A program made the translations under genes and the position numbers. Positions 1 to 45,768 of a stretch of 45,768 bases of DNA are shown here, in pieces. Numbering within the stretch: position 1 is the stretch's first letter; each line of letters begins with the position of its first letter. Origin of the DNA: an uncultured Muribaculaceae bacterium (GTDB lineage: Bacteria > Bacillota_I > Bacilli_A > RF39 > UBA660); assembly GCA_964551965.1 (NCBI GenBank), contig CAZKFB010000005.1, positions 1 through 45,768 of the forward strand, given 5' to 3'. Below the pieces are notes generated by a model. That model saw only the letters and a list, made by a program, of their open reading frames with translations. It was not told where the DNA came from and did no database searches.

Positions 1-404
1 TATTCATTAGATTTGATTCTTTCTCTTAATTGTCTAACAGACAAACTTAGATTATCTATAGTATGAACATAATAATTGATAATATTTATATCACTAAGAG
101 GGATCAATTCAGAATAATGACTCCATGTTAATTGGTGCGACAATGTTGCACCTTTTTCTATTAAACAATAGAACTGCCTAAAGCGTTTTAAATTTGAAAC
201 TGAAAATCCTTTTCCCAACTCACTAGTTAATTTAATCGAATACTCTTTAATTATCTTCTCACCATAATGTTTGCCAGCTTCTGCTAGCATTTTACCAACA
301 TTATAATATGTGTTTAAGTCACTTTTATTTATCGAATAGTTTTTGACTTTTTTATTTATCTCATTATTCATTAGTTCTTTTTTGATTTCATTATAATAAT
401 TCAT
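1..404 (-). CDS. DUF1016/YhcG-family protein, N-terminal part (runs off window edge)
   Basis: Not in ORF track. ATG at 404, just after the comEC stop (418); open to the edge: MNYYNEIKKEL...YYNVGKML...YGEKIIKEYSIKLTSELGKGFSVSNLKRFRQFY...LTWSHYSEL...SVRQLRERIKS, typical YhcG N-terminal motifs. Confidence 0.85.
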   Translation of the reverse strand, partial: MNYYNEIKKELMNNEINKKVKNYSINKSDLNTYYNVGKMLAEAGKHYGEKIIKEYSIKLTSELGKGFSVSNLKRFRQFYCLIEKGATLSHQLTWSHYSELIPLSDINIINYYVHTIDNLSLSVRQLRERIKSNE

Positions 405-417
405 ATTTTGCTTCTTT

Positions 418-2478
418 CTATGGAGAATAAGTATTTATTTTATATTTTGTTTTATTTAGTTTTACTTCAATTGTTCCATCTACATCGGTTCTATATATCT
501 TACTATTATCTAGAGTATTCAATACTGATTCATTTGGATGACCATATCTATTATTTTCTCCAACGGAAATAACACTATATTTAGGAGTAATAGTTTCAAT
601 AAATTTTTGACTTGAGGAAGTATCAGATCCATGGTGACCAACTTTTAGAAAATCAACACTACCTATATTATATTGATTTATTATATCTTTTTCCCTTTTC
701 TCACCAGCATCACCCATAAAGAGAAACTTAAATCTATTATGTTTAAAATAAATAACATTCGAAGCATTATTTTCATCATTATAAATACCTGTATTCAAGA
801 ATTCTAATCTTATATTGTTTACTTTTATTTTCTCTAGGCCTTTATAGTACTTTATTTTTTTATCATTCAATATAATAATTAAGTCCTTTTCCAAATCATT
901 GAGTTCATTATTATTAAATATAATTTTTCTAACTTTATAATTATTTATCAAATGCTTTGCTTCTCCCATATGATCATAGTCTCCATGAGTTAAAATTAAA
1001 TAATCTAAACGACTTATACCAATACTTTTTAAGAAAGTTATAGAGTTATCAGTAAGGTAATATTTTTTCCGCATTTTCCATTCTTCTTGTTTAAATGATG
1101 TTATACCTCCAGTATCAATCATGACTGCTTTATCCCTATATTTAATAATAGTAGAGTCTCCTTGCTTTACATCAAGATAATAAACATAGAGATTATCATC
1201 TAATATTACTAATAGTTTAATTAGTAATATTAATAGAACCAAAGATATTAAATATATTTTTCGGTAACTACTGAAGAATAAAAACAACAATATATAATAT
1301 AGGATAATAATTACTATATTTAGTTTAGGAACAACAATATTACATACTGGTAAGTAAAGAGATACATTTTCTAATATATTAGTTATGGTATAAAGTATGT
1401 TGTCTAAAGGTTTAATAATTATAGTTAATAAACTTAATGGATAAATTATAAAACTTATTAATGGCACAAAAAATAAATTGTTGATAATTGATAAGATATT
1501 AACTTCAAAATTATTATTGATAGTTATAGGTAAACTAAATAAGAAAGCAATTAAAGAGATCTTTAGACACTTCATAATATAATTGCCTTTTATAAGATGA
1601 CTATATCTTATTAGCGAAAAAGATATGATAGAAGAATATAAAAATCCAATATTATATATCATATTAGGAAGTCTTAATAGTATTAAAATAATTGTTAGAT
1701 ATAAACATTGCAAAGTTGTCATATTAAAGTCAAATCTTTTATTTAAATAAAGCATTATAAAAAGAATTGTACTTCTTAAAACACTTGCTTGATAGTCTGT
1801 TATAAACATATATACTATTAAAAAAGATATAACGATAATATATCTTTTTCTTTCCTTTATCTTAGATAATAACTTAAATAAAATTAAAGTTAACATAGAA
1901 ATATGCATTCCGGATATAGCAAAGATATGAGAAACTCCTAAACTTTGATATTGTTCATATACTCCATCCGCCAAATAATCTTTACTACCTATCATAAAAG
2001 TAGATAAATAATTTTTGCTCTTAAATTGCTTTATATAATTAATGAATGAATTCTTTAACTTATATAATATATTAGTTTTTTTATTTATTATCTTATATTT
2101 GTCAGCTAAGATTACATAATCAATTAGGGAATTTTTTAGATACTTTTTATAATTGAAAGTATTGGGTATCGTATTATTTGTAAGTTCTTGTTTAGAACCT
2201 TTTATCTGTATCTTTATTCCTAAATCTAAATTATCTAAGAACTCTAATTCTTTTTCATCTTTTATATAATAGTCAACTCTAACTTTATATTTTCCTTTAA
2301 TAATCATTGTTAATTTATTTCCATCTATTTTCTTAGATGTAACTATTCCTGTAAATTCATTAAAATCTTTTTCATTGATAGTTACAAATTGCATTCGGAA
2401 AAAAGATAATATAATAACAAATAATAGAGATATAATTAAGAAGTATTTAGACTGTAATAGAATCTTTAATTGATTCAT
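418..2478 (-). CDS. comEC: DNA uptake channel ComEC/Rec2
   Basis: Competence domain HIFAISGMH, many TM helices, C-terminal metallo-beta-lactamase (DVKQGDS, LTHGDYDH, KVGHHGS, NRYGHP); start moved to the ATG after a GGAG RBS. Confidence 0.95.
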   Translation of the reverse strand: MNQLKILLQSKYFLIISLLFVIILSFFRMQFVTINEKDFNEFTGIVTSKKIDGNKLTMIIKGKYKVRVDYYIKDEKELEFLDNLDLGIKIQIKGSKQELTNNTIPNTFNYKKYLKNSLIDYVILADKYKIINKKTNILYKLKNSFINYIKQFKSKNYLSTFMIGSKDYLADGVYEQYQSLGVSHIFAISGMHISMLTLILFKLLSKIKERKRYIIVISFLIVYMFITDYQASVLRSTILFIMLYLNKRFDFNMTTLQCLYLTIILILLRLPNMIYNIGFLYSSIISFSLIRYSHLIKGNYIMKCLKISLIAFLFSLPITINNNFEVNILSIINNLFFVPLISFIIYPLSLLTIIIKPLDNILYTITNILENVSLYLPVCNIVVPKLNIVIIILYYILLFLFFSSYRKIYLISLVLLILLIKLLVILDDNLYVYYLDVKQGDSTIIKYRDKAVMIDTGGITSFKQEEWKMRKKYYLTDNSITFLKSIGISRLDYLILTHGDYDHMGEAKHLINNYKVRKIIFNNNELNDLEKDLIIILNDKKIKYYKGLEKIKVNNIRLEFLNTGIYNDENNASNVIYFKHNRFKFLFMGDAGEKREKDIINQYNIGSVDFLKVGHHGSDTSSSQKFIETITPKYSVISVGENNRYGHPNESVLNTLDNSKIYRTDVDGTIEVKLNKTKYKINTYSP

Positions 2479-3112
2479 ATAATGAATCTCCAATACCACT
2501 TACATTCTTTAAATCTTCAATTGCCTTAAATGGATTTGTCTTACGGTATTCAATTATTGATTTAGCTTTCGAATCTCCGATTCCAGATAAACTAGTTAGT
2601 TCTTCTTTTGTTGCCGTATTAATATTTACTTTCTTATTAATCACACTAGTAGTTGGTTCTTCTTTTTTCGTTTCATTGGTTGTGATAATTGGACAGTTAT
2701 TTACTTCAATAACTTCAGTAGTACAAGGCACTTCATTTCTAGCTGTCGTCGTTATTTCACTTTTCTTAAATACATAGATAACCATTTCATCAGTCACTTT
2801 TTTTGATAGATTTATATTTGATAGAGTTCCCGATGAAGTTATACCTCCCGCCAGTTTAATACAATCATTAACTATGGCATTTTCTTTCACTTCATATACT
2901 CCCGGTTTTTTTACAGACCCTTTAACATCAACATAAATACTCTTCATACTTTTTTCAGTTGCTGTTGCAGTAACTTTTAATTCCTCATCATAATCAATAG
3001 CTTCTACTTTCTCTTTATTAGCTCCAATTAAAATAATACTGAATAGGCAAATAGATATTACCAATGATGACAAAAGTATTAGAACTGATTTTTTGTTAAT
3101 TAATTGGTTCAT
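2447..3112 (-). CDS. comEA: Competence DNA receptor ComEA
   Basis: N-terminal TM, SLBB domain (VDVKGSVKKPGVY), C-terminal HhH (VNINTAT..L..LSGIG..KA..II.YR); GGAGG RBS. Confidence 0.95.
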   Translation of the reverse strand: MNQLINKKSVLILLSSLVISICLFSIILIGANKEKVEAIDYDEELKVTATATEKSMKSIYVDVKGSVKKPGVYEVKENAIVNDCIKLAGGITSSGTLSNINLSKKVTDEMVIYVFKKSEITTTARNEVPCTTEVIEVNNCPIITTNETKKEEPTTSVINKKVNINTATKEELTSLSGIGDSKAKSIIEYRKTNPFKAIEDLKNVSGIGDSLYESIKDSITV

Positions 3113-3162
3113 TTATCCTCCCTTCTAACTTATTTATTACCGAAATTTTTTTATTTTACTTC

Positions 3163-3191
3163 AAAAAAAAAGAAAGTTTTTCAACTTTCTT
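3163..3191 (-). terminator. Intrinsic terminator after M16 peptidase operon
   Basis: AGAAAGTT/AACTTTCT stem followed by a U-tract on the minus strand. Confidence 0.75.
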
Positions 3192-4472
3192 CTATTTTTT
3201 AGTTAAAATAAGAACTGACATAGGTGATTTAGCTATAATCTTACTTGCCTTTTTCATCTTAGTTAAATCTAAAGATTTATAGATATCATAGTAATTTGGA
3301 ACTACATGGCCAAATTCAACTATATTATCAACTATCATTTCATTCATAACTTCAATATTATCGAGAGAAAATATTAAACTTGAAATAGCTACTCTACTCT
3401 TTCTTGTAAGTTCATTTTCTATATCATTTAGATTCTTTATCTTATCTTTTATTATTGATATGTATCTTTCTGGATAAGGAGTTTCAGAAATAATATTGAT
3501 AACTAAATAATCATCAGTAGTAAACGAATCATAGAATATTCCATTAGTTATGATATTACTACTTACTAATTTCTCTCTTAGTTCACTAGATCTACCAAAA
3601 GAAGCATTAAGAATCATACTAACATATACATTTCTCTCTTCTTCAGATAATTTTAAATTATTTAATTCTTCTAATGGAACTTTTATTCCAATACTAACTT
3701 TATCAATCTCAACATTACATTTTACTATTTCTTTTTCTTTTACAACTGATGCTTTTTCTTTTTTCTTCTTAATATCGATTTTAAATGGTTTTTCAAACTT
3801 TTTACTTATTTGATTTTCTGATATTATTGCCAATGCTTCATCGGGATTAAAATTTCCTGTAATTACAACAAACATATTTGATGGATGATAGAAAGTGTTA
3901 TAGGAAGCTAATATATCTTCAAGCTTTGTACTTTTAACATCGTTTACTTCTCCGGTTACCATATTTCTTACATTATCTATATGAAACATGTTTTGAAGAA
4001 GTCCAAAAAAAGCAATCGTGTCTGGCATATCTTTATACATTTTTACTTCTTCACATATTATACCTTTTTCATCTTTAATATTCTTTTCTGTATAATATGG
4101 ATTTTGAACAAAGTCTAATAATAGGTTTAAATTTTCTTTAAACTTATTATAGCTAAATACATTGTAATTAGTTACTTTAAAACTTGTATAGGCATTACTA
4201 TAAGAACCAAGAGAAGAAAACATATCGGATGCATCGCATCCATCCATATAGAAAGTAGTATGTTCTAGAAAATGTGCTACTCCTGAAGGTATGTGGTAAT
4301 ATTTCTTATCAGTTGATCTTTTAAAATCATTATAAAGAGAACCATATTTTGTACAAAAAGAGATATAAAAATTATTAACATTCTTATTTGGTAATAAATA
4401 TATTTCTAAGCCGTTTGGAAGACTTTCATAAATAATTGTTTCATTTAAATGTGATAACTCTATCTTATTCAT
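3192..4472 (-). CDS. M16 zinc peptidase, catalytic subunit (YmfH-like)
   Basis: Inverted zincin motif GVAHFLEH, NAYTS, EKGII.EE, FYHPSNM. Confidence 0.9.
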   Translation of the reverse strand: MNKIELSHLNETIIYESLPNGLEIYLLPNKNVNNFYISFCTKYGSLYNDFKRSTDKKYYHIPSGVAHFLEHTTFYMDGCDASDMFSSLGSYSNAYTSFKVTNYNVFSYNKFKENLNLLLDFVQNPYYTEKNIKDEKGIICEEVKMYKDMPDTIAFFGLLQNMFHIDNVRNMVTGEVNDVKSTKLEDILASYNTFYHPSNMFVVITGNFNPDEALAIISENQISKKFEKPFKIDIKKKKEKASVVKEKEIVKCNVEIDKVSIGIKVPLEELNNLKLSEEERNVYVSMILNASFGRSSELREKLVSSNIITNGIFYDSFTTDDYLVINIISETPYPERYISIIKDKIKNLNDIENELTRKSRVAISSLIFSLDNIEVMNEMIVDNIVEFGHVVPNYYDIYKSLDLTKMKKASKIIAKSPMSVLILTKK

Positions 4473-5727
4473 TTTGATCTCCTTCCAAAACATATATCGT
4501 ATTTATCTTTATTTTCTTTGCCATATTAATTACATCTTCTTTTGTAACTTTAGAATATTCTTCTAATCTTTTATCTACTAAATCTAAATCAGCTATTTCA
4601 TTAAAGAAGTAATTTGATATTATTTGATGTTCTGAATCTAAAGAGACTTTAATAGCATTCACGATTGCCTGTCTAGCTTTGTCTACTTCTTCTTCCGTAA
4701 TACTAGTCCTCATACTCTTTATTGAATCCTCAATTAACCTTTTAGAAAGTTTAATATTATCCTTATCAATTGAAGTTGAAATCATCATAAGTCTATCATA
4801 TTTACTATACTTACTTGAAACAGAATAACAAAGTGAATTATCGTTTCGCAAGTTCTTATATAATTTAGAGTCTAGAGAATTCCCACCTAATATATGGTTA
4901 AAAATATGAGATACATAAGAAGTTTCAAAATCAGTTAAACCAATAAGATTCATTATATATATTAATTGAGATTGAGTTAAATCTTCTTTTGCCTCCACTT
5001 TGTTTACTCTACTTCTAACTTTATTATCGACATATAAAAATACTTCATGATGTTTAATCGTGTTGAAATGTTGATACTTATTAACAATATCAATTATTTT
5101 ATTGGAATCAATATCTCCTATAACGTATATATCAATATAATCATGTTCTAAGATATTCATATATTCATCAAAGATATTTGATTTATTTACTCGATTAATA
5201 GATTCTTTATCACCTAGTATATTAATACTTGATACGGACTTACAATCCATAGCTTTTAATGATTCTGCAATAGCATATTTACTAGGTTCTTCTTTTAGTG
5301 CTTCCAATTCAGCTAAAGAACGAATTCTAATAGTTTCTAATCTCTCTTCATTGAATTCGTTTTCATTTATGTCGGGATTAAAAATAATATCAAATGGTAA
5401 TTTTAAAGCTTCATCTAAATCTAAATCATCAGTATATTTAGGATCTAATATTTCATAGTTAATTACGCTTACAACCTCATTACCTACTTTCATTGTTTCT
5501 GCATAGATATTAGCATTATAAAGTTCTTCGCATTTTAATATTAAATCTCTTTTAGTTTTGTAATACTCACTACTTTCTAAAAGTAATTCGAAAAGCATAG
5601 TTCTTTTAACGATATTTTCTGGATCAATATTATTTCTAAACATGATCTCCATTCTTATTGTTTTAAATCTATCTGTTTTAATCGTATGAAGATTGAATGA
5701 TCCCATCTTGTAGCTATTATAAACCAT
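4465..5727 (-). CDS. M16 peptidase non-catalytic partner (YmfF-like)
   Basis: KTDRFKT N-terminus, SKLYKNLR...LCYSV C-terminal motif, no HxxEH; overlaps partner gene by 8 nt. Confidence 0.85.
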   Translation of the reverse strand: MVYNSYKMGSFNLHTIKTDRFKTIRMEIMFRNNIDPENIVKRTMLFELLLESSEYYKTKRDLILKCEELYNANIYAETMKVGNEVVSVINYEILDPKYTDDLDLDEALKLPFDIIFNPDINENEFNEERLETIRIRSLAELEALKEEPSKYAIAESLKAMDCKSVSSINILGDKESINRVNKSNIFDEYMNILEHDYIDIYVIGDIDSNKIIDIVNKYQHFNTIKHHEVFLYVDNKVRSRVNKVEAKEDLTQSQLIYIMNLIGLTDFETSYVSHIFNHILGGNSLDSKLYKNLRNDNSLCYSVSSKYSKYDRLMMISTSIDKDNIKLSKRLIEDSIKSMRTSITEEEVDKARQAIVNAIKVSLDSEHQIISNYFFNEIADLDLVDKRLEEYSKVTKEDVINMAKKIKINTIYVLEGDQNE

Positions 5728-5817
5728 ATTGACACCTCTCATTTTATTATGCGTAAAATAAATTTTTTTATAATGTTATTATAACATACATATGCTATTA
5801 TTATAATAGGTGATGAT

Positions 5818-6540
5818 ATGGAACCAGTACATATAGTGGCTGAAAAAGATAGTATTGCTCCAATAGTTTTGCTACCCGGCGATCCTTTAAGAGCAAAGTA
5901 TATTGCAGAAAATTTTTTAGAAGATGCAGTACTCGTTAATAGTGTTCGTAATATGCTTGGATTTACAGGATATTATAAAGGTGTAAGAGTAACAGTAATG
6001 GGTTCTGGTATGGGAGTTGCTTCTGTTGGAATCTATGCTTATGAGTTATATCATTTCTATAATGTAGAAAAGATTATTAGAATAGGTTCTAGTGGATCTT
6101 TAAATCCAAATGCTAAGATATTAGATGTTGTATTATCGACAGGATCTTATTCAGAGTCAAGTTTTGAAAATACTCTAATAAAATGTGAAGATAGTTTTAT
6201 TGAATCTTCAAATGAATTAAATAAAGTTATATTAGACACGGCAAAAGAATTAAACATTACTAATTTAAAATATGGTCCAACATATACTAGTGATGTATTT
6301 GATGTTTACTGTGATATAACACCTTTAATTGAGAGATGTCCAATTAAAGATGATCTAATGTGTGTTGAAATGGAAGGATTTGGACTTATGCATATAGCAG
6401 CTTATTGTAAGAAACAAGCTTCTATGTTAGCAACAATAGTTGATTCTAAATATGAACCCGATGTAATTGTAAGTCCGGAAGATCGAGAAACTTCATTGAA
6501 TACGATGATAACTTTAGCACTAGAATCAATCATTAAGTAG
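5818..6540 (+). CDS. deoD: Purine nucleoside phosphorylase DeoD-type
   Basis: LLPGDPLRAKYIAE, RNMLGFTG, GSGMG, IIRIGS, VEME motifs. Confidence 0.93.
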   Translation: MEPVHIVAEKDSIAPIVLLPGDPLRAKYIAENFLEDAVLVNSVRNMLGFTGYYKGVRVTVMGSGMGVASVGIYAYELYHFYNVEKIIRIGSSGSLNPNAKILDVVLSTGSYSESSFENTLIKCEDSFIESSNELNKVILDTAKELNITNLKYGPTYTSDVFDVYCDITPLIERCPIKDDLMCVEMEGFGLMHIAAYCKKQASMLATIVDSKYEPDVIVSPEDRETSLNTMITLALESIIK

Positions 6541-6559
6541 GGAGTTCCCTACTTTTTTT
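6535..6559 (+). terminator. Intrinsic terminator of deoD
   Basis: AAGTAGGGA-GT-TCCCTACTT followed by a T-tract. Confidence 0.85.
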
Positions 6560-6618
6560 ATTTGTTGTATTTCTAATAAATTATATAGTATAATGATTTT
6601 GAAAAAGAAAGTGATGAG

Positions 6619-8634
6619 ATGGATAAATTTAAAGAAGTTTTTTATAAAATAATGATTATATTTTCGATAATAGTTTCTATTGTAGCTACTGTTGCTGCTT
6701 TAGGAAATTTTTATCAAACGACAGGAGAAGTATTGAACCCAATAATAATAATTATGGGTGTTATTGTGGGATTTTATTTCTTTATCAAATTATTTAAAAA
6801 ATTAGATAATGTAAGTGATAAAAAATTAAATAGATTAGCTAAAGTACTATCGTTAGTATTCTTTATTACTTTAGCCATATTTGGTGTTAGACACTTAATA
6901 ATTCCAACTTATGATCTTAGTCATGTTGAAAGAGAACTTAATTTTATGATGGAAAATGGTCCAATTATAACTAATGTTGGTTATTTTGGAAAGTATACTA
7001 ATCAAGTACCATTAACAGTTTTCCTATATTATATATATTATATTGGAAATCTATTATCTATTGGAAATTTAAGAATATTTGCAACATTAATTAATTCTTT
7101 ATTTATAAGTATAAGTGCTTATTTTACTTATCTATCTATTAAAGAAATTAAACCTAGTAAATATGGTATTATTGGTTTATTATTCTTTATCTTAAATCCA
7201 ATATTCTATATGTACGCATCTTATTATTATACAGATACTTTATGTTTACCTTTTGCATCTATTGCAATATATCTTCTATTGAAGCTCTATAAAACTAATA
7301 AGAAATCATCTATTTGTTTACTGGCAATTACGGGCTTTATTATAGCTTTAGGTATGCAGATAAGATTAGTTGTTGTATTTGTATTAATTGCTGCTATTGT
7401 AGCTAGTTTCTTAAATAATAAAGGTATTAAACAAACATTAAAGTATTCTCTTTGTTTACTTGTAGGTTTTATTTTAGGTCTCGTAAACTATTCCCTTATT
7501 GAATCCAATTTTGAAATTCCAAAAGATGATACGAGAGCTTTCCCAATTACTCATTGGGTGATGATGGGACTTAATGGTGATACTGGTGGAAGATATAATC
7601 AAGTGGACCATGATTATACGAAATCTTTTAGTACTAAGGAAGAAAAGACAAGTGCTAATATTAAAGTAATAAAAACTCGAATTAAGGAATTAGGACCTAT
7701 CGGATTAATAAAATTATGGGGGCAAAAAATTGCACTTGCATGGTCTAATGGAGCTTATCGATATCCGGATAAGATACGAATTGTCGAGAAAATTAGAGCA
7801 GACTTTGAGTATATATGTGGATGTAATATGATATTTATCCTATATTACTTACAGATATTTAAATCAATGATTATGGTTGTTCTAACTTATATGTTATTTA
7901 GAGAATTAAAAAAAGAAAATAGAATCTCTAATTTAAAATTTATATATGTTGCTATCTTCGGAGCATTCCTATTCTATAGCATTTGGGAAGTTCAAGCAAG
8001 ATATAGTCTAAGTTTCCTTCCTTGGTTTATTATTCTCTTCCCTTTAGGAATAGATAATATAAGTAAGATTAAATTAAAAGATAGATTATTAAAGATAATG
8101 AAATACTTTCCATACTTTATATTTGCTTTATCTATAGGTTTATTGATATTTAATTATCCTAAATATGTAGTAGATAAAAATAAATATGTCGATACAAGAG
8201 TTTATCAAGTTAAAAATAGATCAGAAAAATATAGGGATTTAAATAATGATAAACTATATCAATCATTTATTGCATATGATGACTTCAATTCCGTATCTAT
8301 TAATTTTATAGTAGATGACGATGATGACAATATTAATTATCAATTTAGATTGCTAGATGAAGATTATAATGAAGTTGAAACAATCATATTTAAAAAAGAT
8401 GAAGTAAAGAATAATAAATTTAAAATATTTAGATTTGATACAATAAAAGTTAATAAAGAAGCTCTTTACTATATTAATATTATACCTTTAGAAGAAGCTA
8501 ATAATACGATTGGTATTAATTCATTTACATATGAACCTTATAACATATATCCGGATGGAAACTTATATGTTAATGGAAAAAAGACTAATGGGTCTTTCAG
8601 TTTCAAAGTTGAACTTAGAAGTAAAAGAAGTTAA
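6619..8634 (+). CDS. Polytopic GT-C (PMT_2/family 39-like) membrane glycosyltransferase, possibly truncated by a premature TAA
   Basis: Many TM helices, YYYTDTL, THWVMMGLN, WEVQARY motifs, C-terminal soluble domain; frame stays open to 8727. Confidence 0.7.
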   Translation: MDKFKEVFYKIMIIFSIIVSIVATVAALGNFYQTTGEVLNPIIIIMGVIVGFYFFIKLFKKLDNVSDKKLNRLAKVLSLVFFITLAIFGVRHLIIPTYDLSHVERELNFMMENGPIITNVGYFGKYTNQVPLTVFLYYIYYIGNLLSIGNLRIFATLINSLFISISAYFTYLSIKEIKPSKYGIIGLLFFILNPIFYMYASYYYTDTLCLPFASIAIYLLLKLYKTNKKSSICLLAITGFIIALGMQIRLVVVFVLIAAIVASFLNNKGIKQTLKYSLCLLVGFILGLVNYSLIESNFEIPKDDTRAFPITHWVMMGLNGDTGGRYNQVDHDYTKSFSTKEEKTSANIKVIKTRIKELGPIGLIKLWGQKIALAWSNGAYRYPDKIRIVEKIRADFEYICGCNMIFILYYLQIFKSMIMVVLTYMLFRELKKENRISNLKFIYVAIFGAFLFYSIWEVQARYSLSFLPWFIILFPLGIDNISKIKLKDRLLKIMKYFPYFIFALSIGLLIFNYPKYVVDKNKYVDTRVYQVKNRSEKYRDLNNDKLYQSFIAYDDFNSVSINFIVDDDDDNINYQFRLLDEDYNEVETIIFKKDEVKNNKFKIFRFDTIKVNKEALYYINIIPLEEANNTIGINSFTYEPYNIYPDGNLYVNGKKTNGSFSFKVELRSKRS

Positions 8635-8716
8635 ACTACTCCAACAGTTTATATAACAATTAGTGTAATTATTATTGCTATTGAGGCATTTGCATTATTA
8701 CCAATAAAAAGAAAAG

Positions 8717-8741
8717 AAACTCTCTAAGAGAGAGTTTTTTT
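8717..8741 (+). terminator. Intrinsic terminator (likely bidirectional)
   Basis: AAACTCTCT-AAG-AGAGAGTTT followed by a T-tract. Confidence 0.8.
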
Positions 8742-8784
8742 ATGTATCAAAATATATCACATTTCTATGACTGAGTTGTTAATT

Positions 8785-9300
8785 CTATCTAGATATTATC
8801 ATATGAACATCTTCTTTAGTTTTACCTATTCCATCTTTTGTAAAACCAACTTTTTCGTAACAATGAATTGCTCTTGGATTAGTTGCATAAACATTTAATT
8901 CCATTCCATCTAGATTTAATTCCTCGTAAGCATATTTTATTAAAGCCTTAATTGATTCAGTACCATAATGCTTATCTTGTTTCGAAGCAGTAATAGATAT
9001 TCCTAATTCTCCAATGTTGTCTTTAATTTCCATTATTTCTATGTTTCCAATATATTCTCCGGTAGTTTTTTCTATCATAGAGAAGCATATAGCATTTTCT
9101 TCTAATTTTGATTTTACCCATTCTAATTCTTGTTCATAAGTATATGTACGAATTTTATGACTAATTTTATTAGCTACATTAGGATCATTTACCATTGCCA
9201 AATAATCATTTACTAGCTTTTCATCTAATTTTACATAATAAATATTATCTGATTCAAAAACTATTTCATATCTTTCATTTACAAGATTTGTTTCTTTCAT
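8785..9300 (-). CDS. GNAT N-acetyltransferase (RimJ/RimL type)
   Basis: QDKHYGTE acetyl-CoA loop, VYATNPRAIHCYEKVGF. Confidence 0.88.
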   Translation of the reverse strand: MKETNLVNERYEIVFESDNIYYVKLDEKLVNDYLAMVNDPNVANKISHKIRTYTYEQELEWVKSKLEENAICFSMIEKTTGEYIGNIEIMEIKDNIGELGISITASKQDKHYGTESIKALIKYAYEELNLDGMELNVYATNPRAIHCYEKVGFTKDGIGKTKEDVHMIISR

Positions 9301-9389
9301 AATATATTCCTCCTAGCATTTATTATATCATAATTTTGAAAAGATAATTATTTGCTCTAAAATAAAGTTTTAGTATAAGAAATATCAGA

Positions 9390-10310
9390 CTATTCTCCAA
9401 CGATTTCTAAAACTAGTTTAGAATCTTTATCATCTAAAACTATTTCTTTATTATCTTTCGTTATATGAACAAGATTATCCATTACTTCTATTTCATATAA
9501 ATCGGTATTAATAGATATAATATATGATGACTCTTCTGAGCAATCTTCGGAATCAAAATGATAAGAATTAATAATATTACTAATTATATCAAATTTTTCT
9601 TTAGAAAAGTCTGTATACTCAAGATATTTATTCTTAATTACAAGATAATAATCATTAGTAACATCAGCATTATCTTCTAAAGATATTTTCTCACCTAAGA
9701 ACATTGATTTAGGTTTAATTATTGTTTTTAAGAAATCTTTGCATCGAGCAACTACTTCTCTTATATCACGCATTTCTTGTCCATCATAAACCTTTTTTGT
9801 AGCATCTATTCCATAAGCTTCAATTCCTAAAGACTTAGCAATATAAAGAGCACGATAAAGATGATATCCTTGAGTAACTATAATCATTTTATCTACTCCA
9901 AATATTTTCTTTGCACGATAAATACTATCATAAGTTGAAACTCCAGCATGATCCATAAAAATATTTGAAGATGAAATATCCGTATTATCAATTGTATACT
10001 TCTTCATAACGTTTACTTCATCATGATTATTGCGCGTATGATCACCAGACATAATTATTTTATCAGTAATATTCAAATCATAAACATCAATTCCAGTATC
10101 TAATCGTTCTTTTAGCATTAAACTAGGTTTATTATTTTTATCAATACCTGCTCCAAGAATCAATATACAATCAACATCATTTAACTTACTCATTTCTTCT
10201 AATGAGAGAATCCTATTTTTAGTACTACCAATTACAACTATTTGAATTGCTAGAATACAAGATATTCCAAATAGTATAAAACTAAATAATATTTTAAATA
10301 TTTTTTTCAT
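9390..10310 (-). CDS. SanA/YdcF (DUF218) family protein with C-terminal extension
   Basis: N-terminal TM, ILILGAG, MSGD, DHAGVSTYDS, VTQGYHLYRALY. Confidence 0.88.
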   Translation of the reverse strand: MKKIFKILFSFILFGISCILAIQIVVIGSTKNRILSLEEMSKLNDVDCILILGAGIDKNNKPSLMLKERLDTGIDVYDLNITDKIIMSGDHTRNNHDEVNVMKKYTIDNTDISSSNIFMDHAGVSTYDSIYRAKKIFGVDKMIIVTQGYHLYRALYIAKSLGIEAYGIDATKKVYDGQEMRDIREVVARCKDFLKTIIKPKSMFLGEKISLEDNADVTNDYYLVIKNKYLEYTDFSKEKFDIISNIINSYHFDSEDCSEESSYIISINTDLYEIEVMDNLVHITKDNKEIVLDDKDSKLVLEIVGE

Positions 10311-10320
10311 AAACATCTTC

Positions 10321-10812
10321 CTATAAATCAAACATATATAAATTTTCTAAATATTCATCACGAAATAGACGACTAGCAATATAATGGCCACCAATATGTT
10401 GATAAAATTCGTTAGACTTATTTCCATCCAGGCAACCAATTAATACTTTATTAATATCTCTATTCTTAATTACAGCAAAAGCAAAATCTAACAGCTTCTT
10501 TCCATAACCTTTTCCTTGATAAGGATCCATTACATATAGAGAATGAACTTCCGCCGTATTTTCATAATTATTCGTATCTAAAGTAAAATATACCCAACCA
10601 ATTATTTTATTATCACAAATTAAACAATAATATTCTTCATTAGCATTTACTTTTTCTTTAAGTTTTTCTGAAGAATAAGGAACACTCTCATATAAACCAC
10701 TTAAAAAATCATCATTGACGATTCCCTTATAAGTTGAATTCCACACTGTTGCTATGTTGTTTGCAAGTTCTAAAGTATCATCTATTCTTAATTTTCTAAT
10801 CATAGTTTCCAT
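10321..10812 (-). CDS. GNAT N-acetyltransferase
   Basis: LYVMDPYQGKGYGKKL, N..FYQHIGG. Confidence 0.88.
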   Translation of the reverse strand: METMIRKLRIDDTLELANNIATVWNSTYKGIVNDDFLSGLYESVPYSSEKLKEKVNANEEYYCLICDNKIIGWVYFTLDTNNYENTAEVHSLYVMDPYQGKGYGKKLLDFAFAVIKNRDINKVLIGCLDGNKSNEFYQHIGGHYIASRLFRDEYLENLYMFDL

Positions 10813-10872
10813 ATATTTCACCTGTTTCTCGTAGTTTAATTATACCATACTCCTACTTACTAAACATCAACA

Positions 10873-10897
10873 AAAAAACTCTCTATTTGAGAGTTTT
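10873..10897 (-). terminator. Intrinsic terminator after DUF4097 gene
   Basis: AAAACTCTC/GAGAGTTTT stem with a U-tract on the minus strand. Confidence 0.75.
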
Positions 10898-10901
10898 ATA
10901 A

Positions 10902-11738
10902 TTAATTTACTTCAATGTCTCCACAACTGTTTTTTATGTCTAAGACAATATCAGACTTATTATTACTATCGTTAACTTTTTCTTCACCTAAGCTTACTTT
11001 TGATTCAATTCTGATATCATTAGTTTGACCTATCTTAATGTCACCCATATTATTAGTTATACGAGAACTTTCTTTAATATCAATATTCTTAATTTTAATA
11101 TCTCCACAATCATCTTCAATATCTAAGTATTCAGTTACTTTATCTATTTTAATATCTCCTAAATTATTCTCAACTTTTATTCTATTAACTGAATTAACAT
11201 CAATATCACCAGCATCACTTACAATATTTAATTCTTTTATATTACCAATCTTCGTATCTCCTAAATCAGAATCAATATCTAATATAGCTGATGGGAAATC
11301 ATTCACTTTAATATTGCCTGCGCTATTTTCAACCTTAATCTTTTTATCATAATCAGTTGGTATATAAACTTCTATTTTAGCTGCTTGATTATTAAAGCAG
11401 AATCCGAAACAAGATTTTCCCTTATATTTAATATTTAAACTTTCATTATCTTCAATAGATAACATATCTTCTTCACCATATACTACGACATGAATTCTTT
11501 CATCTTCACTATTAAATAAGTATATGTCTCCTAATGAGTTATTAATATCTATTAGATTATATCTGTTTTCATAGTATTCATCATGAATAATAGTCTTACT
11601 AGCTGAAAAATTAATATTACTAAATAATCCATGAAATCTTATATTATTAGTTAATAACATAACTAATAAACCTATTACTCCAATTGCTAGAATTGATAAA
11701 ACTACGATTAAAGTAATTATTGACGATTTATTCTTCAT
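10902..11738 (-). CDS. DUF4097 beta-strand-repeat membrane-anchored protein
   Basis: N-terminal TM followed by repeated (S/N)xxGDI units. Confidence 0.85.
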   Translation of the reverse strand: MKNKSSIITLIVVLSILAIGVIGLLVMLLTNNIRFHGLFSNINFSASKTIIHDEYYENRYNLIDINNSLGDIYLFNSEDERIHVVVYGEEDMLSIEDNESLNIKYKGKSCFGFCFNNQAAKIEVYIPTDYDKKIKVENSAGNIKVNDFPSAILDIDSDLGDTKIGNIKELNIVSDAGDIDVNSVNRIKVENNLGDIKIDKVTEYLDIEDDCGDIKIKNIDIKESSRITNNMGDIKIGQTNDIRIESKVSLGEEKVNDSNNKSDIVLDIKNSCGDIEVN

Positions 11739-12348
11739 TTTTATTCTCCTTTAATTGAAATATTAAATCAATAATTGCTTCTATTAAGCCATAAGCTACC
11801 CATATTAGCCATGTGATATGCCAAGCAAAAGTAATAAAACTTACAGTAAAATAAATAAGACAAGTAATTACAGCAGCAATTTCTTTAACTGCTTTGGCAA
11901 CTTTATTTTCTTTCTTTTCTTCTACTTTTACTTTATAGTTAATTGATGTATAAACTATTATAAATGTTGCAACACCACATATAAGTAAGAATATAGCTGA
12001 AGATACAATTGGATTTATTCTAAATACGGGAATTGTAACCATTATCCATGCTATTGCAACAAAATAACCTAAGACTCCAAGGCCAATTCCCAAAGATTTT
12101 TTCTTTCTTATTTCTCTTTGATCTTCAATCATTACTTCTTCTTTTTCTTTAACTACTCCACTTAATAATTCATCAGTTGTAATACCAAATAATTCACAAA
12201 TTGGAATTATTTTATCAAGATCTGGCATCGATTGATCGGTCTCCCACTTCGATATTGTTTGACGAGTAACATTTAATTTATCTGCTACTTGTTCTTGAGA
12301 TAAGTTTTTTGACTTTCGTAAATTTATTAGTCTTTCTCCTATACTCAT
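11728..12348 (-). CDS. XRE/Cro HTH regulator with C-terminal TM helices
   Basis: LSQEQVADKLNVTRQTISKWE HTH_3 plus about 4 hydrophobic segments. Confidence 0.9.
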   Translation of the reverse strand: MSIGERLINLRKSKNLSQEQVADKLNVTRQTISKWETDQSMPDLDKIIPICELFGITTDELLSGVVKEKEEVMIEDQREIRKKKSLGIGLGVLGYFVAIAWIMVTIPVFRINPIVSSAIFLLICGVATFIIVYTSINYKVKVEEKKENKVAKAVKEIAAVITCLIYFTVSFITFAWHITWLIWVAYGLIEAIIDLIFQLKENKNEE

Positions 12349-12384
12349 AATTCACCTCTTTCATTATTAAATTATAAAATAATA

Positions 12385-12429
12385 AGTAGTTGCACTCTAC
12401 CAATTCTACTTGGAAATTTGTCAACTACT
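12385..12429. promoter_or_regulatory. Inverted repeat upstream of XRE gene (possible autoregulatory operator)
   Basis: AGTAGTTG (12385-12392) ... CAACTACT (12422-12429) overlapping a minus-strand TTGACA. Confidence 0.35.
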
Positions 12430-12445
12430 CTTAACATTTTGATTA

Positions 12446-13276
12446 TTATATACCTATTATATTTAAAATAAGTCCGGATATTACGCCAACAGTATATATA
12501 ATAGCTACTATCTTTAAATTTTCCTTTAAGTTCTTATTGTTCTTAAAAAGAACAAGGATTGCAACTCCACTTCCTGTAAGAAGTCCACCTATAGTCGTAC
12601 CTAAAGATAATACTCCATTTAAATATAATTCAGTTAATATTACTGAAGCTGCACAGTTAGGAATAAGACCCAATAAAGGAGATAAGAAAGATCCAATAAC
12701 ATAGTTAGATAGGAACAATTCTTTTATTGCATCTTCTGATACAAAATAGAATACGGTATTTAAAATAAGTGTTGCTATACCAATAAATAATATAGTCTTT
12801 AATGTATGTATTGTTGTGGATTTAATAAGTGAATGATCACAATCACAATGCTCATGTTCACAAATATTGAAGTTTTCTTTTACTGTTGAACGTGTAATAA
12901 AATCTATTATAAAACCTACTACCATACCTATTCCGATTTTTAAACCAACTATTTTAGCTATTTCGATAATAGGTACTTGATTAGCTATTAATATTGGAAG
13001 CATTTCATCACTTGTCGATAAATAAATAGCAATTAAAGTTCCTAATGTAATAACTCTTGTAACATAAAAGTTTGTAGCTAATACAGAAAATCCACATTGA
13101 GGGATTCCACCTAAAAGTGCTCCAACAAAAGGTCCAAACTTTCCTGAAGAAGTTATTACCTTTTTAGATTTATTACTTAATTTATGTTCTAATAATTCTA
13201 ATATTAAAAATGATACAAATAGAAATGGTAATAATTTTACTATATCTAAAAGTGTATCTAATAATACATCTATCAT
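12446..13276 (-). CDS. Putative metal (Mn) permease, DUF2899-like
   Basis: GGIPQCGFSV, STSDEMLP, GLIPNCAASV motifs, His/Cys-rich loop CEHEHCDCDH, multiple TM helices. Confidence 0.8.
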   Translation of the reverse strand: MIDVLLDTLLDIVKLLPFLFVSFLILELLEHKLSNKSKKVITSSGKFGPFVGALLGGIPQCGFSVLATNFYVTRVITLGTLIAIYLSTSDEMLPILIANQVPIIEIAKIVGLKIGIGMVVGFIIDFITRSTVKENFNICEHEHCDCDHSLIKSTTIHTLKTILFIGIATLILNTVFYFVSEDAIKELFLSNYVIGSFLSPLLGLIPNCAASVILTELYLNGVLSLGTTIGGLLTGSGVAILVLFKNNKNLKENLKIVAIIYTVGVISGLILNIIGI

Positions 13277-13317
13277 ATAATCACCAACCCACCAAATTAT
13301 AGCATATGATTTGTGAT

Positions 13318-13917
13318 TTATACAAGATTGTAAGACATATCTATATATTTAGTTATTTCTTCTATTGAGGAAACATTATCGAGATTTATAGTAATCCAAT
13401 ATTTCTTATTCATATGATATGCCTTAAAGAAGACAATGTTATCTATTAGATCTGGTATTAAATAGTCAGGTAATTTAATATTAATCGTATCTATATCTTT
13501 AGTATCTTTTATATCTAGTTTCTTTGATGATATATTCATATATAATAAGAACCATTTTTTATTCTTATTTAAAGTAAATGAATTGGAATCTTTGGGAAAT
13601 GGATAAACAGGTTTAACATTATATTTAGTTTCCACATATTTAATTAAATCATTAACTATATCCGATTTCTTCTTTAATCTATCTAATACTTTATCAACTA
13701 ATTCATGTAATTCAGCAGAAAGAGCTCCTTGATGGCTTATTAGATTGAAAGGAATATATTCTTCAGAGGTATTTTTATCATATACTTTAACTTCTAAATT
13801 ATTATCTTTTATAATGATTTCACAATAGAAACTATCATTTAAATCTTCCTGATAATAATAACAATTATTCTTATTTATAAACATTTCTAAATTATAATTC
13901 TTTATGTTAATTTTCAT
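13318..13917 (-). CDS. MmcQ/YjbR family DNA-binding protein
   Basis: KWF, INIK, AYHMNKKYWITI motifs. Confidence 0.85.
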   Translation of the reverse strand: MKINIKNYNLEMFINKNNCYYYQEDLNDSFYCEIIIKDNNLEVKVYDKNTSEEYIPFNLISHQGALSAELHELVDKVLDRLKKKSDIVNDLIKYVETKYNVKPVYPFPKDSNSFTLNKNKKWFLLYMNISSKKLDIKDTKDIDTINIKLPDYLIPDLIDNIVFFKAYHMNKKYWITINLDNVSSIEEITKYIDMSYNLV

Positions 13918-13986
13918 AGATAACTCCTAATTTCTAAATAAATTATAACATAAAAAAAGTTGAAATAATTTTCAACTTAGTTATTA

Positions 13987-14553
13987 TTATAGAATAATTT
14001 CTACTTCATCACCATTATGTAAATCAAAAGCATTAGCTTCATCAGTATCTAAATGTAGTTCTGTCTTATGACTAGGTCCCATTCTAACAACTATGTCACC
14101 AATTATTCCACTTCTTCTTGTTTCAGCTACTGCTCTCACAATTTGACCACTCGTATTAAATTCGTTATTGCAATCTTCAGGACTTAAATGTAAGTGTCTT
14201 TGAGCAACTACAACAGGTACACTTACTTTATTATTTGGATCATCATAATATACAAATAATTTAGGAGTATTATCAATATGACTAGATTCTTTAATAACAT
14301 AATCCTTTAAACCAATACTTATGCAATCAGTTGCTGATAATTCAGCTTGGGAATAATCTCTTGTTGGGCCAACTAATCTAACATTCAACTCTTTACCATT
14401 AGGTCCAACTACAGTAAGCATACATTTAAGAGCATACTGTCCTGGTTGACTAATATCCTTTAATTTTTCTAACTCTTTATCTTTAAATAATACTTGATAA
14501 TCACTTTCGGATAAATGAATATGTTTATTTGATACACCAACTTTAACTTTCAT
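13987..14553 (-). CDS. pduL: PduL-type phosphate acyltransferase (stand-alone)
   Basis: GVSNKHIHLS, SQPGQYA, AQRHLHLS, LHLDTDEANA motifs. Confidence 0.92.
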   Translation of the reverse strand: MKVKVGVSNKHIHLSESDYQVLFKDKELEKLKDISQPGQYALKCMLTVVGPNGKELNVRLVGPTRDYSQAELSATDCISIGLKDYVIKESSHIDNTPKLFVYYDDPNNKVSVPVVVAQRHLHLSPEDCNNEFNTSGQIVRAVAETRRSGIIGDIVVRMGPSHKTELHLDTDEANAFDLHNGDEVEIIL

Positions 14554-14632
14554 ATGTTCACCTTCTATATTGATTATAACATAAGTAATATATTCCTAGA
14601 TAAAAAAAGAATGCTATATAAAAACAAATGAA

Positions 14633-15628
14633 CTAGTTTAGGTTCATTTGTTTTAAACATTTTCTAACGTCATAATCAGTTCTAATAAGTCTTAATGCCT
14701 TATGGTACAATTGACCAATACGCGCTTCTGATACCCCATATATTTTTGCTGCTTCATCATAAGTAATCTTTTCTTCTCCATTTGAACCAGTAATCCTAAA
14801 TACAATTTCTCTGTCACGATCAGATAATGAACTACAATTATTTATAGCATCTATTAATTCTTTATAGATTATTTCTTCTACTACTATATCAGCATCGTCT
14901 TTTTTATATACATCATCTAAACTTGCTCTAAACCTTTGTAATCCTGTATCAAGGAGAATATATTTAAGCATATCAAGTTTTCTTTTAGTATAGCTTATAT
15001 TATTGTTAGAATCGGAAGAATACTCAATAATAGCTTCAAACAGTTCATATGTTTGTTCAACTAAATCTATATCAGAAAATCCTAAAGCATTTAAACGACT
15101 ACTAATTTTATAATATGCGGGAGATTCTTTAAAGTATTCAGATATTATTTTTAGAAAATCTTCATAACTTGCTTCTCCGTTTTTTTGAGTAAATTCAATA
15201 TATAAATATAGTAGATCACTGAGAGTTAAAGTGCTAGCGATAGTTACATCGGCGACTGTAAGGTCAGTCTCAATTAACATACGAGATAATTCGTTATAAA
15301 ATGTAACATCAAGTATTTTATATAAACTCCTTTTTACTAATAAAGAACCCTCTTTAATTCTTCTAATCCATATTTCTGAACATGAGTTTATAACATCATC
15401 CATATCAAAGTTAACATTATCAATTGAAGCAAATTTATTATTTTTTATAAATTCAGCTACTACATAGATCGTTCCTTCTATTAACCTATTAAAGTACTCT
15501 TGTTTTTTATCTTCATCATCTACTTCAAGCATTTTTTGATATAACTTCTTAGCATCAGCAAAGCTTAATTTATCAAACTTATCAATTTGTTTAATCCAAT
15601 TCTTATATATTTGCTCATTTTTACTCAT
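14633..15628 (-). CDS. Divergent sigma-70-like protein with region 4 HTH
   Basis: C-terminal LSDRDREIV...TYDEAAKIYGVSEARIGQLYHKALRLIR; region-2-like RLIEGTIYVV...MDDVI; TTGCAA-17-TATAAT promoter; alternative start 15661. Confidence 0.7.
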   Translation of the reverse strand: MSKNEQIYKNWIKQIDKFDKLSFADAKKLYQKMLEVDDEDKKQEYFNRLIEGTIYVVAEFIKNNKFASIDNVNFDMDDVINSCSEIWIRRIKEGSLLVKRSLYKILDVTFYNELSRMLIETDLTVADVTIASTLTLSDLLYLYIEFTQKNGEASYEDFLKIISEYFKESPAYYKISSRLNALGFSDIDLVEQTYELFEAIIEYSSDSNNNISYTKRKLDMLKYILLDTGLQRFRASLDDVYKKDDADIVVEEIIYKELIDAINNCSSLSDRDREIVFRITGSNGEEKITYDEAAKIYGVSEARIGQLYHKALRLIRTDYDVRKCLKQMNLN

Positions 15629-15741
15629 AATATTTTCCCCCATTATTCTTCGCATCAACATGCCACCTATTATATCGTATATCTAATGTTTTTGCAAACT
15701 ATGATAATTATCTTTTCGAACTAACAATAAATAACTAACAT

Positions 15742-15768
15742 AAAAAAAGAATGTTATAAAACATTCTT
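15742..15768 (-). terminator. Intrinsic terminator of nrdDG
   Basis: AAGAATGTT/AACATTCTT stem followed by a U-tract. Confidence 0.8.
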
Positions 15769-15770
15769 CT

Positions 15771-16265
15771 TTATTCTGTATAAAGAACTACTTCACCTTT
15801 CTTTAAGCTCTTTTGAACATCAATAACTCTTTGGTTACTTGATCCTCGCCATTCAAGTCTAAAATCATGTAATTCATCTTTATATTGTCCATCAACCAAA
15901 ACATCGACATATTTCATTACTTCTTTATCTTTTAAGTCACGATCAAATAAGAAACCTGACCATGTCCATAAAGTCTTTTTAGGAAATCTTTCCTTAAAAG
16001 ATGCAGCTAATTTAGTAGTACCTTCAATATTTTTAGGATGCATAGGTTCTCCTCCTAATATTGATAGTCCTACAATGAATTCTTTGTCGCATAAATCTAA
16101 TATATGTTCAATTGTTTCATCAGTAAACTCTTTCCCTCCATTGAAGTCATGAGTTTCTGGATTAAAACAATTTTTACAATTAAATACACATCCCTGCATA
16201 AAAACGGATACACGTACACCAGGTCCGTTTGATATATCCATTTTCCTTATTTTATTATATCGCAT
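15771..16265 (-). CDS. nrdG: Anaerobic ribonucleotide reductase activase
   Basis: NGPGVRVSVF, CxxxCxxC (CVFNCKNC), GGEP, DVLVDG, RGSSNQR; adjacent to nrdD. Confidence 0.96.
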   Translation of the reverse strand: MRYNKIRKMDISNGPGVRVSVFMQGCVFNCKNCFNPETHDFNGGKEFTDETIEHILDLCDKEFIVGLSILGGEPMHPKNIEGTTKLAASFKERFPKKTLWTWSGFLFDRDLKDKEVMKYVDVLVDGQYKDELHDFRLEWRGSSNQRVIDVQKSLKKGEVVLYTE

Positions 16266-16267
16266 AA

Positions 16268-18466
16268 CTATTCCTCATCTGCATCTTTATTATCTAAGTG
16301 AATTACACGATCCTTAATCTCTTGAGTTCTTCCCTTATTCCAGAAATTAGAACCAATATATCCACAAGTACGACGAGCAACATTTAATTTATCATGGTCA
16401 CGGTTACCACAATTTGGACAATACCATTCAAGATTATCATCTATTAAGATTTCACCTGTATAACCGCAAGATTGGCAATAATCCAATTTAGTATTTAATT
16501 CAGCATACATTATATTATCATAAATGAATTGAATTACCTCTAATACAGCATCTAAGTTATTAGCAAGATTTGGAGTTTCAATATAAGATATTGCACCTCC
16601 TGGAGATAATTTTTGGAATTCACTCTCTAATTTTAATTTAGTAAATGCATCAATTTCTTCAAATACAGGTACATGATATGAATTAGTAATATAGTCACGA
16701 TCTGTAATACCTTTAATAACACCAAAACGATCTCTTAAACTCTTAGCAAACTTATAAGTAGTTGCTTCGATAGGAGTTCCATATACTGAGTAATCGATAT
16801 CTTCAGCAGCCTTCCATTCAGCACATTTATCATTTAAATGTTGCATTACTTTTAGACCAAATTCTTTACCTTTTCCATTATCAGTATGAGACTGTCCAGT
16901 CATATATTTAACACATTCATATAATCCAGCATATCCTAATGAAATAGTTGAATATCCATGATGTAATAATTCATGAATAGATTCACCTTTTTCTAAACGA
17001 GCAAGTGCTCCATTTTGCCATAAGATTGGTGCAACATCGGATGTTGCTTTAGATAGACGTTCATGTCTTAATTGTAATGCACGATGGCATAATTCAAGAC
17101 GTTCATCGAAGATCTTATCAAATAATTCCATATCTTTTCCACTCGATAGTGCTACATCAACTAAGTTGATTGTAACAACACCTTGATTAAATCTACCATA
17201 ATATTTACCTTTGCCTTCAACATAGTTTTTAGCTTTGGCAATATTTCCTAAACTCATCGAACGATCAGGAGTTAAGAATGAACGGCATCCCATACATGGA
17301 TAACATTCGCCTTCACCTAATTCGTTCTTCTTTAATTCTTTCATTATTTTTTCAGAAATATAATCAGGTACCATACGTTTAGCTGTACATTCAGCAGCTA
17401 ATTTAGTTAAGTAATAGTACTTACTATTCTTCTTAATATTATCTTCTTCAAGAACATATAGAAGTTTTGGGAATGCTGGTGTTACATATACACCTTTTTC
17501 GTTTTTCATTCCTTCAATTCTTTGTTTTAGAACTTCTTCAATAATCATTGCAAGTTCATCTTTATATTCTTCAGTCTCACCTAAATATAAACATACGCTT
17601 AAGAAAGGAGCTTGACCATTAGTTGTAGTCATTGAATTAATTTGATATTGGAAAGTTTGTACACCATCAACAATTTCTTTCTTTAAATCTTCTTTAGCAT
17701 ACTTTTCAATATCTTCAGCAGAAAATTTTCTCTTCTTATATTTCTTAATATAATAATCATAACTACTTCTTACAAAAGGAGCTAAGTGAGTTAATGTAAT
17801 TGTACATCCACCATATTGACTTGAGTTAACAGCTGTAATAAGTTGTGTTGCTATTGTCATAGCTGTTAAGAATCTATGTGGTTTTTCAATCATTACACCA
17901 TTAATAATTGTTCCATTTTGTAACATATCTTCTAAGTTAATTAAATCGCAGTTATGTAATGCATTTTGAGCAAAATAGTCAGCATCATGGAAATGAATTA
18001 ATCCTGATTCATGAGCTTTTACGATATCTTCAGGAAGTAAGAATCTCTTTGTGATATCGGTACTTGTTATACCAGCAAGATAATCTCTTTGTGTTGTAAC
18101 AATCTTTGCATTTTTATTTGAGTTTTCAGTATTCCAATATTCTGATTCACCATCAATTAATTCTTTAATTGCTAAGTCAGTTGTATTACTCTTACGAACT
18201 AACTCTCTTGTATATCTATAAGTAATATATGTTTTAGCTAATTTATATTTCTTTGCTTCCATTAGTTTCTCTTCAATGATATCTTGAATGTCTTCTACTA
18301 GAATTCTTCTCTTCTTTAGCCCTTCAATATATTTAATAATTTTTTTAATTTGAGTGCTGCTGGCTTGATCCCCTTCATCAACCTCAGCGTTTGCCTTGTT
18401 AATAGCAATTTCAATTTTTTCAGGATTATAGTCAACTATATTCCCGTCTCTTTTAATAACCTTCAT
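16268..18466 (-). CDS. nrdD: Class III anaerobic ribonucleoside-triphosphate reductase
   Basis: ATP cone (VIKRDG), HFHD, MGCRSF, TNSYH, CxxC...CxxC, RRTCGYIG glycyl-radical loop. Confidence 0.97.
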   Translation of the reverse strand: MKVIKRDGNIVDYNPEKIEIAINKANAEVDEGDQASSTQIKKIIKYIEGLKKRRILVEDIQDIIEEKLMEAKKYKLAKTYITYRYTRELVRKSNTTDLAIKELIDGESEYWNTENSNKNAKIVTTQRDYLAGITSTDITKRFLLPEDIVKAHESGLIHFHDADYFAQNALHNCDLINLEDMLQNGTIINGVMIEKPHRFLTAMTIATQLITAVNSSQYGGCTITLTHLAPFVRSSYDYYIKKYKKRKFSAEDIEKYAKEDLKKEIVDGVQTFQYQINSMTTTNGQAPFLSVCLYLGETEEYKDELAMIIEEVLKQRIEGMKNEKGVYVTPAFPKLLYVLEEDNIKKNSKYYYLTKLAAECTAKRMVPDYISEKIMKELKKNELGEGECYPCMGCRSFLTPDRSMSLGNIAKAKNYVEGKGKYYGRFNQGVVTINLVDVALSSGKDMELFDKIFDERLELCHRALQLRHERLSKATSDVAPILWQNGALARLEKGESIHELLHHGYSTISLGYAGLYECVKYMTGQSHTDNGKGKEFGLKVMQHLNDKCAEWKAAEDIDYSVYGTPIEATTYKFAKSLRDRFGVIKGITDRDYITNSYHVPVFEEIDAFTKLKLESEFQKLSPGGAISYIETPNLANNLDAVLEVIQFIYDNIMYAELNTKLDYCQSCGYTGEILIDDNLEWYCPNCGNRDHDKLNVARRTCGYIGSNFWNKGRTQEIKDRVIHLDNKDADEE

Positions 18467-18522
18467 GTTATTTACTCCTCCCTCTACTATAACCAAATTA
18501 TATCAAAATATATTTTTAATAA

Positions 18523-18587
18523 TTGTTGCATTTACAACAAAATGAAGAAATTCAAAACTTTTTATTTTTTTGTTGCATTTGCAACAT
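18523..18587. promoter_or_regulatory. Two 18-bp palindromic operators upstream of nrdD
   Basis: TTGTTGCATTTACAACAA (18523-18540) and TTGTTGCATTTGCAACAT (18570-18587). Confidence 0.6.
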
Positions 18588-18727
18588 ATAGAAAAACTTT
18601 TGTTTTCTTTTGTTTTCTACGATATTATGGCAGTTTTATTACACTTTTATAAAAATGGAATAAAAAAATAATGTTTACACATTATTGTCTTTATTAAAAA
18701 TTTTATTATTGGCAATGCAATTTTTTT

Positions 18728-18844
18728 CTAATTCAATAAAGTTCTTTCTGTGTTAATATCTTTGTTGTAATCTACTTTATCATTCTTAAATAATGGAAAA
18801 CATATCCATTGTTGATTATTAAATTGTGTCTTATATGTTTTCAA
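18728..18844 (-). CDS. Putative 38-aa small protein (TTG start)
   Basis: AAAGGGAGG RBS 6 nt before TTG; MKTYKTQFNNQQWICFPLFKNDKVDYNKDINTERTLLN*; TTGCTT-16-TATAAT upstream and a terminator (about 18662-18686) downstream. Confidence 0.5.
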   Translation of the reverse strand: MKTYKTQFNNQQWICFPLFKNDKVDYNKDINTERTLLN

Positions 18845-18966
18845 TTAATTCCTCCCTTTATGTGTGGAGTTTTACTCACTTACCGTATAACTACATTATA
18901 ATACTTATAAAAATATAAGCAAGATTATTTTGTTAATTTCTTTATATTTTTAAACAAAAAAAGAAC

Positions 18967-19659
18967 TTATTGTTCTTTTATTCTATCAAAGTATACATCG
19001 TATCCTTTATCTTTCTCTTCTCTAATCTTATTGATTAGAATATCTTTTGATTCACTTCCAAATCCACTCATATATTGTTCACCTATAACAGTGAAAGGAA
19101 CTCCTCTTAATTCGAAATTCATGTTTTCAGCAAATATATGAGCTAGTTCATAGTAATCTTTATTATTCCATATATCAAATTCATATAGATTATAGTACTT
19201 TCCATATTCATCTTTTATTTCATCTAATACTTCATGTTCTAGTTTGCAATGAGGGCATCCATTTCCATAGAATAAGTAAATATTAACTTTGCCTTTTTCT
19301 CTTTTAACATTCTTTAATAGATTATCAACGTTAATTGAAGGTGTCTTTTTTGTTGTTGTAGTTATAGTTGAACTAAATAATGAATCATTCTTATTAGTTG
19401 ATGCAATTGTCGAATTCGTTTTCTTACTTGTTGAGTTAGTCTTCTTGCTTGTTTTACTTGTTGTCGTTGTTGTTGTACTCGTTGTCGTAGATTCTGTTGG
19501 AACTATTTCATTTGTAGTTGTCGTAGTTGTGGTTGTCGTTGTAGTACTCTTATTATGATTCCTTTCAACCGTATTTTTATTACTTGAAAAATAGAATATT
19601 AGCCCGATTGATATTAATACGGCCGCAGTAACTGTAATTATTATAACTTTCTTTTTCAT
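18967..19659 (-). CDS. Membrane-anchored thioredoxin/glutaredoxin-like protein with Thr-rich linker
   Basis: N-terminal TM, poly-Thr stalk, FYGNGCPHC and GVPF cis-Pro motif. Confidence 0.85.
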   Translation of the reverse strand: MKKKVIIITVTAAVLISIGLIFYFSSNKNTVERNHNKSTTTTTTTTTTTNEIVPTESTTTSTTTTTTSKTSKKTNSTSKKTNSTIASTNKNDSLFSSTITTTTKKTPSINVDNLLKNVKREKGKVNIYLFYGNGCPHCKLEHEVLDEIKDEYGKYYNLYEFDIWNNKDYYELAHIFAENMNFELRGVPFTVIGEQYMSGFGSESKDILINKIREEKDKGYDVYFDRIKEQ

Positions 19660-19668
19660 ATATCCTCC

Positions 19669-21120
19669 TTATAATAGTTTATTTAAGTCAGTAGACTCTT
19701 CTTGAATCTTTATATCTTTCTTTAACATTCTTTGAATTATTTTTGCACTTTCGACTTGTTCTTCAAGACTTTTACTTTGTAAAAATACTTGGATATAGTT
19801 TTCTAATTCATCGTTATCTTTTATTCTTTCTGTACCTCTATAGTATTCATCAATTATACCGATCGTACTTATAAATAGATCATGAATATCATCAGTAATA
19901 TTCTTTCGATCATCTAAATATTTTTTCTTTCTTATTTCAAAATTATCTATTACTTTTTTATTATATTCATCGATTATAGATAGTAGTTCTTGAGGTCCGA
20001 TAGTATCAATTAGTTTTTCAATACTTTGTTCATCTACGCGATTCATAAAAGTAAATTCAAAATCTATATTACATTTTTCTCGAATAAAAGCTGCTAAGTC
20101 ATTAAAGTATTTTCTTCGATCATGATTTTTCTCATCAAAGTAATTTGAGAAATGTCCACCTTCCGGAGATAAAGAACCTCCATGACTCTTATTTAACAAT
20201 AGATTATTTTTCTCAGCTAATTCTTTAATACTTGAATCTAATATCTTATGAATCTCTTCATCATAGAAAGCATACCTCATTCCAATTCGTGAAGGTAATA
20301 TAGACATCTCTGATAATACCATATCAATTGCTAATGTTTCATCTCCCCTAAATTTAATGACTCTTCTTGATTCTAACTCAGAAGCAATACTTTCATCCTT
20401 TATAATATCATCATATTTATCTGAATCAATTAAAACTATAGCTTGATCACTGATTTTCAATGGCTCATGAGTTACATCTAAGTAGGCGTCGCGATAGCCT
20501 ACTGAATAAGCATATCCGGAATTTAAGAAATTATCCATTGTATCTATTATAATAAATTTTCTCCCTAGTTTAACAGCATTGTAATCCCCCGTTACTCCTA
20601 AAGGGGTATTAATGGTAAAGTGTTTTGTTGATCTAAAATAACTAGGCATATAGATATTGCCAGTATTCCTATCTATCTTGCTCAATTCTTCTTCTATTTC
20701 ATCTCTTGTATGTGGTAGTACCATATCACCTATTTTAATAGTTTTTAATTTACTCTCTGCGAGTTTTTTTCGTAATAGATAGGAAAGACTAGTAGATTCA
20801 TATTCAAGCGTTGTAGCATCACTACAAGGTAACCATTCCCAGTTAGATGGAAATATATCATCTTCTCTAATAATAACAAAGTTATCTATACCATTATTCT
20901 TCTTTGCTCTTTTGATTAAAACTTCAAGATTATGTTTAAGTTTTAATTCATTTTCTAATGATGATGTATCTATTACATTATCACTTATCTTAACTATTTC
21001 ATCTTCAGGTAAATCAATTGTTATTTCAGGTTTCTTTTCTTCTTGAATAGTTGGTGATGTTATTTCAGATATAAAGTCTTCTTGCTTTTTAATCTTAAGT
21101 AAAGATGAAAATAAACCCAT
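19669..21120 (-). CDS. Hypothetical protein
   Basis: Long soluble ORF with promoter and RBS; no recognised family. Confidence 0.75.
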   Translation of the reverse strand: MGLFSSLLKIKKQEDFISEITSPTIQEEKKPEITIDLPEDEIVKISDNVIDTSSLENELKLKHNLEVLIKRAKKNNGIDNFVIIREDDIFPSNWEWLPCSDATTLEYESTSLSYLLRKKLAESKLKTIKIGDMVLPHTRDEIEEELSKIDRNTGNIYMPSYFRSTKHFTINTPLGVTGDYNAVKLGRKFIIIDTMDNFLNSGYAYSVGYRDAYLDVTHEPLKISDQAIVLIDSDKYDDIIKDESIASELESRRVIKFRGDETLAIDMVLSEMSILPSRIGMRYAFYDEEIHKILDSSIKELAEKNNLLLNKSHGGSLSPEGGHFSNYFDEKNHDRRKYFNDLAAFIREKCNIDFEFTFMNRVDEQSIEKLIDTIGPQELLSIIDEYNKKVIDNFEIRKKKYLDDRKNITDDIHDLFISTIGIIDEYYRGTERIKDNDELENYIQVFLQSKSLEEQVESAKIIQRMLKKDIKIQEESTDLNKLL

Positions 21121-21211
21121 ATTGATCACTTCCCATTATGTTAATTATACCATATAATTTATTTGTTTATAAAAAAATGCTATAATACAAAGTTAATTAA
21201 GGAGAAAACTT

Positions 21212-22033
21212 ATGGTTACATTGTGCGCTCAAAACTTATGTCTAGTAATTGGTGAGGATTGTAATTTAAATTGTCTTCATTGTTTGCGTGGAAAAAAGGC
21301 CAAAAAGGTTATGACTGATCAAGTAATCGAGGAGACTTTCAATCAAATAAAATTCGTTCACAACTTAAATATATGTGGAGGAGAACCTACTCTTTTAATT
21401 GAACGTTTACAAAAAGTTATAGAAGTAATAGTTCAAAAAAGAATAATTGTCGAAAAAATATCAGTTACTATTAATGGAACTATATACTCTAAGAAATTAA
21501 TTAATCTAGCTAAATACTTTGTAAGACATTCTAATCATCGAGGATTAAAGAGAAATAATTTTAAAATATATATATCTTTAGATAAATACCATTATTTTGA
21601 AGTTCAAAGACTTGGATTATATAAACAATATTGTACTAATTTAGATAAATATGAGAAATCTCGTTTCTTTGGTGGTTATAGAGCTTTAGATTATAATTTA
21701 TATAATGAAGGTAATGCAAGATATTTAAAAGAACCAAAAGAAGAATTTATTCCTCACTTACCAATTATTACTTATGCTGGTTTCAAAGGAATAGAAGACA
21801 AGGAAAACGGAGTATGTAATATTGGTCCATTAGTAACCATTTCTACTGAAGGTATAGTTACGGAAGATAATGTATCTTTTGAAAACCAAGAAACGATTTA
21901 TAACTATGGTTCAATATTTAAAGATAGAATTGATAATATATTAATTAGAAATGGAGCTAAAATAGTTTTACCTCAAGAATTCGATGAAGAGAATTCTAAG
22001 ATATTGACAAAAATATTAGAAAATAAAAAGTAA
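21212..22033 (+). CDS. Radical SAM protein (no SPASM domain)
   Basis: CNLNCLHC, GGEP, TING, ISLD motifs; AAGGAG RBS. Confidence 0.85.
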   Translation: MVTLCAQNLCLVIGEDCNLNCLHCLRGKKAKKVMTDQVIEETFNQIKFVHNLNICGGEPTLLIERLQKVIEVIVQKRIIVEKISVTINGTIYSKKLINLAKYFVRHSNHRGLKRNNFKIYISLDKYHYFEVQRLGLYKQYCTNLDKYEKSRFFGGYRALDYNLYNEGNARYLKEPKEEFIPHLPIITYAGFKGIEDKENGVCNIGPLVTISTEGIVTEDNVSFENQETIYNYGSIFKDRIDNILIRNGAKIVLPQEFDEENSKILTKILENKK

Positions 22034-22044
22034 ATCAATTTGAT

Positions 22045-23412
22045 TTACTTTTCTAATATACCTAAGACATCCATAAATTCTTTTTGAATCTTTTTAAGAC
22101 CACTTTCCGTATTAGATTCGAATCTTAGAGTTAAGTTTGGACCGGTATTACTAGCACGAACTAAAGCCCAAGATTCACCTTTAAAGACTTTAATACCATC
22201 AACTGTAGAATACTGGTAATTATGAGAATCACAGTATTTTTTTATACCCTCAACAATTTTAAATTTCTTAGCATCAGTTGTCTTAACTCTTATTTCTTGA
22301 GTATTATAATATAACTTTAATTTTCTAAACATTTCATTAAATGTCTCATTAGAATGACTTAGCATTTCTTGAACTCTTAGTCCAACGTATATTCCATCAT
22401 CATATCCTGGATGACGATCTTTAAAGAATATATGGTTAGAATATCCGCCACCAAACGGGATATTTAATTTATCTATTGTTCTTTCTTGCATTGCACTACT
22501 AGGTGTTTCAATATATGCTTCACCATTATATTTATTTATAGCATCACTCACTACTTTAGAACATTTTACATCAATTAGAACAGTTTTATTTTCATTGTCC
22601 TTTAGTATTTCTGGTATCATTAATGCCATTAAAACATCTGATTCAATTATATTACCTTTATTATCGACAAATCCACATCTATCAGCATCTCCATCATAAG
22701 CTAAACCTAAATCAGCACGATTGTGTTTAACGGCTTGAGCAAGTTTAGTTAAATTCTCTTTAACGTTTGGATCTGGATGATGATTTGGGAAATTAGGATT
22801 AGAATCACAATATAGGAAAATAGTTTCAAAAGGTAATAATTCATATACCTTTCTAATTATTACTGATGCTGTACCATTTCCACAGTCAACAACTACTCTC
22901 ATTGGTCTCTTACCCGGATTAATTGATTCACTTAAATATTTAGCATAAGCGTCTTGAACATCTACATGTTCAATAACTCCCTTACCTTTAGCAATTTTAT
23001 ATTTAGGATCGCTTAAAGCTTTATAAATTATATCTAAGACATCATGATCACAATGTTGATATCTTTCACCAAATAGTTTAAATCCATTATCTTCTTTAGG
23101 ATTATGAGAAGCGGTTACCATTATTCCATATTCTTGTCCTAACTTACGTGATGCAAAGTTTAACATTGGAGTTGTTACTAAACCAATATAAATAACATTT
23201 ATTCCCGTACTAATTAATCCTTCAATTAAATTCTTAGTTAAATGTGGACCACCAAATCTATTGTCATGACCAACTACAACAAAAGAACCACCTACTGATT
23301 TAACATAAGTACCAAATACTTTACCAAGTCGATTTGCAAACTCAGCGGATATTTGATGAGGATAAATACCTCTTATATCAGCTTCTCTCAATATACTTTT
23401 ATCAAAATTCAT
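22045..23412 (-). CDS. Phosphomannomutase/phosphoglucomutase-family phosphohexomutase
   Basis: DIRG, TASHNP catalytic Ser, DGDADR metal loop, VRASNTGP. Confidence 0.9.
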   Translation of the reverse strand: MNFDKSILREADIRGIYPHQISAEFANRLGKVFGTYVKSVGGSFVVVGHDNRFGGPHLTKNLIEGLISTGINVIYIGLVTTPMLNFASRKLGQEYGIMVTASHNPKEDNGFKLFGERYQHCDHDVLDIIYKALSDPKYKIAKGKGVIEHVDVQDAYAKYLSESINPGKRPMRVVVDCGNGTASVIIRKVYELLPFETIFLYCDSNPNFPNHHPDPNVKENLTKLAQAVKHNRADLGLAYDGDADRCGFVDNKGNIIESDVLMALMIPEILKDNENKTVLIDVKCSKVVSDAINKYNGEAYIETPSSAMQERTIDKLNIPFGGGYSNHIFFKDRHPGYDDGIYVGLRVQEMLSHSNETFNEMFRKLKLYYNTQEIRVKTTDAKKFKIVEGIKKYCDSHNYQYSTVDGIKVFKGESWALVRASNTGPNLTLRFESNTESGLKKIQKEFMDVLGILEK

Positions 23413-23428
23413 AATATCCCTCTATTCT

Positions 23429-24943
23429 TTAATCCTCTTCAACAAATAAAGTTGATGACTCTTGCATATCTCTAGGAATTGCAATATCCATATATTTTAA
23501 TATGGTTGGAGCAATCTGTGTTAAATCTCCTTTATGTTTTAGATTTACATGCGTATCTCTTATGATAAAAGGTACTGGATTTGTTGAATGAGTTGTAATT
23601 ACTTCTCCATCACTAGTTAACATTTCATCACAGTTTCCATGATCAGCAGTAACAATTAACTTATAGAAATTATCATCTACTGCTGTAATTATTTTACCTA
23701 AGCATTCATCAACTACTTCTAATCCTTCTTTAGCTGCTTCGATATTTCCTGTATGTCCAAGCATATCTGGATTAGCAAAGTTAACTAGAATAAAATCATA
23801 ATCTTTTTCAATACATTTTATCGTTTGTTTTGTTACTTCACGAACACTCATAGGTGGTGTTAAATCATAAGTAGCAACTTTAGGAGAAGGAATTAGGAAA
23901 TTATCACATCCCTTAAGTTTAGTCTTATCTCCTCCATTAAAGAAGAAAGTAACATGAGCAAATTTTTCTGTCTCCGCAATTCTGGCTTGATGAAGACCTA
24001 AATCAGATAAATAACATCCCATAGAATAGACTTCTGAATTATTATCCATTAAACGTGGTAATTCTACTGTATTAGGTACATCAACCAAAGTTACAACCTC
24101 AAGATCCTCTAATTTCTTTACTGGATATTCGGCAAAATCAGGATCTTTTAATACTGTCAAAATTTGTCTTGCACGATCTCCACGATAATTTAGCCATAAA
24201 AGGGAATCTCCCTCTTTTAAAGTAGCATCAGCATCGATTATAATTGGTGGTAAGAATTCATCAGTTACATCTCGCTTATAACATGCTTCAATGGCTGTTT
24301 TATAATTCTTTATTTGAACTCCCTTACCATTTAATAGCATATCTGAATATAATTTAGTTCTTTCCCATTTATTATCTCGATCCATTGCATAATATCTACC
24401 ACAAATAGTTGCAATATTACCAATACCATTTTCTTTTAGTGCACTTTCTAGATCCTCAATATAGGAAATAGATGTTTTAACTCCCGTATCTCGACCATCC
24501 GTTATAACATGGAATTTTACTTTTTTAATTCCCATTGTCTTTAAATGTCCTAGTAAATTTTTCATATAAGTAATATCAGAATGTACTCCTCCATCGCTTA
24601 CTAGTCCCATTAAATGTAAGACCCCATTTTTACTTTTTACTCTTTCAACAAGTTTTAGCATTTCTTCATTTTTTTCGATTAAGGTACTTCCTAAAACTTC
24701 ATTACATAAAGTAATATCTTGTTTTAATCTTCTACCAGCGCCTATTGTTAAATGACCTACTTCACTATTGCCAAATTGATCGTCAGGTAGACCAACATAT
24801 TCACCCGAAGCTTGTAATACTGAATGAGGATACTCATTAAATAATTCATTGTAATTTGGCATATTAGATTGCCTAATAGCATTACCATAAACTGATTCAT
24901 TAATACCAAAACCATCTAATATTAACATAATGACTTTTTTCAT
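23429..24943 (-). CDS. gpmI: 2,3-bisphosphoglycerate-independent phosphoglycerate mutase
   Basis: ILDGFG, GNSEVGH, DGGVHS, GRYYAMDRD, ETEKFAHVT, DMLGH, TADHGN. Confidence 0.97.
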   Translation of the reverse strand: MKKVIMLILDGFGINESVYGNAIRQSNMPNYNELFNEYPHSVLQASGEYVGLPDDQFGNSEVGHLTIGAGRRLKQDITLCNEVLGSTLIEKNEEMLKLVERVKSKNGVLHLMGLVSDGGVHSDITYMKNLLGHLKTMGIKKVKFHVITDGRDTGVKTSISYIEDLESALKENGIGNIATICGRYYAMDRDNKWERTKLYSDMLLNGKGVQIKNYKTAIEACYKRDVTDEFLPPIIIDADATLKEGDSLLWLNYRGDRARQILTVLKDPDFAEYPVKKLEDLEVVTLVDVPNTVELPRLMDNNSEVYSMGCYLSDLGLHQARIAETEKFAHVTFFFNGGDKTKLKGCDNFLIPSPKVATYDLTPPMSVREVTKQTIKCIEKDYDFILVNFANPDMLGHTGNIEAAKEGLEVVDECLGKIITAVDDNFYKLIVTADHGNCDEMLTSDGEVITTHSTNPVPFIIRDTHVNLKHKGDLTQIAPTILKYMDIAIPRDMQESSTLFVEED

Positions 24944-25002
24944 GCTCATCACCTATTATTATTCTATCATAAAAACCCATAAAAAACGAGTATACCTCGT
25001 TT

Positions 25003-25539
25003 TTACTTTTCTTGAACAAAATATCTTTTGCTATTATCATTTGTCGCGTATATTCCCCCATTTGCTGGATAGTCTATAACACATTTATATATTTCATCTT
25101 TATTATTACTTGGATTATGATATTTTACCATATCATTTTTATAATAATATTTATTACTTTTAAAGTTATATACATAATAAGCTTCTATATCAAATTTAGG
25201 AATATTATAACAAATTAATATTTGTTCATCTAAAGGAGTATTATCTACGGAACTATATATAACATTTTCTGAATCACTTTCAGATATTAAATAACCTTTT
25301 TCAATTAATTCAGCAACATTAGTTTCAAGACAACTTCCACTAGCATTCTTAACTTCATCTTTGATTGTATCTCCATATTTTAATGCAGCAGCTTTAATCT
25401 CAGTTATCTTACCATTTAAGTTTTCCCTTCGAACTCCCGTATAAACATTTGCAAATGAAGGAATTGTTAATACAATAAGTAATCCAAGAATAATTAAAAC
25501 AGATAATAATTCCACTAATGTAAAACCATTTTTCTTCAT
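25003..25539 (-). CDS. Type IV prepilin-like protein
   Basis: Class III signal MKKNG|FTLVELL (Glu+5) followed by a hydrophobic helix. Confidence 0.88.
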   Translation of the reverse strand: MKKNGFTLVELLSVLIILGLLIVLTIPSFANVYTGVRRENLNGKITEIKAAALKYGDTIKDEVKNASGSCLETNVAELIEKGYLISESDSENVIYSSVDNTPLDEQILICYNIPKFDIEAYYVYNFKSNKYYYKNDMVKYHNPSNNKDEIYKCVIDYPANGGIYATNDNSKRYFVQEK

Positions 25540-25582
25540 ATTATACACATCCTATTATATACAATATAATATCATAAAGATT

Positions 25583-25611
25583 AAAAAAAGTAGTTATTAT
25601 TAACTACTTTT
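25583..25611 (-). terminator. Terminator after cdaR
   Basis: AAAAGTAGTTA/TAACTACTTTT stem followed by a U-tract. Confidence 0.8.
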
Positions 25612-26965
25612 AATAAATCTTTACACCAATTTCTTTCTTAGTTGGTTCAGATTTTACCAATTCATTATTTACAGTAACTGTTACTGGCAAGTTATGAGTT
25701 CCTCTTCCCTTACCTGAACAATCTACTATTGCTGTTATATTAGATGCATCTATTTCATTAAGTATCGATTCTACACCCGTAATATATACATCAATAACAT
25801 TATCGTTTTGTGTCGCTGCTTGAGCTACAAAATCAACTCCAACATTAGCCCATTCTACTTGAACTCCCGAAATCAATTTTTGTGAAGCTGTACCTACTGT
25901 TACTGAAACATTAGTAGTTGTCTCACTCATATATCTAACACCACTAGGAGTATTTAATGTAATTGACAATGTTCTATCATCATCAATCTTGGAAACTTTA
26001 ATAGGAGCTTCAATGTAATTAAGTTTATCAACTACAGATTTTTCTCCATAAACTACTACTTCTTTTACGGAAGATGTTGTTCCACTTATAGCATATCCGT
26101 CAGGCATGTTACCTGTCGTTACTACGCGAACTGGCTTAGTTGCGTGGTATGAATCTATTGTAATTGTAGCTGATATCTTTGATGGAACAATTTCAATATT
26201 ACTAATCTTATTTCCTAAAGCATCATAAGCAGCTAATTCAACATTCTCAATAGTTGTTTCTCCTGATTCTTTTAAATCAATTAGAGAAGCATCAATAAGG
26301 GCTTTAACAACAGCTACTTTATCAAGTATCTCTTTTGAAGATTGAACAATAACTGTATTATCACTCAATTTAACATTAGATACACTTAACTTAGATTCTA
26401 GTTTATCTTCATTTAATAGATCATAAGTTAACTTCTTTCTTGAACTAACTTTTTCACTTATTTTAACTGTTACGGTAGAAGGATCTATTTTATACTCTAC
26501 AGAATCAATTGATGATGAGCTTAGCTTTAGAGGGACTTTATAAGTACCTACTCCATACTTAGATAAGTCTAATTCTACTTCATGATTACCAAGTTGAGTT
26601 GCTAAATAGATATTTGATTTACTACCAATTAAAGTTATATCAACAGTTTCTGGAACTCCTTCAACTACATAAGACTTCTTATGATTAATAACTGTAACTG
26701 GTTGATCTTCTAAAATTTGTGCATTGTGATCAGTTAAATCAATTACTTTTGAATCAATTAGTAAGAAAAGTCCCAAAGCACAAATTAATGATAAATATAT
26801 TAATATATTTGGTCTATTTAATATTTTCTCTAATTTATTTGAATTATCACGAGAGAATTCTCCAACAGCATAAGCTATTCTACTTATTGGTGTTATAATT
26901 AATTTATCTATAATACGATAAATTAATTTGAAAAACATTATGAAAGGTTTAAAAATCTTACTCAT
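25610..26965 (-). CDS. cdaR: CdaR/YbbR regulator of diadenylate cyclase
   Basis: TM followed by repeated YbbR beta domains (P.TV.I.L.G ... DLS..G.Y.V); overlaps cdaA. Confidence 0.88.
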   Translation of the reverse strand: MSKIFKPFIMFFKLIYRIIDKLIITPISRIAYAVGEFSRDNSNKLEKILNRPNILIYLSLICALGLFLLIDSKVIDLTDHNAQILEDQPVTVINHKKSYVVEGVPETVDITLIGSKSNIYLATQLGNHEVELDLSKYGVGTYKVPLKLSSSSIDSVEYKIDPSTVTVKISEKVSSRKKLTYDLLNEDKLESKLSVSNVKLSDNTVIVQSSKEILDKVAVVKALIDASLIDLKESGETTIENVELAAYDALGNKISNIEIVPSKISATITIDSYHATKPVRVVTTGNMPDGYAISGTTSSVKEVVVYGEKSVVDKLNYIEAPIKVSKIDDDRTLSITLNTPSGVRYMSETTTNVSVTVGTASQKLISGVQVEWANVGVDFVAQAATQNDNVIDVYITGVESILNEIDASNITAIVDCSGKGRGTHNLPVTVTVNNELVKSEPTKKEIGVKIY

Positions 26966-27785
26966 CTTCTTCACCTTCACTTTCATCAGCATCATAGAAT
27001 ACATCAGCTTTTGGTTTTAACTCATCTAGTAACATTGTTCTAAATTCTTCAATTGTTAAATTATAATGTAAGTAATTATCACACGCTATAGATATTCTTC
27101 CTGTTTCTTCTGACACAACTAATGCAATAGCATCAGTTTCTTCGGCTACACCTAAAGCTGCTCTATGTCTTGTTCCTAACTTCTTATTTACGTTTGGATT
27201 CATACTTGTTTTAAATACAGCACCAGCACAAGTAATCTTATCTCCTTGAATAATTACACCACCATCATGAAGTGGATTTGGAGGCAAGAATATTGCTTCT
27301 AGTAATTGACTTGATATATCAGCATATAACTTAGTAGTTGGAGTAATATATTCTTGTAAACTCATATTTCTTTCAATTACAATTAAAGCTCCAATTCTTT
27401 GGCGTTTTAAATGTTCAATAGCAGTTACAATTTCGAATACTACTCTTTCTCTTTCATCAACAGTTAATACTTTATGACGACCAAGTAATTGAGTTCTACC
27501 AATTTGTTCAAGAACATTACGAATTTCTGGTTGGAATATTATAATCAAAGCTATTGGTCCCCAAGAAACTACATATTCTAATAATACTCCTACTGTATAT
27601 AATTTTAATACATTACTTAGTAATTTAATAATTAATAGCCAAATAACACCTTTAAAAATAAGGACCATTTTAACATTATTTTTAAGATTCTTAAATAGGA
27701 AATATATAATTGCCCATACTAAACAAATATCTAGTAGGTCAGTTGCTATACTCCAAATTAATGATAAATTTAAATTTAAATTCAT
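26958..27785 (-). CDS. cdaA: Diadenylate cyclase CdaA
   Basis: 3 TM helices, FQPEIR, GALIVIER, PLHDGG (DGA variant), LGTRHRAA, VSEETG. Confidence 0.95.
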   Translation of the reverse strand: MNLNLNLSLIWSIATDLLDICLVWAIIYFLFKNLKNNVKMVLIFKGVIWLLIIKLLSNVLKLYTVGVLLEYVVSWGPIALIIIFQPEIRNVLEQIGRTQLLGRHKVLTVDERERVVFEIVTAIEHLKRQRIGALIVIERNMSLQEYITPTTKLYADISSQLLEAIFLPPNPLHDGGVIIQGDKITCAGAVFKTSMNPNVNKKLGTRHRAALGVAEETDAIALVVSEETGRISIACDNYLHYNLTIEEFRTMLLDELKPKADVFYDADESEGEEDE

Positions 27786-27845
27786 TTAATCACTCCCATA
27801 CTATTTTATTACATCATTCCTGCCAAAAAAAATGCATTAGATGCA

Positions 27846-28094
27846 TTAATTTTGACCTGTTAATGGATCATTCGATGTTTCAGGTACTTGATTATCTTGA
27901 ACAGTTATCGGAGTTGCTACCTCTTGAATATTAGGATTTGCATCTAAAGTCTCAATTGCCTTATCTTCTCTCAATATTTCTTCACGGTAATCATTATACT
28001 TTTTCTTATCCATCATATACCCGAATAAACCTAGTAATAATACTATTCCAATGACTATAAATATAATATAATTTGATAATATAAAATCTAACAT
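27846..28094 (-). CDS. Small single-TM hypothetical protein
   Basis: GGGGA RBS, N-terminal TM (…LLGLFGYMMD), acidic tail. Confidence 0.75.
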   Translation of the reverse strand: MLDFILSNYIIFIVIGIVLLLGLFGYMMDKKKYNDYREEILREDKAIETLDANPNIQEVATPITVQDNQVPETSNDPLTGQN

Positions 28095-28146
28095 AAGCCA
28101 TCCCCAATTCTATATACATTTTAGCATTAATTGGATTATATTTCAA

Positions 28147-29220
28147 TTAATTTATTATTAGTTCTTGTGATTTTGGTTGAATTTGAATAAACGTATTTCC
28201 ATCATTTACTTTTATCTCTTCACCATTACTATATCTATATATTGTTTGTGAACTTCTTGTAGTCTTTTCCCATGTGATAGGTACAGCATAGCCATTACTA
28301 ATGAAATAGCCAGTTCCTTTTCCTAAATTATCTAAGTCTTGACGATTTTTCTTATCAGCAGATATCTTAGTATTTCCAACTTGATATGTAATAATATTCT
28401 TAGCAGTATATTGTTTTCCTGTTATGTAGTCTTTATGAGCACTACCATTTACACTTCTTAAATATGTCTTACTAGTTGCATCATATTTGTATTCAGTTCT
28501 TGAAGAAGCTGAATATTTAATAGAAATATTATTTGCTAACATTGCACCTTCCATTGTCGATAAATCTAAATCTTCAGCACTGTAGTTTAATAATAAATCA
28601 CGATTAGTTGTTGTTCTATATTTCTTTTGAGATATTAATTTATTAATTCTTCCTGTATCAGTAAATGATGTATGTTCCTTACTAATTTTCAAATTTGTAT
28701 CTCGATAAAAAGCTTTATCATATAAACCATTTATATTATCTACTCCGAGAGTATTCATATCCGATTTTGCTTGAGGACTCCATCCTATATGAACATATAC
28801 AGCATCATTTTCTAAAGCATAATCTAGGAAATAATGACGAGAACTTCTAACACTACCAATTCTATCTAGGTTAGCATCCTTATATACAGCCATCATTCTT
28901 GTAATACCACCCTCAACGATCATTTCATATACAATCATTGCATCTTGTAATCCTGAATGATATGGTCTAGCAGTAGAAATATTGTTAATCATTACTGCAT
29001 AAGGTCTTGTTTTTGAATCAACATCAACAATTTTTAGTGTTTTTGGTTGATCTACATTAAGTTCGACATCAGGTTCCTTTTTATTCTCACTATCATCTTT
29101 ATCTAAAGATCTATTATTACCAAAAAAGATAAGAGATCCAATAGATGCAGCTACTATTAATATAATACCTAAGAATACTAATAGTTTTTTCTTGTTTGTC
29201 TTTTTCTTTCTCTTCTTCAT
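28147..29220 (-). CDS. DUF3048 (YerB-like) membrane-anchored protein
   Basis: RPYAVMINN..ARP.SGL..A..VYE..VEGGITR, GSVRSSR motifs. Confidence 0.9.
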   Translation of the reverse strand: MKKRKKKTNKKKLLVFLGIILIVAASIGSLIFFGNNRSLDKDDSENKKEPDVELNVDQPKTLKIVDVDSKTRPYAVMINNISTARPYHSGLQDAMIVYEMIVEGGITRMMAVYKDANLDRIGSVRSSRHYFLDYALENDAVYVHIGWSPQAKSDMNTLGVDNINGLYDKAFYRDTNLKISKEHTSFTDTGRINKLISQKKYRTTTNRDLLLNYSAEDLDLSTMEGAMLANNISIKYSASSRTEYKYDATSKTYLRSVNGSAHKDYITGKQYTAKNIITYQVGNTKISADKKNRQDLDNLGKGTGYFISNGYAVPITWEKTTRSSQTIYRYSNGEEIKVNDGNTFIQIQPKSQELIIN

Positions 29221-29311
29221 ATTATCACCTCTTTAATAATACCACATCTAAATAATTATTGAAAGAGGCCTTTTTCTTTGCTATAATTTATATGATGAAT
29301 GGAGTGATTTC

Positions 29312-30415
29312 ATGAATGAGAAAATGATGAAAATACTTGGAGGCGTAATTGCCGGATTTGTAATACTAATAATATTCCTATTTTTAATATCAAGTTGTTC
29401 TGGTGGTAAATACACTTACGAAAAATTAGAAGATAAGATGTTAAAAGTAGCAAAGAATTATTATGAACATAACGAAAAAGAATTACCTTCTCAAGATAAA
29501 GACCAAAAAGTATTTACTTTAAAGAAAATGATAAGTGATGGTTATATTGATGAACTAGAAGAATTATTTGATGATGAAGATATCAAATGTGACGGAAGCG
29601 TAACGGTATCAAATAATAATGGTTATTATAGTTATAGTCCATATTTAACTTGCGGTAAAGATTATAGAACTCAATATCTATATGAAAAAGTAATTGAAGA
29701 TGCTTTAGTTGAAAATGGTGTTGGACTTTATGAAACTGGTGATGAATATATCATGAAAGGTGAAGTTACAAATAACTATGTTAAATATAAAGACAAACTA
29801 TTCCGTATAATACGTATTAATGATGATAATTCAATTCGTCTAATGGAAGCTGAAGGAATTCCTTCAATTGTATGGGATGATAGATATAATGAAGCAGCTA
29901 AATTTACTAATGGTATCAATGAATATATTTTAAATAATCAAGTTAGTTCAAGATTAAAAGAAGCATTAGATAATTACTATACTGATTCTAAATATGCTAA
30001 TGTTTGGACAGACGAATTAAAGGGATACATTCAAACACAAACATTATGTATTGGAAAACGTTCTAAAACTGATACAACTAAAGATGGTTCTACTGAATGT
30101 TCAGTAAAACTTGAAAATCAATTATTAGGTACTCTAGCAGTATATGAATACTTACAGGCCTCACTTGATAGTTCGTGTACTGATACACTAGATAAAAATT
30201 GTAGAAATTATAATTGGTTAGGAACAATAAGTAAAACTATTTGGACAGTTACTGGAGAAGCTGAGACGAGTGATCATGCATATTCAATTTATCGTAAGCC
30301 AAATTCAATTGGATGTAAAACTAAATACTATGTTAATGCTGTATTTAACTTAACTGATAAAGCAGTTTATGTAAGTGGTACTGGTACTGAAGAAGACCCA
30401 TACATATTTAAATAA
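29312..30415 (+). CDS. Membrane-anchored pilin-like surface protein with Cys-containing C-terminal domain
   Basis: N-terminal TM, AKNYY...TLKKMISDGYI...C...YLTC head, NNYV...FRIIRIN..SIRL and GTGTEEDPY C-terminus. Confidence 0.7.
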   Translation: MNEKMMKILGGVIAGFVILIIFLFLISSCSGGKYTYEKLEDKMLKVAKNYYEHNEKELPSQDKDQKVFTLKKMISDGYIDELEELFDDEDIKCDGSVTVSNNNGYYSYSPYLTCGKDYRTQYLYEKVIEDALVENGVGLYETGDEYIMKGEVTNNYVKYKDKLFRIIRINDDNSIRLMEAEGIPSIVWDDRYNEAAKFTNGINEYILNNQVSSRLKEALDNYYTDSKYANVWTDELKGYIQTQTLCIGKRSKTDTTKDGSTECSVKLENQLLGTLAVYEYLQASLDSSCTDTLDKNCRNYNWLGTISKTIWTVTGEAETSDHAYSIYRKPNSIGCKTKYYVNAVFNLTDKAVYVSGTGTEEDPYIFK

Positions 30416-30440
30416 AAACTTCACTAAGTGAAGTTTTTTT
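30415..30440. terminator. Bidirectional terminator
   Basis: AAAAACTTCAC-TAA-GTGAAGTTTTT between convergent genes. Confidence 0.85.
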
Positions 30441-31113
30441 ATTTGTTATCTAAATAACGATTTAAGAATTTAGTCCATTCAGGAGCATCTTCTTCATCAA
30501 AATATTGATATAGAAAATCAATAATTATTTGGTGTCTTTTATTAGCTTCTTCTATACCAGCATTAGTAAGCATTAAATCTTTATATTTTAGTAATACTTC
30601 AATAATAAAATTAATGGTACTAACAGTCTTCTTTATATGATATTCATAACTATCATTTTCTATTGGAAATGTCTCTCTTACAAAGAATGGGCGATCAATC
30701 TTTAATCCAAATTGGTGAACTCTTATAATTCCAATTGCACCCATAGCATCGCACATATCAGCATCAGAAACGATTTTACCTTCAATAGTATCTGGAACTA
30801 TGCCTTTTAGACGTTTGCTATAGCCAATACATTTTAAAGATTCACACACTTTCTTTTGCGTTTCTGAATCGACATTTACATTATCCATAATTCTTTTTGC
30901 ATTCGTTAAATTCTTTTGACTTTCTTCACCAAATAATTTATAGTCATCTATATCATGTAACAAGGCAATCAATGCAACTATTTCTTTATTAGCTTTCTCT
31001 TTTTCAGCAAATTTTAAAGACAAGCTTAATACCCTATTAATATGATCCATACCATGACCAGAAACATCTTTATCTAATAACTCACTTACTTGTCTTTTTA
31101 CTTCTTCTATCAT
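30439..31113 (-). CDS. HD-domain phosphohydrolase (YedJ-like)
   Basis: SGHGMDHINRV, LLHDIDD, VSDADMCDAMGAIG. Confidence 0.9.
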   Translation of the reverse strand: MIEEVKRQVSELLDKDVSGHGMDHINRVLSLSLKFAEKEKANKEIVALIALLHDIDDYKLFGEESQKNLTNAKRIMDNVNVDSETQKKVCESLKCIGYSKRLKGIVPDTIEGKIVSDADMCDAMGAIGIIRVHQFGLKIDRPFFVRETFPIENDSYEYHIKKTVSTINFIIEVLLKYKDLMLTNAGIEEANKRHQIIIDFLYQYFDEEDAPEWTKFLNRYLDNK

Positions 31114-31192
31114 TGTAGACTACCTCCTATAATTAATATAATTATATCATTTCAATAAAATATAAAACAATAAAAAAGAATAAGCTAAATGC

Positions 31193-31900
31193 TTATTCTA
31201 AAACCCATCTTGCAGTAAATACATAATCTTGATTGATTCTTGTACTGAAATTAAATTGTCTACCATGATAGTACCAACCAATGAACTTATATCCACTTCT
31301 TACTGGAATAGGTTCATTTTTTAATACTCCATTAGCATTAATACTTATATCACTTATTGGTTCTCCACCATTTGTATTAAATGATAATTTATATTTCTTT
31401 ACTGTAGTTCTTTTAGTAGTTTTAATAACTTTCTTTGTTGCTCTAGTTGTTGTAGGTCTTGTTGTTGTAGTTGTAGTATGAGGTTTAATTGTTATATCAC
31501 TCTTTAACTTCTTATATGAGTTAATACTGTTTTCATAATTATCACATACTAGATAAGTTTTAATTTCATATTCAGTATCTAATCTTACAACTTTGATATA
31601 TGAACTATTAAGATCGCAAGTATCATCATCTTTAATCTTTTTACTACTTACTAATTCTTTTAAATAAATTACTTTAGTTTTTCCTGAAGTATCAGGAATA
31701 TTATCAACAGTAAATAATTCATTGGCATAATCATCCATTGACTTCAATAATTCGTTATACTGCTTTTCTTGTGATGTAACTCTTTGCTTATTAATTATAA
31801 TACTAACAAGTTTGATCGAAAGTAGAATAACTAAAACAAGAACTATAACCTTCAAGAAAGTTGTGACCCAATTTACTCTTTTTTTGTTTTCTTCATACAT
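31193..31900 (-). CDS. Membrane-anchored protein with pilin-like head, Thr-rich linker and InlB-B (Flg_new) repeat
   Basis: C-terminal SFNTNGG...P.RSGYKFIGWY...FNFST.I..D..FTARW. Confidence 0.8.
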   Translation of the reverse strand: MYEENKKRVNWVTTFLKVIVLVLVILLSIKLVSIIINKQRVTSQEKQYNELLKSMDDYANELFTVDNIPDTSGKTKVIYLKELVSSKKIKDDDTCDLNSSYIKVVRLDTEYEIKTYLVCDNYENSINSYKKLKSDITIKPHTTTTTTRPTTTRATKKVIKTTKRTTVKKYKLSFNTNGGEPISDISINANGVLKNEPIPVRSGYKFIGWYYHGRQFNFSTRINQDYVFTARWVLE

Positions 31901-31989
31901 AAAAAATCCCCCTGAATCACAAGTTTCAACCCTATCTACATTATACAAGTTTTATTTACTGTTTGCAAATAAAAAAATAAGCAATCAGC

Positions 31990-32484
31990 TTATTTAATAA
32001 TAAAATTAATTTTTAAGGATGAACTCTTATCTAAATTAGTTGAATCTTTCTTTAACCACATACGGAAATTATCTTCTGATTCTGAATAAGATTTTAATTC
32101 TTTTGTTGCTAAAATAAAGTAATAATAGTTTTCATCATATTGCATATTAATATCACTTAAATACATTATATCGGTATTTAGACTAATAACAATATTGTTA
32201 TAGTCGATATTGCTCTCTTTATTAATTGTTAATATTAAATCAAATTGTTTATCGAAGCCATTTCTATTCTTGTAATGTAATTTAGTTGGTGTTACTTTTG
32301 CAAATGATTCAAAGTTATCAATAATCTTTAAGGGAGCAAAATTCCCTTTTGTAAGTTCAATTGGTAATTCTGTATAATGATCAGCAAGTAATACTTTATT
32401 TCCCCTTATTATGTTATATAATGGCATTGAAACAGTTAATATAGATATTATTATAACGATACCAATAAATATCTTTTTGACCAT
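31990..32484 (-). CDS. Single-TM/secreted protein, TasA/camelysin-like C-terminal pattern
   Basis: N-terminal hydrophobic helix, FRMWL motif; own promoter TTGACA(32538-32533)-17-TAGAAT and AAAGAGG RBS. Confidence 0.7.
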   Translation of the reverse strand: MVKKIFIGIVIIISILTVSMPLYNIIRGNKVLLADHYTELPIELTKGNFAPLKIIDNFESFAKVTPTKLHYKNRNGFDKQFDLILTINKESNIDYNNIVISLNTDIMYLSDINMQYDENYYYFILATKELKSYSESEDNFRMWLKKDSTNLDKSSSLKINFIIK

Positions 32485-32538
32485 AAAAAAATCCTCTTTT
32501 CGAGGATTTATTCTATCATTAGACTTAAGGGTTGTCAA

Positions 32539-33288
32539 TTACTCAACTACATATCCATCAACAAATATTTTGAATCTATATTTCTTATTAGTATAGTCAT
32601 TCTTACTATTAGAATCTAACCACATACGCAATCTAACTTCGATATTTTCATTAGCCTTTATCGTACCGGAAAATATTCTAATTTTATTTCCTTCTTCAAT
32701 ACAATTACCAAGATATTTTATTCCATTATCAATATAATCTGATTCAATATGATATAAAAATGTATCTCTAGGTATTATTAGATTTTCATCAATTGAAGAA
32801 TTGTCTTCAACTAAATAGATGTCATAGTGCATATCTTTTTCATTTACCGAGTGATTAAGTAAATTTAATGTTAAAGGTTTTAACTTAGTATAATTAGATA
32901 TATCACTTAATACTAAAGCATTAAAGTCATCTAAATTATCAAACTTAACTATTAGAGAATTAGCCTTATTGACCTTAATTACATTATTCTTTAAATTATT
33001 TGAAATATCTATAAATTTATATGTAGAATAGCCCGATAGTCCTAATGCAATTACAAGAATTATAATCATTAGAAAAATCGTTATATTTGATTTTTTACCT
33101 TCTATTATTAAATTACATAAATCATTTATATGACTTATATATAATTCATTTCTAACTGAATCTTTATTATTGATCTTTTTATATTCCTTATACGTTTTAA
33201 CTAATTCGCGATAGTAAATTGAATCATCATTCTTATATTTATTAATGATGCTTTCTGCTCTTAATAAAGTATTACTCTTTTTCGGCAT
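32539..33288 (-). CDS. Single-TM protein, TasA/camelysin-like C-terminal pattern
   Basis: About 70-aa cytoplasmic N-terminus, TM, ...YDIYL...VRLRMWLD..NDY.NKKYRFKI; overlaps sipW. Confidence 0.7.
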   Translation of the reverse strand: MPKKSNTLLRAESIINKYKNDDSIYYRELVKTYKEYKKINNKDSVRNELYISHINDLCNLIIEGKKSNITIFLMIIILVIALGLSGYSTYKFIDISNNLKNNVIKVNKANSLIVKFDNLDDFNALVLSDISNYTKLKPLTLNLLNHSVNEKDMHYDIYLVEDNSSIDENLIIPRDTFLYHIESDYIDNGIKYLGNCIEEGNKIRIFSGTIKANENIEVRLRMWLDSNSKNDYTNKKYRFKIFVDGYVVE

Positions 33289-33955
33289 TTTCTTTTAATT
33301 CCTTTTCTATTTTCTCAATTTTCTTTTTATTTTTTTCCATTTCACGAACTTTATCAACTTCTTTTAATCTCGGAATACTCTCAATTTGATTCTTAATACG
33401 ATATACTTTTATCAATCTAAATATATCCATTATAACAATACCTACAGCCGGAATAAATATGATTAATAGCCAACCAAATTTACTTGAAACGAATGCTTGA
33501 GCTTTACCTACCTTAGGAACAATATATTGTACTTTTCCAGTAATGTTATCAAATGTAATATAACCTACATCTTGTCTACTATTATTATCTCCCTTAGTAT
33601 AATATCTAGTTTCTCCACTCGCATTATCAATATCTATTATTCTATGAGTTATAGTATATCCTTCAGTATCAATGAAATTAGAACGGAAAGTAATAATATC
33701 TCCTACTTTAAGAGAATCCGGATTAGTAACTTTAGTATCAATTATAATATCGTATACTTCAATAGTAGGAACCATACTTTCAGATACAATTGTATAAATA
33801 CTTATTGGGGGATTTTCTCCCTTATTCTTAGCTATTTGATTAGTAACTATATAGAATATTAAGAATATTGCAATCAAAAATAAAACTACTAAGCAAATAT
33901 ATGATAGTAATTTAATTATTATATCTAGTATTTTCTTTATACCCTTCTTACCCAT
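33272..33955 (-). CDS. sipW: SipW-type (ER/archaeal-like) signal peptidase I
   Basis: VSESMVP (Ser), GDIITF, ITHRI (His), TKGDNN. Confidence 0.9.
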   Translation of the reverse strand: MGKKGIKKILDIIIKLLSYICLVVLFLIAIFLIFYIVTNQIAKNKGENPPISIYTIVSESMVPTIEVYDIIIDTKVTNPDSLKVGDIITFRSNFIDTEGYTITHRIIDIDNASGETRYYTKGDNNSRQDVGYITFDNITGKVQYIVPKVGKAQAFVSSKFGWLLIIFIPAVGIVIMDIFRLIKVYRIKNQIESIPRLKEVDKVREMEKNKKKIEKIEKELKENAEKE

Positions 33956-34037
33956 CTCGATACTCTCCTTATTTTATTATAATTAATTAACAAATATAAT
34001 TCAATAAAGATGTAAATTAAAAAAAGGCTTTTACGCC

Positions 34038-34598
34038 TTATTTTATAGATTGAGCAACATTGACTCCTGCATCAAATGTCTTTCCCGCATTACTTTCTGC
34101 ATTATAAGCATATGCAATAGTTAAAGTATATTCATGGATAGAACCTGTTGTAGTTGGTCCAGCAAATAATCCATTTCCTAAAGATATAGTTGATGTACCT
34201 GTTGGTATTGCAACGGGAACTGATGTAGTTTGAATTGTTGATCCATTATTAGATGTATTAGTACTTGTAATAGTATAGACTAAAGCACCGTCTGTGTATG
34301 TATTATTTCTAACATTTAATACTGCTTCATAATTTAAATTAGTAGAACCAGTTACTACTCCCGTAACTGAAATATTTGTTGTATAAATAACATCGCCTAT
34401 ATTGGCTCCATTGCTTAATACACTTGAAGGACCATTAAATTGTGTTGCTAAAGTTCCACTAGTCACTTCAATTGTCTTGGGTGAAACACTTCCCATAGTT
34501 GCGCTAAAGTAAGCAAAAGTTGCTCCTACTACTGCAACCAATAATGTTGCTACAGCTATAACTGTTAATAGAATCATATTTCCTTTACCACTATTCAT
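34038..34598 (-). CDS. SipW-dependent secreted protein (TasA/CalY-like)
   Basis: Signal LLTVIAVATLLVAVVGATFA|YF matches the SipW-cognate T.AYF pattern; beta-rich mature domain; TTGCAT-17-TAAAAT promoter and terminator about 34019-34039. Confidence 0.8.
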   Translation of the reverse strand: MNSGKGNMILLTVIAVATLLVAVVGATFAYFSATMGSVSPKTIEVTSGTLATQFNGPSSVLSNGANIGDVIYTTNISVTGVVTGSTNLNYEAVLNVRNNTYTDGALVYTITSTNTSNNGSTIQTTSVPVAIPTGTSTISLGNGLFAGPTTTGSIHEYTLTIAYAYNAESNAGKTFDAGVNVAQSIK

Positions 34599-34674
34599 AC
34601 TTCATGTCTCCTTTATTTCTTACCCTACAACTAAATTTTATCAAATATAGAATATTTATGCAATAAAATGCAAT

Positions 34675-34787
34675 AAAAAAGATGCAAAAAATGCATCTTA
34701 GCAAAAAAGGAAACCGAAAGTTTAGTGTGAGTTTGAGTTTATATGTTTTATTTATTGTATAGTTCTTATTTTATTATTTCCTTTTTC
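34675..34787 (-). ncRNA. Candidate ~113-nt sRNA
   Basis: TGtTATATT -10; 5' GAAAAAGGAAA pairs with UUUCCUUUUUU; AAGATGCA/TGCATCTT terminator; no ATG-initiated ORF. Confidence 0.55.
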
Positions 34788-34806
34788 GTTATTAATATAA
34801 CAAGTT

Positions 34807-34826
34807 AATATGAATAAAATGTGAAA
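34807..34826 (-). promoter_or_regulatory. OmpR-family direct-repeat box
   Basis: TTTCACATT-TT-ATTCATATT (11-bp periodicity), 7 nt upstream of the -10 hexamer. Confidence 0.55.
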
Positions 34827-34836
34827 ATAAATAATT

Positions 34837-36210
34837 TTATTTATATTTTTTAATTTTAAAGTAAAATGAAGTATATTTATTCTCTTTAGAATCTATCCCG
34901 TATGGTAATTTATGAGCTTCTAAGATATTTTTAACTATAGATAAACCTAATCCACTTCCAACAACATTCCTCTTGTGTTGTTTTTCTTTTTTATAATACT
35001 TATTCCATACGAGAGCTTTATCACTATCTTTTAAGTGACCTCCCGTATCAGTTACTGATACTTTATAATAAGTATTGGATTTTTTAATAGCTACCTTAAC
35101 TACTAAATCATCTCCAGTATGTTCAATGGCATTATTTATAAGATTATATATTACTTGTTCTATTTTTTGTTTATCTGCTTTAACAATTAGTTTCTTTGGT
35201 AGATCAGTTTCAAATTTATAATTATTATCTTCTATTAAAATATCATATCTCTTAATAATTTCTTTGATATTATCAACTAAATCATATTCTTCAAATTTAA
35301 GAGTATTCATTCCGCTTTCTAACTTAGATAAATCAAGTAAATCATTAACTAAATTATTTAATCGATCAGTTTCTTCAATGATAACGTTTAAATCTTTATT
35401 TCTCTTCTCTTCATCACTGAATGATAGATCGCGAACTTTCTCTGCATATGCTTTAATCATCGTTAAAGGTGTTTTTAAATCATGACTTACATTTGCTATT
35501 AAATCTTTTCTTAATTCATCCGTTTTATTCATTTCGCTAGCAGCCACTGTTAAAGTATTTGCAAGTTCGTCTATCTCTTTAATATTACTTTCTCCAAAAT
35601 GAACAGGTACACCCTTACCTAACTTTTTAGCTTCTTCTGTCAATTTTATAATTGGCTTGTTAATGACACGAGATACAAATATTGATACAAAGAAAGATAT
35701 AATAATAAGTATTAAAACTAAGTATATTAATTGATCTTTTACAAGATACGAACTTGAATTAGCATCTTCCAAGTTTATATTTAAGAAGGCAAATTGATCT
35801 TCACCCATATTTACATAGTAAATTAGAGAATTTATTTTATCTTCATCATCGTATACTTTCATATATCTTCTATTCTGAGTAACTAATGCTTTCTTATAGC
35901 TTGTAATATTAGCATCATTATTATTTAATACACACCCATTAATCTTTGTGTTATATGAAGAATACTCATTACCATTAAAGTATTCAATACACATATCATA
36001 TTTATATGCATATTTCTCTAAACTATAATCTAGTATAGCTGGACTTTGATTCTCAACTTTTGCAGCTACATAGTTTATTGTTTTAATTTGATGTTTTTCA
36101 TAAAATACACCAGTCATTTTAAGTTGGATAACCCATAAACTTAATAATACTAATATAACAAAACTGCTAAGAATAAATAATGTCTTTATTGTTAAACTAC
36201 TTTTTTTCAT
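34837..36210 (-). CDS. Sensor histidine kinase (2 TM, HAMP, HisKA, HATPase)
   Basis: NVSHDLKTPL H-box, NLINNA N-box, DTG, GSGLGLSIV G2 box. Confidence 0.95.
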   Translation of the reverse strand: MKKSSLTIKTLFILSSFVILVLLSLWVIQLKMTGVFYEKHQIKTINYVAAKVENQSPAILDYSLEKYAYKYDMCIEYFNGNEYSSYNTKINGCVLNNNDANITSYKKALVTQNRRYMKVYDDEDKINSLIYYVNMGEDQFAFLNINLEDANSSSYLVKDQLIYLVLILIIISFFVSIFVSRVINKPIIKLTEEAKKLGKGVPVHFGESNIKEIDELANTLTVAASEMNKTDELRKDLIANVSHDLKTPLTMIKAYAEKVRDLSFSDEEKRNKDLNVIIEETDRLNNLVNDLLDLSKLESGMNTLKFEEYDLVDNIKEIIKRYDILIEDNNYKFETDLPKKLIVKADKQKIEQVIYNLINNAIEHTGDDLVVKVAIKKSNTYYKVSVTDTGGHLKDSDKALVWNKYYKKEKQHKRNVVGSGLGLSIVKNILEAHKLPYGIDSKENKYTSFYFKIKKYK

Positions 36211-36856
36211 AGACAAACTTATAACCTACTTTTCTTATAGTTTTAATTGAGTTTCGATATTTACCTAGTTTAGATCTGAGTAATTTAATATGGGCATCAA
36301 TTGTACGATCATCAGCTTCATAGTCATAACCCCAAATACTCTCAATAATAGTATTTCTTGATAGGGCAATATTTACATTAGATAAAAATAACTTTAATAA
36401 ACAAAATTGAGTATGGGTTAATTCTACTACTTCCGAATCAATTGTTACTTCATGCTTTAAATCATCAATAGTTATATCACCAACAGTTATTAAATCTCCA
36501 TTAGTTCTCTTAGTTACTGCTTTAATACGAGCAATTAATTCTTTCGGAGAAAATGGTTTAGTAACATAGTCATCTATTCCTAATTTAAATCCTTGTAATT
36601 TATCAAACTCTTCTCCTCTAGCTGATAGACATATTATGGGAGTATTCGTTAATTGTTTAATTTCTTTAATAGCTGTGAATCCATCCATATTTGGCATCAT
36701 TATATCCATAATAATACAATCATAATTATTAGATTCTACTTTCTTAATGGCATAAGCACCATTTTCAGCTTCATCACATTTGAATCCTTCATTCTGAGCA
36801 TATTCACATACTACATCACGAATTAATTCTTCATCATCTACTACTAAAATATGCAT
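36197..36856 (-). CDS. OmpR/PhoB-family response regulator
   Basis: VVDDE, MDIMMP.MDG, KPF, RTIDAHIKLLR.KL, TIRKVGY. Confidence 0.96.
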   Translation of the reverse strand: MHILVVDDEELIRDVVCEYAQNEGFKCDEAENGAYAIKKVESNNYDCIIMDIMMPNMDGFTAIKEIKQLTNTPIICLSARGEEFDKLQGFKLGIDDYVTKPFSPKELIARIKAVTKRTNGDLITVGDITIDDLKHEVTIDSEVVELTHTQFCLLKLFLSNVNIALSRNTIIESIWGYDYEADDRTIDAHIKLLRSKLGKYRNSIKTIRKVGYKFVYEKK

Positions 36857-36926
36857 GATATCACCACCATCTATATATTATCTTATATTTATGAATTTTA
36901 AAAGAAAAAAGAATAGCTAGCTATTC

Positions 36927-37594
36927 TTATAAATTAACATTATGATAAACATTTGTTACATCTTCGATATCTTCTAATAAAGATAATAATCTTTCAAATA
37001 CTTCAAGATCTTCACCTTCTAATGTAACATTCTCTTTTGCATACCAACCAATTTCATCTATTGTATATTCTATATCTTTAATTTGACTTTCTAGAACATC
37101 TTTTACTTTAGAAGCATCGCTTGGATTTGCGGTAATAACAACTTCTCCATCTTCTGATTCAAAATCGATTATTTCAATTCCTTCATTTAAAATACTCTCA
37201 AAAATCGGATCAGAATCATCACATTTAAAACCAATGACAGCTTCATAATTATAATTATATGATACTGAATTAGTAACACCTAAACTTTTATTAATTTTAT
37301 TAAACATTTTACTATCAATGTAGATTGTCCAGGTCCAAAACCTTCATAAGATAATTCTTGATAATCATCATTGCTAGCTCCTTTAGCTTTATCAATAGCA
37401 CGATTAATAATATCACTAGGAACTTGTTGTCTCTTAGCTTTTTCAACTACTCTCTTTAAATTAATATTTGTATCTATTTCGGGATTACCTTTAGCAGCTA
37501 AATATATTTCTTTAGCAAAAGTTGAATATAACTTAGCTTTGGCTGCTCCTGTTTTCTGAATACTTGCTTTTCTAACTTCATATGCTCTTCCCAT
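36927..37594 (-). pseudogene. yebC: YebC/PmpR family gene split by a frameshifting internal deletion
   Basis: N-part (MGRAYEVRK...YEGFGPG..LIVKCL) and C-part (FNKINKSLG...SVSY...LEDIEDVTNVYHN) in different frames; conserved TDN..RT segment missing. Confidence 0.8.
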
Positions 37595-37617
37595 TAAATA
37601 TTCTCCTCTCTTAATAA

Positions 37618-39351
37618 TTACATTTTTTCTACTTCTTCAATACCTAATGTGTCTAAAAGATTATGTAAGATATTATAAACTAATCTTGATACGCCAATGT
37701 AACTTGCTTTAATATCTTCATTAGTCTCATTCATAATATTGTAATTAGTATAGAACTTATTATATAAACTACATAGTTCATATAAGAATTCACATATGTA
37801 ACTTAAATTAACTTCGCGATAACAACTAGTTAATGTTCTTGGTAATTCAGTAATCTTAACTAAAATATTTAATATATCTTCATTTGGAATTAATTTAATT
37901 TCACTACTATTATCACCTATTTTATTAATTAATGATTTAATTCTTGTCATTGTATAAACTATATAGATTCCCGTTTTCCCTTCAAATGAAGTAAATTTAT
38001 CAACATCAAATATATAGTCAGTTTCACGATTAGGCAAAAGATCTGAATACTTTAATGTTGCAACAGTTAATTTATTAGCAACATCTATTCTCTCTTCACC
38101 TACAATATCTTCTTTAATCTTTGGTTCAATTGTATCATAAACTAATTTTATTAATCCTTTTAGACTCATAACGCCACCATCACGAGTTTTAAAAGGTTTC
38201 CCATCAGGTCCATTAATTGTACCAAATCCATTAAATCTAAAATCAAAATCTTCAGGTACTAAACCAGACTTCTTACATGCTCTGAAAGTTTGTTCAAAGT
38301 GAAGTCTTTGTCTTTCATCAACGAAGTACCAAATACCATCAGGTTTAAAATCTTGTAATCTTTGGATAACAGTTGCTATATCTGTTGTATCATATCCAAC
38401 AGAACCATTACTCTTAACTAATATTAATGGAGGCATCTCTTTTTTATCATCATCATTTTTAACATGCATGATTAATGCTCCATCACTCATTTTTGTTACA
38501 CCTTTAGATTTTAAGAATTCTAAAGCATCATTGACATATAGATCAGCATCTGATTCTCCATAACTATAATCAAATTTACAATTTAAATAATCATATACTT
38601 TATTACAATCCTCTTTACTAACATTAACTATATGTTTCCATAAAGCTTTAATACCAGGATCTCCCTTTTGGAACTTCTCAGTAAATACTCTTGCTTCTTC
38701 AGCATACTTTTCATCTTCTTTTGAACGTTTACTAGCACGAGGATAATAAATTCCTAAATCTTCACTTGTAACTGGTGATTCTACAGGATAAGGTCCAGTA
38801 TAATTTTCATCAAAATAAGGTAACTCCGGATTATTCTCTTGAATCTCACGAATAACTAGACCAATTGGTGTTCCCCAGTCTCCCCAGTGAACATCACCTA
38901 TAGATTCATCTCCAAATACTTTAATCAATCTTCTTACTGCTTCACCAATATTACATCTCAAATGACCAACATGTAATTCCTTAGCAATATTTGCTCCACC
39001 ATAATCAAGCACGATTGTCTTATGTTTATCACTCTTATCAACGAAAACATTAAAATCATTAATACCTTCATTGGAATATTTTATTAATACTTCCTCTTTA
39101 AAAGTTAAATTAATAAAACCTGGTCCTTGAATATTAATATTCTCAAAATAATTATCTATTTTTGATACGATTTCTTCAGCTATTTCGCGTGGATTTTTTC
39201 CATACTTCTTAGCTAATGGCATTGCACCATTAAATTGATATTGACCAAATTCTTTCTTATTAGAAACTTCTAATTTAACAGCAATACCTTCATAATTTAA
39301 TTCTTTTAAAATTTCGCTTAAATATAATTCTGCTTCCCTAATTAAACTCAT
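37618..39351 (-). CDS. argS: Arginine--tRNA ligase
   Basis: GPGFIN, NIAKELHVGHLR (HIGH), GDWG, KPFKTRDG, DALR-like C-terminus. Confidence 0.96.
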   Translation of the reverse strand: MSLIREAELYLSEILKELNYEGIAVKLEVSNKKEFGQYQFNGAMPLAKKYGKNPREIAEEIVSKIDNYFENINIQGPGFINLTFKEEVLIKYSNEGINDFNVFVDKSDKHKTIVLDYGGANIAKELHVGHLRCNIGEAVRRLIKVFGDESIGDVHWGDWGTPIGLVIREIQENNPELPYFDENYTGPYPVESPVTSEDLGIYYPRASKRSKEDEKYAEEARVFTEKFQKGDPGIKALWKHIVNVSKEDCNKVYDYLNCKFDYSYGESDADLYVNDALEFLKSKGVTKMSDGALIMHVKNDDDKKEMPPLILVKSNGSVGYDTTDIATVIQRLQDFKPDGIWYFVDERQRLHFEQTFRACKKSGLVPEDFDFRFNGFGTINGPDGKPFKTRDGGVMSLKGLIKLVYDTIEPKIKEDIVGEERIDVANKLTVATLKYSDLLPNRETDYIFDVDKFTSFEGKTGIYIVYTMTRIKSLINKIGDNSSEIKLIPNEDILNILVKITELPRTLTSCYREVNLSYICEFLYELCSLYNKFYTNYNIMNETNEDIKASYIGVSRLVYNILHNLLDTLGIEEVEKM

Positions 39352-39368
39352 ATTAAACACCTGCACAT

Positions 39369-39396
39369 ATTCTAACACTTAATTCTCTATTGTCAA
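39369..39396 (-). promoter_or_regulatory. Sigma-A promoter of argS
   Basis: TTGACA-16-TAGAAT with TG extension. Confidence 0.65.
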
Positions 39397-39434
39397 ATAG
39401 TTTTTATACTAAAAAAAGTGCTTTAACACTTTTT

Positions 39435-40598
39435 TTATTTTCCTAATACAGTTAGTAAACTATAGTATTCATTATCTACTTTAACAAATAGGGAAATATC
39501 ATCAGGAGCATTAACTTTAAGTAAAGCATTTCCATCTACTTCATATGAATAAACTAAGTTATTATATTTATTTACCATTAGTAATGTTACTTTTTTATCT
39601 TTAAAATCAACACTTACATATTCTCCCATAAGTGATATATCAAAATCATCTTCATAGATTTCTGCTTTATCTAATCCACTTACTATAGTTTCTGTATTTA
39701 TGTTCTCAAATAATGAATAATCATAGTTATCCATACACTTATTAATATCATAAGAAATTGCTCCATTATAATAGTCTACTGATTGAGCAATATAATCTGA
39801 TTCTTCTAAAGAGAAATTGATATTATGATTAATTTTACTTGTATCAGTTGTAATTGAATGTATTTTACCTAAATAATCCATTTCAAGAACTATATTCTTT
39901 ATATTAGAATTATTAAATCTTCTTGTATTATATTCTGCTAATATACGATTATCTTTAACTAAATAACCACTTAGATAATCAAAATCTAAATAGAAATTTA
40001 AATTATTATCTCCATCAAAACCTCTTATTATAGAATTATTATTATTAATATTTCCCATTAAGATAATGGAAGACTTATTATTATCTTTTATTTCTCTTAG
40101 ATCAAAATCATTTACAAAGTCATTTAATGATTCAGTAGCAATACTTGTTGTTGATCTTTCGCCACTAGAAGACTCTAAAGTAATAACATTATTACTATTA
40201 TTATATAATCCAATTACTGGAATAATATGCATTACTGACTCTTTGTCTTCAGCAACTTTAACATCATTTATATATAGAGAAACACTTTCTTTATTCATTG
40301 TATTAAAAATAACAATAGCTGATAAAGGACTTATACCATAAGGATTTACCATTACATAAGGATTATTCAATGAATAATTTCCATTTTTTGCTATATCCTT
40401 TAATTGTTCATCAACATTTTCTTGTTTTCTCAATAGTTCAGATAGATTATTATCTAAGTATGTATTATAGTTCTTAAAATAATTGTCCGTATTAATTAAC
40501 CGATTAGATAAAAGAACAGTTAAAAATATCATTGATATTCCAAATATTAAAAATACGATAAATATCATTGATGCACTTACTTTATTATTCTCTTTCAT
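39435..40598 (-). CDS. Membrane-anchored protein with arylsulfotransferase N-terminal Ig-like domain
   Basis: N-terminal TM; NPYVMVNPYGISPLSAIVIF...HIIPVIGLY...N.ITL; too short for a full ASST propeller. Confidence 0.7.
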   Translation of the reverse strand: MKENNKVSASMIFIVFLIFGISMIFLTVLLSNRLINTDNYFKNYNTYLDNNLSELLRKQENVDEQLKDIAKNGNYSLNNPYVMVNPYGISPLSAIVIFNTMNKESVSLYINDVKVAEDKESVMHIIPVIGLYNNSNNVITLESSSGERSTTSIATESLNDFVNDFDLREIKDNNKSSIILMGNINNNNSIIRGFDGDNNLNFYLDFDYLSGYLVKDNRILAEYNTRRFNNSNIKNIVLEMDYLGKIHSITTDTSKINHNINFSLEESDYIAQSVDYYNGAISYDINKCMDNYDYSLFENINTETIVSGLDKAEIYEDDFDISLMGEYVSVDFKDKKVTLLMVNKYNNLVYSYEVDGNALLKVNAPDDISLFVKVDNEYYSLLTVLGK

Positions 40599-40670
40599 AT
40601 TACCACTCTCTATTCTAATAAAATTATATCTTAGTAATTGAAAAAAGTAAATTATTTATTTTCAAACATG

Positions 40671-40698
40671 AAAAAACTCTAGCCTGATAAACTAGAGT
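40671..40698 (-). terminator. Terminator of candidate ncRNA
   Basis: ACTCTAGTTT-ATC-AGGCTAGAGT followed by a U-tract (two U-G pairs). Confidence 0.85.
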
Positions 40699-41018
40699 AA
40701 TTTCAAGTTTTGAATAGATACCAATTATTATTATCAGTAATAACCAGCACTCATAACTTCTTGTGAGTTTTCTTTCTCAATAACACGTGTATACTTAGTC
40801 GAAGTTATAGTCAATAAGACATTCGATAATATAAACAAATAATAAATCTGGTAGTCTATCAAGATTACAAGTAACCATGAATCAACATACTTATTTATTA
40901 ATGTTTATAGAGTAGTTAAACTAAAAATAAATTAACATTTAAAATGTTAGAAGTATAGTTTTATTAACATAAAAGTATACAAGAAATTAAAATCGTTAAC
41001 TACTTCATTATACTAAGT
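40671..41018 (-). ncRNA. Candidate large structured noncoding RNA (~345 nt)
   Basis: Perfect promoter, four nested stem domains with G-U pairs, intrinsic terminator, no substantial ORF. Confidence 0.7.
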
Positions 41019-41024
41019 AACTTT

Positions 41025-41053
41025 ATTATACTTAGTAATTAGAAAATTGTCAA
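41025..41053 (-). promoter_or_regulatory. Consensus sigma-A promoter
   Basis: TTGACA (41053-41048), 17-nt spacer, TATAAT (41030-41025). Confidence 0.85.
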
Positions 41054-41059
41054 TATATG

Positions 41060-43162
41060 TTAGTCACTAAAATCAAAAATGACTTTATCTTTGTCAAGTT
41101 TAAGTTTAGCATCAAAACTTTTTCCATTTTTGGAAATAAAACCATTTATTTTTGATGTTATTCCATCATTTAATAGGCTTTCTGCATGTCTTTTAGATAT
41201 TACACGATTACAAATAACTGTATTAATTTTAAAAGAACAATTCTTATAATCTTTACATCCGTAAGCATATCTGTTCTTTACAACATCATTTCCACATATT
41301 GGACATTTACCTATAATATCACCATAGAATCCAGTATCTTTATCTTTTTCAATTGGATGATCTTTATTTTTGAATATTTCACTTATTTCATCAGTAGCTA
41401 TCTTGATAGAATCATTTACTGTTATTTCTTCTCTAAATACCTTTTTTAATGCTTTACCCATTTCACTAGTCTTATATTTATCCATAGATATATCCATTTG
41501 ACTTAAAGATTCTATTAAGTATATTCCTTGATTTTGAATAGTATAAACATCTTTATTAAGTGCTATATATTCTGAAGAAATGGCATTCTTAATTATTCCC
41601 GTTCTCGTAGCTTCAGTACCAAGTTCCAAACCTTCGAATATTGCCTTGTAATCTTCTGTATCATCTACTTCTTCAGAATTTTCTTCTAAAGCTTTTTTAT
41701 CTTCTTTAAATGGATTCTTTAAATAATTGTTTAAAGTTTCAATTGTATAATGTTTAGGAGGAGTTGTTTCCTTTTCTTTTGGCTTAAAATTAATATTAAC
41801 TTTTTCACCAATACTCAAATTAGGTAAGATTTTATCTTTAGTTGATGCATCATCAAATTTTGTCCATCCGGGAGTAATAATGATAGTTCCCTTTAAAGTA
41901 AATTCTTCTTTGTCCCCACACTTTATTTTTATTTCGGTCTTTTCAACTGTACAATCTTCACTGCAGAATACGGCTACAAATCTTTTAAATACAGTTTGAT
42001 AAACTAAAAATTCTTCTTCCGTTAGATTCTCTTTTTTAGGAATCTTATAAGTTGGTGTTAAAGCTGAATGTGATTCAATCTTAGAATCATCAAATATTGT
42101 TTTCTTATCTTTAAACTTAACTGGATAACCTATTTTAGATATATTATTTAAAATAGTTTTAATCTTATCTTTCTCAGCTACTGCTAAATACTCGGAATTC
42201 GTACGAGGATAAGTTAAATATCCACTTTCATATAATTTTTGTACTATTGATAGAGATTTATCCATCGGCATCTTATACTTTTTACCTAAATAGTTTTGTA
42301 ACTTAGATAAAGAATATAGTTTTCCTGGATTTAAAGTATCTTTCTTTACTTTTTTATCAGTTACTATAGCATCTAAACTATTTAAAGTTGAACAGTAATC
42401 TTCAGCTTTCTTTATATCTTTCTTATCAAACTTTTCTTTACTATTAAGTTCTATTTCTTCATTTTTAGTTAATTCATTACTACTTATTCCATAATACACA
42501 TCTGGTTTGAAATTCTTTATTGCCATATCTCGATCATAAATAGCTTTTACAATAGGAATAATAACTCTCCCTACTCTCAAAAGAGTACCTGTCTTTAATG
42601 TTGCATATCTAGTTAGATTAACACCATAAAGCCAATCAATATAAGTTCTTGCAAATCCTTCATTAGCTAAATTATCATATTCAGTTTCATCTTTTAAATC
42701 ACTTAATCCAGCATTTATAGTTTCCGGAGTTTGATCAGGAACCCATAATCTTACTTTTTTCTTTTCTGATTTCAATGCATTATCAACAATTAATCTAACA
42801 ATTACTTCTCCTTCACGATCAGCATCGCCAGCATTTACAATTGTATCGACATCTTCTCGATTAATTAAACTTTCAATTGTATTATATTGTTTTAAAACAC
42901 CGGGATCAATTTGTTTATTATTACCTTTTTTTAAATTAAATTTAAATTTATTTGGAAAGCATGGAATATTATCCATTGTCCATTTTCCATCAGTTGGAGT
43001 CTCACCGTAATCCTCAATATCAGCTAATGTGAATAAATGACCGAAAGTATAGGTAACAATATATTTATCATTAGTATAAAAGCCATTATTGTTTTTCATA
43101 TTCCCAATTGCATTAACAATGTTTCGTGCAAGTGATGGTTTCTCTGCAATAATAAGAATCAT
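41060..43162 (-). CDS. topB: Type IA DNA topoisomerase (topoisomerase III-like)
   Basis: IAEKPS, GHL, AGDADREG, LTYPRT active Tyr, LGTEATR, C-terminal CPICG zinc ribbon and F.SK.GK.F.AKL repeat. Confidence 0.9.
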   Translation of the reverse strand: MILIIAEKPSLARNIVNAIGNMKNNNGFYTNDKYIVTYTFGHLFTLADIEDYGETPTDGKWTMDNIPCFPNKFKFNLKKGNNKQIDPGVLKQYNTIESLINREDVDTIVNAGDADREGEVIVRLIVDNALKSEKKKVRLWVPDQTPETINAGLSDLKDETEYDNLANEGFARTYIDWLYGVNLTRYATLKTGTLLRVGRVIIPIVKAIYDRDMAIKNFKPDVYYGISSNELTKNEEIELNSKEKFDKKDIKKAEDYCSTLNSLDAIVTDKKVKKDTLNPGKLYSLSKLQNYLGKKYKMPMDKSLSIVQKLYESGYLTYPRTNSEYLAVAEKDKIKTILNNISKIGYPVKFKDKKTIFDDSKIESHSALTPTYKIPKKENLTEEEFLVYQTVFKRFVAVFCSEDCTVEKTEIKIKCGDKEEFTLKGTIIITPGWTKFDDASTKDKILPNLSIGEKVNINFKPKEKETTPPKHYTIETLNNYLKNPFKEDKKALEENSEEVDDTEDYKAIFEGLELGTEATRTGIIKNAISSEYIALNKDVYTIQNQGIYLIESLSQMDISMDKYKTSEMGKALKKVFREEITVNDSIKIATDEISEIFKNKDHPIEKDKDTGFYGDIIGKCPICGNDVVKNRYAYGCKDYKNCSFKINTVICNRVISKRHAESLLNDGITSKINGFISKNGKSFDAKLKLDKDKVIFDFSD

Positions 43163-43235
43163 TTAAAGCCCTCCAAATCGTATATCTCTATTATATCAAC
43201 TTTTATCAAATTAAAAAAGCGGAGATTTCTCCACT

Positions 43236-43976
43236 CTATAGATTATATTCAACACATTCATAAGTGTTCGGAATATCTATATTAGAATTAGAACATATGA
43301 TATATATATTTTTATCACTTAGATTTAAATTATAATCCGTTGTAATAATCTTTATATTAGCAAAATATTTTGATAATAATTTTTTAAACTTCTCAAATTT
43401 ATCAATCGTATTTTCATGTAAGATATAATTAAATGATATATATTTATCTTTATTCAATATTCTATTTAAATTAAAGATAAACCTTTCCTCAAATATCATA
43501 TCTAATGGTTCATTATCTGTATATAAATCTACAAATATTCCATCATACTTTTTATTTGTCTTGATAATATATTCATAAGCATCCGTACAAAAAATACTTA
43601 ATCTTCTATGGCTTGGATCAAATTCTTCATATAGTTTATCTAAATATAAATATTCAAATGATATATCTATTAATTTTTCGTTTATTTCAATAACATCCAT
43701 TGTTTTATCAGGATATTTACTAATATAGTATTTAGGGTAAGTGAAACCACCTCCTCCAAGTACTAATACTGAATTAACACCTCCAAGATTTGATAATACA
43801 TCAAATAACTTAGGATAAGCATCATAGATATCAAACCTTTTATCTTCATCCATATATGAAAGTGATTGATAAGAATTAGAAGACATGATAGTAATTATTC
43901 TTTCATTATTAATATCAAGTTCTTTTAATTGATAATGTTCATCAATCGATTTACTATTTAAAACATTAATACTCAT
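43236..43976 (-). CDS. Spermidine-synthase-like SAM-dependent transferase
   Basis: VLVLGGGGF, DVIEIN, DAYEYI, KYDGIFVDLY. Confidence 0.78.
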   Translation of the reverse strand: MSINVLNSKSIDEHYQLKELDINNERIITIMSSNSYQSLSYMDEDKRFDIYDAYPKLFDVLSNLGGVNSVLVLGGGGFTYPKYYISKYPDKTMDVIEINEKLIDISFEYLYLDKLYEEFDPSHRRLSIFCTDAYEYIIKTNKKYDGIFVDLYTDNEPLDMIFEERFIFNLNRILNKDKYISFNYILHENTIDKFEKFKKLLSKYFANIKIITTDYNLNLSDKNIYIICSNSNIDIPNTYECVEYNL

Positions 43977-43990
43977 TTTATCTCCCTATC

Positions 43991-44019
43991 AAAAAAGAAT
44001 AATTAGTAATTATTCTTTT
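43991..44019 (-). terminator. Terminator after WXG100 module
   Basis: AAAAGAATAATTA/TAATTATTCTTTT stem overlapping the stop codon. Confidence 0.8.
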
Positions 44020-45001
44020 ATTTAAACGTATTGTGTGTTCCGTTTCCGACAAAACTATAACCTTCAGTATTTCTATTTCCGGCTAGAGTGTCATTTATTG
44101 CTTGCATCATTTCTGGCGGAATACAACTCATATCGCTCATTGCACGAGAAAACTTTTCATTATCATATCCATATCCATTAAATTGATTTGGTGCAGATAC
44201 GACTGCCGTTACACTCGAGCCACCATAATTACCAGCTTCAACTCTGTTTAGTATTGATGAAGTAACTCCCATTGTATCTGAATAAGTATATTCATTTCCT
44301 TCAGCTGCTTCAGCATAAACTGTTGCACATAAAACTTTATATTCTTCAGGAGATAAATTATACGCTTGAGCTTGATATGTACGATCCATTGTTCCTGGCG
44401 AATGTGTTCCTGGAATATTTGATCCACCGCTTGGTACTGTTGCATCGACATTTGGCGTATCAACAGCATCATCACTTACAATATTCATAGTGTCTGGATG
44501 TTCTTCAGGAGATTCTTGTACATTTGTATTCTTAGGTGGTTCTGTACTAGAAGTATTTTCATTTGATGTACCAACACCACTTCCTGGTAATGCTGACTTT
44601 ATACCCGTTGCAGCAGCAATAGCACTAAAAGTTAACATTCCATTTTCATCTAAGAAAATTTCACCATTAACATTATATTTTTGACTAGAGTTTTGAAATT
44701 GTTCACTTAAACCAATTCTCTCATCTAATTTATAATCATCTAAATTATTAAAAGCTGTCTTTTTATCTAATATATAATCTTTATACTTTTGATCAATTCT
44801 TGAAGCTGCACTAGATAAATTATTAACTTTTCTAATTAAATCATTGATTTTAGAAGGAACACTAGACATATATCCACTTTGACTAAAAGAACCTGGAGCT
44901 CTAGTAAGAGTTGATTTTGCACTTTGCAAATTTGTTAAAGCATCTTCTAAATTATCTTTAATAGGATCATATATACCTAAACTTGAAATATTTAACTTCA
45001 T
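44018..45001 (-). CDS. Putative type VII effector: helical N-domain, P/S/T linker, SleB/Hydrolase_2 cell-wall hydrolase
   Basis: LCATVYAEA.G...V.S.ILNRV......V.AVV.APNQF; no Sec signal peptide. Confidence 0.8.
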   Translation of the reverse strand: MKLNISSLGIYDPIKDNLEDALTNLQSAKSTLTRAPGSFSQSGYMSSVPSKINDLIRKVNNLSSAASRIDQKYKDYILDKKTAFNNLDDYKLDERIGLSEQFQNSSQKYNVNGEIFLDENGMLTFSAIAAATGIKSALPGSGVGTSNENTSSTEPPKNTNVQESPEEHPDTMNIVSDDAVDTPNVDATVPSGGSNIPGTHSPGTMDRTYQAQAYNLSPEEYKVLCATVYAEAAEGNEYTYSDTMGVTSSILNRVEAGNYGGSSVTAVVSAPNQFNGYGYDNEKFSRAMSDMSCIPPEMMQAINDTLAGNRNTEGYSFVGNGTHNTFK

Positions 45002-45019
45002 ATATTTTCACCTACCATC

Positions 45020-45352
45020 TTAGTAATAATAACTTGAGTTATAGTGTCCGTTTCTTTGAACTTCGTTTTCACAAGAATTTATTTTAACATCTGTATCATC
45101 GGAAAATCTTTTCATTTCATCTGCTATATCTTTCATGTTAGAAATAAACTTCGTGTAAATACTTAAATCTTTATATACTTTTTCACTGTACATTTCAGCA
45201 TTTTTTCCAGTCCATTCACCTGTTACTGGAATACTTTCTATTGTTTTAAAGAAACTATCTACCTTAGCTTGTAATTCATCTAAATAATCACAGATTTTAA
45301 TTCCAGCATCTTTTATTTTTTCTGTATCGCATTCAATATAATTTTCGTTCAT
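45020..45352 (-). CDS. WXG100-family protein
   Basis: 110 aa, two helices with central EWTGKNA (WxG) motif. Confidence 0.85.
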   Translation of the reverse strand: MNENYIECDTEKIKDAGIKICDYLDELQAKVDSFFKTIESIPVTGEWTGKNAEMYSEKVYKDLSIYTKFISNMKDIADEMKRFSDDTDVKINSCENEVQRNGHYNSSYYY

Positions 45353-45355
45353 ATA

Positions 45356-45712
45356 CTACCACCTAAAAGAGCGGAAAGATGCACGTCTTGCTGCCGCTTC
45401 TTCTTCACGGCGTCTTTCCTCTTCCTCTAATCTTTTAATTTCATTCTCTATTTCGTCCATCTTGGAATCAATAGCTGGAAGAACTGTATTTTTTAAATAG
45501 TTAGAGGTTTCAGCACAGCTTTCTTTTAACGATCTTGCTACTTCCCCTATATTACTTCCATCATCATTGATACTATAGTTATTATCTGCAGTATCAGCAA
45601 CTGTTCCTAATGAACTAGATGATTTAATCATATAACTTGCAGTAACACTGACAGAAATTTTATAATTAGCAAAACCTGTTAATAGTCTCTTTAACTCAGC
45701 AATACTTGCCAT
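45356..45712 (-). CDS. Small helical protein, likely WXG100/Lap-like partner
   Basis: 118 aa, helical with E/R-rich C-terminus, GAGGAGG RBS, 3-nt gap before the WXG100 gene. Confidence 0.7.
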   Translation of the reverse strand: MASIAELKRLLTGFANYKISVSVTASYMIKSSSSLGTVADTADNNYSINDDGSNIGEVARSLKESCAETSNYLKNTVLPAIDSKMDEIENEIKRLEEEERRREEEAAARRASFRSFRW

Positions 45713-45768
45713 GTTGAAACCCCTCCTCTATTTAAAAAATATTATTTATTAGTCAATTCTAATGCTTT

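What the first reader, a model, noticed from the sequence alone, without database searches (positions are those of the whole stretch)
40671..41053. Unannotated ~345-nt highly structured noncoding RNA between topB and an arylsulfotransferase-like gene
Seen in sequence: a perfect TTGACA-17-TATAAT promoter and an intrinsic terminator bracket about 345 nt with no substantial ORF. The minus strand folds by eye into consecutive domains. D1 is AGUAGUUAA(41004-40996)/UUAACUACU(40919-40911), enclosing two hairpins (a three-way junction). D2 is UAUAAACA.UAAUAAAU/AUUUAUUA.UGUUUAUA (40909-40830). D3 is UAUAACUUC/GAAGUUAUG (40809-40752) with an inner UGAG/CUCA hairpin. D4 is UGCUGGUUAUUA/UAAUAAUUGGUA (40749-40719) with four G-U pairs, which fixes the strand and points to RNA-level structure. 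Two long-range pairings are possible: the predicted 5' end ACUUAGU (41018-41012) with ACUAAGU in the D3 loop (40799-40793), and the D2 loop AUAGACUACCA (40859-40849) with UGGUAUCUAU (40723-40714). The downstream gene has its own -10, so this looks like a free-standing RNA rather than a leader. It lacks tmRNA, RNase P, T-box, group II domain V and tRNA hallmarks. Inference: a possibly undescribed large pseudoknotted ncRNA.
Basis: partly seen in the sequence, partly recalled or inferred. Interest (0 to 1): 0.85.

Follow-up and report, generated by a model that had tools for sequence, protein, structure and literature searches.

The report
Free-standing RNA around the PGK motif
This is a real, roughly 350-base structured RNA gene with its own promoter and terminator, found only in one family of small-genome gut bacteria; its last third is already catalogued as a supposed gene switch, but here it looks like part of a larger independent RNA of unknown function.

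Summary
The sequence features are real. A 12/12 TTGACA-17-TATAAT promoter and an intrinsic terminator bracket about 349 nt on the minus strand.

The RNA is not wholly undescribed. D3 and D4 (40724-40815) match Rfam RF03040, the "PGK RNA" filed as cis-regulatory, at 50.8 bits, exactly the gathering score. The default-filter scan missed it.

Relatives show that the 92-nt motif is the core of a larger unit of about 285-450 nt. Each unit has its own consensus promoter and a terminator whose stem varies but whose loop does not.

The 5' end pairs with the P1 junction, and relatives carry fully compensatory variants of this pairing. The 7-nt P2 loop is exactly complementary to the terminator loop.

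Downstream genes differ between clades (pgk, pflB, others) and have their own promoters. The window's genome has no PFL-like gene, and its pgk lies on another contig. RNA-library contigs cover just this RNA.

Best reading: a free-standing, family-restricted ncRNA, not a pgk leader. Its function is unknown.

The parts
41025..41053 (-). Promoter: -35 TTGACA (41053-41048), 17-nt spacer, -10 TATAAT (41030-41025). Predicted start near 41019-41017.
   Evidence: scores it 12/12. A TTGACA-16..19-TATAAT promoter is present in all 18 relatives' loci that are complete at the 5' end. A promoter of at least 10/12 is found for 66 of 73 cores.
40671..41019 (-). Predicted primary transcript, about 349 nt.
   Evidence: Defined by the promoter and terminator. 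RNA-library contigs cover 40707-40987 (X17), 40707-41002 (X18) and end at 40686 (X15).
41012..41019 (-). PK1 5' strand: UACUUAGU at the very 5' end.
   Evidence: Pairs with 40792-40799. It is 100% paired in 19 of 19 clade sequences. Relatives carry compensatory variants.
40792..40799 (-). PK1 3' strand: ACUAAGUA in the junction enclosed by P1. It crosses P1, so the pairing is a pseudoknot.
40911..41004 (-). D1 three-way junction. Stem 41004-40996 / 40919-40911, hairpin 1 at 40980-40953 (with a conserved C-C mismatch), hairpin 2 at 40949-40933.
   Evidence: The stem is 92.4% paired with 4 pairs changed on both sides. Hairpin 1 is 95.7% paired with 5 such pairs. Hairpin 2 is only 54.5% paired and is replaced by other hairpins in relatives.
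40830..40909 (-). D2: a long irregular hairpin.
   Evidence: In the 14 clade sequences where the segment was cut correctly and folded alone, D2 is one long hairpin whose outer stem has different letters in each. The MAFFT-based count is only 58-72% paired, which I attribute to poor alignment.
40810..40820 (-). P0: small hairpin GUC-UUAUU-GAC, preceded by the conserved CGAAUG (40825-40820).
   Evidence: 96.5% paired, with GU/AU/GC alternation. Other clades have longer P0 hairpins with different letters.
40752..40809 (-). P1 (UAUAACUUC 40809-40801 / GAAGUUAUG 40760-40752), enclosing the junction, P1a and P1b.
   Evidence: Alignment to RF03040. One search lists many distinct complementary strand pairs. 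One search gives 85.2% paired with 5 pairs changed on both sides.
40780..40792 (-). P1a: a self-complementary segment AUACACGUGUUAU, with core ACACGUGU at 40790-40783.
   Evidence: 67 of 73 cores have a self-complementary stretch of at least 8 nt here, with seven different perfectly palindromic central hexamers; the hairpin is worth 0 to -3 kcal/mol and the self-duplex -10 to -21.
40764..40779 (-). P1b: hairpin UGAG-AAAGAAAA-CUCA with a conserved A-rich loop.
   Evidence: 98.9% paired.
40720..40748 (-).
   Evidence: 95.7% paired with 6 pairs changed on both sides. The loop is invariant in 73 of 73 cores.
40701..40716 (-). Linker with the conserved UAUUCA and AAACUNG boxes.
   Evidence: The partner or role of these boxes is unknown.
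40671..40697 (-). Intrinsic terminator. Stem CUCUAG/CUAGAG, loop UUUAUCAGG (UUAUCAG at 40690-40684), U tract at 40676-40671.
   Evidence: stem 99.1% paired with 5 pairs changed on both sides; a TTATCAG-loop hairpin plus T run in 62 of 73 cores, with 36 distinct stems. The loop is the exact complement of the P2 loop.
40724..40815 (-). Match to Rfam RF03040 (PGK RNA). My own model R1 matches 40701-40824.
   Evidence: 50.8 bits, which equals the gathering score. R1 gives 78 bits, E 2.3e-9.
40623..40651 (-). The downstream gene's own promoter: TTTACT-17-TATAAT.
   Evidence: scores it 10/12. The RNA contig X15 record 1 runs up to 40604.
39435..40598 (-). Downstream gene: a 387-aa membrane-anchored protein with an Arylsulfotran_N Ig-like domain. 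It is context, not part of the RNA.
41060..43162 (-). Upstream gene: topoisomerase (topB-like). It is context only.

Best explanation
The locus is a free-standing gene for a structured noncoding RNA of about 349 nt, on the minus strand at 41019-40671. It is made from its own consensus sigma-70-type promoter and ended by its own intrinsic terminator.

The conserved 3' core (P0, P1 with P1a and P1b, P2, linker, terminator) contains the Rfam PGK motif. The 5' half (D1 and D2) is a peripheral domain specific to the window's clade; other clades carry different 5' domains.

Two long-range contacts close the molecule on itself. First, the first 7-9 nucleotides pair with the junction inside P1, forming a pseudoknot that hides the 5' end; this is shown by covariation. 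Second, the 7-nt P2 loop CUGAUAA probably kisses the terminator loop UUAUCAG; this is inferred from exact complementarity and invariance, with no covariation available.

I infer that it acts as a stable RNA in trans, with the conserved core binding a partner (a protein, a small molecule or a second copy of itself). I do not think it is a switch for pgk. The partner and the biological role are not shown.
For: Unit boundaries:
- A 12/12 promoter and a terminator in the window.
- The same promoter, 5' box, core and terminator order in all 18 relatives complete at the 5' end.
- The same order in most of the 58 genuine loci among 60 pattern hits in species-representative genomes.

Structure:
- on 19 sequences: 82.4% paired against 75.0% in shuffles (0 of 500); covariation 0.232 against at most 0.099 when slid.
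- on 60 diverse cores: 90.7% against 79.2% (0 of 500); 0.336 against at most 0.138.
- RNAalifold finds P1b, P2 and the terminator on its own, with 13 of 18 pairs changed on both sides.

PK1 (5' end with the P1 junction):
- In 61 of 66 cores with a promoter, the 21 nt after the -10 hold at least 7 contiguous pairs with the junction. Shuffled 5' segments average 5.7.
- Strand pairs change together: ACUUAGU:ACUAAGU, CCUAGA:UCUAGG, GUUUAG:CUAAAU, GCUUAG:CUAAGC, AGUCCU:AGGACU, GUAUCUUGA:UCAAGAUAC and AUCUCGGU:ACCGAGAU.

Kissing loops:
- The P2 loop is invariant in 73 of 73 cores.
- A TTATCAG-loop terminator is found in 62 of 73, on 36 different stems.

Not a leader:
- Downstream genes differ by clade: PGK, PFL-like, a 118-aa protein of no family, LPG synthase, Obg-like and ArgRS-like.
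- These genes carry their own promoters after the terminator, including perfect TTGACA-17-TATAAT before pgk in L029, L071 and L079.
- The window genome has no PFL-like gene, and its pgk is on contig C30.

Expression:
- RNA-library contigs from two studies cover only 40707-40987 (X17) and 40707-41002 (X18).
- In X15 one contig ends at 40686, in the terminator, and the next piece lies at 40604 and below.

Not a housekeeping RNA: RNase P, tmRNA, 6S and SRP RNA are all found elsewhere in the genome.
Against: - The RNA evidence is contigs only. It gives no strand, no mapped ends and no abundance.
- The X15 contig is continuous from topB into the RNA, so part of the signal may be read-through from topB (a 3' UTR).
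- Two independent clades place the RNA directly upstream of central-carbon genes (pgk, pflB). That would fit a cis role through conditional termination.
- The kissing loops and most of PK1 in the window's own clade are invariant, so within that clade they say nothing either way.
- Distribution is patchy: 26 of 151 genomes of the family, one per genus. This argues against an essential housekeeping role, or else reflects divergence beyond what the model can detect.
- No partner is identified. No protein family is shared by the neighbourhoods of all clades.
- Folding energy alone is unremarkable (z = -2.47) and is better on the other strand.
Confidence: 0.7

Rival explanations
1. A cis-regulatory leader or riboswitch, as Rfam files the PGK motif. 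The core would sense a signal, for example a glycolytic intermediate, and the terminator would be the expression platform controlling read-through into the downstream gene (pgk, pflB, or here the arylsulfotransferase-like gene).
For: - Rfam lists RF03040 as type Cis-reg.
- 12 loci have PGK directly downstream and about 25 have PFL-like.
- The downstream gene is on the same strand 45-130 nt away in most loci.
- The terminator loop is conserved, as in terminator-embedded aptamers (paper PMC6478431, seen only as a search listing and abstract).
Against: - Downstream genes have their own promoters between the terminator and the start codon in every clade examined.
- At least six unrelated downstream gene classes occur.
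- The window genome keeps the RNA although no PFL-like gene is found and pgk lies on another contig (the genome is 81% complete).
- RNA contigs break between 40686 and 40604.
- I saw no conserved antiterminator alternative, but I did not search for one systematically.
- The motif was probably found by clustering intergenic regions by downstream gene (passages of PMC5737381), which would build the pgk link in. That PGK came from this strategy is my inference; the supplement is closed.
Confidence: 0.17
2. A structured 3' UTR or processed 3' end of the upstream gene's mRNA (topB here), rather than a separate gene.
For: - Only 43 nt separate the topB stop from the RNA's predicted start, and no terminator lies between them.
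- The X15 RNA contig runs without a break from topB to 40686.
Against: - A perfect promoter sits between topB and the RNA in the window and in all 18 relatives complete at the 5' end.
- The upstream gene differs between clades: topB, EF-P, others.
- X17 and X18 hold the RNA region without adjoining topB sequence.
- The conserved 5' box starts at the predicted +1 and pairs internally.
Confidence: 0.06
3. A DNA-level element, such as operators or promoter architecture for the neighbouring genes, or chance structure in AT-rich DNA.
For: - The region is AT-rich, and promoter-like sites are as common as in shuffles (46 found against 40.5 expected).
- P1a is a DNA palindrome, and CTGATAA/TTATCAG is an inverted repeat, as operators often are.
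Against: - Compensatory changes keep pairing while the letters change in D1, hairpin 1, P1, P2, PK1 and the terminator.
- G-U pairs are frequent; they would be A-C mismatches on the other strand.
- RNA contigs cover the unit.
- The palindrome's sequence varies between clades, unlike a conserved operator.
Confidence: 0.02

Closest known systems
PGK RNA motif (Rfam RF03040; from Weinberg et al. 2017, NAR, PMC5737381)
   Same: Window 40724-40815(-) aligns end to end with the 92-position model at 50.8 bits, which equals the gathering score. It shares P1, the GAGAAAGAAAACUC hairpin, and P2 with the CUGAUAA loop. Relatives score up to 94.5 bits, and 12 loci sit upstream of pgk.
   Different: - The model covers only about a quarter of the unit. 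It lacks the promoter-proximal 5' box and PK1, the 5' domain, P0, the P1a pairing, the linker boxes and the loop-conserved terminator.
- In the window the downstream gene is not pgk.
- Downstream genes have their own promoters, so the cis-regulatory label is doubtful.
- The published description is in the paper's supplement, which I could not read. The main text never mentions PGK.
raiA motif RNA
   Same: It was also found in that 2017 survey in 'potential 5' UTRs'. The authors themselves doubted a cis role because of its gene arrangement (passages). It is an abundant, free-standing structured RNA of unknown function (abstract of PMC12968392, listing).
   Different: No sequence or structure match: the E-value scan of the region listed only PGK plus four weak chance-level matches. 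raiA is widespread in two phyla, whereas this RNA was found in one family only.
Large ornate RNAs that self-assemble (OLE, ROOL, GOLLD) and palindrome-dimerising HYER ribozymes
   Same: A large, conserved, intricately folded bacterial RNA of unknown function. It has a covarying self-complementary segment (P1a) and complementary hairpin loops. These are the kinds of contacts (palindromic pairing, kissing loops) listed as intermolecular motifs in RNA homodimers (passages of PMC12990946; abstract of PMC12286853).
   Different: It is shorter (about 290-450 nt) and matches none of their Rfam families. Oligomerisation here is conjecture only. In distant relatives L097 and L099 the P1a position is an ordinary hairpin with a 7-nt loop.
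Riboswitches with terminator-embedded aptamers (HMP-PP / thiS motif)
   Same: An intrinsic terminator with conserved nucleotides that seem to take part in the folded core.
   Different: Here the conserved part is the loop, which would dock on P2 without disrupting the stem. The downstream genes are unrelated to one another and have their own promoters. The comparison rests on an abstract seen in the listing.

Membership tests
Rfam RF03040 PGK RNA motif | Covariance-model score at or above the gathering score (50.8 bits) | tested here: met
   The score is 50.8 bits, E 2e-5, full length 1-92. This sits exactly on the threshold, and the default-filter scan of the whole window listed nothing. Homology is secured through relatives scoring 54-94.5 bits and through my model R1, which gives the window 78 bits.
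Rfam RF03040 PGK RNA motif | P1 enclosing an internal loop and the GAGAAAGAAAACUC hairpin, followed by P2 with the loop CUGAUAA | tested here: met
   Seen in the alignment. Pair counts: P1 85.2%, P1b 98.9%, P2 95.7% paired. The P2 loop is invariant in 73 of 73 cores.
Rfam RF03040 PGK RNA motif | Position directly upstream of a phosphoglycerate kinase gene. This is the basis of the name and of the Cis-reg type. The 'always pgk' statement is recalled, not seen in any call. | tested here: not met
   In the window the downstream gene carries an Arylsulfotran_N domain, and pgk is on contig C30. Across loci only one clade (12 loci) has pgk downstream.
Cis-acting riboswitch or attenuator | Lies in the 5' UTR of the regulated gene with no promoter in between | tested here: not met
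   A 10/12 promoter at 40651-40623 lies between the terminator and the gene. Promoters follow the terminator in the other clades too. There is a gap in RNA contigs at 40604-40686.
Cis-acting riboswitch or attenuator | A conserved alternative (antiterminator) pairing that competes with the terminator | not tested
   None was noticed in the alignments, but I ran no systematic search.
Housekeeping RNAs (RNase P, tmRNA, 6S, SRP) | A match to the family model at this locus, with no other copy in the genome | tested here: not met
   All four are found elsewhere in G000: contigs C36, C38, C29 and C45. None matches the locus.
Free-standing small or medium ncRNA gene | Own promoter, own terminator, conserved independently of its neighbours, and transcribed | tested here: met
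   Transcription is supported only by RNA-library contigs, so that sub-feature is weakly met.
Self-assembling (homo-oligomeric) RNAs | Intermolecular contacts shown by structure or by covariation that intramolecular pairing cannot explain | tested here: inconclusive
   The centre of P1a stays self-complementary through seven different hexamers, which a 4-nt hairpin loop does not require. The self-duplex is far more stable than the hairpin. However, 6 of 73 cores are exceptions, and distant relatives have a plain hairpin there. There is no physical evidence.

The most novel reading that the evidence does not exclude
The "PGK motif" is not a pgk switch. It is the core of a family-restricted, free-standing RNA that closes on itself through a 5'-end pseudoknot and pairs with a second copy. 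The pairing would use the always-palindromic P1a segment, and perhaps the complementary P2 and terminator loops in trans. That would make it a new natural RNA homodimer or multimer, in the manner of OLE, ROOL and GOLLD but in a 300-450-nt RNA of gut bacteria with small genomes.
Probability: 0.25. Interest if true: 0.75.

Novelty: new variant of a known kind. Interest (0 to 1): 0.6.

Why it matters
The finding changes the reading of a catalogued RNA family. RF03040 is filed as a 92-nt cis-regulator of pgk. The evidence here says it is the conserved core of a 285-450-nt independent RNA gene. That RNA has a 5'-end pseudoknot, a terminator that appears to be part of the fold, and lineage-specific peripheral domains.

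It is confined to one family of uncultured gut bacteria with small genomes. I recall these as RF39-type; the record titles say only Bacilli, Firmicutes CAG:582, Clostridium CAG:914 and Tenericutes.

A genome of about 1.2 Mb keeps a roughly 350-nt RNA behind a perfect promoter, which suggests a real function. The fold gives concrete things to test: whether it dimerises, which ligand or protein it binds, and whether the kissing loops form.

The finding also shows how naming a motif after its downstream gene can mislead annotation.

Tried and rejected
Known families:
- The Rfam gathering scan of the whole window found nothing. The PGK hit appeared only with laxer filters.
- I rejected RNase P, tmRNA, 6S and SRP RNA. 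All four are found elsewhere in the genome.
- I rejected a small protein. The 42-aa ORF has stops in relatives.
- I rejected a phage origin. The pattern scan of viral contigs gave 0 hits; it finds only exact pattern matches.

Structure:
- The MAFFT full-length alignment misaligns the P1 3' strand and D2, so the 44% and 58-72% figures are not evidence against those helices. P1 was recounted on A3 and by anchored extraction. D2 was recounted by single-sequence folds.
- In one search the anchors for L003 and L019 were wrong, and the script crashed at L018. L018, L021 and L037 were therefore not folded, and I did not rerun it.
- The first terminator-counting script undercounted because stems ran into the T tract. 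It was corrected.
- In the automated promoter choice, 5 of 66 cores fell below 7 contiguous pairs. For three of them (L050, L066, L079) the rule picked a different promoter from the one chosen. L083 has an interrupted helix, and the fifth is L091. For the second copy in L089 the rule picked the first copy's promoter.

Partners and distribution:
- I looked for a protein partner by shared neighbourhood. No family is common to all clades.
- I did not run phylogenetic profiling for a partner; only the window's own genome can be laid out as a file.
- I did not use the metagenome scan. A pattern would have to fix the very loops whose variation I wanted to see.

Literature:
- Four searches and term look-ups in five papers found no main-text discussion of the PGK motif.
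- The description in the supplement of PMC5737381, and any listing in the supplements of PMC8040213, could not be seen. Supplements are closed and may bear on the novelty claim.

Sequencing runs:
- Runs were laid only as contigs. Uncovered stretches in X16, X17 and X18 are not evidence of absence.
Full report
WHAT IS IN THE WINDOW

On the minus strand, the stop codon of a topoisomerase gene (41060-43162; Pfam Topoisom_bac, Toprim) is followed 43 nt later by a predicted transcription start. Further downstream lies a 387-aa membrane-anchored protein with an Arylsulfotran_N domain (39435-40598).

Between them is a perfect TTGACA-17-TATAAT promoter at 41053-41025. It is the only 12/12 site among 46 promoter-like sites in 39000-43500. 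A terminator-like hairpin lies at 40698-40676 and is followed by a T run. The predicted transcript is 41019-40671, about 349 nt.

Its only ORF of 30 aa or more has 42 aa and a TTG start. The same stretch is broken by stops in the closest relatives.

Folding energy alone is unremarkable: z = -2.47 on this strand and -3.18 on the other.

A KNOWN MOTIF SITS INSIDE IT

The default Rfam scan of the window lists nothing. With laxer filters, 40724-40815(-) matches RF03040, "PGK RNA", type Cis-reg. The match is end to end at 50.8 bits, exactly the gathering score.

The same genome has RNase P RNA, tmRNA, 6S RNA and SRP RNA elsewhere. This RNA is therefore none of those.

RELATIVES SHOW A LARGER UNIT

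RF03040 is found once per genome in 17 of 21 other genomes of the same genus and in one genome of another genus. It is not found in 25 genomes of other families.

I aligned 330 nt upstream and 260 nt downstream of these hits. The whole unit is conserved, not only the 92 nt. The order is: promoter, a 5' box (A/G)CUUAG at the predicted +1, a 5' domain, CGAAUG plus a small hairpin P0, the PGK motif, a linker with UAUUCA and AAACUNG boxes, and a terminator whose stem varies while its loop UUAUCAG does not.

An exact-pattern scan of one genome per species gave 60 loci. Of these, 58 are genuine. They come almost entirely from gut or rumen MAGs titled Bacilli, Firmicutes CAG:582, Clostridium CAG:914, Tenericutes or Mycoplasma; one record is titled Muribaculaceae. 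The other two (L048, L060) are chance hits.

Most loci show the same promoter-to-terminator unit, 285-450 nt long. There are 53 distinct full-length sequences.

The 5' domain differs between clades. D1 and D2, as in the window, belong to the window's clade of 19 sequences. Other clades carry an extra hairpin between P2 and the terminator.

STRUCTURE TESTS

On the 19 full-length clade sequences, the drawn structure is 82.4% paired against 75.0% in shuffles (0 of 500 shuffles reach it). The covariation score is 0.232, against at most 0.099 when partners are slid. Per helix:
- D1 stem: 92.4% paired, 4 pairs changed on both sides.
- Hairpin 1: 95.7% paired, 5 such pairs.
- P0: 96.5% paired.
- P2: 83.5% paired, 8 such pairs.
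- Terminator stem: 99.1% paired, 5 such pairs.
- Hairpin 2 of D1: 54.5% paired; it is not conserved.

The low figures for P1 (44%) and D2 (58-72%) in that call come from MAFFT misalignment. On 60 diverse cores (alignment A3), P1 is 85.2% paired, P1a 83.3%, P1b 98.9% and P2 95.7%. Overall A3 is 90.7% paired against 79.2% in shuffles (0 of 500), and covariation is 0.336 against at most 0.138 when slid.

Anchored extraction lists many different complementary P1 strand pairs.

D2 folded alone is one long hairpin, with different outer-stem letters, in the 14 sequences where the segment was cut correctly. RNAalifold finds P1b, P2 and the terminator on its own.

THE 5'-END PSEUDOKNOT IS REAL

In the window UACUUAGU (41019-41012) pairs with ACUAAGUA (40799-40792). 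The second strand lies inside the P1 junction, so this helix crosses P1.

Within the window's clade the helix is almost invariant, with only U-A alternating with U-G. More distant members change both strands together: CCUAGA:UCUAGG (L081, L082), GUUUAG:CUAAAU (L092), GCUUAG:CUAAGC (L085, L087), AGUCCU:AGGACU (L084), GUAUCUUGA:UCAAGAUAC (L097) and AUCUCGGU:ACCGAGAU (L099).

An automated pass gave the following. Of 73 distinct cores, 66 have a promoter of at least 10/12. In 61 of those 66, the 21 nt after the -10 hold at least 7 contiguous pairs with the junction, against a mean of 5.7 for shuffled 5' segments.

THE OTHER LONG-RANGE CONTACTS

It is 63.6% paired against 60.6% in shuffles (35 of 500 reach it). 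Its UACCA:UGGUA half is unpaired in 13-15 of 19 sequences and overlaps P2.

I noticed a different contact. The 7-nt P2 loop CUGAUAA (40737-40731) is the exact complement of the terminator loop UUAUCAG (40690-40684). The P2 loop is identical in 73 of 73 cores. A hairpin with TTATCAG in its loop, followed by a T run, lies 39-183 nt downstream in 62 of 73 cores, on 36 different stems. Ordinary terminator loops are not conserved, so a loop-loop kiss is the simplest reading. With no variation there is no covariation, and the contact stays inferred.

AN UNEXPLAINED PALINDROME

The segment between the junction and P1b (P1a; ACACGUGU at 40790-40783 in the window) is self-complementary over at least 8 nt in 67 of 73 cores.

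Its central hexamer takes seven different perfectly palindromic forms: CAAUUG, CACGUG, UACGUA, GCAUGC, GUAUAC, CAUAUG and GAUAUC (for the first 53 sequences).

A hairpin explains the outer pairs but not why the central four letters stay self-complementary. Taken alone, the hairpin is worth 0 to -3 kcal/mol and the self-duplex -10 to -21.

Palindromic pairing is a known way for natural RNAs to dimerise (passages of PMC12990946).

Two points count against the dimer idea. Six cores are exceptions. In the distant L097 and L099 the position holds a plain hairpin with a 7-nt loop. I keep dimerisation as the bold reading at about 25%.

LEADER OR FREE-STANDING GENE?

Downstream genes differ by clade:
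- PGK in 12 loci.
- PFL-like plus its activase in about 25 loci of the window's clade.
- A 118-aa protein of no Pfam family after EF-P in 13 loci.
- An LPG-synthase-like protein, an Obg-like protein and an ArgRS-like protein in others.
- The arylsulfotransferase-like protein in the window and three relatives.

No protein family is shared by all neighbourhoods.

In every clade a separate promoter lies between the RNA's terminator and the next start codon. Examples are perfect TTGACA-17-TATAAT before pgk in L029, L071 and L079, TGnTATAAT before pflB, and TTTACT-17-TATAAT in the window.

The window's genome (81% complete) has no PFL-like gene, and its pgk is on another contig.

The 2017 survey that defined the motif used, among other strategies, clustering of intergenic regions by the downstream gene (passages). 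That could have built the pgk link into the family. That PGK came from this strategy is my inference, because the main text never names PGK and the supplement is closed.

EXPRESSION

Four RNA-library runs hold the stretch; all are kept as contigs.
- X17 (one study) has a single 281-nt contig at 40707-40987 and nothing else in 1.9 kb.
- X18 (another study) has a 296-nt contig at 40707-41002.
- X15 has a contig from topB that ends at 40686, inside the terminator. Another contig of X15 covers 40604 and below. The bin between them has depth 0.51, against 20-32 on either side.

This fits a discrete, relatively abundant RNA that ends at the terminator, and a separate start for the next gene. Contigs give neither strand nor true ends, and X15 also allows read-through from topB.

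DISTRIBUTION

RF03040 hits 20 of 151 genomes of the family (one genome per genus). My model R1 (124 positions, built from the 60 cores) hits 26 of 151.

In a class-wide sample R1 hits only this family: 2 of 13 family genomes plus the window's own, and 0 of 137 genomes from 25 other families.

Some genomes carry two or three copies, some in tandem, each with its own promoter. Viral contigs gave no pattern match.

VERDICT

Its interpretation is mostly right: this is a free-standing, large, pseudoknotted RNA. It is not entirely new, because the 3' core is the Rfam PGK motif.

Four things are new:
- the true extent of the unit;
- the 5'-end pseudoknot;
- the terminator as part of the fold;
- the mismatch with the cis-regulatory label.

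The function is unknown. I commit to a stable trans-acting RNA whose conserved core binds a partner (0.7 for free-standing). The main rival is conditional termination controlling the downstream gene (0.17).

Noticed in passing
window 36927-37594 (-): The YebC/TACO1-family gene appears as two overlapping ORFs in different frames. ORF 37280-37594 holds TACO1_YebC_N and ORF 36927-37307 holds the second and third domains. This could be a frameshift, an assembly error or a broken gene.
   Followed up: no
L089 (G167:C33), L091 (G125:C16), L022, L028, L042: Some relatives carry two complete copies of the RNA in tandem, about 350-520 nt apart. In L089 each copy has its own promoter. The first L089 copy has a degenerate terminator loop (GAUCAG).
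   Followed up: partly
L029, L071, L079: spacer between the RNA terminator and pgk: In the pgk clade the pgk promoter (perfect TTGACA-17-TATAAT) overlaps an inverted repeat, AAGTG...CACTT. This may be an operator for pgk that is independent of the RNA.
   Followed up: no
L020, L023, L031, L033, L039, L045, L047, L052, L057, L061, L066, L070, L078: downstream of the RNA: A conserved 117-121-aa protein (N-terminus ..EILKYCPNYYNIVNFDF) with no Pfam family follows the RNA in one clade, and EF-P is usually upstream.
   Followed up: partly
L020, L023 and their clade: between P2 and the AAACUAG box: This clade has an extra conserved hairpin, UAUUUAAAAUUAUGGAGAGUAAUUUUAAAUG, which the window's clade lacks.
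   Followed up: no
window 40953-40980 (-): Hairpin 1 of D1 keeps a C-C mismatch in mid-stem (ACUUU / AAACUAU) across the clade while its flanking pairs covary. This may be a conserved non-canonical feature.
   Followed up: no
L043 (contig URVV01000024.1), 1656-2417: A Spo0A-type response regulator lies near the RNA in the pgk clade, which suggests these small-genome gut bacteria may sporulate.
   Followed up: no
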